Below are positions 1 to 64,000 of a stretch of 64,000 nt of DNA, one piece after another. Both the position numbers and the translations under genes were made by a program. Within the stretch, counting starts at the first letter, position 1. Every line of letters begins with the position of its first letter. The DNA lies in NCBI GenBank assembly GCA_951804945.1, contig OX638157.1, forward strand, positions 33,914,001 to 33,978,000. Reading direction: 5' to 3'. Below the pieces are notes generated by a model. That model was not told the DNA's origin and searched no databases. It worked only from the letters and a program-made list of their open reading frames with translations. The stretch comes from Podarcis cretensis (lineage: Eukaryota).

Positions 1-3000
1 AAAAAAAGCTAATTTAGAAAACTCTTAACAGAGCAAGGTATGCTACCCATGTCTGCAGCTGGGGGAGGGAGGGCAGCCATACTTGACCCTACAAATAAAA
101 TGCCTATTGTTTAAATTGTGTTATTTCTTAGCTTCAGGATGGGAGGAGAGAAATATATTATTTGCATATTATTAAACAAGTTTAATTATTCAAAGGATAA
201 AGAACAAAGCAATCCCAGAAACAGAATGGATAAAGTCTAGAACTTCAGTCTGTATTTCCACTGGGACTTTTGACTCTATTAATTTCCCAAGAAGCAAGTT
301 CCTAGGATTGAGGGAGAGCTGCCCCCAAACTCACACTGCCTGTGCTGAAGCCCCTGGGTGTGCTTGAAAATGTTTCCCCGAGCAGCCTTTGACATGGGAA
401 ACATACATTTGGAGAAATGATAACAGGGAATGGGAAGGGGGGCAGTGCAACAGGCAGCAGCTGCAGACTTAATCCCATCATGAAAGCTCGGGGATAGTGA
501 AGCAGAGCTGGTGAATGGCCTGGTGAGAGTGTTTGTTGTTGAAGAGGTTGTGTGGCAGGAGAACTGTAGGGCTATATAGAGAGGTTTGAGAGACCACATT
601 TGGCCCATGGTTTCCCCACTCCTGTGATAGCCAAAGAATGTATACTTAACCAGAAATGTAAAAGAGGCATATACATTCTGCACCGCAAAACTTCAAGATG
701 CTAAATAGAGCTTCACAGAGTAAGTCAGGTATATGGAGTGGGTTAGTGAAAATTACAGCTAACTCAATAAAATATAGCATATATCTCACATAACTAATAA
801 ATGCCCAAGCCTAGCAGTTGCGTGTTTAAAAGGTAGTTGGAACAGCATAAAAATAATTTAGTTTAGCAGAGATCGACTCATAAGATTAAGCAGATTCCAA
901 AGTAGCTGTTATGACAGTTGCATTCATTTTATCTGTTCATGTCAGGTAATTAAGAGGCCGCATCTGAGAATAAGAAGTCAAGTGACAAAGTGCTGGAACA
1001 TACTAACACATTAAATAAAAATAAGTTGCTTATACCAGATGGTATTCATCCAACCGTTGCATATGATTTTCAGGGGGGAAGTTGACTTTATTTCCAACAG
1101 AAATAGTCCTGTCCCTTGTTCTAGATAAATTAAACTAGGAAAATGTTTCGGTTTGCAATGCTTTATAATTGCTGTGGTTATCAAATCTCATCCATTTAGA
1201 ATGGCACTACTAAAAATTCAGGAGACGTCATAAGGATTGAGAGACATGAAATGTCTAAGAGAAGAGTAGTCCTTTTCCTATCTGGCGACATTTGTAAAGA
1301 CAGAATATGAGCAAATGGGTTCTGGGTCATACAGATGCAAAGCACAATTCCTGCAATGGTAGGAATGATAAAGTCTGTTGAAGCAGAGAGGACAGACAGC
1401 AGAAAGGGTTAAAGGACATGAAGTGGAAAACCAAATGGGAATAGAGTGGGAAAGGAGACAGTAATGAGTATATAAATGGCAGGGAAGTTGTCCCCTTCTC
1501 CCATATGGACAGAGAGAATCTTGAGACTGTTACATATAATGTTAGCCCCAGATTGTAAGTATCTAGATAATAACGGTATGTTGCGGAAGCTCTGTAGCTC
1601 AGTGGTGTGCAATCAGTTCCAACATCTCCAGCTAGGGTTATGAAGCTCTCCTGTCTGGAGCCTTAAAAAAAGAGCAAATGTGATATTTATTCTTTTGGAG
1701 TTATTTAATGATATTAAAGAGTCAAAAACCAAGTAATGAGATTCTAAGATTGGACTGAGACCTAAACGGAAGTTCTGTGAACTACCTCAGAGGCAAGTCC
1801 TATTGAATGGGACTTTCTACAGTCACTAAAAGAGATAATTAATCATGGCAAAGACTTGAGACTAGATGTGCTGATCGATAGCTGGCTTAAAAAAGGTTTT
1901 TAGGTTGCTTGTCCAGCCTTTGGGAAAAGTGACCAAAGGGCGTTTTATTAGACTCAAGTTGGCATCTGCCTATAAAACTTGAGATGAGGAGCTGATGCTA
2001 AGTATTTGATACAGCCTTGGCTCTGGTCTGTTCAAGTCAGGTAGAATGTAATCATATATTGAAAAGCCTTTCTTCTTCTTCTCCAGCTGAAGAGATAGGA
2101 AAGGTTGCACTCCAGGTGTTGTTGAACTATACCTAGCTAGCATGGCCATTGGTCAGGAGTGATTTCAGTTGCAGTCCAAAATAGTGGCGGGCACCAGGTT
2201 GGGGAATTTTGAGTTAAGCATAGGCTGAGTCTTTCCAGATAGCCCATCTCGCAGCCGCCACGTTTTGAAAGTCACTCCTGAAGGTCAGTGCCCCTCTGCA
2301 GTTAAAGAGGCTACAGTTAAAAGTGAGGATGAAGAAAGTATTTTATAATTTGTGATGGCAACAAGCAGAATCCACACAGGGCTTTTATTTAAAGATCCTC
2401 TGTATTTGAACCAAACCCTTGCTGACTTCAGTGGGATTATTATGCTACTCAGACGAAACCACATAATTCAGATGTTATAACCGCAGCCTGTAATTTGGCC
2501 ATGGATAATGGCATGGTCAGAAAAAAACTTTTGAGAAGACAAGCTTTCAAAATAACAACTCATGTACAGTAAGTGTCTGGACCATATCAGGATGTAAAAG
2601 AGACCTTTTACTATGCCAGATATACTATGTGCAGAATTTCCCACATTTAGTCCACCTGCATTTTGAGATATTAAACCTATAATTCTATACATACCATACC
2701 TAGCAGAAGCAAGCCCCACTGGCCATGCTGATATGTTCTTCTCAATAAACATGCATAGGACTGCCTGCAGTTCTAAAAAATCACTGCTTTTAAATAAATA
2801 AACTAATCTTTTTTTCAAAAAAACCAACCAAACAAATTGAAATTTTTTTCCCCATACCAAACTAGTGTTGTTGTTCATTTTTATGGGTTGTAATAATGTG
2901 ATCTTGTAAAAATCATTTATTAAACTTTTTTAATCTACGAAAAGATTTTCTATCTCATATTTTATCTCTTGTTAGTAATCTTAAGGAAGCAGCTACTTGC

Positions 3001-5534
3001 CCTCTCAGAGGGCCATAGCAATGGGATGATTGGAATAATGGGCAGTGAGGAAATAGTTATGTTGAAATATCCTCAAAAATTAACTTCATTTTGGGAATAA
3101 AATTACATATAAATAATATTTATTCCATGAATATTTTGCATTCTGCTTAAAAAGAACAAGAAAAACAGGAAGGGGAATATATCCACTTTTTTAGTTTTAA
3201 ATATATGATTGACAAAGCAGGTATTTTATGCAGCTATTGCAGGAGCTGCTTTGTGTGGTAAAGATGTTGAAGAGAACTTTGTAGTATGATGTCTCTATAA
3301 AATGCACCAAGGACAGAGATGATTCAGTGCCATTTGCGTAGTACTTTCAACCACAACGACTATAAGCTTCTTTGCAAACCCAAGAATAGATAATGTTAGT
3401 TTATCACCAGAGGTGGAAAAATTATATATGTGCTCAAGAAACCATTTAGCTGCACAAAGAAACTGAAAATTAGCAACAGTATTAGGCAAACCAGAAATAT
3501 CACAAAATAGCATGCCAGCTTCCACATTCTCCATAACTCGTGGTCTGACAGCTTGCCATCACCTCTGTAAATTGGCAAGAATGATTTTAGCATATTATGG
3601 ATTGTTATGGTTGTTTTTCGGAATTTCAGGTATATATCTTACTGAAAAATGGCACTGCACCACAGTTTTGAGATAGTACTAAAATGAGGCTGTCATAATG
3701 ATTTCATTTACTATAATTCAAGTAGTGGAGATCTTAACTAGGATATGGAATAGTTGCTCTTAATTTGGGAGAACATGAGTTAACAGGGTACACAGCTAGA
3801 AATTTTTAAGCATTAGCATTACTGATTCTTACTGAGCATTCCCCAACCCCATAAATGCCATCTTTATTTGTCCTTTCTGCTTGGAACACCTTCCATGGAG
3901 TATGAAATCCATTGATCTCAAGGAGGTGTACAGTAGAGCTTCCTGTTGCAATGTTTTTCTTGTTTTTGGATCTGTATGATAGGGAGGAAACCCAGCTGTT
4001 AGTAGTTAATTTATCTCTCGGCAATATTTTCTAGGTATCATATTTTTAATTTGTTTAATTTATTATGTTTTTCCTAATACTCTGCCACTAATATCTTAAG
4101 GTCCCTGGTTCCAAAACATCCACCTTCATTTAAGAAGACTTCCTTTCAACTACCTTCGTCCTGCAGAAGAAGCAACCGTATGAAGAGCAGAGAATTAAAC
4201 TAGCTCTTGGAGAGGCCCCTGTTTATGCATGCATAGGAATACAAGCTTGCATTGGACAAATCGGTTGAGAGAAAAAAATACTGTGAATGGGTTATGATTT
4301 GTAATCAAAGAGATTTAGTTGTCCTAAATCTGAATCCAAACCTTCTTCCTCCTGGTTTCTGTTATTCAAAACTAGATTTCATTTTTATACCAAAGATAAT
4401 AGTTACACAAACTTAATTAGCAAGGGATGTTATCATAGTGGTAGAACATGTACTTTGCATAGGTTAAATTCCTGGCATTCCGTTTGTTTTTGTTTTTAAG
4501 GATCAGACAGCAATAAATGTGAAAGATCTCTGGAAGAACCTGAAAAGCTGCTGCCAGTCAAATTAGACCAGGCTTTGTCACGCTGGTGCCCACAGATGGT
4601 TTGGACTAAAACTTCCCTCAGCTCAGCCAGTTGGGCTTCTTGGAGCTGATGGGAGTTGTAGACAAAAACTGCTGCAGGGCACCAGTTTGGCAAAGGCTGT
4701 ATTAATCAATGCTCAGCCAAATGGGCAAATAGTCTAACCATGTAAAAGTCAGTTTCTTATGTAATCACCATATAAAATACTTGTGTTAGTTTTGGTTAAT
4801 AATGTTCTGCAGTAAATCATATAGTGCTATGCTAGTGCTCATCTGTGGAAAGGTAGTGGTGGGGAACACACAATAATATTTGAGGCATAGTGATTGAGAG
4901 CAGCCTTCTCGAAATGTGAAGCAGAAGATTTATCTGTGGGGTTAAAAGCACAAATGAAAATAACATTCACTTTGCCATAAGTGTGTATTTAATTTATGCA
5001 CCCGTAGAGAAAAATGGAAAAGGATGTATGTAGTGTCAAAACTAAAAAGGAGAAAATGAAGCTTATCTACCTAAATGACTGCCGACGCTATTTTAGTAAG
5101 AACGAAAATAGTTAAGTGCTACATTATATAATGAAGAACATGAATAAGTCAGGACTAAAGTCTTCAATATAGCAAAGTTGTTAGGTTTAACATGCATTAC
5201 ATTTGTCATTCATCTACCATGCATTTTCTACTCTGTGGCTTGCTTCTGATCCACATTAAAGCCTCACTCTCATGACTGACATGTGGGCTGTTGTGATGAG
5301 CATGTTATGCAGGCGATTGTGCTTGAGTTAAATGTATTTTAGATCTGGGGTACGTTCATGGACATTGTCACAACCAAAGATACATTTTGTGCCCTATCCA
5401 CCCACCTGGCTTGTATCATGAGCAACTGCTTCCCATAATTGGAATTAAATATTCACACACATTGCAGTTTCTTGGCAAACATATTTGCATACTTGAACTG
5501 GCGTTTTGATTTATTTTAAAGCAGAAAATTCTCA

Positions 5535-6440
5535 AAGCAACTTTGTTTCTGTGAGGGGGAAATGGAAGGAACTGCATAGGTTTAGCATGAAGAAGAGAAG
5601 ACCAGGAGAGGTGAGGGGTGGGGAGAGAGAAAGGCAAAGTTGACTACGCAGCAGCAGCTTGCTGGAGTGAGGTGGTGGAGAAGTCTGTACTGTGTGGGCA
5701 CATCAGCCAAGCCGATCCGGCACTCTCAATAAACCTACGACTGCACCCATTTCTCTCTCCCTCTTGCTAAGCTGTAGCGACCCTGCTGTGGGAAGGTCAG
5801 GTGTATGGCCATGCCTCTCTCTGCTGGCTGCAACAGATTTTTATTTAGTCATTTAGTCACGTCTGACTCTTTGTGACCCCATGTACCAGAGCACACCAGG
5901 CACTCCTGTCTTTCACTGCCTCCCACAGTTTGGTCAGACTCATATTTGTAGCTTCAAGAACACTGTCCAACCATCTCGTCCTCTGTCGTCTCCTTCTCCT
6001 TGTGCCCTCAATCTTTCCCAACGTCAGGGTCTCTTCCAGGGAGTCTTCTCTTCTCATGAGGTGGCCAAAGTATTGGAGCCTCAGCTTCAGGATCTGTCCA
6101 TCCAGCTTCAACAGATATCAATCTTCAAATACCTGAAAGGCTGTCATACCTAGGTGAAGTCAAATGGGTTTTTTGCTGCTGCCTCAGGGGAAAGGACTAG
6201 ATTCAGTGGACTGAATTTACAGGAGGATGGTTTTCAGTTGATTACTAGGAGAAATGGTAAGAGAAGTTCAATGATGGAAGCAGATTACTGAGGGAAGTGG
6301 TGGGCTCTCTTGAAAGGAAAATGCAAATGGAGACTGTGCAGCCATTTGCTGGGAATGCTCTCTAGCTCTGGATTTCCTTCATCTTGCAATGAGATAGACT
6401 AGGAGGACTACTGGATTCCCTCCATTTCTGTGATTCCACA
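5535..6440 (+). mobile_element. Old CR1 3' end, split by later insertions (pieces ~5535-5612 and ~6114-6440)
   Basis: KELHRFSMKKRR at ~5566-5601 resembles CR1 KELGMFSLEKRR; ISIFKYLKGCH at ~6115-6147; CR1-type TTCTGTGATTC tail at ~6426-6436. Confidence 0.65.
5839..6104 (-). mobile_element. Bov-B (RTE) LINE 3' fragment, 5'-truncated
   Basis: Encodes the Bov-B RT C-terminus (GQILKLRLQYFGHLMRREDSLE...RWLDSVLEATNMSL...VHGVTKS). 12-bp TSD GCTGCAACAGAT (5827-38) / GCTTCAACAGAT (6105-16). Confidence 0.92.
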
Positions 6441-6489
6441 GCAAAACATTTTTAATCAATCTATCTGGAATACATTAGGAACTAAAGCA

Positions 6490-6682
6490 GAATCTAATTA
6501 AAAGGCAGGAGGGACTGTTTGAATGTGTTTTTGGGAGGGGGGTTATTGGTTTGTTTTTGTTTTTGTTGCATTGTGTATTTTTGTATTCTCATTTTATGTT
6601 TTTCTATTGTGAACCGCCCTGGGGATCTTTCAATGAATGGCATTATACAAATTTAATTAATAACTACTATTACTACTACTAT
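6490..6682 (+). mobile_element. L2-type 3' UTR and tail remnant
   Basis: T-rich UTR, TGTGAACCGCCCTGGG...TATACAAAT terminus and (TAC/TAT)n tail. Confidence 0.6.
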
Positions 6683-7859
6683 TCAACACTTCAGCATGTC
6701 CCCAGAAGTTGTCCAGAAGCCAACTCAGCTGTTGTAATAGGGGCCTCCCAAGTGTTGAATGAGTTAGCACTCCAGCTACCATGTTCTGCACCAACTGACA
6801 ATTTCACATAGCATACTATACATTGCATTTAATGTGGTAAATTCCTGGCTCTGATCTGGCACACCAAGCACTTTTTTTCACCCACCCACCCAGAACATAC
6901 CAATTTGAGCAGAAACTGGCACAAAAAGTCAAAGAAGACACAGCACTTGGGGATTCTAATGGAGATGCAAATTGTCCCCTCCTCAGTCATCAGATTGACC
7001 ATATGATGAGCAGGGTGGAGACAGTTGTCCCATCTGCAGTTTATCTGCATGGATCAGAAAAAGAGAGGAGAGGCTATATGCCTCTCTGTGTGTGTCCCCC
7101 AACCCATAGTTAGCAAGTGACCCATGCAAAGCTGGCCAAAGGTGAAAGTTGCCCTCAGGTAAAATTTTAAAATACCAAGCACCTTGTGTTGCATTAATTA
7201 TGTGATTAGTAATTGCATCATTATTGTTAAACCAACAAATACCAGGTAACGGAAGGAGGGATGGGCCTCTTCCTGCATTCCTTTGAGTGGAAGGGTGGGA
7301 TATAAATTTAATAAATATTTTACCACAGTTTTAGCCTGCCAAGTTTCCCAAGCAAACACAGAGACTTAGCTAGCTACAACCTGCACATGGCAGGTGCTGC
7401 AGAGATATTTGGCCCATCATTTCTTAATTTAGTACAGAATTTAATGTATTTAGCAGAATTTTGCTTGGACAGAATGTACAGTAAATGGCTTAAATATGCC
7501 AGGTGGCTATGTTTTCCTTTCCTTCTTGGTACTCAGTACCCTCTTTTCCTCATTTGTGATTTTACAAGAAGCAAAATGAATTGATTTCTTTTATGTAAAC
7601 TGCCTTTAAATAATAAATTATAAAAAGAATTGAGTTGTTTATATTTGTAGTAGCCTGTCCTTTAACAAAGAATCAGAGCTGTCTGGCCCCTTTTGCCATC
7701 TTATACCCGGGAGGCAGTAAACATTTTGTTAGGCCTACCTGTGTGGGGCACAGAAATCTACAGCATTAAGTTTGCCCAATTCCAAATCAAAGTCATTGTG
7801 TCAGTACCTTTTTGTAGTTAAATAAAACAAGAGCTCAGAAATATAGCTTGCGGTAACAA

Positions 7860-8330
7860 AGCACACTAATTGTTGTTATGATGGCCTAGTGTCAGCGATG
7901 AAGAGGATAACAAGTGGCCTATTTCAGGCATAATATGACTCATCAGTGACTTAGACATTGCAGTGAAGAGTATGCTAATCACATATTTAAACAATACAAG
8001 CTTGGAAAGGATTGCAAATCTTTTGCGGAATGCAATTAAGTACTCTATAATCTTGATAAATTAGAAGGACGGGCTGAAATTTGATAGGATAGCACTTCAA
8101 AACACGATATAATTGCTTTGCTTTTGAACACAAAATCAAAGACCAAAGCGGATAAAGAAGTGACACAAAAAAAGAAGAAGAAAATAAGGACGAGTAACTC
8201 AAATGTGCAGAAGTCTAAGGAAACACTGGCTGGATTATGATAATGCTGTTATCTGAAGATCTGTGCTGTAATAAATAACAGCCAGCATGGATTGAAAGCA
8301 TCATTGTGGATATGTGAACTCATTTTGTAC
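7860..8330 (+). mobile_element. Ancient CR1 RT remnant
   Basis: Degenerate translation KSMLITYLNNTSLERIAN (cf. STLIKFADDTKLGGVAN) followed by LDKLEGRAE (cf. LDRLEEWAE). Confidence 0.6.
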
Positions 8331-8400
8331 CTTTAAGAAAAGAGTGCATGCAGGTCCCATCTTGTGTTGAGTATGGGAGCCTTCAAACTTCGTCATAGTG

Positions 8401-8636
8401 CAGTGGTACCTCTGGTTAAGAACTTAATTTGTTCCAGATGTCTGTTCTTTACCTGAAACTGTTCTTAACCTGAGGTACCTCTAATGGAGCCTCCTGCTGC
8501 TGCCGCGCCACAACCGCGAGATTTCTGTTCTCATCCTGAAGCAAAGTTCTTAACCCAAGGTACTATTTCTGGGTTAGTGGAGTCTGTAACCTGAAGCGTC
8601 TGTAACCTGAAGCATCTGTAACCTGAGGTACCACTG
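8401..8636. mobile_element. Tc1/pogo(Tigger)-type MITE
   Basis: TIR CAGTGGTACCTC...GAGGTACCACTG; TA at the right flank and TG at the left; subterminal 17-bp repeats TCTGTAACCTGAAGC. Confidence 0.85.
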
Positions 8637-9865
8637 TATGGGAAGGTCAGGCAGGAGTATTGCAAGAAGGGCTGGCATATACATCTTTCAGGCACCATGT
8701 CTGAACAGGGTTGATGTTTCCTGCAGATTAAAAGAAGAAAAAAGGAACTTGAAGCATGAATAAAACTTGGGTGCTAGACAGAAGGATTTGCTGAAACATT
8801 CTCCTAGCCAGGTTAACTTTCCATGCACAGGGATTTTTTAAATGCATTGAAATCACTGAAACCATCAGTACCAGTTGCATTTTAAATTGGTTACTGTTCT
8901 TGGAGGAGTGCACATGTTTTCCCCAAATATGTAGATCTACTCTTTGCTTTTTCATTTCATTCCCACCAAGTGTTAATGTTTATTTGAGAAATTGTATTTT
9001 AAGTTGAGAATTGAAAAGGGTGAGAATTGATTTGTTAAGACTTTTATCACATTGGGTTTTTATAGCACTGTAGTCCATGTATCCCTGCAAAGCTGCACCT
9101 GAATGTCTATTGACGCTTCAGATTGTCTGGGGGAGGATTTTTATGTGGCCAGATGTGTGTGTGCTTGTGGGGAGGGGGAGAGATCTGAGAAATGTTGGAG
9201 GGTATGTTTCGATCTTCTCTGGCACGACTGCAATGGTATGTTGGATCCATGCCAATATCCAGCAAAATATAGGAAAAAATGAGAGACTCGTCTTTTGATG
9301 TGCATATATTATTCAGCTAACCCTTTGGGATATATTTTCACTGTTACTGAGTGGCAAACTTAGTGCTGCAAGGAAAACGTCGCATTTCCATTGTAAAATG
9401 CAGTGGGGTTTACTTTAAGAATATAGGTAACAGTAGCAGGACTATGGCTGGACAGGAGATGGCTATGAATGTTAGTTTTTCCAGAACTTTTCTACTGCAT
9501 CTGGAGAACAGTTTGGTGGAGTAATCAGATGGTTTGGCGAGCTAGCCCTACACATGAAGAGGAAGAACTTCCATTGCTGTAGATGATTTCCAGGATACAA
9601 GTCTATTTGGAGAATACCCACTGACAACCCAGGTCCAGAGGATCAACTCTGAAGGGAATGGCACCCCTTTGGGTTGCTTCTTTTGGATGTGACAAGGACA
9701 AGGACACTTTCCATGAGTTATTGCTTGTAGGTGGTCTTACTCCTATGTGACAGAGTGAGCAGTTGGTGGGGCAGGGATGTGAGTTAACCTTTCCTCTTTC
9801 AACTGCCTTGTCATCCAAAGGTCCAACCACATCCTTAGCCAATTTCCTGCTTTAATGTATTTAGA

Positions 9866-9867
9866 TT

Positions 9868-9907
<40 letters not shown>

Positions 9908-9908
9908 T
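9866..9908 (+). repeat. (TTTC)n microsatellite
   Basis: Direct reading. Confidence 0.95.
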
Positions 9909-10842
9909 TCCCTCATTGACTGCTTACATTTCTTTTGCTAAAATTTGTATACATTTTTTCATTTGGACATGACTTCCATTTTCTGAAGGAAGCCTTCTTT
10001 CCTCTATTAGCTCCCTTGAGTCTGCTAGTTAACCACATCAGCATACTGTTGGCCCTGGTTGGACCCTTCCGGATCACCACCTTAGATTGACTAGATGGAA
10101 TAGCTGGAGGGCCATTTTTTTCATCTGCCCATGGCAATGGAGGCTAAAGAAATACTGGTTTCATTGGTGTCTCAACATTCTTCTGCATCCTTGTGGCAAA
10201 TATTTGTGTGCTTTGACTGAAATAATCTACATTTAATAAATGGCATAAAAGAAATAAAGCAGAGATGATGACATGTTTATTGTACAAACTGGAGTTTTAT
10301 ATTGTATATGTGTATCCCTATATACATAAAAATGTAAGACGGTCACCATGTAGCCCCAATTGGAGGATTTATAAAGAAGAATATGGTAGGATGGTGGCTT
10401 CATAACTGGCAGAAGTTGAAGAGGGTGCTTAGTAGCTGCAATGTGTGTCATGGGTCACAAGCAGGAACTCTAAACACAATTTAGTGCATGTTTTGGAGTA
10501 TTTGTGGCCTCTTTTAATAGGCAGGTCCTGTAAAACCCATCTTTTATTTATATGCATGAATTTTTAAAGTTTTTATTTGTTTGTTTTCATGTTCATACTG
10601 TGTTGTAAGTCTGAGTCAATTTTGTGAGCCAAGTCAATAATATTATTAATAGCAACAGCTTTATAAGTAATGAGGGCTTGTGTCCCCTCCCTAATATGTG
10701 ATGGACTGATAATTCCAAGGGGGAGAACTGTAGTAGTATGTCCTTTGGCATCTTCAGTGAGAGAAGGTAGACTGAAGTGAAAAATCTCAAGGGCCCAGAA
10801 GGGAAAGTGTCATGCAGGCATGTTGGCTTGAAATCTGGACAG

Positions 10843-11046
10843 CAGGGCTGGTCTGCCCATGAGTCAATGTGAAGCAGCTGCCTTGGGTGGCAGAAATTTC
10901 ATGAGAACTCGCACAAGGTCTCACAAAATTTTGTAAGAATACATCATCGTCATCACTGTTTCACAGGCATTGCAATCCAGGTAAGGGAGGCTGCAGAAGT
11001 GGTGCTTGTTTTATCCCAGGCAGAAAAATAAGATGCATCACCCCTG
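10843..11046. mobile_element. hAT MITE, 8-bp TSD CTGGACAG
   Basis: CAGGG...CCCTG termini; TSD at 10835-42 and 11047-54. Confidence 0.85.
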
Positions 11047-11877
11047 CTGGACAGACTGCTGAGATGGTAGGACATGGGATTATAGGATCTGGGAACATGA
11101 GGATGTGGTGAAGGTTGTGCAGGTTGGTTGCATATAACCTGTGTTGTTTACACTGGGGGAATAGAGTGGAAGATCTGCATTCAGGAAAAGGATAGGGATG
11201 ATGCTACATGAAGATGTAGAAAAGCTATGCTAATACATTTTGATTTCAATCCTATGCCCACCTATCTGAGAGTAAGCCCCATCAAACTTAGTGGGACTTA
11301 GGTCTATATTCATAAGATTGCACTCCATGTTAATTGCAGTCACATTTATCTCACTTCTAGAAAGTTTCTTTAAGCTTTTCTTTTAGCAGGTATTTTGAGC
11401 AGTTATATGCAAGCTTGGCAATTAGTTAAATGTTGCTGCTAGTTAGAGAGATCTTGAATATGTGCTAATATGTGCTTAAAGAAGTCACCACAGCAGAAGC
11501 ACTGAATAATCAGTTAAAGCCTCTGAAAGCATGGGATAGCTGTCACAAGATAATCAACATCAGAGGCTACATTTCAAATACAAATGTACAGTAATATATC
11601 AGTTTGCAGTAATTATTTGCAATATACTGTTGAGTTTGCGGTGTTCTTTATGGAATGTGTAGCATGGTCAGGATAATTGTTTATGTATTTCTTTACACAA
11701 CTTTTTCCAACCCCCGCGTGTTGAAAATTTAGGGATAGGTTGAAGTACATTACTTCACACTACTGACCATAAAAAACCTAACATTTTATGCTGCATCTGG
11801 AATATCAGGATCAGATTTGTCTCATTCATATATATATATATATATGCACACACATACAACACATACACACATACATA

Positions 11878-12086
11878 CAGTGGTACCTCTACTTACGAAT
11901 GCGACCCATTTTGGGGTGCCATTCGCACCCCAAAAAGTCCAGAAGTAGAGTGCCGCTACTGTGCATACGCAAAGCACCATAGAGCACTTCTGTGCATGTG
12001 CGAAGTGCGCAGATTGCTTCTGGCGTGCTCGCATTTGCAACCTGAAAATCCACAACATGAAGCGAATGCAACCAGAGGTATGACTG
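11878..12086. mobile_element. Tc1/pogo-type MITE within (CA/TA)n
   Basis: TA-CAGTGGTACCTC...GAGGTATGACTG. Confidence 0.8.
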
Positions 12087-13458
12087 TGCGTGTGTGTATT
12101 CACACACACACACACACACTTATATTCTAAACATTAAATGCTTGCTTAATTGTCAAGAGCTCTCCTAAGGTAAATCAGTGGTATTAAGTGTTTGAAATGA
12201 ATGCATATGAACAGCATAGACCAATGAATATTAACTTGGTAGCAAGTTCGGTGATGCTTAGTTGCAGGTAAGTGTAGATTAGATTTTAGCCCCAGAATGT
12301 AGTTCTTACAAAAAGGCTAACATAAAGAGGACTTTTTGTCCTCTTATCAGAATTCTACTAGATAGCCTGAATAACCTAGACTACCAGACTCATCTAGACT
12401 GCTAGGACGTATTCTGTGCTGGAATTGACAAAACAGTCTGTCTGTCTGTCTGCAGAATTTGGTTCATAACCCTTTTTAGCAAATTCACTTGATTGCTGGT
12501 CCAGTATCCACAAATATGCTCTGACAGAAAAAGTGACCTATTTGCATTTAGATGAGCCATCTGCCCCATTTTGATGGTGGAGGTAACAGCATCAGCATCA
12601 AAGTCATTTTGATGGATAAAAAGCTCTGAATGGTTAGTGCTATGTCCATCAGTGCCTTTTGCATCCCTGCTTATGTTTGTATCAGTGTCACCAAAATGGA
12701 TTTGAGTTGATTTGGGCAGCAATATTACACATGCACTTACATGCAGCAAGATGAAGGACAGGGTTTTATTCCTGCTGGGGGCAAGATAGCTTTTGGATGT
12801 ACTTTTTCACTTTATTTTTTTTTGACCTCTTGAGTATGGACAAAACCACTGGTACACTGAATAGAGATGAAATGATCTGTTGTATTTATATATTTATATA
12901 GATGAAAGCAAGGATGTTTGTTGCAAAGGGGGAGAAAACAGCAATTACTGCAATCGTTGTTTTATTGCACAACCCAAAGAGCTGATGCTCACATCTCTCA
13001 TTTGATTTTTACACAGCTTATAAATAATTGTACATGTCAGGGTGAGCATTGCTGGCTTACTTTAGAGTTTCCTATGTGACTCTTGGACTTTATTCTCAGC
13101 TACTCTGGAAGCCATGTGACAAACTAGATGTTTGCTAGACATGTAGCATGCCGCTGCTAAGCACCTAGTTTTTTTCTTAATTACAGACACGGTGGGTCAA
13201 CCCTTATGGGGAAGGCAGCTCCTAGGGAGGTACGGCTTATATCTCACCACCTCAGCATGATTAGAGTGAACCTCCACCCCCTACACATAGCTAGGGGCCT
13301 TAAGAATAATGCTCCCCTTTGTGTCAGTGGGGTCCTTTTCTTTTAAGACTCCTAACTGTTTAGGTGGGTAAAGAGTTTAACTCCAATAACACAGAGGAAG
13401 GATGCAATATCCTCCCTTCCCATATGCAGCCTTTTCAGTAAGTATCTCAGTCCCCACT

Positions 13459-13969
13459 TTGTTGTTGTTGTTTAGTCGTTTAGTCGTGTCCAACTCTTCA
13501 TGACCCCATGGACCAGAGCACACCAGGCGCTTCTGCTTTCTCTTGCCTCCCACAGTTTGGTCAAACTCATGCTGGTAATTTCGAGAACACTGTCCAACCA
13601 TCTTGTCCTCTGTCGTCCCCTTCTACTTGTGCCCTCCATCTTTCCCAACATCAGGATCTTTTCCAGGGAGTCTTCTCTTCTCATGAGGTATTGGAGCTTC
13701 AGCTTCAGGATCTGTCCTTCCAGTGAGCACTCAGGGCTGATTTCCTTCAGAATGGATAGGTTTGATCTTCTTGCAGTCCATGGGACTCTCAAGAGTCTCC
13801 TCCAGCACCATAATTCAAAAGCATCAATTCTTCAGCGATCAGCCTTCTTTATGGTCCAGCTCTCACTTCCATACATCACTACTGGGAAAACCATAGCTTT
13901 AACTATACGGACCTTTATCGGCAAGGTGATGTCTCTGCTTTTTAAGATGCTGTCTAGGTTTGTCATTGT
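13459..13969 (-). mobile_element. Bov-B (RTE) LINE 3' fragment with (CAA)n tail
   Basis: Translation RVPWTARRSNLSILKEISPECSLEGQILKLKLQY...RWLDSV; (GTT)n tail on +; TSD TCAGTCCCCACT (13447-58) / TCAGTCCCCGCT (13970-81). Confidence 0.95.
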
Positions 13970-16034
13970 TCAGTCCCCGCTACCTATAATTAAATAAGAA
14001 AAAATAGCTGCATGCTGTACATTTATCAAATACTTAGTTTGAACCCTATGCTATGCCAATGGTGTGTAACAGACAGAGCCATGTAGGTGCCTTGAATGCT
14101 AGAAAACTTGAGTATAGGTGATGGCAAGGAGTATTGGTTATATGGATAGCTCACATGCTCAGAGGAACATAGGATGCTACCTTGGACCAACTATCTCAGT
14201 ACTGACAGTGGCTCTCAAACAGGAGTCTTTTCCACTAGAGATGTCAGGAGATCTGTTACCTTTTGCTTACAAAAGCATGTGTTTCACGACTGAACTGCAG
14301 AATATTAATTCTCAAAGTTGTTTTTTTCAAAACAAACAAACAAAACCAAAGCTTTTGATGAAGGAAATAATCTCACTAATGCACATTTAAAATGGCCTTA
14401 CAAAATGTTATATGCAGAGACATTAAAAATTCCCAAAGCAGCTAATAACAAAGTACACAGTTGTTGGCATCCATCTTTCACAGGAGACAATGAAAAAGTC
14501 AAACTATTGAGGAGTTACAGTGCCTTCTGTGGCTGTAGAGACTGATTGGGAGAGAGATGTTTTTTAGTACAGGTGGGGCAGAGGAAGGCATCCAGGTTTG
14601 CTACTAATGGTGCAAATGTCGTTTCTTCTCTCTGTGCTCCTCCCAACGGTTATTCCTTCTCTGGTACTAATCGACATAATGAGAAGACAGTACTAATCAA
14701 TATAATGGGGAGAAAAATCAATGTAAAATACCATGTAATATCAGAACCACAGTGAAAACAATAGAACAATCAAGTACAAGCAGATTAAAAAAAACACAAC
14801 AGATTGGAAGCTAGTTTAAAAAAAAACAAATTAATATTAAAATCCAGAGCTGCAGAACTGCTCAAAATTACTTTTTGTTAGAATGTTGAGGCAATGTAAG
14901 CCATATTTGGAGTATATTTTAAGACATGGCACCTTACCTTAACAGCTTATACTTCACATCCATTTTAAGAAGAAGAAACGAAATGTGGAAGGCATTGAAA
15001 ACTGTTAATATACTAATTCCAGCATGCCCACAGAACCGTATATGAAGTGTGTGTTTATGCTTCCTAGGGCTAGTTACCTAAAAACTCACATGCATTATTG
15101 ATTTATTAATACATTTTATGAAACAGTGCACATCCATCCACATCTACAGTGCACCTCAATATATGTGGGTAGATGGGGGGAGAGGCGGAGGAGAGTTCAC
15201 ATTCCAGTATGCATTAGCATTTATGAATACATTTAAACTGAAATGTGTCATAGCTTCTTCTTCAATACGCATACAATTCATGCCTTACCAGATGAAAACT
15301 AAGAATTTTCTTCGGTATTTAATATTTCAGTTCATCCAGGATCACAGCCTGAGAGGTTTTCCTATTGCATATTTCTAAAGGCTCTTCTTTGCCTTCTCTA
15401 TCTAGTATTTCTCTATGCTGCCAGTAACTCAGTGAACCAAGAATTTGAACTTATGTCTCTCCAGTCTTAAGTCTTACACTCTATCTGCTGCACAACAACA
15501 GATCTCATGGTTAGCGTGTATGCATATAGTCAGCTCTGATCTTGCGGTGTTTGACATCATGCAGCCATCCTTGATTCCTTTCTCGTTCCTTTCCTCATCA
15601 GGCTTCATTTTTCTGCTAATTTGCTTTGTGCTTTTGTGTGTTTCAGGGCTCCCCAAAAAACATATAAAACCATTTCTGCAAAGTGTGGCAACATGCCTAT
15701 TTTTAACTTCACCCTTGTCTTCAGAGCATGAGCCCCAAAGTGGAATTTCCTTCCTGCTCTTCATTTGAACTGTAGCAGGAAATGTACTGTTAAATAACTA
15801 GCATTGTGACAGTGCACATAGGGGTCACGGTAAGAAAAGGCTTCAAATGGCTCTTCACTGCTACATTTAGCTGCTTTTCAAACACTGAATAATGTTGCTA
15901 TAAGGACTGACATTGTATACGTATTCCAGCATCACCAGTTGTCAGCATATCTGTTTTTATTTTGGGAAAGTAGTCTTAAAGAGAATACATAATTTTTCAA
16001 GTGCTCAGCAGTCATCCATAGCCTGCAATGACAA

Positions 16035-16290
16035 GAACACAAGAACCTAAGACAAATCTGCTGAATGAGGCCAGTGGCCCACCTCGTCAAGCATCCTGTT
16101 CTAAATGTCTGTGGGAAGCCTATAAGCTGGACATGAGCACAACAGTTCTCTGCCCACCTGTAATTCCCAGCAGCTGATATTCAGGGGCATGCTGCCTCTG
16201 CCAGTGGAGGTAGAGTGTAGCCATTATGGCTAGGAGCCATTGATAGCCTTGTCCTCCTTGATTTTATCTAACCCTCTTTTACAACCATCC
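16035..16290 (-). mobile_element. CR1-type 3' end (related copy at ~36465-36660)
   Basis: Repeated AAGAAC tail and GGCCCA..CAAGCATCCTGTTCT motif typical of reptile CR1 3' UTRs. Confidence 0.6.
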
Positions 16291-17169
16291 ACGTTGATAG
16301 CATCCTACTTCCTTCCATTCTCCACTGCAGGCCCCCACCCCCTGGGTTGGGGTTCTGGGCGATCGAGAAAGTTACTCCAGTACACAAACAAGTTGAAGAG
16401 TAGATGCCACTCATCTGACTGTTCATCTTGGCATGCCCTAAAGTAAGACACCTAAAGTATATTTACAAAAAATCAGAAGAGATGTTTTGATGCATCTTGA
16501 GCCACATCATTTCATCGAGTGGTCTTCAAAAGGGAAACAGCTTCTCTGCCTGTGAAAGCCTGGACAGGTCTTTGGATTCTGGCCATTCATTTTTTATTTT
16601 GGAGACAAGTGAGTCTCTGCATCGCCTTCTTACAGGTATCTCGCCCTTCGTCATGGTATGCTTTACTTTCCCGAGAGAAATAAGTAGCTAGTATTATTTT
16701 ATTTTCCATTCCCACATCATAACACTAATGGGAGTCTGTTTGTCTGTGATGTTGGGGGTAGCTGATTTTAAAATCTATTTGGAAAGCAGGTACCCAATAG
16801 CAGAGGACATCATGCTGGGAAACAGTAATGTACTGGGCCATTGATTGCTTGGTGCTTTAGTTGTAAAGCACATAATGACTAATGCTGAGGTTTCTGTTTG
16901 GATGGAAATGGTATCAACAGACAGAGGCAGCACTACCTTTAGGCAAAGGTCACATCCACATCATACGTTTAAATCACTCTTGTACCACTCTAACAGTTAC
17001 GGATTTCCCCAAGGGACCCTAGGAACTCTAGTTAGATAATGGAGAGGTTCTGATGGTGTGAATGTTACCATAGTGAGGCTACTGTCTCAGGCAGTTGTTT
17101 TCTTGCGACATGAAACACAGAAATTTGTTATTGATTGATTATTATATTGTTTCATTATTTTAATATTTC

Positions 17170-17330
17170 ACTTTATATTTATTTTTCCATTTATGAATCC
17201 TTTCTTCATGGAACCCAAGGTGGTGTACATGTTGCTCCCAGGAGGTCACCCACCCAGGCACTGACCAGACCCAGTCCTGCGTAGCTTCAGGAAGGTGTTA
17301 ACTTCAGGCAAGGTGCACCATGCCTTGGCA
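17170..17330 (-). mobile_element. 5S rRNA-derived SINE (SINE3-like) remnant; a second, weaker copy at ~34295-34350 (+)
   Basis: The reverse complement of 17234-17289 (GAAGCTACGCAGGACTGGGTCTGGTCAGTGCCTGGGTGGGTGACCTCCTGGGAGC) aligns with the 5S box A/IE/box C region and continues into a non-5S tail. Confidence 0.7.
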
Positions 17331-18399
17331 GTTTATGGTGTTTGCTGTCTCAACTGCCAAACTAACTTAGCTGGCTTGGGTACTTTGCTGTTTTCAGGTA
17401 CTGAAATGTAAGGTTAGGTTTTGCTTACAGTCTGGCCTTATTGCTGTAGCTAAGAGCGATCATCTGTAGTCCCAAAATTAGGTATTGGATATTTCCCTGT
17501 CCAAATGGTACTAGCAAACAAAGTGAGTCTGTTTAGGACAGACTGTTTACTAAACTGCAAGGAAACAATAGACACAGATTTAGTAGTAGATTTCATAATG
17601 CTGTGCTTCTGAGTAGCACTGTTAACAGCTAGATGGAAAAAAGAACTGGTGTTTGATTGGCGCAGAATGACTTTTTAAGTGTCTTCTTGTGTTTTGAGAC
17701 TTCATGACTTTATTTATTTGTTTCTTAAATGTATATCCTGCTTCCCCACCAAATGATGTTGAAAGTATTTGCTTGAATAAATCCTGGAACATACTTGGAG
17801 GTTGTTTCCTTTAGATTTCCTGATCTGGTTCAAAAACTAGGATGCTACACATTTCAGTAATAGATTGGTGGCTAGTCCTCTGTTGAGATGGCTTGCGAAT
17901 AATGGCCTAATGAGTTTTCCATTCCTAGAAAGGTTTTATGAGTCAGTGCTGTTGTAGACGCATGTATTTCTTGACACTTTCAAATAAATGACCTCCTTTG
18001 ATATGAGAGCTCCTTTGATATGTCAGAGTACCAGGGAATAGCCTGAGCAATCTCCTTTTAATTAACACCTTTTTGACCTCATTTGCTAGCTCCCCACAAG
18101 GTGCCAAGAGTTCCTTTCTGGCCACATGGTGCTCATCTAATTGGTTGAGCCCACCTGTTTGCCACTCAAGCTAAACATCTCAAAGATGGAATATGATCCC
18201 CCTATTCCTTTTCACCTCTTTTGACCATCCAGGGGTTCCTGTCTGCTGAATCTATGCAGAGAAGAGATGGTGGCAGAAATCTCTTAAAAGGATAGATGTT
18301 CAAAACTAGCCTACCCTATATGGTACCTGTAAGCACAGCTTTGGTATAGACTCTTCTTTCATCTTGCAAAATAACGTGTTTCTCCTAGCTAGGATTCAT

Positions 18400-19320
18400 G
18401 CATCTAATTCTAAACAATTGCCAGGATTTTGTCATAGTCTTCCATTGATGTGCCATGTATTAGGATCCCATCCGTGGGGCAATTGCTCCTTTTAAATCTC
18501 TTAAGGAGTTTTGCCACCTTTCTTTGAAAATTTTTGGAAGCGTTTGTTGTTCCAAATGGCAAGCCTTCAAAAAGAGTGTGATGAATGTAATCAATTTAGC
18601 ACTCTTGTTTGTCAAAAGTATTTGCCAGAAATCACTTGAGGTATCCAAATTGACAAATATTTTTATTCCTGTCACTTTTGGGAAAGATACTAGTGTTGGA
18701 AGTACATATTTTTTTATTAGAGTGCGTCTTCATTCAGCTTTTAAAGATCAATACAGATCTTCTTCTTTTTTCCACCTCTCCCCCGATGACTAGGAACTTT
18801 GGTGCACACCACAAGGTAGGCTTGATTTCCTTAATTATCCCATGTTCCTCCATCCTTTCCAGGTCCATTTCCACCTTGTGGAGTAAGGGAATGAGTGTTC
18901 TGCAGGCTGTTTGCATGCTGTATGGTTTGCTGTCAGGTCTTAAAACGTCCATAGGATTTCTTTTTATTAGACCAGGGTGTCCAAACCCTCCTTAAGTTTA
19001 TCCCACTGTTTTGCGCAGTCCCATTCTGCCATTGCTCCACATTTGAGGAGATTATCCAAGTTTTGACTTCATAGCACTTACATAGTATACACAAGCTGCT
19101 CTTCTATGCAGTTTGTTTGTATGTTAAAGCATCCAAGACAATTTAGAATATTCTCTTGTCTCTATAAAACAATCCCTGCCATATGCAGATCTCAGGAGAT
19201 CCTTTGTATGTCTCTTTTGAAATATCTGTGACATCAGCTCCTGAATCTTTTTTTAAAAAATAGAAATCAGTTGTCCTAGAAATCTATTCTATAGAGACCA
19301 CCACTGGCATTCAAGAAAAT
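18400..19320 (-). pseudogene. Decayed Ty3/Gypsy pol (protease + RT N-half)
   Basis: Protease motif DSGADVTDISKETY at ~19206-19247; RT N-terminus IPLLHKVEMDLERMEEHGIIKEIKPTLWCAP; KIFVNLDTSSDFWQILLTNKSAKLITFIT (cf. KLDANSGFWQIPL..SAKLTTFITP); many stops and frameshifts. Confidence 0.85.
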
Positions 19321-21809
19321 TTGGCTGTCCGCTTGCATCATGTAGGTCAATAGCTCAGTGATAGAACATGCTTCCTAGATTCAGTCTCCAGGTACAACTG
19401 GGAGTGACTCTTGCCTGAAATCCTAGAGTCACTGCTGGTCAGTGTAGACAATATTGAACTAAATGAACCAATGATCTGCCTCACTGTAAGGCAGCTTCTG
19501 GTGTTCCTAACACATGATAGCAAAATGTCTTTTTTTGGAACATTTGGAACTGTGCTCCTTTAGCTGACAAAATTCCTCTATTGTTATAAACATTTCCACA
19601 TTTTTGCATGCTCTCTTAAAGGGTGGTCTTGTCTTGTCTTGTTGTGTCTGGCTACAGAATGCTTTTAAAATGGCTGGACTGCTTTCCTTTGTGCTGCTTT
19701 TGAAGAGAAATGAAGAGTGAATTTGTGGAATGGCTGCTGCTTCTAGTGTTTTGTGAAGTAGAGGTTACGTCTTCCAAGTTACATCACTCACTCTCTATCT
19801 TTGCCCTGATCTGTTTTGGGATGGGATCTGGAGTGCATTGGATTCTGACAGATCCTGAACCAAAGTGGGCTATTTAAGACAGTTCTGGGACTTATTTGAA
19901 CTGAAGCAAGATCTCTCCTAGGTGCCATGAACTGAAGTGGGGGCCTCCATAATGCTGTGTGATGCTTTAAAAGCTCAGGTGTTAAAAAAACACACAACAC
20001 TACAGACAGCGTGTCTTCCAAAAATGAAATGTTTCTCCCCAAGTTTGCCATATAAGGAAAATGCCAGAAAGAGAGAGCCCCTTGTGTGACCAGCAGATCT
20101 GCCTTTCCAGAGGACATTATGGCCCCACTTTAAATGGACATTGGCTATGGGATATGGGGGTTTTGCCATTTGTTGCAAAATCCTTAGGGTTTCAATACAC
20201 TGAGATTTCTTCAAAAGTCCTTCCCCTGGATTCACAATTGAATATGCTTCTCCCTAGCCTGGGTACAAGTCCCCTAGGACTCCTGAATGTACAAAGGAGC
20301 TTAACTTTTCCTTTTACCATTGTACATTTTCAACATTTTCAAAAAAGAAATGTGCTCTTTATTTGATCTTAAATATGGTTTGAAGCAGCCTTTCTCTGCT
20401 GCTTGTCGGCTGCTGGCTCCGCACAAGTAGCAAGTTGTCTGCTTCAGTGTTTGGAAGAGATGGTTGCAATGTTCTTTCCTGCTAGTATCAGCCAGGAGCC
20501 CCCAAAGGATGACCCAAATACTCCATCACTGCACTGTCAGATCTGAACAGGAATAAATACTTAATTGTGAGTCATAGACTCCCTTGAGCTGCAGCAGCTG
20601 ATTTTTGTACATGCTGTGCTTAGAACATGGGCTGTATGAAAACTCTACAAAGGCAGGAAGAATCTTCTGCCTTTCCCTGATCTAACTTACTGAGATGAGG
20701 ACAACCACAAGCTGCCATTTACCATAAGCTGGGCTGCATTTTTCTCTTGCCAATTTCCATCAAATAATCCCTATGGCTATTTTTCCAGACATTTAAATGT
20801 CTATTTGTGAAGCATCACAGCTCCGGACCACAGGTTGTGAACAAGCTGCATGCAGGACCTGCTAAATCTGATTTGTTTAACAACATTAAATGAGAGTTTC
20901 CTGATTCAGATGCAATGGGTGACTCTGGTCCAAAGCAAGCTAGGATTTCTGTATCAAAGAAAGTGAGGAATATACTGCCATGGCATGTGGTCATGCATCA
21001 TAAACCGTGGTTTATGGAGCCATGGCCAAACATCTGAACAGCTACTATGTTCAATGAAGCTTACATCCAGTAAGTACCTAGGGATGGAGCTTTAATCTGG
21101 CAGATCACTATATACAAGCATTTAAATAAAAAGTAGGGTTCCCCATTTCTTTGTTGATAATGGGATTCATTAGTTTTCTCCTATCCATATTGTCATTGCC
21201 TTTTTACAGACTCTCACATACATAGAAATAAATGCATACATTGTTATAAATACATTTGCTTTTTGGTGGTTGCTGTATTATATTACATCCTGTCCTCTCT
21301 GTGTAGCTCTTAAAATCCATCTCCTTTTGGGATAGAAACTGCTTTATATACCATACTGTGATTTGTGCCTTTAAAATATCCGAACTCTTCTTGGAATAAA
21401 TGTGTTAAGGTAGAAAACCCCTGAACAGATTTAAAAAGCCTTTTCTCCTCCTGCTTCTTCTGTGTAACTGATTGTTAATCCCTTGTCCCCCTAGACACAT
21501 ATTACAGGACCTAGTTTGTTGTGCAAATATGGTAGCAATTTTATTTAACTTTGCTAATGATTTAATAATAAGAAATGAAGCAAAAAAAGGCATCAGACTC
21601 AAGGGATAAACAGAAAGCTATCCTCTTGATTCTCTTTCGGTGAACCATAATGAGGATACTGTAAAAAGCTTCAATATAGTGTGAGCTAGAATTCTTTATT
21701 TTTGATGCGAACTCTTGTAATAACCGTTATGCTTTCCGCCTCTCTAGGCCTTGCCATTTGTGGATCTCAAAGTGGATTATAAAAGAATAGTGATTTAAGG
21801 CCAGCAGAT

Positions 21810-22030
21810 CCTCTGTGAGATAGGTAAGCATTATTATTCTCATTTTACAGATGGGGGAATCATGGACAGAGAGGTTTAGTGATGATTTCCTCCCCCAATC
21901 TCAAGACAAAGCCAGAAATAGCTCAGATATATTGTCTTCATATCTCCTGCTTTAACCACATGGCAATCCTTCTTTCCACATAACCTCTCTGACTCTATTT
22001 CCCCAACTGTAAAGTAAGGATAATAATACA
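21810..22030. mobile_element. Two inverted MIR/CORE-SINE core fragments
   Basis: ATTATTCTCATTTTACAGATGGGGGAA (~21833-21859) and, in the opposite orientation, TTTCCCCAACTGTAAAGTAAGGATAATAAT (~21998-22027). Confidence 0.6.
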
Positions 22031-24352
22031 GATTCAGACAGATATTTGTGCAGGCACATTTCTTTGCCTGCTGGAAAGTGAGACATTTAGGTCTGACCCC
22101 ACCTTTGAGGCTGGTCATATTCTTCCACTTGAAGTTTGGAGTGGAAAAAAGCTCTCTTAAATTTTGTGGAAAGGAATTAATTCAGCAGGATATTGGCTAA
22201 CTTTCGTTGTATGGTGAATTAAGAGTTTTGAAAACGGCAGAATTATTTTTTTATGAGGTGATTTAGAAACGGTCAGATAGAGGCATCGTTGTACTCTGAA
22301 CTGCTGAATTTCCAAAACTGGAAGAATTTAAATACAAGTGTTTGTTTGTTTTTTTAATATAAATAACGGTTCAGTATCATCCCATTGATGGCCAAAATAC
22401 TGAAGCAGTGAAGGAGTTTACAACAGATGAACATGCATCATATTTATATATATATAAATTTAGGCAGTTAAATTTAGGCAGTTTAATCAAGATTCCAAAG
22501 AGCATTTTTACTTATATGGAAGCCACAGGCAAACAGAGAGTCCTCAGAGACCAAGCAAAAAGGAAAATAAAATCCCAGCAGAAGTGTGTTATTACTCGAG
22601 GAAAAAAAATCAATATTGATTAGACTGAAAAGGGACTTTTCTTACAACAGCTTATGTCTAAGAATCTCTTCTCCATGAATCCCCAAGATCTGCAGGGGTG
22701 GTGGTGTTTGTTATGATGGTTATGATGATAAAGGTAAATCAAAATCCTTAGATGAATGCCAGTTTATTCCCATTGGTCTAAATGGATTTAAATGTGCATA
22801 CTTCAACTCCATTTCTTGTGTGAATCTCTCTACGCATCCTTCATTGGTTTAGTAAAACCAAATTGCTTTTTGTGCCTGTGTATGGCTCTGTCTGCCAAAA
22901 TACTCCAGTATTTAGCAGTTGTTGCCTATGTATACATGCAGCAACTAAATGAATGGTAAACATCATGTTTCCTGGAACCCAGTTGGTTTTGAGATAGTGA
23001 TAATATTCAAAATGCATACCATTGACATCTGTTTCTTGCAATTGTAAGGAAATACTGGTTAATTGTTTTATTGTGATTTGACATTCTCAAACTATTTGTA
23101 ATAATATTTCTTTTTCAAAGATTTTTGTGCAGATGCTTACATATATACGGTAATCATTCATTAACTGATGAAAAGCAAAGTGATATATTGAACACACTAA
23201 GTATTACATTTCATGTGGTTGTAGTTAGCAATGTGCAAGCTTCCCCAGACTTAGTTCAATCTGGATTTCACTAAAACACCTTAATTTGGACTTCATTACC
23301 ATCAGGACCCAGGAAGTTCTCTGCCACTAACCCCTACCCAGACAGCCTTTGCTCTTGTCTCTTCCATTTCCAAACCAAACCTGCACAGTATTGCAGGATG
23401 GGTGTGCAGACGTGGCCAGGTGCATTCATTACACTTCTGCTAAAGATACAGAGGCAATTACATCCCCCTTGCTTCCTGGTGGCTGTAGGTGCATTAGCCA
23501 TTAAGGCCAACATGGAGACTCAGATGCAATTCCTTCCCTGCATTATTTGGTAAGCTTGGTTAGAGAAAGAAATGGGCAGCAGTTATTGGCTTAAATGATG
23601 ACAGGCAAGCCCATTACGAGCTAAGTGCAAACTTCAGGTGTTGGTGGGGTATTGGCTTGGTCTGTTATTGGCATTAGATGTCCAAAACTGGGAGAACTGA
23701 TTCCCAACTCCCTTTCCCCATTTATGACCTTTTGGCAGCATCACTAATTGAAACTAACATTTCCCCCATATCTTACATTTACTTTTATTTGTTTTATTTA
23801 TTTAATTTGTATACCACCCTTCATCTGAATATCTCAGGGTGGTTCACAGCAAAAAAACATGCAAGATGAAAACACATGTGTAGCTTCTACTTGCCTTTAA
23901 CCAGATTTATACAGATACTGGTGATTCATGTAATTAATTAAGACCACATAAGTAATTAAGAACATTCATGTAATTAAGACCATATCATTTTACTCTGCCC
24001 CTACTACCAGGATGCTCGTGGAAAGATTATTGCCACATTGCTTAGAAGAGTGTCCAGAAGTTCTAATTTGGAATTGTCTAGATTACTTCTAGAAGATGGA
24101 AAACCAGAGATTACAATATTAGTCATAAAATTTTGCACGTCAGCCTATAAAATCAGTCACTCTTACCTACTGGATATATATAGACTTCCTATCTCTCTTT
24201 TAAATTATTAAGCCTTCAATTTTACTTACTTACCTTTTTGTTTTACTTTATTTTATCCCTATTGGTACTTGTAGTATTAAATAGAGTATGCTGGTTTTTA
24301 ACTAAATAATATTTTTTTTGTCTCTCTCTCTCTCTCTTTGATAATAAATCAG

Positions 24353-24390
24353 ATACTGTTTCACACTGTCAGGATTCACAGAGTTTCTGA
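24353..24390 (+). CDS. Candidate terminal coding exon of an unidentified host gene (phase 1: xTVSHCQDSQSF*)
   Basis: Long T/(CT)n tract (24312-24339) and a ~65-nt AG-free zone ending in CAG at 24350-52; stop TGA at 24388-90; followed by kilobases of 3'-UTR-like sequence. Frame and gene are not confirmed. Confidence 0.4.
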
Positions 24391-25083
24391 ATGTTTAGAG
24401 ATTCTCCCAGTTGTAGAGGAGCTGTTTATTTATAAGCAGCTCTTGCAGACTGGCAGAATGTTCAAATGCCCTAACCTTGTGGGCCGGGTTCAACTACATG
24501 AGACTTTCAGCCCGTCTCTTCTTCCATGGTACCAATTTTCATTGGAAAGACCCATACAATCAGGCCCCATCCATATGGTCAGGCTGGTTTCCAGAAGCTT
24601 TTTAATCATTCTCTGAACCATACAGAACTCCACCCCCATCTCTTCAAGTGATACTGACCCTGCTGTTTGTCCACATGATCATTTTAACATTATCTTCATC
24701 CCATGATGTCAAGGGAGTGTTCTTGTTGGGATTATTGTCTGTCTTCCAACTCTACGCAAGCATTGTTTTATAACAGGGATAGAGAACCTATAACTGCCAT
24801 CAGCTCCAGTCTGCATGCCCAGTGCTCAGGGATGATGTGACTTCAGCAATATTTGTAGAGTCACAGTCTTCACCCTTGGATTACATGCTAACTTTGTTAA
24901 ATTCCAGAGGATTAAGTGAGTTCAGGAATTGTTGTCCCAGGATCTGATCAAGTAGGCCTACAGTCTGTTAGTTTAATAACTGCATACTCTAATGAGTGTT
25001 TAAATTGGTTTTTAATTGATAGTGCCCTCTGGAAAGGGATATTCAGCATTGTCATGACACTGCTGTAATGAAATTGTGTGAAT

Positions 25084-25102
25084 AGAGAGATGATAGATAG
25101 AT

Positions 25103-25137
<35 letters not shown>

Positions 25138-25146
25138 GATAGAGAT
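25084..25146 (+). repeat. (GATA)n microsatellite
   Basis: Direct reading. Confidence 0.95.
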
Positions 25147-25958
25147 AAAGCTTGATTTGGTCAGTGCTTTATAAGTGGCTTCCCCAACAGCAAATAGTTG
25201 TCCAGTTTGCACATAACAATAAAAAAAAACCATAACTTAGCACAAGTGAGTCTTCCAGAAAGAAGATCAAACCGTGTTGCTCTTACTCTTGTCCTGCTGC
25301 CACTGTGCTTCCATAAACTAAACCATCCCATCCAAACCCAAGATCATGGTTTGTCTCCCCAAGACAAATTAAGAGAGGTAAGCCATAAAACAAACCTTGG
25401 TTACAGCTTGTGGTTTGTTTGGAATGAGGCTTCACAATGACTTAGCTTTACAGCAGCAGCTGAACTAGATGAGGATAAAAGTGGCCACAAGGAAAGTTGT
25501 ACAGAGACTGGATCAAAGCCTCTGTGCTATTCATTTGTGAGGGCCTCTTGGTTGTTTTTTTTTTTTTTTTTAATCTTAAAAGCAGCCAGGGTGGTAAATC
25601 AGTTCAGGGGTGCAGTTTCCAGTGAGATAGCTGTTAATGTGTTGCAACATAAACAACAGGGTCTTGCGGTACTTTAAAAACTGCCAAATTAATTACAGCA
25701 CAAGTTTTCATGAAGTAGAGTCCACTTCATCAGACAAGGTGAATGGTAATCCTTAAATGCTTATGCCATAATTACTACCAGTCTGTGACACGGCAGAAGA
25801 GACTTCGTTGTTCAGGGCTACATCGGCTTTTAGAACTTGTGTTGTTTTCCCAATATAATGCCCCCTACAAGCTGCCAATTTCCCCAATGGGGAAAAGACA
25901 TGGAACCTGTTACGTGTCATTCCAGGGGGCACAATATGAGCTTTAGGAAGCAAACATC

Positions 25959-26330
25959 GAGGGACGCAGGTGGCGCTGTGGTCTAAACCACAGAGCCTAG
26001 AGCTTGCCGATCAGAAAGTTGGCAGTTTGAATCCCCATGACGGGGTGAGCTCCCATTGTTTGGTCCCAGCTCCTGCCCACCTAGCAGTTAGAAAGCACAT
26101 CAAAGTGTAAGTAGATAAATAGGTATCATTGCAGTGGGAAGGTAAACAGTGTTTCCGTGCACTGCTCTGGTTCGCCAGAAGCGGCTTAGAAATGCTGGCC
26201 ACATGACCCGGAAGCTGTTTGTGGACAAACGCCGGCTCCCTCGGCCTATAGAGCAAGCGAGATGAGCGCGCAACCCCAGAGTCGTCTGCAACTGGACCTA
26301 ATGGTCAGGGGTACCTTTACATTTACCTTT
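25959..26330 (+). mobile_element. Sauria SINE (Squam1), full length
   Basis: GGGACGCAGGTGGCGCTGTGGTCTAAACC head; (ACCTTT)n tail; 11-bp TSD AAGCAAACATC at 25948-58 and 26331-41. Confidence 0.93.
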
Positions 26331-27641
26331 AAGCAAACATCTGGAGGAATGGTTTCGCACCTCCAATTCCCAAAGCCCTGATTCTTTTTCTCCTGCATTG
26401 GTATTTTTAATAGTTTTTTTTTTTTAAAAAAAAAAATAGAGATCATGGATCTCCTCCTGTTTTATTTTGCTCAGATCAGATATTATGGGTTACATCCTTC
26501 CCTGGCTCTCCTCTTCTGGAGGGGGAAGGAATTTTTTTTTTTTTTGATATTTCCCTTCTCAGGCCCCTGCACTCATACCCCCAAAACCCTGCTACAAAGA
26601 CTGTAGACCAGAGACCAACTGGCACAGTGTGAGGTAGGATGGAGAAGAGGGAAATGAGTGAGGGGTTGGGGGACTACAACTGGACACAACAATAACATCC
26701 ACTGACAACTTGATTTATTGATGTCTCTGCTTCTGCAAATACATGATTTGCATATATTAATTCAGCTGTGGGTTATGAAAACACATTTTACTTTGATCCC
26801 AACACCTCCATCTCACAAACCACCTAAACAACAGATTCTCCATATGGCTTTGGCTACTGTGATGTCAACACTAGCTGTAGGATGTTGCAAAAAGTAACAC
26901 TTCAAGAAAATAGGCATTCTCTTTCTTTTTTAAAATGTAAGTAGAGCCACACTAAAGAGGAAACAGTATCTCAGTTCGCTTCATACTTTGTATTCCAATA
27001 CACAATGAACAGAGTCTACATTCAGTTTTCCAATTCTAGTAGCTTACCACATAGTACTGAAATCCAAACTGCAGTTTACAGTTCTGCAAGTTCAGTGGGG
27101 TCTTTTCTCTTTGTTTGAGCAACTGATCCTCACACCATATCACAAACTCCTTTTAAAACTCCCCTTACTTTCAAAACTTGCTACCATGTGGGATGGAGCA
27201 CTGTTGCTAATAGGGTTGTCCTCATAGAACTGATTTCATTGGATTCTAGGCAGTTAGTATCATCATGTATTTTGTTCATTTAAAATTCAATATAAAATGT
27301 TTAAACAATGCCTTTTTGAAAGCCTAATGGTGTCTCCACTACATCCAATCATGCTTTCCAAAATAGCCAGAAAGCTCCTGTTGAAGGAAGGGAATCTTCA
27401 TCCTATTGCTTTTCAGTGGAAGAGTTTCATTCTTTCACCTGCAGTCCATAAAGTATCAAGTTTATCAAGTGATAAACCTTGATAGAGCATCCTATATAAG
27501 TTTAAGAGTTTCCTGCTTTTCGTTGTTTATTTTAGTTTTTATTTGGATTGTGTTTATTGTTAGTTTACAATAGGATAACATCAAAATATATTGTAAGCCT
27601 TTTGGGGGAAAGGATGTATGTAAATTTGTTGCTTATTTTTA

Positions 27642-27742
27642 ATAAATAAAAATATGCATATATGTATTTTTTTATACTGCCTTTCAGTAAAAATAAATAA
27701 ATGCATATATGTAAATTTTTTATACTGCCCTTCAGTAAAAAA
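27642..27742 (+). repeat. Tandem duplication, 2 x ~48 bp
   Basis: ATGCATATATGTA...TATACTGCC..TCAGTAAAAA is repeated (TATACTGCC at 27673 and 27721). Confidence 0.85.
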
Positions 27743-29259
27743 CAATCACAGGCTACATAAAAGTAAAATGCAAATAAAGACATAGGTAAAATAAATAAAC
27801 AAGTATAAACATAATAGATACTAAAGCTGCATATTCTTTGAACTAAATATTATTCCAACCTTTTAGTGTGTTTTGTATAATTTTGCCATAGTTTCTTTTA
27901 AAATTATTGATAGGATCATATTTTATTATTATTATTATTATTACAATTTATTACCTGCCTTTCACCCCAAGGTCCCAGGGTGGGTTACAACAATTAAAAC
28001 ACAATATCAAAATGTGTTTGAAACAAGTTAGGGTTCAAAGCAATTTAGGTTTACAACAAACTAGAGTGTTCAACAATATTTCTGAAAAAAGTTTTAATTT
28101 ATTGCCATGTAGCAATGTTTCATTAAAGCAGTTTTAGGGATTTCTTTGTATTTCATTCCCTCATAATGAAGCTTTTTTTTTTTTTTAACCCACACCTTAT
28201 AATCTGAAGACACTGAAACCTTGGAGGTTAAATTTCACCCCATAAAACATGTTAATGATGATTCTTCCATGTGGCCTTTGATAGTTTGATGGCAAACCGT
28301 GTATTGACACAACTGTAATATTTTCAAAAAGAACACTTCAAGAGAGCAAGTTTCTTTCTCATCTTAGCTGCAGGCATGCGACTCAGATTAGAATTTGATT
28401 TGGTGTCTTTTCTGAATGCCGCTACAAATTGTTTGTTACCTTTGCTCCCAATTACAGTCAAAATAGCTGATGTCTAGTGCTAACAATACACGGCTAGCAT
28501 AGCTGGCAGATTTGGATACCCGTCTGCTAATGCGCTGGCCCTTTTCATCTACAAAAAAGAAGGTCAATTTTCAGCATGACAGTAAATGCCTGGATTTGAA
28601 TGGTGGGATTAGTGCAACATATTTTCGTTTTCTGTCAGTCCCAGAAAATACATATATCTGTTGGTGACTACGATAATGGTTCAGTTAGAAAGGGAAGGAA
28701 AAACCAGTTTAAGATTGTTGTGGGATCTTTAGCTTTAGCAAATAGGAGAAAGGAGAAAGCAAATTGGTTTCAAAGTGCTACTTTTATAATGCTATATTGA
28801 AGTGAAAGTGTGCTTCTTCATCATCCAAATGTACAAAAAGCATCACTGAATCCTTGCCATGGCCTATCAGATTATTTATCGAAAAATAGAGTACCACAGA
28901 GCCTACAACAAGTGGAGTTTGTTCCTCAAGTCCAGTTGTTTCATTTGCATTCCCATATAATCCTACTGGCCATTTCACTAGGATTCCAGCAGTCATTTCC
29001 TGAACCAACGATTGTCAGTTTAGGAGAGACAGTGGCTCACTGGCTCTGAAGTTATAGTATCCCACTATCAATCCCAGGTGACTCCAAGTACCTGAGATAG
29101 CAGAGAAAAGTTTGACTTGTAAATCCAGAAAGCTTCTATTGGTTAGCCAGCCAGTCCTAGGTCCAGTGTAGGCTTCTATACATATACCTGATATCGCTTG
29201 AATTGGTGTTTTCAATGAATTTTTTTTTTAGTGTCTTCAAGGTGAATGTGGTTGATGTA

Positions 29260-29491
29260 CAGTGGAACCTCGTATTATGTACCGTCCTCCTTGCGAATGC
29301 TTGCGGGTTACGAGCTCCGGTAACCTGGAAGTAGATGCTCCCGGTTGCAAACTTTGCCCCAGGATGCGAGTGGAAGTCATGCACCAGCAGTGGGAAGCAC
29401 CATTAGCGAAAGCGTGCTTCATATTATGAGCAATTTCGGCTTAAGAATGGACCTCTGGAACAAATTAAGTTTGTAACCAGAGATACTACTG
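29260..29491. mobile_element. Tc1/pogo-type MITE with TA TSD
   Basis: TA|CAGTGGAACCTC...GAGATACTACTG|TA. Confidence 0.85.
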
Positions 29492-30940
29492 TAAAAGCTT
29501 TCTCTAGCCCAGTTTGCACATAATGCTAAACTTTGTTTCTTTAAACTATGGTTTGTTTGGTTGTCCAAGCCCTGTCCAGCAACTTAACTAGGGTTTCTTT
29601 ACTGTGAACAAACCACAGTATGAAGCCATGGTTTGTTGCTGGCATACAGACCGTAGTTTGCTTTAACTATTTCTTGGTGTTTTGTGCAAACCCAGTACAC
29701 ATCCTTAACCATAGTATGTTAGGCCACCCTATCCCAGACATGTAACCAAGCTATAAAGGCATGAAACAAGAGCATCTGGAATACAATAATGCAATCTTGG
29801 GATAAACAATCATGCAGAACTATCATGCAGAAATAGATGGTGACTGGAACAATACATTGTATAGATTGTCCGTGTTCTTCAGTCTAGGTTACAATTCTAC
29901 ATAGGTAGCTATAACCAGGGCTACCAGAGAAGTCATAACAAGTAGTTGGGTTTCAGTAATGTAAAATCACAGTAATTCTCCTCTCCTAAATCCATAATTC
30001 AGCATAATCCTATACAAATCAAGAAATTTGTGATGCTTCAATATACTTGGGAGCAAACCCCCATGGAAATTGGACAGAATTTACCTAGATTTATGCTGCA
30101 TGACCTGTTTATTTCAGTGGGGAAGAATAAAGCACATGCTCAAATATCTTCAGTTTTACAAATGGGACTTTAAAACACTGTATTTTTGCTAAACCACATC
30201 CACTTTGTTGTAACAACTTTACTATTTGCCTATCAAAATGGAAAACTACTGAAATAGAACATTAAAGCCCAGTTATCACTGCTACCTAGGGAGTACTGAA
30301 CTCTCCCCACTGCTGTTTCTTCTATTTAATATAGAGCACCAGCTATGTGTACATGCCACAGAATTATTCTTTGTTTTCTCAGAAGTTTCTTTCTTTCCCC
30401 CCACAGCACGGAAAAGGATATGCTAGTCAATTCTACGGGACTTACCTGAAGCAGCATGATTTGCACAAAAGTCGACCAACAAAAGCATCAACTTTTCAAC
30501 GTCATTATCTTGGCCATCCGATTCTGTGTAAAACTGAAGATTTACTGTGCTGTTGGAGACATCTTGGCCAATAATAGGACCTAATTGCTCTCAGCAGGCC
30601 TGAGAAATGAGTTGAAATGTATGGAACTGTAGAAACTTCAAGGGGCAACTGACTTTGCCTCCCTGATCAGTGTGTGCCTGTTTACAGCACTATATCGCTC
30701 TCTGTTTCTCTTTCTCTCTCCAAAATGTCACTGAGCCCTTTAGATGTTTATATTCGCCACAAGAAGCCAATCGTACAGATTTTAAAAAAGGAAACGTGCA
30801 TTATAAATGCAATATCACTGTTTTAAACTTGACTGTTTTATATTATTTTTGTGTGATCAAGTGTCCCCCAGACTATTCCAACTTTACAAAAGAAATTGTG
30901 AATCATGTTCTTTTCACCTGTGGGTCATGGAAATGTTGTT

Positions 30941-31079
30941 NNNNNNNNNNNNNNNNNNNNNNNNNNNNNNNNNNNNNNNNNNNNNNNNNNNNNNNNNNNN
31001 NNNNNNNNNNNNNNNNNNNNNNNNNNNNNNNNNNNNNNNNNNNNNNNNNNNNNNNNNNNNNNNNNNNNNNNNNNNNNNN
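30941..31079. other. Assembly gap (N run)
   Basis: Run of N. Confidence 1.
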
Positions 31080-32248
31080 GTACCATTTAGTTGATTTTTA
31101 AATGAATTCATACAATCCGCACCATACACTAAAGCGAGAAGGTAATTCAGGGTCCTTAAATTATCCTTGCCTAAAAATAAAATAAATCTTTAATAATACT
31201 TCCCAAATTTTTGTACTTTGGTCAATCCTGTTTGTCCTTGTTAAAAAAAAAAAAAAGCTGTAAGCAACAACATTTTTTTCCTGAAAGTTGTACTGAATTT
31301 TCAATGCCAAAGATACAGCTGTCAATAATTATGAAAATGAGCACTGACTATGTACTATCGAAGTATATATATCAACCTCCATTATTTTGATTCTATTTCT
31401 ATGGTTTTTAATTTGGAATCAAAAAACTTTTTATAAAGGCTCTATAAACTCACATGTATATGTTGTTAAAGAGTACACTGGGTGTCTGTACATTTTGCAA
31501 TGTAAGATATGATGTTAAGTGAAGATAACTATTTTAAGGCAATCTCCCCACACACACATGCGCCACCAGACTCATAGCTGGCAACATATATCATCCTTTA
31601 ACCTTGTTTTGCACAAATACATCTTTTCATGCTGACTTGCAGTGGTTTTCAAAGAAAGGCCCACCACAAAGTCATACATGTTGCCAAGCCATTAATTTGA
31701 TTAATTTCTCTTTAACGTAAAAGCGATTTGAAGTTAGGAATAGTCAGAACCAGCTTCAGTGGTAAGCAGGTTAGTCCTGCCTGTGTTATCGTTTTGTAGT
31801 TTGGATGGTTTGAAGCCTCTCAGAAAGGATATTTTTATCAGAAAAAGAATAAATTGTCAAAAATTCAAAATGCTACAAAGTAAAGGCTTCCTTTACTTTC
31901 ATGGCCTCTGATTACAAGTACCATTGAAAAAAGAAAGGTCAAATATAGTGAGGTTTTTCGTTTGTTCTTTCTGTCGTAATGCTACTGTCTTTTTCTTTCT
32001 CTCTGATGACTACCTGTCAAATGTTCAGGAAAACAACAACCATAAAAGCATGTCTTGTGTTTCAGTTGGAGGTAATGGATGCAGTGCCCTTTTGAATGAA
32101 GGATAAGAATCCACTCTTTTTATTTTGGAAGCTTTTGGTTCATACCCTAGGACCATAAAATTGCTTCCTTGCTGACAATGAATTCTGTTCACAGGGTATA
32201 TATGACTCAGTATAAGTAAGGGTGGGGGGGAGTGAAAATACTATTACA

Positions 32249-32249
32249 C

Positions 32250-32290
<41 letters not shown>
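32249..32290 (+). repeat. (TTA)n microsatellite
   Basis: Direct reading. Confidence 0.95.
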
Positions 32291-32291
<1 letters not shown>

Positions 32292-35200
32292 GTCTGTGTA
32301 TACAGCAATGCACACATGAAGCTTCCCTGCAGGCAGACTTCCTCATTCACTTCTGTGGTGGGGGTAACTGTTTGCAAGCATATCTTTGTACTTCCAGGTG
32401 TGTAAGTGCATCAGAGTCCCAATAGCTGCAAATTGTTGCAGAGCAGACTGACACCAGTAGTAGCTACAAGAATTTATTCCGCCAATTATTTTCTGCCGTA
32501 TTCCCATTGTGTGAAAGGGAACTGTGTGTACAAAAGTTGTTGACTTATAAGCAATGTTAGTTTCCAAACTCGTAACAAAACAAAACAAAATATTCCTGCT
32601 AAATACTTTTAGTGCATATTTCTAAATTATTTATATATTGACAGGGATTTCTTGGGATCCATTTAACAATGTGTATTATATATGAATCACAGAAGAAGAA
32701 GAAAGCACACAAATTAACTATTAATTTGAGCAAACACAGCCGTAAATTCTTCTTTAGCTTTAGGTAATGGGAGTTCTGGTCACCTATATGCCTTGTTAAG
32801 TTTTATGGCGGGGAGGGGGGAATGGGCTATTAATAATGAAATGTGTGAAGAATATTTCATTTGAAGAAATCTGTCAACTTGAGCGTGCTTTTAAGGCAAG
32901 AAATGAAATGCCCCTCCTGGAACTGGTTTTGCTTTATTTTTATAGCCTCTCTATACAGAGGTGTATACTGTAAATTAGGGTTGTTTCTAGTCCTGTGGAG
33001 AAAAAAATATCACTTTTTCTTTTTCTTTTTTATAGACTATTAAAGGTGTTTTTATTTACTGAAAATCTCCCTCACATTTTGCCCGCAACTTTTTTGGGGA
33101 AAGTATTCATAATGCTGTTATTTCATCTGTCTTTTCTAGTGCATTTATTCCATCTCTCTCTATAATAGATTATGAGTAGAAGACATGGGCATGCATCAAT
33201 TCATTTCATGCTTTCGCCTTTCCTTATTCTCCTGTTTCTGTATATGCTCAGTGCAACTGAGGTCAGTGGGAGACTTGTGCATGGAAACATGATCAAGCTG
33301 GGCTTTTAGATGCCTAAACAGAAGATGCTAACTACTACAAAGGGGAATGGTTCAAGGACAACTTCCTTCCCCAACCTGGTTGCCTTCAGATGTTTTGGCC
33401 TAGGACTCCCATCAGCTCAAGCCAGCATGACCAATGGTCATTCATGGAAGATAAGTCTTGTAGTCCAACAGTGACTGGAGGGCATCTGGTTGTGGAGTAG
33501 CCTGATCTACTACTGTCAGTGATTACCTTTTGTTACTACAAGGTGTCTTCTGGTATATGTCCCTAGAAGAGCGTTTTCTGGTATTTGTGGCCTGGTGGAA
33601 ACCCAAACCTATGTTTTTAAAAACCAGTAGCACATTATGCAGGTGAAACAATTCACCACATGGACTGATGTGAGAAAATCTCTTCATTTTGAAGAAACAA
33701 TTTTAGAAAAAATTGACCTGCTGGAGAAATTAAGCATATTCCTCTTGCTCAGCAGCAGCCAATGTGGTGACTTCCAGATCTATGGGATTTCAGCTTTAAT
33801 AATCCTTGACCATTGGCTGCACAGGTTGGGTTAGAAGGAAGTCGTAGTCCAATTTCATCAGTACAGCATCATGCTGGCCACCTCTGCTGTAGCTATTGCA
33901 TAGACAAGAGTGTAAAATATTCAAATAACTTAAATACTAAGTTTGTTGACTTGATGCACTTTTGCTGTAGGCATAAAGACAACTGGGATTTTTTTCTTTT
34001 CTGATTTCCTTGTGAACCATCAAATGTGGAATTTGATTTTCTTTCAAGACTCCAAATTCTCTGCACTTTCACTCATCCTAAGACTCTTGGGGAAACATTC
34101 ACAGCAACTTCCAATACAGTATGAGAAGTTGCTGTGAAAGATATAGAAGTTTCAGGTGTGATCCTAAAGGACTTATCCAACACAACTAAAACCAACATAA
34201 TCTGCTTAAAGAGAATGGATCCTTCTAGCTTTCTGCATGCCAAATGCCTGCACAGGTATAGAATATCTGAGGTGGTACAAATGCAGTTCTGCAGCTGAAG
34301 CTAAGCAGGTTTAAGACGTGTAAGCTGCCTGATGGGAAACCACCCAAGTACAAGAGAAAAGTATGTTGTGGACTATTTGAAGGAACTACAGGATGTCAGT
34401 TTCTCAGGCATGGTAGACTTGCAGCAATGCAGCCGGGGGGGGGTGCGGTATTGGAAATGACAACATGCAGCTACTTTTAGAATAGTTTGCATCCACTTAT
34501 TAGATAGCATATCAAGGTGTGTGTGTGTGGTTTGGATTTTTCATCAAAATTATATGAATGGGCCCCAAATCCCATAACAGAAGGGTGGTTTTAAAAGCCA
34601 ATATATTTTATTTTATTTTATTTTTACTTTGAGGATCTTTCCCTAGAGTAAAAATAAACAATTTAAACAATTCCTTGCATTTCTGAACGCTGTTTAAGTT
34701 TTCCAATACTGATGAAGTATGTAAAATGGCATTTAGTATTTCAGCCCCAGATTCACAGAGCTGCATATGGCACAGAACCTCAGCTTCCTCCTTTCAACAG
34801 CAAGCCCCTGATAGGATCTGCATTTGATCTGATCTGCATTGTCCAGCAAGATTCTCCTGCACCTTGCCAGAAATTTCACAGAAGCCTCCAATGCAATGTG
34901 AGGAGATTTCAGCTGTGAAAAATTGAGCAGGTCCAAGTTTAAAGCTTGAGTAGGTTGCCTTAAGCCTGGCCAACACAATTAAATTATAATTGCTTTTGGT
35001 TATGTCACAGAGATTGTAAACAGATGCAGCCTGACATGTTAGGAACCCTAACATGAATCAGATCATTAGTCCATCTAACTCAGTGTTGTCTACACTGACT
35101 TGCAGTGGCTCTCCAGGTTTTCATCCTTTCCAAGCCCTACTTGAGATGCCAGGTAAAGACCTTTAGCTTTCAAAGCCTCTGCTGTTAACACGGAGCTGTG

Positions 35201-37386
35201 GTCATTCACCGTAATGTTAAGTCAGAAGCAAGAGTTCTCATTGCAACATTTCCCAAACTATTCTTTCTTTGCAATTTTTTAAACTTCATTTAATATCATG
35301 GTTTTAATGTCCACCAAATAGTTCAAATGTCTAACAAAGAGATGGAAAACAAGATTTAGCCCTTTTATGTTACATTGCTTAAGTTGCAACTGCAACCTCA
35401 GCTAATGGAGAACAATCCAACCACCATCACCACCACTTATGCCAGGATTGGATTGAGTAGAGGCAAGCTGGCCTCCAGATCTGTGGGCAGGCAGCATCCC
35501 CACCAGTGGAAACCAGTGAAGAGGCCCCAAATGGGGCATTCTGGGGCAAGGAAGGGACTGAGCTGGCTGAGGACCTGCTGACTCCCAAGCCGGTCTCGCA
35601 GCTTTGCAAACTGACATTGGGCCCAGTCTGGACCCGATGGTCCTGCCTCACACGTTCCATTGTGGCTCCCATAAGTAGAGTTGCCACATGTCTTGTACAA
35701 TACAGGGTAGACCCATATTTCAATGTAAAATGCTGTGTCCTGTATTGATACAGTTTTGTCTTGTATTACAGGTCTCTTTCTCTGCCCAGATAAGGATCCT
35801 CTCCAAATGCATGTGTTTTAAAATGTGTGTGAAAGGTTATGTCTTTAAGTTCTGGGTAGTCGAGCACAGACAGATTTACAAATTCATGTTTATGTGTGCG
35901 TGTGTGCATGCGTGTGTGACAAATTCCAGAGGAGTCATCCTATTAGGCTGCAATATATCTTAATGTATTGCTTTGAAGCCACCTCAGCACTAGAAGAAAA
36001 AAAGATGTCCTGCCCTGTATTTTGCCAGAAGAAAGATGGCAACCATACCCATGAGACTTCAGAAGCAGCTGTGGCTCCATCTCTCCAAAAAGGCACAAGG
36101 TCAGGGGTTGCAGGGAGTTTGAATTGCAGCCTAAATACAATTGAACACACTTACTTCAATGTGCTTCTTGCTAAGCACAGTCAAGCTTTTATTTAATTTA
36201 TTTATTTTAGTTATTGCCCATCTACACATTCTTTTTCGTATTTATGACTGCCTCACTCATGGGTCACACACACATGCAGCATATACAGGGAAGGATCTTA
36301 GCTTGGTGGCAGAGCACAGGCTTTGCATACAAAAGTTTCCAGATTCATACCCTGGCAACAGGAAATATGCCTGTATGAAACCCTATGAAAATGCTGCCAT
36401 TCAGTGTGGACAGTAATGGGCTGGAAGCACCAATGATCTGATTTAACTGGCCCTTGTCATTATTCCATGAACATAAGGGCTCTGCCAGATTGGGTCAAAG
36501 ACCAATTTATCCAGCATACTGTTCTCACAGTGACCAACCAGATGGTTTTAGAAAACCTGCAATCGGGACCTGAGTGCAGTGAAACTCTCCCCACATGTGT
36601 TCCTTGCTATTTATAGGGATACTCCATCCCAACTGTGGAGGTAAAGCAACACCATCGTGGCAGGTGGTCTTCTAACACACGATGGAAAATTTGCAAAGTT
36701 TCCCGAAGGTCACTACTGGCCAAGCGCCTTGATCCATCAGTTCATATCCAAGTGACCTGTTGCACATACAGATTCATCTACCTGCAGGACTCTTGTGAAA
36801 GCAACATGCACACATAGCTACCATTCTTGAAAGGAACAGCCAAGTCCTGGTTGTAGGCTTTACATGTGAGCCTCAGTGAAATGCAATACTGTTACATCCC
36901 AACAAGATGTGTGATTCCCATTAATTTTGATGTGCCTTGATCGACAGCAGCTTCTAATGGGTTGTGTTCACAATCCTGAAATTAATAATAAACTTCAGGG
37001 GTGGACCAAATGTATCTGGGAGTTGTGGATTAAATGGAGAATAAAAATGGTGTAATCTGTCCAGTATTCCAATAAGACTTCATATAACCAGGGATGGAAA
37101 ATCTTTTCAAGAGCTCTCCCATCTTATCCTGCACCCCACGTGTCTGCTAATATGCCTCTGGTATAAATGAAAGTGTGCACATAAATACTGTCTTCCTCTA
37201 GCACATAGTTCATTGCTGATTACCAGCAGGTGAGGCAGCCACCTCAGGTGGCAGGATCCACAGAGGCAGCACATCCGGTCTCCAAGGGATGCTGTTCCAT
37301 GGTGGCAGCAACAACTGTGGGATGCTCCTTAGGTACCAAATCTGCCACTTCCTCAGCAGCTCTCTCCTGCAATGCCATCTGTACAG

Positions 37387-37681
37387 CAGGGGCATAGCTA
37401 GCTGCTCCAGCACCCACAGGGGCAGGGTGATCCACACACGGGGGTGGGGTGAGCCGCCCACAGGGGTGCCGTGGTGAGCTGTCCATGGAGTCCACCTGGC
37501 ATATGCAAACCCCACACTGCCATTTCTGGCAGCGCAGGGGCTGAGCCACCGCGTCACTCCCAGGAGAGACGCGTGGCTCGGGTGCACTGCAGGGCAGGCC
37601 CCGTGCTAAATGCTGCCCCCCCATGGTGTGTCATTTTGTGACCCCCTCAGGGCAACCCGCACCCCCCTTCCTACGTTGCTG
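37387..37681. mobile_element. GC-rich hAT MITE, 8-bp TSD CTGTACAG, nested in an older hAT MITE (~37225-37862)
   Basis: TSD at 37379-86 and 37682-89; the flanking sequence CCTCAGGTGGCAGGATCCACAG matches the element at 56366. Confidence 0.8.
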
Positions 37682-37995
37682 CTGTACAGCAGCCTTTGGG
37701 TGAATAGGAGACACTGCTGGTCTCCTCCCACCCTTGTTCCCAACACAGATCTTTATTACCTCCTTGATCCTGATGCAGATCTTCACTCACCCCTTCTTCC
37801 CTGGCAGAAGCTGGCATCATTTTGTCATTCACAGCATCTGCCCAAATGTATTGGGCTGGCCCTAATTATCTGCGTCTTTGTAGATACTCTTCTGTGTCAC
37901 ATGCAAGAGCATATTTTGACAGCTTTCTCAAATTGAAATTGTTTTAGAATTTGAGTTTGTTAATAAAGTTCATGAGACTGTGTGTCCTCTTATGG

Positions 37996-38131
37996 CAGTG
38001 ATGACCAAACTTGGCCCTCCAGCTGTTTTCGGACTACAATTCCCATCATCCCTGACCACTGGTCCTGTTAGCTAGGGGTGATGGGAATTGTAGTCCCAAA
38101 AAAGCTGGAGGTCCAAGTTTGGCCATCACTG
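37996..38131. mobile_element. Palindromic hAT MITE, 8-bp TSD TCTTATGG
   Basis: CAGTGATGACCAAACTTGG...CCAAGTTTGGCCATCACTG; near-perfect foldback; TSD at 37988-95 and 38132-39. Confidence 0.93.
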
Positions 38132-38460
38132 TCTTATGGGAATATAAATCAATGGTCTCTGTGTACAGTTCTCTTCAATGACTTCAAAGGTAGAAATGAT
38201 ATACACTTTTAAGAATAAGTATGAGCATTTGTCCATGGGATAGTTACATTGTCATTTCTGTCTTATTAGGTCAAAGGTCCACTGAAATCAAGCAGTTAAT
38301 CTAGTGTAATCTCGTCAACAATGGAATTCTTTATTTAGATGATGTTTGTTTATTTAGGATCTAGGTTACTGAGATGAAATAGAACCGAGGTCTCTGTAAA
38401 ATATCAATTGTAATAAATCATGTTCCATTGTTTCAATTTAGCCAGAGTTTTATCCTAAAG

Positions 38461-38595
38461 CAGGGGTGGGGAACTTGTGACTGTTCAGATGTTTTAGGAC
38501 TCCAATTTCCATTAGCCACAGCCAGTATGGCTAATGGTCAAGGATGATGGGAGCTCTAGTCCAACCTCTGGAGGGACCCAGGTTCCTAATCTCTG
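38461..38595. mobile_element. Older palindromic hAT MITE (related decayed copies at ~2100, 4570, 24775, 33365, 41310, 57460)
   Basis: CAGGGGTGGGGAAC...GTTCCTAATCTCTG; imperfect TSD TCCTAAAG/TCCTAAGC; shared ACTCCCATC/GATGGGAG-like core. Confidence 0.7.
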
Positions 38596-39216
38596 TCCTA
38601 AGCATTCTGAATCACACTGAACAAATGCCTAGCAATGACGGCTGTGCACACAATCATTTCCCCCCAGCAAGCTCACTGTGGTCCTACAGATAACCAGAGT
38701 AGCTCTTGATACTATAGAGTGCATGGTGTATATGTCTAGGGGGGGGGGCAGATACTAGGTGTTTCTGTTATGTTTTTCTTTATTACCAGAAATTAGAAGT
38801 TTTTGTATGTGTTGGAAAACTAGCCCCCTCGGGAGAGGCTGGCCCCTCTCCCAGGCTCCAGGGGCTTGTTTGCCGGTGATCTACCCTGGCTGGCATCCCA
38901 GCAGTCCAGGGAGATCTTGATAGGCGACACCTCCCTGATGAAAGGTGCACACCCCCTTCCCCCTTGCATACCAGCAGGAGAAAGAAGTTAGTCAGAAAGT
39001 CTATTTCATCTCTACTTTATTTCTGACTGTACAACTGTACAATAACATGTCTGCTCACTCAGTCTTCTCTGAGCAGTTGCTTGTTCGCAGCTGCGTAGTA
39101 CTCATATCCCAACAGTATGTTCCTGCACGTAGGTAGAAACAGTCTCAAGATACATTAAAAGCATGGGCCACAGGAATTTCAGGCTGCTTATAATGTTCAC
39201 CTGCATCACATAGACA

Positions 39217-39227
39217 CTATCTATCTG

Positions 39228-39272
<45 letters not shown>
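39217..39272 (+). repeat. (TCTA)n microsatellite
   Basis: Direct reading. Confidence 0.95.
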
Positions 39273-42200
39273 GCATGTTCTCCTGAATGCTCTCAATACA
39301 TTGCTTACTTTTGCTTCTGGCTTCAGCTTCTGGTGCTATGCCAGAGTGCTCTAGAGGGGTCCCTGGACCCACAAGGAGCTGCACCTGGGAAATTGAGGGG
39401 TAGTGGGACATGCACATGCAGAAGCCATATTACATTTATTTGGTTCTATATTAATATTTCCTCCCCTAGATTAATCTCTGTCCTGACCCTAGGGGCTACT
39501 TCAAACATGACCAATTTACTAACTGGAAAGTACATCTGTGTAGGAAGAAGCATGTTAGGCCTATGGAGGTGGCTATACATTTATAATGAGTAACAGATTA
39601 TTCCCTGCACAGATCTTCCTTTTGAGTGGTTAGGATGTTAGCAAAGAGTATGTGTGATGTTTGTATATTTCTCTGTTTGGCTGCATATATAACGTATATC
39701 AGAAAAGACATATGTATGCATATTTTTCTTATTACACATAAGTAACATCTGTGCAGGAAATCTGTTAGGTTTGAAGCATCCCTAAGGTTTGCAGTGAAAG
39801 AACAAAATGTTTGAACTGTGGTATACAGACAGTTGCACAGTTTTATGTATGTGTTGATGTTGCAGGGATGAGTTGCCAATATTTCAGAGAGAAAGCACCA
39901 GGGAATTTTTTTAGGATCCGGGGTCAGAGGAGCTATTTTCAAAATTCAATAATTTGGGCCAATAGAAACACATCTGCCTGACTTTCCAGATTGTCTAAAG
40001 TAGTATTTTTAAATAAAAATCTCCATTTCATTGTGGAAGTGCTGTTGCCAGGAATAAAGATAGCACTTCATTATGCCAGCATTAATCCACTTCGAACAGC
40101 TTCTTGAGACTTGACAGTACTGTTTGTTGGTTTCTTCACAACATAATCCAGTCCAGGTCTGCTCCAACTGAAGTCCTATTGAATTTCAAGGGAATTACTC
40201 CAAGGTAAATGGCATAGGCTTGCAGCCTCAAGTAGAGCACAGGCTTTTAAATTAGCATAGAGCTGAATGTATTGTGGTCACGTCACCTTTAGCTTTATTT
40301 CTTGGTGTGATTGATTGCACAGTTTTAACTTTTTATTAAGATTGGATTGTTCTCACTGTGAGTGTTAATGGGCAAGTGTCTGTTGATGTGCAGAGGAGAA
40401 GAAATGAGTGTCTGTCTCTCTGCAGGTGCTCACCTTATGCAGCTCCCAAGCTTCTCCCCAGGAATGTTTAAGTTATGTGAAAGGGACTTGCTAACTAATT
40501 CTTCTCAGAGCTTAGAGCATATTTAACATACCGTGTGCACTGTGTGCTGTTAAAATATGTAAACTCAAAAACACACAAGTTCAGTGTGCAATTCCCACAA
40601 TCATATTTTATTCAGATTCATTCACCTTCCCTGAAATGATTAAAACAGTGTGTGTGTGTATGACTGAAGATCATTTTTTCCTCAGACAAAGCTAAACTAT
40701 GCTTTTCCACCTGGGAACAGTAAGAGTCGAGAACAAGTTCGAGAAAAGCCTTGTGGCTGGTTTTGTTCTGCTAATGGCTGATGGATGAGAGACATTATGA
40801 TGATGGTATTGTCAGGATTCCGGCCATGAAGGCTGAGACAAAATATGGATTCAGACTGCAGATTAAGTCCAAGTTATCAATCCAATGGGTTGACAGGGTC
40901 ACGACATGCACAATAAATGCATTTGGATTGCCTCAGTGAAGTTCTGAGCAAGAGTCATCTGCCCAGAGCCAATCTAGACAGCACAGTTTGCAAGTTTGAA
41001 ATATACATTTTGGACAAGGCTTGAGACTGAGGCCAAGGTTTCTACCAATGGGTTAGAAACTGAAGATTCAACTGAGTTGGGTAATTATACAAAGTTGCCT
41101 TGCCACAGACATGCATGATTGTTTAGACAACCAGACTAGTAAAGCTAGTCTAGGTAGCACTATGACAAATCTACCTTTCTCCATGCTTGTTGTGCAATGA
41201 TCAGCTTCTTAGGCCAGGAATTCAAAAAGATTTCAGTTCCACAGATACCTACCTCTGATTATGTCCATACATCCTTCTCTCAGCTGCTGCTAACTAAAGC
41301 TTGTGAAATCAGGAAAGCAAAGCACCAGTATTCTTTAGACTCCAATCCCCACTGGCCTCATCCACCAAGCCCAATGTTCAGGGATGATGGAAGTTGCAGT
41401 TCAGCACCGTATTGAAAGCTACCAGTTCACCATCACTGATCTAGCTGTTCTAATGGTTTCCATTATTTGTGCCTGAACTGTGTTAGAAGGCAATCTAAAA
41501 TCCATGAATTATATAGGCATAGTGATAAATTGGCCAAGTAACTGTATGGTGCCATATAGTAGCGCACTGTGTGGAAACAAATGTAGCACTAAACTGTATA
41601 GTAACAAGTGAAGTTAACCATTTGTTCTGGTTTTGTTGACTTCCCTCGGTACTATTAGCTGCCATATGTAGGCTTTTGCTTATCAGCAATGAAAACATTT
41701 TAAAAAAAAAAGTTAGCCTACCAAACAATCTGTGGAATTTGAAACAGTTGCATAAAATAGAGAATGCAAGAGAAGATACCCAACTATCATCCTGTTAGGT
41801 TATTCTGAAATACAATTGCCCAGACATTCTAGAAGATAATTGCAAATAGACTAGATAGAAAATGGTAGTAACAGTGCAAGCCTATGCATGTCTCCTCAAA
41901 AGTAAATGCTATTGAGTTCGGTGGGATTAGCTCACATCATGTAAGCATTTATAAAATCGCAACCTTGAGGTGATAGGGGAGGCTTGGAATAGAGGAGTGT
42001 AGCATGGACCAAAATTCTAATGCAATCTTGGGAACAGAAATATTTCTTTTAAAATACTTAAGCATTATTGTTTTATGACCCACTTATTGGGAATTGTTCT
42101 TCCATGGAGAATAATAATTCCAGGCCATATTGCAGATGCAGCTCCAGTTACTTTCACCTTTTAGAACAGCATGGACAGATACTGAGTCAGTAAAAGCAAA

Positions 42201-42439
42201 GCAATAAAATATTCCACTAGAGGACAAAACAGCAATGACCATAAAGAGGGCCTCTTAGAACTTTAGACTGCTATATACAGTTTTGAAAGTGCAGACATTA
42301 AAGGCAGATGAGATTTTGTTTGCTTTTGTTTTGTAGCTGTTGGGTTTCAGCATTTAATTTTTATTTTGCTACCTGTTCTTAATTTTTCTGCTCCCCAGTT
42401 TCTATCTATGAGTGATTCCCCCCCCAAAAAAAAGCTCTT

Positions 42440-42470
<31 letters not shown>

Positions 42471-42640
42471 AAATGATTATATTATTTTCACATTTCCCAT
42501 TAGAATATATCTCCAAGCAATGCCAATATAATTTCATATAACATGATCTATTTTGACTAAATTGTCTATTCCAAAACTTTAGAAATAAATTTCCATTATT
42601 TGTTAATCAAGTTCTAGCCTTCATGCATGGTGCACCACAG

Positions 42641-42991
42641 TAAAAGGTTAAGTAAAGGTAAAGGACCCCTGGATGGTTAAGTCCAGCCAAAGACAACTAA
42701 GGGGTCATCTAGCTTTCAGGCCGAGGTTTGTCCACAGATGACTTTACGGGTCATGGTGCAACAGAACCTCTTCTAGTGCAACAGAACACCATGATAGAAA
42801 CTAGAATACACGGAAACACCATGTATCTTCCCGCCGCAGCGGTACCCATTTATTTACTTGCACTGCTAGGTTGGCAGGAGCTGGGACAGAGCAACAGGAG
42901 CTCACTCCGTTGTGGGGATTCGAACTGCTGACCTTCTGATTGGCAAGCCCAAGAGGCTCAGTGGTTTAGACCACAGCGCCATCCGCGCCCC
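42641..42991 (-). mobile_element. Sauria SINE
   Basis: (AAAGGT)n tail on +; GGTTTAGACCACAGCGCC head; GATTCGAAC B-box. Confidence 0.88.
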
Positions 42992-44728
42992 ACATTACCC
43001 TCAGCCAACCATAAATAGAGAGCTCCTTCCATTTTCCATTTAGTCCTTGCCATTTTCTCAATCCTTGCCATTATAAGTGAATCAATCAATCAATCATACA
43101 TTCTCTGCAGTACTTGTATCATTTTAAATACATCCAATAAAACCAGCACAATCTTGGGAGAAGCTCTCATTTAGTGGTTTACTTTATCACATCCTTCTGC
43201 AAAAGAATCTTTCCAAAATGAGGCCTTCCATTTCAGTTTTTGAATTGTAACATTTCAACGAGATTGTCTTTTGTGACTTGTTGTAAGCTGCTTCAGGGAA
43301 TCTGGCCAGGAAGTAATACAGATTTCTATAACCATCCACACAGCCAAGTAAGTAGACAAGCAGGTAAATAAATGAACAAATAATATACCTTAAAAGATGG
43401 CAGCAAAATTGCTATATAATTTTTCCCTGTGCCCCCAACATACATCTGTTAAAAACATACATTAGGCTGCAAGTTGGTGGTCTTCAGGAGGGCATCCCAG
43501 GGACACAAGATTCTTCAGATCTTCCTCTTTGAAGGTGTAGAAAGGGGTCTGTTCTTAGAGAGGGAGGTTTAAATTTGGGACTATGCCAGCCCAAATTTGT
43601 ATATTCTTGTATATTCTTGTAGAAATGGAAACCCCCCCCCCCCACAAGATTCCCATCTTCATAATATCCTAACTTTGATTTGTGTGTGTGTGTGTGTTGA
43701 CCCCTCCTCTCTTCTCATCTCTGCTTCTCTCGCTTAGCACTGTTTATTGAAGCTAACCTAAGCAGTTTTTCTCCAGGGAAAAACCAAAAGGTGTTGATTT
43801 CCTCCTGTTTTTAGGCTGGGTACCTTTCAGCATGCTCATTCCCACCTGCAGGAGCTGTTAGCACTTCAGTGGAAACCATCTCTGTGTGACTGCTTGTCAC
43901 TCTTCAAGGGAGTGCTCTCCTTTTGTTCCCTGCCTTCCCTCTTTTAGATCATTTCCCCCCAGATTTCTCAATATTTAATAAATACATAATCAAGAAAATG
44001 CTTTCATCTATTCATTAGATTTTTGTAATGCCTCTGGAAATGACTTCTCCCTTTGCATAAACTTGTCAGCAAATCTGTTTACATCATTCACAAGGAAAAC
44101 AAAGCCTCTTTTATTTATTTTCCAGCTCAGAAACACTTTATGAGATGGGTTGCACTTTTTTTCATGGATAATAATTTTTTCTGCTTGTATTCACTCTGGT
44201 ACTACAAGCCATGCTGCACCCGGTAGCGAGGAATTCTTTTTTTAGGTGAGAGAAATAGAAGCATGCAGAACCAGATTTTAAATGATTGTATGGCAGGGAC
44301 AGAAAACCTTTTTGGCTCTGTAGGTCAGATCCTTATCCAGTCACAGCCTTGTGCCCCAAATTTAACAGGTGGGCAGAGCTGATAGGTGGTAGAGTAGAAA
44401 GATGCTTTCTGCTTTTCCCCTGGGAGCTTGCTTGAACAGCTGGTGCAGCAGGCTTCATTCCACTGTCAAAGCATGATTGGGAGTGCCTTTTAGGGCTTCC
44501 AAGTACATGTGAATAAATGTATAAGTGTACAGCTCAACTACTTGTGTACACAGGTACACAGATTGTACACCTGTTGAATGTAATGTGTAAAAACCCAAGC
44601 ATGTCTTATAGTCCATGTTCCCAAACCAGATTATTTTGGGGTTTCAAACCATACACAGAGTTCCTGTAGGAGCAGGATTTTCTGCTCAGATCAGTGGAGG
44701 AGGAAGTTCTCAGGCAGAGGCTTGTAAG

Positions 44729-44872
44729 CAGTGCTTTTTTCTGGGGTGACACAGCGGTACGCATACCCCTAAACATTTTGTGAATCTAAGTCTGGCCTCA
44801 TTGAGGGGCAGTATTTCAATATGAGTAGGAAAATGAGAGTTAACCTCAACATTTTTAAAGAAAAAAGCACTG
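44729..44872. mobile_element. hAT MITE, 8-bp TSD CTTGTAAG
   Basis: TIR CAGTGCTTTTTT...AAAAAAGCACTG; TSD at 44721-28 and 44873-80. Confidence 0.93.
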
Positions 44873-44992
44873 CTTGTAAGCATGCTCAAAGCTGGGGGGA
44901 GGATGAGAGGACCAGCATACCTGCCCTGCACTTACCACATGACTACATTTTAATAATAATAATAATAATAATAATAATTTATTATTTATACC

Positions 44993-45031
44993 CCGCCCAT
45001 CTGGCTGGGCCTCCCCAGCCACTCTGGGCGG
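44993..45031 (-). other. L2 3'-UTR stem-loop (putative RT recognition hairpin)
   Basis: CCGCCCA (44993-99) pairs with TGGGCGG (45025-31); TGGCTGGG (45002-09) pairs with CCCAGCCA (45014-21); 4-nt loop; lies between the stop codon and the microsatellite tail. Confidence 0.8.
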
Positions 45032-45063
45032 CTTCCAAAAGAATATTAAAATACTATGATACA

Positions 45064-48000
45064 TCAAACATTAAAAGCATCCCTGAACAGGGCTGCCTTC
45101 AGATGTCTTCTAAAAGTCTGGTAGTTGTTGTTCTCTTTGACATCTGGTGGGAGGGCATTCCACAAGGAGGGCGCCACTACCGAAAAGGCCCTCTGCCTGG
45201 TTCCCTGTAACTTGGCTTCTCGCAGTGAGGGAACCGCCAGAAGGCCCTTGGTGCTGGACCTCAGTGTCCGGGTAGAACGATGGGGGTGGAGACGCTCCTT
45301 CAGGTATACTGGACCGAGGCCGTTTAGGGCTTTAAAGGTCAGCACCAACACTTTGAATTGTGCTCGGAAACATACTGGGAGCCAATGTAGGTCTTTCAAG
45401 ACCGGTGTTATATGGTCTCGGTGGCCGCTCCCTGTCACCAGTCTGGCTGCTGCGTTCTGGATTAGTTGTAGTTTCCGGGTCACCTTCAAAGGTAGCCCCA
45501 CGTAGAGTGCATTGCAGTAATCCAAGCGGGAGATAACCAGAGCATGCACCACTCTGGCGAGGCAGTCCACAGGCAGATAGGGTCTCAGCCTGCGTACCAG
45601 ATGGAGCTGGTACACAGCTGCCCTGGACACGGATTTAACCTGTGCCTCCATGGACAGCTGTGAGTCCAAAATGACTCCCAGGCTGCGCACCTGGTCCTTC
45701 AGGGGCACAGTTACCCCATTCAGGACCAGGGAGTCCTCCACACCTGCCCGCCTCCTGTCCCCCAGAAACAGTACTTCTGTCTTGTCAGGATTCAATCTCA
45801 ATCTGTTAGCCGCCATCCATCCTCCAACCGCCTCCAGACACTCACACAGGACCTTCACCGCCTTCACTGGTTCTGATTTGAAAGAGAGGTAGAGCTGGGT
45901 ATCATCCGCATACTGATGAACACCCAGCCCAAACCCCCTGATGATCTCTCCCAGCGGCTGCATGTAAATGTTGAAAAGCATGGGGGAGAGGACAGAACCC
46001 TGAGGCACCCCACAAGTGAGAGCCCAGGGGTCTGAACACTCATCCCCCACCACCACTTTCTGGACACGGCCCAGGAGGAAGGAGCGGAACCACTGTAGGA
46101 CAGTGCCCCCAGCTCCCAGCCCCTCAAGACGGTCCAGAAGGATGTTATGGTCGATGGTATCAAACGCCGCTGAGAGATCCAGCAGAACTAGGAAACAGCT
46201 CTCACCTTTGTCCCTAGCCCGCCGGAGATCATCAACCAGTGCGACCAAGGCAGTTTCAGTCCCATGATGAGGCCTGAATCCCGACTGGAAGGGATCCAAA
46301 TGGTCCGCTTCTTCCAGGCGTGCCTGGAGTTGTTCAGCAACCACTCGCTCAATCACCTTGCCCAAGAATGGAAGATTTGAGACTGGGCGATAGCTGGCCA
46401 TCGTGGCCGCATCTAAAGATGGTTTTTTAAGAAGTGGTTTGATAACCGCCTCTTTCAGCGGGTCTGGGAAGGCTCCCTCACGGAGGGAAGCATTCACCAC
46501 CCCACGAAGCCCATCGCCCAGTCCTTCCCGGCTAGCTTTTATAAGCCAGGATGGGCAAGGATCAAGGAGATAGGTGGTTGGTTTCACTCGTCCAAGCAGC
46601 CTGTCCACATCCTCGGAGGTAACAGATTGGAATTGATCCCATGCAATTTGACTAGACAGGACTCTAGCACTCTCCCGCCCCGGCCCTGCTCCCACGGTGG
46701 CGTCTACCTCTTCCCGAATCTGAGCGACTTTATCTGCAAAAAACTTTGCAAAATCATTGCAGGAGATCATGTGGCCCGTACTGGGCCCTGATGTAGCAGG
46801 TGGTTCCGCTAAATTGCGGACCACCTGAAAAAGTCTCCTGCTGCTGTTTTCTGCAGATGCAATAGAGGCGGTGAAGAAAGTCTTCTTCGCCGTCGCTACC
46901 GCCACTTGGTAGGCTCGACATTGAGCTCTAACCTGTGTCCGGTCAGCTTCAGAATGAGTTATCCGCCACCGGCGCTCTAGCCGTCTCAACGATTGTTTCA
47001 TTGCCCTCAGATCCGTGGAAAACCACGGGGCTCTCCGGGCTCCATGCAATCGGAGAGGGCGCTTCGGAGCCAAACAGTCAATAGCCCTGGTTAACTCCAC
47101 ATTCCAGCGGGCCACCAGGGAATCAGCTGAAAGGCCATCAACATGGGATAAAGCATCCCCTACCACTCTCTGGAAACCATTTGGATCCATTAAGTGGCGG
47201 GGGCGGACCATCCGAATCGGTCCCACCTCCCTGCAGAGGGGAAGGGTCGCGGAGAAGTCCAGTTGCACCAGGAAGTGATCTGACCATGGCACTTCTTTTG
47301 TTTCACTTTTAGTTAGTGTCAGGTCACCAACATCCGTAGAGGTAAAGACCAGGTCCAAGGCATGTCCGCGGCTATGGGTTGGGCCAAACTTATTCAGGGA
47401 CAGCCCCATGGAGGCCATGCTTTCCATGAAGTCCCGAGCGGCCCCTTGTAAGGTCGTGTCGGCATGGATATTAAAATCCCCTAGGACAACCAAACTAGGT
47501 GTCTCCAGGAGAACATCCGCCACGACCTGAAGCAGCTCGGGCAGGGAATCCTTGGTGCAGCGGGGAGGTCGGTACACCAAAAGGAATCCTGTACTGCCCC
47601 TATTGCCCAACTTCCAGAACATGCACTCAGAGAACTGGGTCTTCCCAATAGGACGCCTGGTGCAAACTAATGACTTCCTAAAAATCACTGCAACCCCCCC
47701 TCCCCGCCCACAAGGCCTGGGTTGCTGTGCGTAAGAGAAACCTGGTGGACAAGCAGCAGCAAGAACAGGCCCGTCCGCTTCATTCAACCAAGTCTCTGTT
47801 ACACATGCCAGGTCAAATCCCCCATCCATGATCAGGTCATGGATGGCAGTGGTCTTATGAATCATTGACCTGGCATTGCACAGCAGCACCTTCAGGTCAT
47901 GAGGGTATCCCTTGCTGATTCTAGTATCCATCTGGTCAGGACCAGACCTGGAGGCAGGGATAGTCCTCAGACAACGACTAAACCTGCCTCCTCTGTAATG

Positions 48001-48096
48001 ACATGGTCTGGTCTTAGCGTAACTCCTCCTCCTACCCGAGATCACTGAGATCGGTTGTCCCAACGCATCCCCCCCTGTGGAACATGCCGCAGCCAT
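45064..48096 (-). CDS. L2-clade LINE ORF: apurinic-like endonuclease + reverse transcriptase (~1010 aa from first ATG)
   Basis: Uninterrupted ORF; the track starts it at TTG 48150, but the first ATG is at 48096 (context AAAATGG). APE motifs: NARS, TETWL, YRPP, GDFNIH, LDLVF, SDHFLV. RT motifs: YRPVSNL, QSGFR, LDLSAAFDTIDH, GVPQGSVLSP, YADDTQLY, RSLGV. L2-type C-terminus: HITPVLKDLHWLPV...LWNALP. Confidence 0.96.
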   Translation of the reverse strand: MAAACSTGGDALGQPISVISGRRRSYAKTRPCHYRGGRFSRCLRTIPASRSGPDQMDTRISKGYPHDLKVLLCNARSMIHKTTAIHDLIMDGGFDLACVTETWLNEADGPVLAAACPPGFSYAQQPRPCGRGGGVAVIFRKSLVCTRRPIGKTQFSECMFWKLGNRGSTGFLLVYRPPRCTKDSLPELLQVVADVLLETPSLVVLGDFNIHADTTLQGAARDFMESMASMGLSLNKFGPTHSRGHALDLVFTSTDVGDLTLTKSETKEVPWSDHFLVQLDFSATLPLCREVGPIRMVRPRHLMDPNGFQRVVGDALSHVDGLSADSLVARWNVELTRAIDCLAPKRPLRLHGARRAPWFSTDLRAMKQSLRRLERRWRITHSEADRTQVRAQCRAYQVAVATAKKTFFTASIASAENSSRRLFQVVRNLAEPPATSGPSTGHMISCNDFAKFFADKVAQIREEVDATVGAGPGRESARVLSSQIAWDQFQSVTSEDVDRLLGRVKPTTYLLDPCPSWLIKASREGLGDGLRGVVNASLREGAFPDPLKEAVIKPLLKKPSLDAATMASYRPVSNLPFLGKVIERVVAEQLQARLEEADHLDPFQSGFRPHHGTETALVALVDDLRRARDKGESCFLVLLDLSAAFDTIDHNILLDRLEGLGAGGTVLQWFRSFLLGRVQKVVVGDECSDPWALTCGVPQGSVLSPMLFNIYMQPLGEIIRGFGLGVHQYADDTQLYLSFKSEPVKAVKVLCECLEAVGGWMAANRLRLNPDKTEVLFLGDRRRAGVEDSLVLNGVTVPLKDQVRSLGVILDSQLSMEAQVKSVSRAAVYQLHLVRRLRPYLPVDCLARVVHALVISRLDYCNALYVGLPLKVTRKLQLIQNAAARLVTGSGHRDHITPVLKDLHWLPVCFRAQFKVLVLTFKALNGLGPVYLKERLHPHRSTRTLRSSTKGLLAVPSLREAKLQGTRQRAFSVVAPSLWNALPPDVKENNNYQTFRRHLKAALFRDAFNV

Positions 48097-48445
48097 TTTG
48101 TTGGCTGGGACCCACTCCCCGGCAGCCCTGACCCCTCCCCTTAAGAACAAAATAAGACCTTAAAACAATGAAAACAAAACAAAAAAGAAACCCCAAAAAA
48201 CAATACAAATAAAAAACTCCAAAAATTACAAATCCATCAAAATCAAAACAAATTCCCAACTAAACATCCATCCCACCCCCACCCCATCCCTGCATATACA
48301 GTAATAATAATGACAATAATAATAATAATAATAAAGAAATAAAAAGGAAAAGGAAAATTTTAAAACATTTTAAAAAGAACTCTGCACCCCTCCGGATCCC
48401 CCTGGGCCGCAGCAGCAGTGACAGCAATCGTCCCTGTGAGGCCTG

Positions 48446-48960
48446 TCAGGCCCCGCCCTAGGCCAGATGGTGAGTGGCAGGAAGGAGCAGGGCCCTCAGA
48501 CACCCACGCAGGAGAGTCCTCCTGGGCAGCAGAGCACAGCAGTCCTTATGGGGCTTCAGGCCCCGCCCCAGGCCAGATGGTGAGTGGCAGAAAGGAGCAG
48601 GGCCCTCAGACACCCACGCAGGAGAGTCCTCCTGGGCAGCAGAGCACAGCTGTCCTTATGGGGCTTCAGGCCCCGCCCCGGGCCAGATGGTGAGTGGCAG
48701 GAAGGAGCAGGGCCCTCAGACACCCACGCAGGAGAGTCCTCCTGGGCAGCAGAGCACAGCAGTCCTTATGGGGCTTCAGGCCCCGCCCCGGGCCAGATGG
48801 TGAGTGGCAGAAAGGAGCAGGGCCCTCAGACACCCACGCAGGAGAGTCCTCCTGGGCAGCAGAGCACAGCAGTCCTTATGGGGCATCAGGCCCCGCCCCG
48901 GGCCAGATGGTGAGTGGCAGGAAGGAGCAGGGCCCTCAGACACCCACGCAGGAGAGTCCT
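48446..48960 (-). repeat. Tandem array of ~4.7 x 110-bp GC-rich monomers at the 5' end of the L2 element
   Basis: Unit starts TCAGGCCCCGCCC at 48446, 48556, 48666, 48776 and 48886; copies differ at only a few positions. Confidence 0.97.
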
Positions 48961-49615
48961 AATATCTCGAGAGGACTAGAATCTTCCTAAGTGGGTTAGT
49001 GCCACATGGTGAAAGGGAAAAAGTGATCCTGAAAAGGCAACTAACAGAAGTAACCAAGTCCAGCTGTAAACACATAAAAACAACAATAACAAGGTATATT
49101 TGTATGCCCCACTCAGGGGGCACTTCACTGCCCCACTTTCATTTTGTCAGCAAACAATCACCACAACACTAGTAGCAATATCAACCAGGTAATAAACACT
49201 AGTGTAAATGCAGTGCTATCATGGCATGATCAAGGAGGGGCCTGTTGCCCAAACATCCACATGAAGTCAAAGGGAAATTAACTCGGGGAGTCAATAGCTG
49301 TGCTGGGTTGGAGTGAAAGTGGGCAAGGTGCTCTTTGGGAGCACTGCCATCCTCTCTACCCTCTCCTGTCCCATCATGTCCCACCCTGACTGCTCTGCTG
49401 CTGGCACCTGGTTGCTTCCCTCCCACAGCTTCCCAGGTAGTGATGTGAAATGAGAATCAGACTCTTTTTGTCCATATTCCTTTTTTTCAAGAAACAGCTA
49501 TTTGGAAGGCTGCACTCCTCAGCAAAGTGCCTGCTGTTGAGGATCCAGCCATGCCAAACACCTTCCTTTACCCGTGGTGCCTCTGGCATGCAGTGGCAGC
49601 ATTTTGCTGTGTAGC

Positions 49616-50008
49616 CAGGGGTGTCTTACCCATAGAGGTTAGTGGCACAGGGCACCAGGGCGCCAAGTTCTGGAGGGCACCAGGGAAGAGGCGGAGGCTG
49701 GATGCAGTGCCTCCCGGCATCAGCTCACCACCCTCGCCCGCCTCCGCCATGCCGCGCTGAAGTAGTGGCGCGCCCAGAGCCTCCATCTGCCGTGGCCACC
49801 GCAGCACGAAATGGCCAGCTGAGCCAGGAGGTGCCGCGTCCAGCCTCTGCCTCTTCCTCGCCAGAGGAGCCACCCTCCAGCTGCTGCCTGCCTCCACCAG
49901 CCCCGCCAGCAGCACCATCCTCCCTAAAAAAAACTCTGGGAAATGGGTGTGTGTGTGTGCCGGAGGGAGCTTGGCACCAGGGCACCAGATATGCTTAAGA
50001 CGGCCCTG
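49616..50008. mobile_element. GC-rich hAT non-autonomous element
   Basis: Imperfect TIR CAGGGGTGTCTTACCCATA / TATGCTTAAGACGGCCCTG; TSD TGTGTAGC (49608-15) / TGTGTAGT (50009-16); subterminal GGCACCAG repeats. Confidence 0.85.
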
Positions 50009-53000
50009 TGTGTAGTGCACAATCCTGGCTAAATGTTTAAGGAAGATATGTAGCAGCCATTGACATCAGCCCTGGTGCACCATTTTCTGATCCCGATGGT
50101 GATGTCACATTGTTTGCCCTATGAGCTTCTGCTGTTGCCTCCTCTGATAGTCATTTGGCACCCTTGCATTGTGGGGCCCTGGAATTCTGTCCAACCCTAA
50201 CAGAGCCATTGAACAAAATAGTGTGCTTGCTTCCCCCCTGCCTGCTCAGAGCTGCAGCTACAGTGAAAGATGCTTCTCCTTCTTGGCCAGTTCTACATCC
50301 TTTGTATATAATGCCAAGGCCCAGCCTGATTAAGGAATCAGGAATTAACTCCAGTTTCCCCCTGGGTTTGCCCCACCCATAAGCTTCGGGGAATTAAATC
50401 AGGCTCATCCAGTTGGTCAGTTATTGCCTGCTCTATAGGACACAAATCACAAGGCAGCTTCTCCATAGATCTAGCTAGAATGTAACTGGAATCAGTTTCC
50501 AGCCTGCCAAAGAAGACTGATGTAAACTGTGTTTCAACAGAAAACGTTTCTCAGTGATGTGCATGTGTGCAATAATGCATTTTTTATTTTAAAAAGTCAT
50601 CCTCAATAAGTGCAGTACACATAGTTTGAAAAAAACACACACCACAACTATCAATTAGGAGGTGATGGGCAAATAAAAGTGCTTCATGATAACCCACTAG
50701 AAGCCAGGGCCTATAGAGGAACAACTAAAGACTTTTTCAATTAGCGTTAAAACATTTAATGTTAATCCTGAGGGTTTAAAATGACTTTAAAAAGTCACTC
50801 CCCAATAGCTTCGAGAGCTTTAAATCAACAATGCAAAATCAACTAGTTACTGCACTTACTAGCTTGGAACAAAACACAGCAGTGATTATATTCCTTTAAT
50901 TGTCCTTAAAGTCATTATTACATATGCAAGTACAATTTTCTGCTCTCCAGAGTCATTCCCTCATTACACTTTGTGATTCACCAAATTACACTATTGTGAA
51001 TAGTGCCTGAAACCAGTGTCCAAATAGTATCAGGGAACTGCTGGGCTCCTTTCGCTGAGGTCAATTTAATTACATTGTGCATGACAGCAACCATGCCATT
51101 TGGGTATTGCCTTTGCCACCAGCAATTGACACCTGAGTGTTAATGAGCTAGTAATTAAGAGCTGGCACAGGCAGGCACATTTTCATGTTGGAGACTGGGA
51201 TCACCATGTGCTGTATCACGTTTGTGCTAACAGCCTTCAGTTATATAGTTCCTGGAATATACAAGGTTTGTGACATATAAACATATTTCATTTGCAAAGC
51301 CTGCTTTTCTGACGGTCAGACTAAACAATTCTGTGCCTCCCATGAGAAATAGAACCATCATAAACATTTTCTGAGCACTGGATTATTTTGCTTGGTTTTG
51401 ATTTTTCTCATCTTTGCATTTTAAAGCTTGTTTAAAGGTTAATGGCTTCTGATGATAATCTACCCCAAAGGCTTAATTAATATTGGATGCCCCCTGTGCC
51501 AGATTCTGCTCAGTGCCAGAAAGAGACCCAGGTCTCGGGTCAAAATAAAATCACTCCACAATTAGACAGAACCAACAGACATCAAACGAGACAGAGTTAA
51601 TGCCCTTTCTCCTTTGCATGATCATGGACAGATGTCTTCTGCTGGGGTTGTACAAGGCCTAAACCAACTGCAAAACAGGCTCAGAGGCTCCTCCCAAAAA
51701 GAATGCAAAAAATAGCTCTCAGAAATGACAGTCAACATCTATTACAGCTCATCAACACATTTCAGAACAGAGGTTCAAGAGCAATCCAAAACTTTCAAAT
51801 TCTATAAAAATGTGAAATAGCTGTTTTGAATGATCCTTACCAATAAGGAGGAGGGATCATTGAGAGCAAAACTAAAACACTAGCACATTTGCAAGGTGGG
51901 GAAACTTCTAGACGGGTCCAGTCCCTACTGCACTAGTTTTCTACCGCTAAGGGAAAATTGTTTTTTTCCAAAAAGAAAGAAATGCATGTCATACTAGGGT
52001 ACTTGCAATCTGAAGTTCTACCTGTCATTCTGATACCTCAAAATCCTACCTCTTCATTCCCACTTTATTCTGTTGCATTCACAAACCAGGCTTTCTAGCA
52101 AGAGTAGGGACTTTCAGGTTTGTCAGACCTCTATTCAGCCCATATGATTCTCCCCAGGCTGCACGCCTTCTTGACCCTGCTCTGCACCCTCCTTCAGTAC
52201 TTTTGCTTTGTGGCAATGTGTCTTTGAGGTGTGATACTGCTGCTTGGTTGCTTGGATGCTGGATGGAAAGATGTAGGTGGTTATAGAAACATTTGATTTT
52301 TGCATGGGTGGGGTGTAGTATACTATGAAAAGCTAAAATTCACATCTATAGATCTGCCTATTCTTGTCTCCAACCACACTGAAAACAATGCCAGTGTAAT
52401 TAGCTTCAACATCTTTTCCATATTCTTATTAAAGAGGAGAAAGAGAACTTACTATTTTCTGCTATATTAATATTTTGTTCTGCTCATAGAAATTGAAGCC
52501 CTTTATATATTATAATGGGGCAGGACTCTCAGATGCAGATATTTAAAACATTTAGGTACCTATATCTACATTCTAGGGCATTCCACAATTAAAACACAAT
52601 AAAGTATAGTGTAATGTACACAGCAGAATAAAAGCAAGACTATACCACATGTTAGAATTATAAATGTAAGGTCACCAGGTTTTGCCTGGTACTGAAAAGA
52701 ACAATATTAGTTCTAGGCAGGTCTCTTTGGGGAGGAAATTCCAAAATTGAAAAGGCCCTTTACTAGCATCCACCCTACTTCTGGAAGAAGCAGCACACAA
52801 AGGAGGATCTCAGCAGGTGATCTGAAAGCAGGTGAGAACAGAAGGCAGACCGGATTACAGTAGTTGGTAGATTTGTAGTAGATTGTCAAGGATTTCATAT
52901 TCTTAATTGTTTAACAATAGTTGACTTGGGGGAAATGATTTCCACTGTCCCTAAATTATACTGCTGAAATGAAGGATTCTTGCGGGTAACAAGGAGGAGA

Positions 53001-54834
53001 TTTTTGTACAGAAGGACATTGAGGTCAGGTTAGTTCTACTAGGACTTGTAGCAAACTCATGGATGGAGAATTCTTTAATCATAAGCTTGCTTCTATTGTA
53101 CCATGCTCTGATTGGTGGATCTTGAGGTTTTAGTAGCAAACACACACACAGCGTATCACACAAGCCCAAAGCCTGTCCAAGCCTGTGACTTAAATCATGG
53201 AATGTAATAGCCTAGCAGCTCAGTTCATGTAAAACAAAGCCTGCTTATTTTACATGAAATGGAAAGAAAATATTTGCCAATGCTAGATGATATTGACCAG
53301 ACTAAAAACACTTAGGGGTTTTTGAAATATTAAGTGCTTTTAAATAAATAAAAAAATAAAGCCAAAAGCAAGGTTGGGGCCCTAGATCAAACCTAGAGGT
53401 GAAAATGAGGTTCTCAAGTCATACGATAGGTTGCCTGTCTCCTAATCCAATATGCTGGAATGCCATTTTGCAGCTGCTACTATAAAATGTGGGGTGTTCC
53501 TGTACTTCTGATAGCATATATATAGTAAAGGCAAGTTTAAAATGTATTATTTATTAAAATTATCAACAAGACTTAAATCACAAGAATGTGCGCTCCTTAG
53601 TATGGATGTGTACTAGCAATTCTTAAATAACTCAAGCTTGATCACATTACTCTTTAGCCTCCCTTCAGGAGACCTAACAATATATCAACGGAGTGGGGGT
53701 GTGTATCCCATTTAGGATCTCTAACAGAACCCCTCCATTCTCATTCTCATCTAATGCTAACAAGTATGCCTTGCAGCATGCCCTGAAGGTCAATAAACTA
53801 GCGCAAACCAAGGGAGAGATTGAGTTTGGGGGCCCCATTACAGCTCCCTTTTTATGTCAGAAGACTGACTCAAGGCAGTGGCTTAGCAAATCTCCCAGTC
53901 ACTTTACAAACCCACATTCACCCCATCAGATGAAAAATGCATTAACTTTATTGAATCTTTAGTTTTGGGATTTACTTCTCATTTCTCATTTTCATCTTTG
54001 GGAAGAGTTTGCTTTTCGACTGAAGCCTCTGTAGGACATCCAGCCTTTTATATGCAGATTGGTATAATTATCCTTTGAAATTCTCTCAATTCCCAGTGGC
54101 TTAAGCTGAGAACATGAAAGGGCAAATGTTATCCTGAGCTGAAGGATGGGGGGGGGGGGGAAGTGGCACATACATCAATCCAAGATGAGATACAGAAATG
54201 AACAGCTCTTCTTTACCCAGCGATGGCAGCTTTTGAGAGATTATTGAAGGAGCTATACAATCACAAAGGTTGTCTTGAGTAGCACACACTCGCACACAGA
54301 AAACACCCCTCTGCCTATGGATAGCCTTACCAATTTTTATCTTGTCTTTTTTATACCAGAAGGTAAATGGATGTTTAGTGAAACAAGAATAATAAACCAT
54401 GTCCACTCCCTTTGATCTTCTCCCACATGTTTAGCTTTCTTCCCTTAAGAATGGCACCTGGCCCCAGGGGGGAATTCAGGCCTGGTGGTCTGGTGATAGA
54501 ATCATCTAGCTAAGCTGTCAAGCAAGGAATGGCATCTCCACTTGGGCCTCCATCTGGGGACTGAGAGAGAAGCTCCAGAGCCAAGGCTTCATGTCCATTG
54601 AGATCCACATGACAGACATCTGGCTCCCCAGCTCAGAGGGGTGAGATAGTTGTTCTGCTGTCACATATATCAAGCATCTGTTTAATGCATCCAGACTTGC
54701 AACAACATAAAAAAGGGAACAGAATACAACAAAGGTAATTTATGCCTCTTGAAAACATAAATAGTCCTGGCTATTTAGGTTAGCCGGGACAAATGTTGCA
54801 TTCCTTTTTTACAGAAGCGTTGAGGGGAATAGCT

Positions 54835-55030
54835 TTCTGATGGTAAGAACGGTTCAACAGTGGAACAGACTCCCTTGGAAGGTGGTGGACTCTCCTTCAC
54901 TGGAGGTTTTTAAGCGGAAGTTTGATGGCCTCCTGTCATGTATGAACTAGCTGAGATTCCAGCATTGCAGGAGGATGGACTAGAAGAGCTTTTGGGTCCC
55001 TTCCAATGCTACAGTTCTATGATTCTGTGA
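54835..55030 (+). mobile_element. CR1 3' end
   Basis: FLMVRTVQQWNRLPWKVVDSPSLEVFKRKFDG; GTCCCTTCCAA...TTCTATGATTCTGTGA tail. Confidence 0.9.
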
Positions 55031-56365
55031 AACGACAGAGATTAGTTGACTCTACCCTGACACAACAGTGTCCAATGCCACTTAGCAGCTAAAGTACATA
55101 ATGGCACTTATCAGCACAGGATGTTTTGAAATAAATTAAATTAAAAATAATATGTGCATAAGCTCTAGGCTGCAGCCTAAAGCATTGGCTACCAAGAAGA
55201 GGAAGATGGATTGCACATGTGGGACATGCTTTTGCATGCATCTGGATGCTTTGGTTCACATGTAATGGAAGGAGGTTAGGCGCATCAGAAACGTGCCATC
55301 ACTCGCCACCATGTGTAAAGCCAGAGCTCTGTCGCCTACAGTGAAATCCTATGCATGTCTACTCAAGAGTAAGTTTCATTGTGTTCATAGGGAAAGGGTA
55401 CATAGGGATGCAGGCTTAGTTTTCCAAGAATAACCCACATTAACTTCAGTTTTCTTTTAAAATGCTTTGGTCATGATCTTCAAAATGCTTTGCCTGCCTG
55501 AGACCCATGCATTTTGATGGGAAGTGAACCAGTGTCACATTTTCGAAGGGAATGTTTTAACAATCGTAGGACTCAGTGACATGACCTGAATAAATAAGCA
55601 AGGCCATAAATAAATATTTTGCTGGAGTCTGTGTATTATTTGGGCAGGTGTCATAGAAACTGGAATGGGGACAGTCTGATCATTTCACTGTTGAATTTTT
55701 TTATCTTTGGATAATGAATGAAACCATTATGCTGCTTATTATCAATTCCCCGTGATATCCAGACCAGAAGGTCCCTCCTGTGTTGAGAACAACCTGATTA
55801 ACTCAAGGTGTGTTAGCTTGAGAGCAAAGTCAAGTGTTTTGAATGCAAGGAATGAAATTATTAACACAGACTTATAAACCAGAAGTGTGAAAAGAGAGAA
55901 AGCTGAATAAATGCCAATTAAAAAGTAGCCACTCATGTCGAGTCATACTGTGTTTTTCCATATAGGTTTGCTGAAATGAAGGCATAAATATACTATGAAG
56001 TGTTCAGGGATCACTATGTCAGCGGGGAAGAAATCAGACTTATATGCACTTTATTGAACAAAGGGAAGGCCACATCATTTTTCTCTAGCTGTTAACAACC
56101 AAATAATTAAATTGAATGACTTTAAAAAGGGAGAAAGAAACACCATGCTGATACTTCAGTCTTACCTCTCCACACTGCAGATGGGAATAGGGCAGAATGC
56201 AGTTTGCATCCATAGCGTAACACCAATATGCACCCAATGGAAATCTACCCCATGGATTCACTCTCAACTGTAGGTAAGTCATTTGTGTTTACTGTGTAAA
56301 TATCATTGGCAATGCCAACTGTACCTCACTGGTTGCCTTTCCAGATTCTGTTGCATTCAGAAGTG

Positions 56366-56899
56366 CAGGACCATCCCACCCATGAGGCAAGGTGAGGTGA
56401 CTGCCTCAGGTGGCAGGATCCACAGGGGCAGCAGATCCAGCTGCCAAGGAATGCACTGCCACTGTCACTGTCACTGTCTCTGTATCAATGACAGCTGTGG
56501 TACACACCTTGGAGGCTGGATCTGCCTCCTCCTCAGCACCCCCCAGAATGCCACCTCTACAGCAACCTCACAACAGAGAACAGGAGGCGCTGCTGGTCTC
56601 CTCCCATCTCCAGGGAGGAAATGGCAGGGGCTGCCCTCTGGTGTCTCCTGGGCTCTGCACATGCCTGGCATGATTCAGTTGGCTTCTTCCCCATACCCCC
56701 ATGACAGCCTTTGATTCCCACTTCAACCATCAGGTAATGTCGATGTGATTGCCCCTCCCCTGTTCCAAATGCAGATCTCCACTCTACTCTTGTTTACAAT
56801 GCACACCTTCTCTCACCCCTTCTTCCTTGGCAGGTGGGTGGGACACACACATCATTTTATGGTTCACCTCAGGTGTCAAAATGCATTGAGCTGGCCCTG
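56366..56899. mobile_element. hAT non-autonomous element, 8-bp TSD CAGAAGTG
   Basis: CAGG...CCCTG termini; TSD at 56358-65 and 56900-07. Confidence 0.85.
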
Positions 56900-57013
56900 C
56901 AGAAGTGCAACCAAGCGTCTACACCTGCCTGATATAGTACCATATTTCTCCTGTGCATATGCTAAGTTTAATCCAAACAACAGAGTGAGCAGTGTTTGTT
57001 CCCACTGTTGATT

Positions 57014-57263
57014 AGAAGAAGAAGAGTTTGGATTTGATATCCCACTTTATCACTACCCTAAGGAGTCTCAAAGCGGCTAACAATCTCCCTTGACTTCCTC
57101 ACCCACTGCAAACACTCTGTGAGGTGAGTGAGGCTGAGAGACGTCAGAGAAGTGTGACTAGCCCAAGGTCACCCAGCAGCTGCATGTGGAGGAGTGGGGA
57201 AGCAAACCTGGTTCACCAGATTACGAGTCCACTGCTCTTAACCACTACACCACGCTGGCTCTC
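57014..57263 (-). mobile_element. Squam3-like CORE SINE with (CTT)n tail
   Basis: tRNA-like head GAGAGCCAGCGTGGTGTAGTGGTTAAGAGC on minus; CORE TGGGTGACCTTGGGCTAGTCAC; (AAG)n on +. Confidence 0.85.
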
Positions 57264-57734
57264 TTAGCAAAGTGATCTTTACAAGGCAGTTCTTTAATCA
57301 TTTTATGAGACTGAACTCCCACACCTTCCTTTGAAATCTGTTTTACCTCTCTCCATGAAACCACTCTCTCTGTTTTGTAGACTCTACGTAAAATGTGCAA
57401 AAAGAGACACAAGAAAGAAGCATTATACTTTGGCCACAGGTTAATTCTACAATAAAAAAACAGGGATGGGGAACATTTGGCCCTTCAGTTGTTAGGGTAC
57501 ATCTCCCATTTACAAGCTGAGAAGCATGCAAAGAGGTCATGCACAAGTACTTCTAAATTGGGTAGCCAACACAATGCCCTCCAGATATTTGTTGGGCTAC
57601 AACTCCCATCCTTCCTGATCATTGGACATGCTGGCTAAGGCTGATGGGCCACAGGTCCCCAATCACTGAAATAAACAATTACATATCTACATTCAAATCC
57701 AATACAGATACCCACAGGAATTAAAAGTCTCCAC

Positions 57735-57870
57735 TTAGAAGGCTTGTAGAAGGAGGAATGTGTTGAATAGATGCCAAAAGGACACTAGAGAAGGCTCCTG
57801 ACTGATAAATAAAGGGAGAAAGTTCCAAAGGATAGCTGCCATGACACTAATGGCCCAAATCCAACATTGC
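57735..57870 (-). mobile_element. Old L2 ORF2 C-terminal remnant (others at ~52600-52900 and 61425-61690)
   Basis: AISVMAAILWNFLP...QEPSLVSFWHLFNTFLLLQAF resembles AFSVVAPSLWNALP...FRRHLKAALF. Confidence 0.65.
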
Positions 57871-58178
57871 TGTAGATGTACTACATTGGAGTGGGTGTAC
57901 TGCATTGTACTGCATTTGCAGTTTAGTAGGACTGGCAAGCTGACAAACTGAGCATGAAAGTTTCTATCACTCTTTGTGCTATGGCCAAGTTCCTGTTTAA
58001 AAACTCCTCTGCTCTCTCTTCACTTCCAATTGTAGGTTTAAAGGACCAGCACAGCACATTATCACAAAACGAAACCGAGCAACTGTTCTTCACAGTCACT
58101 TTATTTTTATAACTGTCTGCAGTTATGCTTTGAGAGTCATATTCACAATCCGAGTTGGAGGCTGTTTCAATATATATT

Positions 58179-58215
<37 letters not shown>

Positions 58216-58402
58216 CAATGATACCATCTGTTTAAATTCTTCATCCCTTTTATGTATTGGACACTTCTTTTTTAACCAACACTTTGCCCTTTCCTCCTTT
58301 TTCTAACGGATGCTGTTACCAGAAAAAAATGCTGACATTTACTTATTTTTAATGATAACGCTTTTGTGGGAGCAGGGGAGTGATGAGTACAAAGCACCAC
58401 TC

Positions 58403-58404
58403 AA

Positions 58405-58454
<50 letters not shown>
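58403..58454 (+). repeat. (AAAG)n microsatellite
   Basis: Direct reading. Confidence 0.95.
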
Positions 58455-58455
<1 letters not shown>

Positions 58456-58659
58456 GCTTATAAAATAATGAAAATTAGCTGAAAATCTGAAGAAAGAAAT
58501 CCTTACAAGAAAGCTAAGAGACACATGACAAGAAGAATGGCTATGTATATTATAGACCTTTTTGGATAGTATCAACTTGTACTGCAAATGGAAATCATAC
58601 ATAACTGACCAAAATTATTAAAACATCACACTCTGTATAAATCTGTAACACTAGAAATT

Positions 58660-59295
58660 AGGAACATAGAAAGCTGTTTTATGCCAAGTCAAACCATTTG
58701 TCTATCAAGCTCAGTATTCTCTTCATTGACTTGCAGTAGCTCTTTGGGGTGTTGTAATGGTTCTAGGGGTTGCTCGTGAGTAAATCAGCGCCACGCTTGG
58801 CTGAGTTACCTGGGTGAACCCTTTCTGTCCGGACAGCCACTCACCTGTGGCTGTCTCAATCGCTGGCAGAATCTGTCAGTGGGCGTTTCTTGAACTTCTT
58901 CCGGCAAAGAAGCTCTTTGACACCTAGTCTCCGCCTACTCTCCCTGCGCGGAAGCCTTCTGCGCAGGGAGGGTGTGGGCAGCAGCGGACCCGTGCTCTCC
59001 CCGCTGGTCTCCGGCGAGGAGTCATGGAGCCACCTCACCGATTCCCCCATCTGCCCCCCTTCTCCACTAGTGTTACGCTGATTTCCTTCCCCAAAAGATG
59101 GGCTGCTTCTCTCCCTCCTGGTACGCTCTCCTGAATCCCTCTGGAGCCCTCCCTCTCCCTCTGGCTCCGATGGCAGTTCCCTGACAGGTGTCAAGCAGGG
59201 AGATTCTGCCCCAGCCCTATTGAGAGATGCCAGGGATGGAACCTGGGACCTTCTGAATACAGAGTAGATGCTCTACCACTGAGCTATGATGCTTC
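58660..59295 (-). mobile_element. tRNA-headed SINE, interrupted by an LTR-like insert; related copies at ~1585, 4425, 14160, 19345, 35040, 36290
   Basis: Head ATAGCTCAGTGGTAGAGCATCT...GGTCCCAGGTTCCATCCC (A/B boxes) on minus at ~59230-59287; tail ...CTATGTTCCTAA at ~58658-58669. Confidence 0.85.
58753..59186 (-). mobile_element. Solo-LTR-like insertion (TG...CA, 5-bp TSD GGTGT)
   Basis: GGTGT|TGTAA...TGACA|GGTGT; 434 bp; CpG-rich, so likely young; cleanly interrupts a SINE. Orientation is inferred. Confidence 0.8.
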
Positions 59296-59556
59296 TTGCA
59301 TAACTTGAGTCTCACCGTTTTGAGCCCACTAACGACAGGTGAGGAAAACATATATTTTGAAGCATGTACAAGCCCCCTGAGGTGTTGTAACTGGTTTTCC
59401 GTCACATCTGCATGTCCTTGAATATGAGTTTGTCTCCTGTAATGGCTAAAACAGGCATCATGGATTTCAGAGGAGTTGCAACACAATCTTTTGTCTTGAG
59501 CAGAAAACAGAAATGTTTATTTTAGCTCTTTTGCCAAGGGGGGGGGGGCATTATTT

Positions 59557-59653
59557 ATCTAAAGGCAACCCTGTTCAGGGAAGCTTTGAATGACTGATGT
59601 TTTATTGTTTTTTTTAATATTTTGTTGGAAGCTGCCCAGATTGGCTGGGTCAA
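59557..59653 (+). mobile_element. Very short 3' fragment of an L2 related to the 45-kb element, running into the gap
   Basis: LKATLFREALND* compared with LKAALFRDAFNV*; TTGGAAGCTGCCCAGATTGGCTGGG matches the 5' arm of the 3' hairpin. Confidence 0.85.
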
Positions 59654-59812
59654 NNNNNNNNNNNNNNNNNNNNNNNNNNNNNNNNNNNNNNNNNNNNNNN
59701 NNNNNNNNNNNNNNNNNNNNNNNNNNNNNNNNNNNNNNNNNNNNNNNNNNNNNNNNNNNNNNNNNNNNNNNNNNNNNNNNNNNNNNNNNNNNNNNNNNNN
59801 NNNNNNNNNNNN
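59654..59812. other. Assembly gap (N run) covering the L2 and L1 tails
   Basis: Run of N. Confidence 1.
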
Positions 59813-60837
59813 ATACAATACAATATATAAACAATACAACACAACATTAACCGAAACAAAACAAAACAAAAACAATTTAAAAACGTACATTATACCATTT
59901 CAGTAGTCTATCTTTCATACCCTTGTTTCATCGACCTCCTCTCACCTCCCTTTTTGTATTCCACTTCTATTAATTGTTTCAGCAATTCCTTTCCATCTTT
60001 CTCTATTTTCTGTCATATAAATATCTTAACTTATTTTTACCCTTATTTTCCATTAATACTATAATGCTTATTTATGCTTAACTCCTTATAACATTTCAAC
60101 TAAAGCCATAAAATTTCATTCCAACATTTTTCTAACACTCAGTAATTTTACAATATTTCTATTTCTGAAAATAAACTTTAAAACTTTTTCCAGTCTTCTT
60201 CCACCATCTCTTCTCCCTGGTCTCGGATACTGCCAGTCATTTGTCAATTCCAAATAGATTTAATTTTCAACACTCTCTCCTGCAGGCTTGCGTGATCCAA
60301 AATTTCCCCCCTCTTCTCCTGCTTCCAAGGGGGGTTTAATAGTTTTAATCGATGGAAGTTTAATCCTTTGCAGAAGACTTTCCAAGACCTTAGCTTGCAG
60401 CGTCTTTGCTTCAATCTATTTACAAAAGGGGAAGGCGGACTTCCTGTTTAAAACCTTCCCGTTTCGGTGCCAAATTAAGACATTTATAGATCCAATTTTC
60501 TGTTCTACTCACGGGTAGTTGTTTAAAATAGAATTGTCCACAGGAAAAAGTCAGTGCTCTCCGGCAACAGCAATGCGGCTTCACTCCGTGAAAGAAACAA
60601 TCAATTCGAAGCACTGCACTGCTCACCCCACGTTGCTCCGGATCCCCGAAACCGGGTCTCCCCACGTGTAGGGGAGGCGCAAAAGGTGCCAGCCAAATCC
60701 CAGGTTCACAGGCTTCTCCCGCCTGTGATTTTTAGTGGGTCTCCGCCTTTGCCGTGGCGGCCAGACCCTGTTTCCACGGAGTAAATTCCTCCTGATCAGA
60801 GGAATTCCGCCATTGCCAGAGGCGCTAACCCGGAAGT
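59813..60837 (-). mobile_element. Internally deleted L1 (5' UTR joined to the ORF2 C-terminal remnant and 3' UTR)
   Basis: 5' terminus ACTTCCGGGTTAGCGCC...AATGGCGG (ETS and YY1 motifs) with a CpG-rich leader; MTGSIRDQGEEMVEEDWKKF at 60240-60181 resembles the squamate L1 ORF2 end (recognised from memory); A/T-rich 3' UTR runs into the gap. Confidence 0.7.
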
Positions 60838-60841
60838 TTTC

Positions 60842-60880
<39 letters not shown>

Positions 60881-61100
60881 TCATTTCATTTATACCTCAA
60901 CCTTCCTCCAAGGAGCAAAAGGTGGCACACAAGCTTCCCTGCTCACAATTTTATCCTCAAAACAACCTGGGAGACAGGTTAGACTAAGAGCTTGTGACTG
61001 AGCCAAGGTCACTCAGTGAGCTTCATATCTGAGTGGGGATATAAACCTAGGTCTCCTCACTCCTAGTCTGGCACTCAATCCACTAAACAATATTCACTCA
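60842..61100 (-). mobile_element. Older Squam3-like CORE SINE with (TTA)n tail
   Basis: CCAAGGTCACTCAGTGAGCTTCAT CORE motif; (AAT)n at 60842-60880. Confidence 0.75.
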
Positions 61101-63897
61101 ACTGATATGTTTTGCATTGGTCTTAAAAATGTTGTCACAGTCAGGACTCAAGTCACCCAGAATATCAAATTTTATGGAAGATTTTTGAAGTATAGTATAA
61201 CATGAAATTCAGCAAAGGAATCTTGATCAAAAACGTTTTGGAATTGGCTGATATTGTTTTCTCATTTTCCTAGACTGCCCATTCCATTTTCTTTCCCTTG
61301 TCTATTTTGGCAGTGTTCTACTCTTTTAACGCATCTATCACGTGACTGAATACATTAAAAATGTAAATGACAATCATAAAGATCCTAAATTAAGCCATGA
61401 AAAAATTAAGCCTCTCCTGACCATTTATTTATTTAAACAATTTATGAGTTTATAAAACTCACAAAGCAGCTTGCAAAAGGCATTAAAAATATGAGATACA
61501 ATAAAATCAACAGGACAACAGAAGCAAGATCAGAAAAAAACATCCTTTGAAAAGCGTTTCATGTGTGTTCTGAAAGGCCTGGACAACTAAAAAGGCATAT
61601 CCTGGTGACCGAAAAGGTTTGGTGAAAAGCAAGCCACCTTGGAGGGAGGAGTCCACAAACAAGGCACCACAACTTAAAAGGCCCTCACAAACTTGTCAAG
61701 AGAAAAATGGCTGGCATAGGTTGCATTCTTCATCGCAGAAGAAGAAACAGCCAATTCAGATTTTAATGGTCCCAGTAATTTTTGACTTCTGGTAGGATGT
61801 GAACCAAGCTCTTATCATTGGTTACCCACCTATGGGTTAAGTGTACATAAATATAAATTGTCTGTTTGCAACCTTGTTACACTTCACAGTGAGCTGGTCC
61901 CCCCTCTAACCCATCACTCTTGATGCCTCAGAATGCCAGGCCACTCTTGCTTCAGAGCAGACCTGGTGGGTCCTTTCTTCTTAAATTCAGGAGCCCAGTT
62001 TATCACAGGAACCTGTCCTATGGGCTTCTCCTATTTTCTCTGCTTAGGCTTATCCCACTTCCTTCTCCTAGGCTTGTCACTGTGCACAATTATCACAGAA
62101 ATCACTACTGTTCCTTTCCTCAATGCTACCCTCCTACAGCCACACCAGCATTTTAGGATTGTAACAGTGTTATATAGAAAAGTCAGTGATGTATTTAATG
62201 TAACAGCTATTTCCTCTACTTACTTTATATTGAAACTTTCAAGTACATATTTTGAATTGGAAGACTGTGATAGACTTACCTGGTATACAGCCGCAAAGGT
62301 GACAGGGGCTGGCAGACTTGAGAAGTCTTATTTTTTTCCTCCCAATATATCCTGTAGTTCTTAAGTCCCTCCTGGCTTGTGAATAAGTGGATAAAAGTGC
62401 CTCCCGGCTTGTGAGCAGTGGTGGAAGCAACCGATATCACAGAGAACACATTTCTGCTTGTTAAGGGTTGGAAGAAAAGGTTGTGAAGATTGGGCAAATC
62501 ATACATAAATTGGTATCTACATATATAACCAGCACATTTCATTGCTTATTTGGTATGTAGGTTGAATGCAGTCCCAAGACCAATTCTCCAGCCTAATTAA
62601 GAGATTCGAGGGTACAGTATGCTGATATTTAAACTAAGAGTGGATGAATCAACCCATTTCCTGTTCATGGGTCCATGTCTATACAGTGCTGATTCTGCTT
62701 TAAATCCACATGAAAATTCATGTTTATTTTTTTTAAAGCAAATTTAACAAAGAAAGGGGGTGGGAAACAAAGGGGGATAGGTGAAATAAAAAAAGAAATC
62801 CATTTTACTGAAATACATATTTTCAATGTCTTTTCCCACAAAATAGGGATTTCTAAATGCATTTTCTCTCGAAATAGACCTTTCTAAATCTATCAGTCTA
62901 AAAATACATATTTTGAAGTGAGAACTACATTGAAAAAGGTGGTGTGTGATATCCAAAGGACAGCTGCAGTGCAATCCGCCCATTAATCCAGTATGTGTTG
63001 ATCAGATTGGTTCATTTCAAAATACAGACCAGATTAAATCCTCAAGTATCCAAATATCCATGCAACAAATAGCAAAAAGAATAGCAAAAAATAGCAGTGT
63101 GAACTCACTAAGAACACTAAAGCAAAACATTTAATTATTTCAAAGTGGAGTTAACTTTAAATAGAAAAGCTAGTGTGGTGTTTTGAAGTTATAGAATGAA
63201 AGAAGCCTGCAGACTATATCATAGGAACTATATAATGTTAATTGTTACAGATGCTGAGACTTCGTGTATATCGCAGCGCTGGTCCTTCTTTTTGAAGGTA
63301 CTTTCTGTTCAGCTTCTTGCATGACCCACATGCTGAAGATGTTGCTTTATATTTCATTTGTAAGACTAACCCTCCAATTAGTGGCTGATAATACTTGAAA
63401 CTGAATTGGTCCTGTGATGACTCATAGCATGAAAGAGGGAAGTAACTGAGTCATTAAGACTTTGGCATGAAGCATGATTGTCGCGTTGGTTCTAGAGAGG
63501 CAGATGGGATGTGAGAAAGTCTAATACGAGAAAATATTTAATCTACTTTTCTTCTGTATAATTAAAGAAGTTCCTAAATCATTCTGCATTTTCTTTGAAA
63601 TCTTCCTACATTGGTTCATCAGAACTTAGGGCAAATTATTTACTTGCGTATTTGTTATGTACTTGCCAAATGCCTCTGAAAGTGGGACCCCAACAACCAA
63701 ACCAGAAATTTATATCATTAAATACAATCATGTCTTTATACACTACTGTTTTATTGTAATTATGGGTTGTTTCTATTTTTTCTCAGAGAGTATTCTAATA
63801 TAACTTTGTTATGTCAATTAATAATACACATAAAGTTGCATCTGTAATCTAGCCAATTGAACACAGTTACAAATCAATAGTCCAAAAGCCTGTGTAT

Positions 63898-63944
<47 letters not shown>
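63898..63944 (+). repeat. (CAA)n microsatellite
   Basis: Direct reading. Confidence 0.95.
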
Positions 63945-63945
<1 letters not shown>

Positions 63946-64000
63946 TTTTTGTCTGTTGAAGCAAAGGCAGGACTAGCAGACAAGTCCTCTGGCTGTCATT

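Follow-up and report, generated by a model that had tools for sequence, protein, structure and literature searches.

We describe a lacertid L2-type LINE on the minus strand of a 64-kb stretch of DNA (hereafter the window), whose single open reading frame (ORF) is preceded by a T-rich spacer and an array of 110-bp units. The layout of array, spacer and ORF is known from this one copy, at 44951-48960. The window itself contains two assembly gaps. From the 5′ to the 3′ end of the element, the features are:

44951..48960, minus strand: the whole insertion as we delimit it, a lacertid L2-type LINE (4,010 bp)
48960..48964, minus strand: five-base repeat of the end of the tail, at the abrupt 5′ edge of the array, which may be a short target-site duplication in its 5′ copy or else priming microhomology
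48446..48960, minus strand: array of 110-bp units starting at 48960, 48850, 48740, 48630 and 48520, with one GC box each
48375..48445, minus strand: diverged end of the ORF-proximal unit, followed by ~26 degenerate bases of a sixth (gapped alignment; blastn reaches 48397)
48097..48374, minus strand: non-repetitive T-rich spacer of ~280 bp, containing six upstream ATGs and, at 48302-48334, an imperfect (TTA)n tract
45064..48096, minus strand: single open ORF of 1,010 aa, comprising a ~70-aa basic N-terminal leader, an APE endonuclease, a reverse transcriptase (RT) and a C-terminal region
44979..45063, minus strand: 3′ UTR, including a stem-loop (44993-45031)
44951..44978, minus strand: (TTA)n 3′ tail of 9.3 perfect units, its last five bases a possible 3′ copy of the target-site duplication

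The stop-to-stop frame spans 45064-48159 on the minus strand and, read from the ATG at 48096, encodes 1,010 aa without an internal stop; the start codon has a strong context (A at -3, G at +4). As in the L2 clade, APE endonuclease and RT lie with their catalytic motifs inside one ORF. Endonuclease residues and motifs were found at N74, E101, Y175, GDFN 206 and SDH 272, and RT motifs at QSGFR 604, DLSAAFD 640, GVPQGS 696 and YADD 729, with Pfam matches to Exo_endo_phos (E 2.5e-13) and RVT_1 (E 2.7e-37). The L2 label depends on the C-terminal LDYCN and LHWLP, both present in the ORF, which we take to be L2 motifs. At the protein level the ORF is 95% identical to the Podarcis muralis LINE proteins P0001 and P0134 (UniRef A0A670I7A7 and A0A670I5L5), in a cluster of 76 sequences; the matching Podarcis records are unnamed RT proteins without DNA context. 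A quick-method tree of 28 rows placed the ORF in a fully supported cluster of 10 rows with Podarcis and Varanus, adjoined by Gouania and Mastacembelus rows, in a sampling with no row named L2 and no Anolis sequence. By alignment start, 5 of the 28 Podarcis proteins at no less than 80% identity have the first residue of the ORF in common with it, and 13 ORF residues are absent from all Podarcis relatives compared, such as Tyr509, which is mostly Cys in 12 relatives; these residues bear on the competence of the copy for retrotransposition, which is putative. Among 39 candidate short relatives of the N-terminus, one was a match, and it lacked an upstream extension. The observed/expected (o/e) CpG ratio is 0.48 in the ORF vs 0.22 in the whole window, so the ORF retains CpGs. 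Of 24 sequencing-run rows listed, 20 contain the stretch or part of it, 14 of them at least half of its words; the listed holders, none of them RNA, cover 10 studies and 8 coded organisms, and their shares do not distinguish the array from the ORF.

The 3′ end also follows the L2-clade pattern, with a tail of short tandem repeats after a stem-loop. The stem-loop at 44993-45031 has a z-score of -3.75, and none of 200 shuffles was equally stable; by analogy with other L2s, it is likely the RT recognition signal. Upstream of the ORF, the interval 48140-48380 is 57% T and holds no CpG. Part of the spacer (48286-48104) matches residues 2-59 of P. muralis P0005 (61% identity, E 7.6e-11), which marks the spacer from 48286 to the ORF as family sequence, present in another copy in P. 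muralis as well. A first-pass annotation of this DNA had described a young L2 of a lizard whose APE-RT ORF is uninterrupted and carries catalytic motifs, with a 3′ hairpin and tail and, directly upstream of the ORF, a ~300-bp T-rich spacer. Each of these is borne out: the ORF by frame, motifs and Pfam, its young L2-type character by the Pfam domains and the Podarcis identity, the 3′ end by the z-score and the (TTA)9.3 tail, and the spacer at ~280 bp. The (TTA)n tract within the spacer had not been mentioned there.

Tandem-repeat measurement of 48446-48960 gave a period of 110, 4.7 copies and 97% matches, and gapped alignment carries a diverged repeat on to ~48375, so that the array comprises five units plus a short remnant. 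Among the four distal units, differences affect 1-3 of 110 bases, which is consistent with the young, CpG-keeping ORF, and the ORF-proximal unit decays gradually into the spacer. Single bases distinguish the units from one another, including a C/T alternation at unit position 40. A 17-base unit probe occurs five times in the window, every time within the array (chance mean 0.12). The GC box GGGGCGGGGC is present in four units and differs by one base in the ORF-proximal unit; three further GC boxes lie outside the array, in the ORF and 3′ UTR. The array is 67% GC, but its CpG o/e is 0.23 (13 CpG in 515 bp) vs 0.22 in the window and 0.48 in the ORF. The first-pass description of ~4.7 near-identical, GC-rich 110-bp units, with a GC box in copies 2-5 and a one-base difference in copy 1, thus agrees with our measurements. 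It also had the array stopping mid-unit at 48960; the stop there is abrupt, and whether it counts as 'mid-unit' turns on the phase in which the units are read.

The array was excluded as coding sequence, since its unit length is not divisible by 3 and each sense frame holds five stops. Its longest stop-free sense stretch is 69 codons, and none of 177 candidates for this 69-aa frame joins the array translation to other sequence. Pfam found no family in two antisense array frames, the Atlas held no match for array frames, and the 109-aa antisense frame had one match among 1.84 billion representatives, an unrelated repetitive protein. Scanning metagenome, viral and prokaryote contigs, where lizard DNA is not expected, gave no match to the unit pattern.

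At 48960 the array ends abruptly, with no decayed unit 5′ of it (an in-register comparison gives 30 matches in 110 bases). A 5′ end within the array would be expected if the array were terminal and only occasional if it were internal. The DNA upstream resembles host flank and includes an old MITE at 49616-50008. The GC-rich DNA at 49000-50500 was rejected as an ORF1 region; it is mostly MITE with terminal inverted repeats, and its 165-aa frame is without a Pfam match. The five bases at 48960..48964 recur at 424 of 63,684 window positions (0.67%), and we estimate a chance of ~2-3% when a few bases of slack are allowed. Because this match to the tail coincides with the 5′ limit of the array, the array appears to lie within the insertion, which suggests one insertion containing it. 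No long target-site duplication was found, the longest word shared by the flanks being 8 bases and lying off the junctions. Our preferred reading, in which we place about even confidence, is that the family itself has a monomeric 5′ end, formed by the array, and that 44951-48960 is a single recent L2-type insertion.

An independent origin of the array, as a minisatellite or a separate insertion, is unlikely in our judgement. The L2 proper would then begin lower, for example by insertion into the (TTA)n at 48302-48334 via tail homology; the spacer tract and the tail do have an identical repeat unit, membership of the spacer in the family is demonstrated only downstream of 48286, and the array does not differ from the genomic background in CpG o/e. 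Against this stand the five-base tail match at the very edge of the array and the absence of the unit elsewhere in the window. Moreover, the internal (TTA)n is not preceded by L2-type hairpin sequence, and the part upstream of it shows no self-match and is no obvious L2-driven SINE. By consensus patterns, the unit has neither a polymerase III B box nor an A box in sense orientation, a search that SINE-body-derived units would escape, and its best Rfam match has an E of 0.44. Short arrays of other origin are known from lacertids: the squamate SINE-derived satellites sSat1-3, in the available excerpts of PMC10702118, are similarly short, with 70-290-base units beside retroposon sequence. They differ in that the lacertid unit is without the tRNA-type A and B box pair, as judged by box patterns. 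Squamate L2-driven SINEs seldom show target-site duplications according to the excerpted text of PMC7983390, which fits a separate array and weakens the argument from the five junction bases.

The 863 bp that precede the ORF contain no ORF1, and no sense frame of at least 80 aa occurs in 48160-48960; comparison of 48300-50500 with 182 proteins gave no convincing match. The statement in the first-pass annotation that there is no ORF1 accordingly holds for this copy; for the family as a whole, an absence of ORF1 is putative. Wider relatives were taken from metagenome loci, 80 of them at 29-50% identity, which makes them too distant to represent the lizard family. The endonuclease start is covered in 31 of them, and in 10 there is no less than 1.2 kb of upstream sequence. 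A comparable array is absent from all, the nearest being 37 bp x3.3 (L003), 97 bp x1.9 (L017) and 45 bp x2.4 (L025). One locus (L072) has, by eye, a zinc-knuckle ORF1.

Lizard L2s closer to hand are those of Anolis, whose L2_AC families measure 4.8-6.3 kb at full length and are assigned a type V ORF1, vs 4.0 kb and none in the lacertid copy (PMC5389967, PMC4120745). With 4,010 bp and no ORF1, our copy thus falls outside the Anolis type of 4.8-6.3 kb with an unclassified ORF1; truncation would look identical. It is conceivable, if rather improbable, that the array is internal and the copy 5′-truncated, with ORF1 and further 5′ UTR originally upstream, array and T-rich tract forming a long inter-ORF spacer, and the real promoter lost. 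Anolis L2s exceed this copy by 0.8-2.3 kb and are mostly truncated, full-length copies making up 769 of 11,210 polymorphic insertions, under 7% (PMC5389967). All 13 Anolis L2 consensus sequences analysed (L2 subgroup 1) were classed with type V ORF1, an ORF1 start having been identified in all alignments save two of another subgroup (PMC4120745). Vertebrate L1 inter-ORF spacers can be long, AT-rich or repeat-bearing, as described in the available part of PMC5381506, and the lacertid units are without CpG-island character. On the other side, the Anolis type V 'ORF1s' have no domain hit (PMC4120745), and we found no protein that joins the array translation to other sequence; these blanks are weak, because ORF1 would sit beyond the array.

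We take UnaL2 of eel to have a single ORF. One-ORF L2s exist and jump, as reported in the accessible sections of PMC3880073. ZfL2-2 of zebrafish and UnaL2 resemble our element in their one APE-RT ORF, dependence on their own 3′ UTR and short-repeat tail (PMC3880073, PMC3747384, both in excerpt). The same excerpts have ZfL2-2 and UnaL2 jumping in cells, whereas the lacertid copy is known from its sequence alone and was compared by description. Our literature search met no report of a 5′ monomer array for ZfL2-2 or UnaL2, and full-text searching found none described for a squamate L2; Repbase and Dfam entries lay outside the search, and a prior description is possible. According to the excerpts of PMC5381506, no tandem duplications are reported in lizard L1 5′ UTRs, so an array of this kind is not the local default.

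The layout resembles that of mouse and rat LINE-1, in which tandem 5′ units, a unique tether of ~250-280 bp, a 5′ end within the array and a decayed 3′-most unit are described (excerpts of bioRxiv 10.1101/2022.08.06.500894 and PMC5381506). This one lacertid copy likewise begins with tandem units, which a unique tether separates from the ORF. Mouse LINE-1 differs in belonging to the L1 clade, in having ORF1 and in its units of ~200 bp vs 110 bp here. Young mouse L1 monomers are generally CpG islands; they contain a YY1 core, and additive activity has been measured for them, as far as the excerpted bioRxiv 10.1101/2022.08.06.500894 goes. The lacertid units, in contrast, are CpG-poor and carry a GC box but no full YY1 site, and any promoter role is putative; at 67% GC and an o/e of 0.23 they are not CpG islands of the rodent L1 kind. 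Neither strand of the unit matches TATA, an initiator or the full YY1 core GCCATCTT (as defined in the available text), the only partial match being CCATCT, which arises in 6.1% of 1,000 unit shuffles. The 9-base GC box arises in 0.2% of 1,000 shuffles, the motif having been picked after it was seen, and the 6-base GC box in 10.1%. Seven ATGs ahead of the start codon, of which the spacer holds six and the first monomer one, count against a promoter or 5′-end reading. This thin motif support is one reason to consider a genuine, terminal array without a promoter role, or one whose copy number is misassembled; the two assembly gaps of the window also mean that near-identical units could be collapsed or expanded. 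We hold this to be very unlikely; the distinguishing bases show that the units are not simple duplicates of one read.

To our knowledge, vertebrate L2 promoters are poorly described. Under our preferred reading of a monomeric 5′ end, the APE-RT ORF is linked to the 110-bp monomers by the T-rich tether, and RNA polymerase II may start within or at a monomer, aided by the Sp/KLF-type GC box of each unit. The ORF protein would bind the 3′ hairpin and then nick an AT-rich site, priming would occur on the five-base match between the target and the (UUA)n tail, and the RNA would be copied. Any copy starting or breaking inside the array would keep its downstream units and may remain transcribable. 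Slippage or unequal exchange could re-grow the array, and we propose that the uniform distal units and decayed proximal unit arose because of it. More tentatively, we suggest that an L2 lineage active in lacertids may have lost ORF1 and acquired, independently, a modular promoter in the style of rodent L1, with GC boxes in CpG-poor units rather than YY1 in CpG islands.

Were the array internal or unlinked, the finding would be an ordinary young L2 copy. If instead the modular promoter is true, a heavily 5′-truncating LINE would keep promoters on its shortened copies, and a CpG-poor promoter would be a poor target of DNA methylation. If rodent L1 logic holds in this lacertid L2, it would have arisen independently. 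L2s are dead in placental mammals, as stated in the accessible part of PMC3880073. An amniote L2 with an open ORF and a monomer array would allow convergence on the mouse L1 promoter to be tested and would be suited to a cell assay.

The following features of the window form the candidate element, in which a T-rich spacer and the array sit upstream of the ORF:

44951-48960, minus strand: L2-type LINE
48446-48960, minus strand: tandem array with a period of 110 bp, 4.7 copies and 97% matches

A stop-to-stop frame at 45064-48159 on the minus strand encodes 1,010 amino acids from an ATG at 48096, with no internal stops. Pfam domains place an endonuclease at residues 74-256 and a reverse transcriptase (RT) at residues 557-809, and the expected motifs of both are present. 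Human L1 ORF2p structures are the closest solved relatives (E 1e-15). The 3′ UTR contains a hairpin at 44993-45031, which was equalled by none of 200 shuffles and is followed by a (TTA)9.3 tail. Retention of CpGs in the ORF (observed/expected 0.48 vs 0.22 for the window) points to a young copy. The first-pass annotation had described an open, motif-bearing ORF with a 3′ hairpin and tail, a T-rich spacer and a 110-bp array, and this description is borne out.

Among 176 relatives of the ORF, the closest is a Podarcis muralis protein with 95% full-length identity; it belongs to a cluster of 76 sequences, and the 15 members listed include P. muralis and P. raffonei. For 5 of 28 proteins of at least 80% identity, the alignment starts at the first residue of the ORF; these proteins are automatic predictions. 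In a tree of 28 rows built by a quick method, a fully supported group unites the ORF with rows from Podarcis and Varanus; fish rows are adjacent, and no row is named L2. We take the C-terminal motifs of the ORF to be L2-type. The putative L2 label rests on these motifs, on the hairpin and tail, and on the fact that L2 LINEs have been reported from another lacertid, Darevskia (PMC7983390). Thirteen residues of the ORF are absent from every Podarcis relative covering those positions, including Tyr509, where an 18-row alignment has Cys at that motif position. They may be species differences, but the copy cannot be taken to be retrotransposition-competent. A second Podarcis family (P0012, P0139 and P0144), which forms a cluster of 101, shares only about 50% identity with the ORF, so there are two or more divergent L2-type families with open ORFs side by side.

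A 17-base unit probe matched five times in the window, always within the array, vs 0.12 matches expected by chance. Read along the sense strand, the first four (distal) units show 1-3 differences per 110 bases. The fifth matches over its first 74 bases (2-3 differences) and diverges thereafter; about 26 bases of a sixth unit follow, and the repeat is traceable to about 48375. The 5′ end is abrupt, with the next 110 bases matching the unit at 30 positions, about chance. Unit position 40 reads C, T, C, T, C across the five units, a hint of array growth in two-unit (220-bp) steps. The two proximal units carry CpG-type transitions at positions 61-62. A coding role for the array was ruled out by five stops in every sense frame (longest open run, 69 codons), and Pfam and protein database searches found no protein matches to its frames.

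The predicted N-terminus of P0005, a P. muralis protein, matches the spacer at 61%, so that the spacer is assigned to the element, at least from 48286 down. At 48960-48964, five bases are identical to the last five of the tail, a 5-mer found at 424 of 63,684 window positions; this is consistent with tail-primed insertion and a target-site duplication of 5 bases, and it puts the array within the inserted segment. The DNA further upstream resembles host flank and is GC-rich because of an old MITE at 49616-50008 (393 bp; 13-bp terminal inverted repeats, 11/13 matching; 8-bp flanking repeats, 7/8), presumably hAT-type. That the array is an independent minisatellite seems unlikely, given the junction bases, even though the (TTA)n tract in the spacer (48302-48334) may represent a microsatellite that served as the L2 insertion site, and target-site duplications are reportedly rare for L2-driven SINEs of squamates (PMC7983390). 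We consider it highly probable that the array arrived together with the element.

Each unit has one GC box, whose 9-base form occurred in 0.2% and 6-base core in 10.1% of 1,000 unit shuffles, the motif having been picked after it was seen in the units; outside the array, the ORF and 3′ UTR together hold three instances of the core. The unit had no match to a TATA box, initiator or full YY1 site. The array is 67% GC, yet has only 13 CpGs (observed/expected 0.23), and in this CpG poverty it differs from young mouse L1 monomers (bioRxiv 10.1101/2022.08.06.500894). Seven ATGs, six of them within the spacer, precede the start codon, so translation would require leaky scanning or reinitiation. Promoter function is a plausible hypothesis. 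We consider it very unlikely that the array is terminal but devoid of promoter role or misassembled in copy number.

L1 elements of rodents and of several other mammals are known to carry tandem 5′ units, which lizard L1 reportedly lacks (PMC5381506). The literature searched, with incomplete coverage of key Anolis L2 papers, did not mention monomer arrays for any L2 of squamates, and monomer pattern scans of non-lizard sequence collections returned no matches. Full-length Anolis L2 is reported as 4.8-6.3 kb, with 769 of 11,210 polymorphic insertions full length (PMC5389967), and 13 Anolis L2 sequences were classed with a type V ORF1, which has no recognised domain (PMC4120745). Because Anolis L2s are longer than this 4.0-kb copy and are assigned an ORF1, the element could be a truncated two-ORF member with an internal array. 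We regard this as possible but less likely than a terminal array. The 5′ end falls within the array, as a terminal array predicts, L2s with one ORF are described (PMC3880073), and the tandem units, decayed proximal unit and ~280-bp tether parallel rodent L1 (PMC5381506; bioRxiv 10.1101/2022.08.06.500894). Eighty related loci, at 29-50% identity to the ORF, are too distant to inform on the lizard family. In one such metagenome locus (L072:2-787) a zinc-knuckle ORF1 was recognised by eye ahead of the endonuclease, and two have short upstream tandem repeats (L003:1-123, 37 bp x3.3; L017:264-451, 97 bp x1.9).

Other repeats occur in the window. The 162-bp segment at 44720-44881, 70 bp from the L2 tail, has inverted ends of 23 bp (91% complementary) and is probably a small MITE. 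A second, older L2-type 3′ end at 59557-59649 (83% to 45014-45104 over 93 bp) is interrupted by an assembly gap at 59654-59812. Related copies lie at 5838-6105 and 13465-13997 (85% over 269 bp), and a 173-aa frame at 13476-13997 resembles the antisense of the 3′ part of a Bov-B/Sauria SINE. An imperfect palindrome (136 bp, 85%) at 37996-38131 has a related copy at 38486-38602. On the minus strand, 60808-60840 resembles the conserved 5′ terminus of lizard clade 1 L1, with longer spacing (PMC5381506), and adjoins an (AAT)13 tract; as no long ORF follows downstream, it is possibly the remnant of a deleted L1.

The anatomy is what the sequence shows. As to mechanism, a one-ORF L2 transcribed from its monomers is the most likely reading, and we hold it at about even confidence. 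The monomers would drive transcription of a one-ORF RNA, and the ORF protein would bind its 3′ hairpin and nick an AT-rich target site. Reverse transcription would be primed on the tail match and run along the RNA until it reached the array. Copies cut short there would retain downstream units, and unit number may be restored by slippage or unequal exchange.
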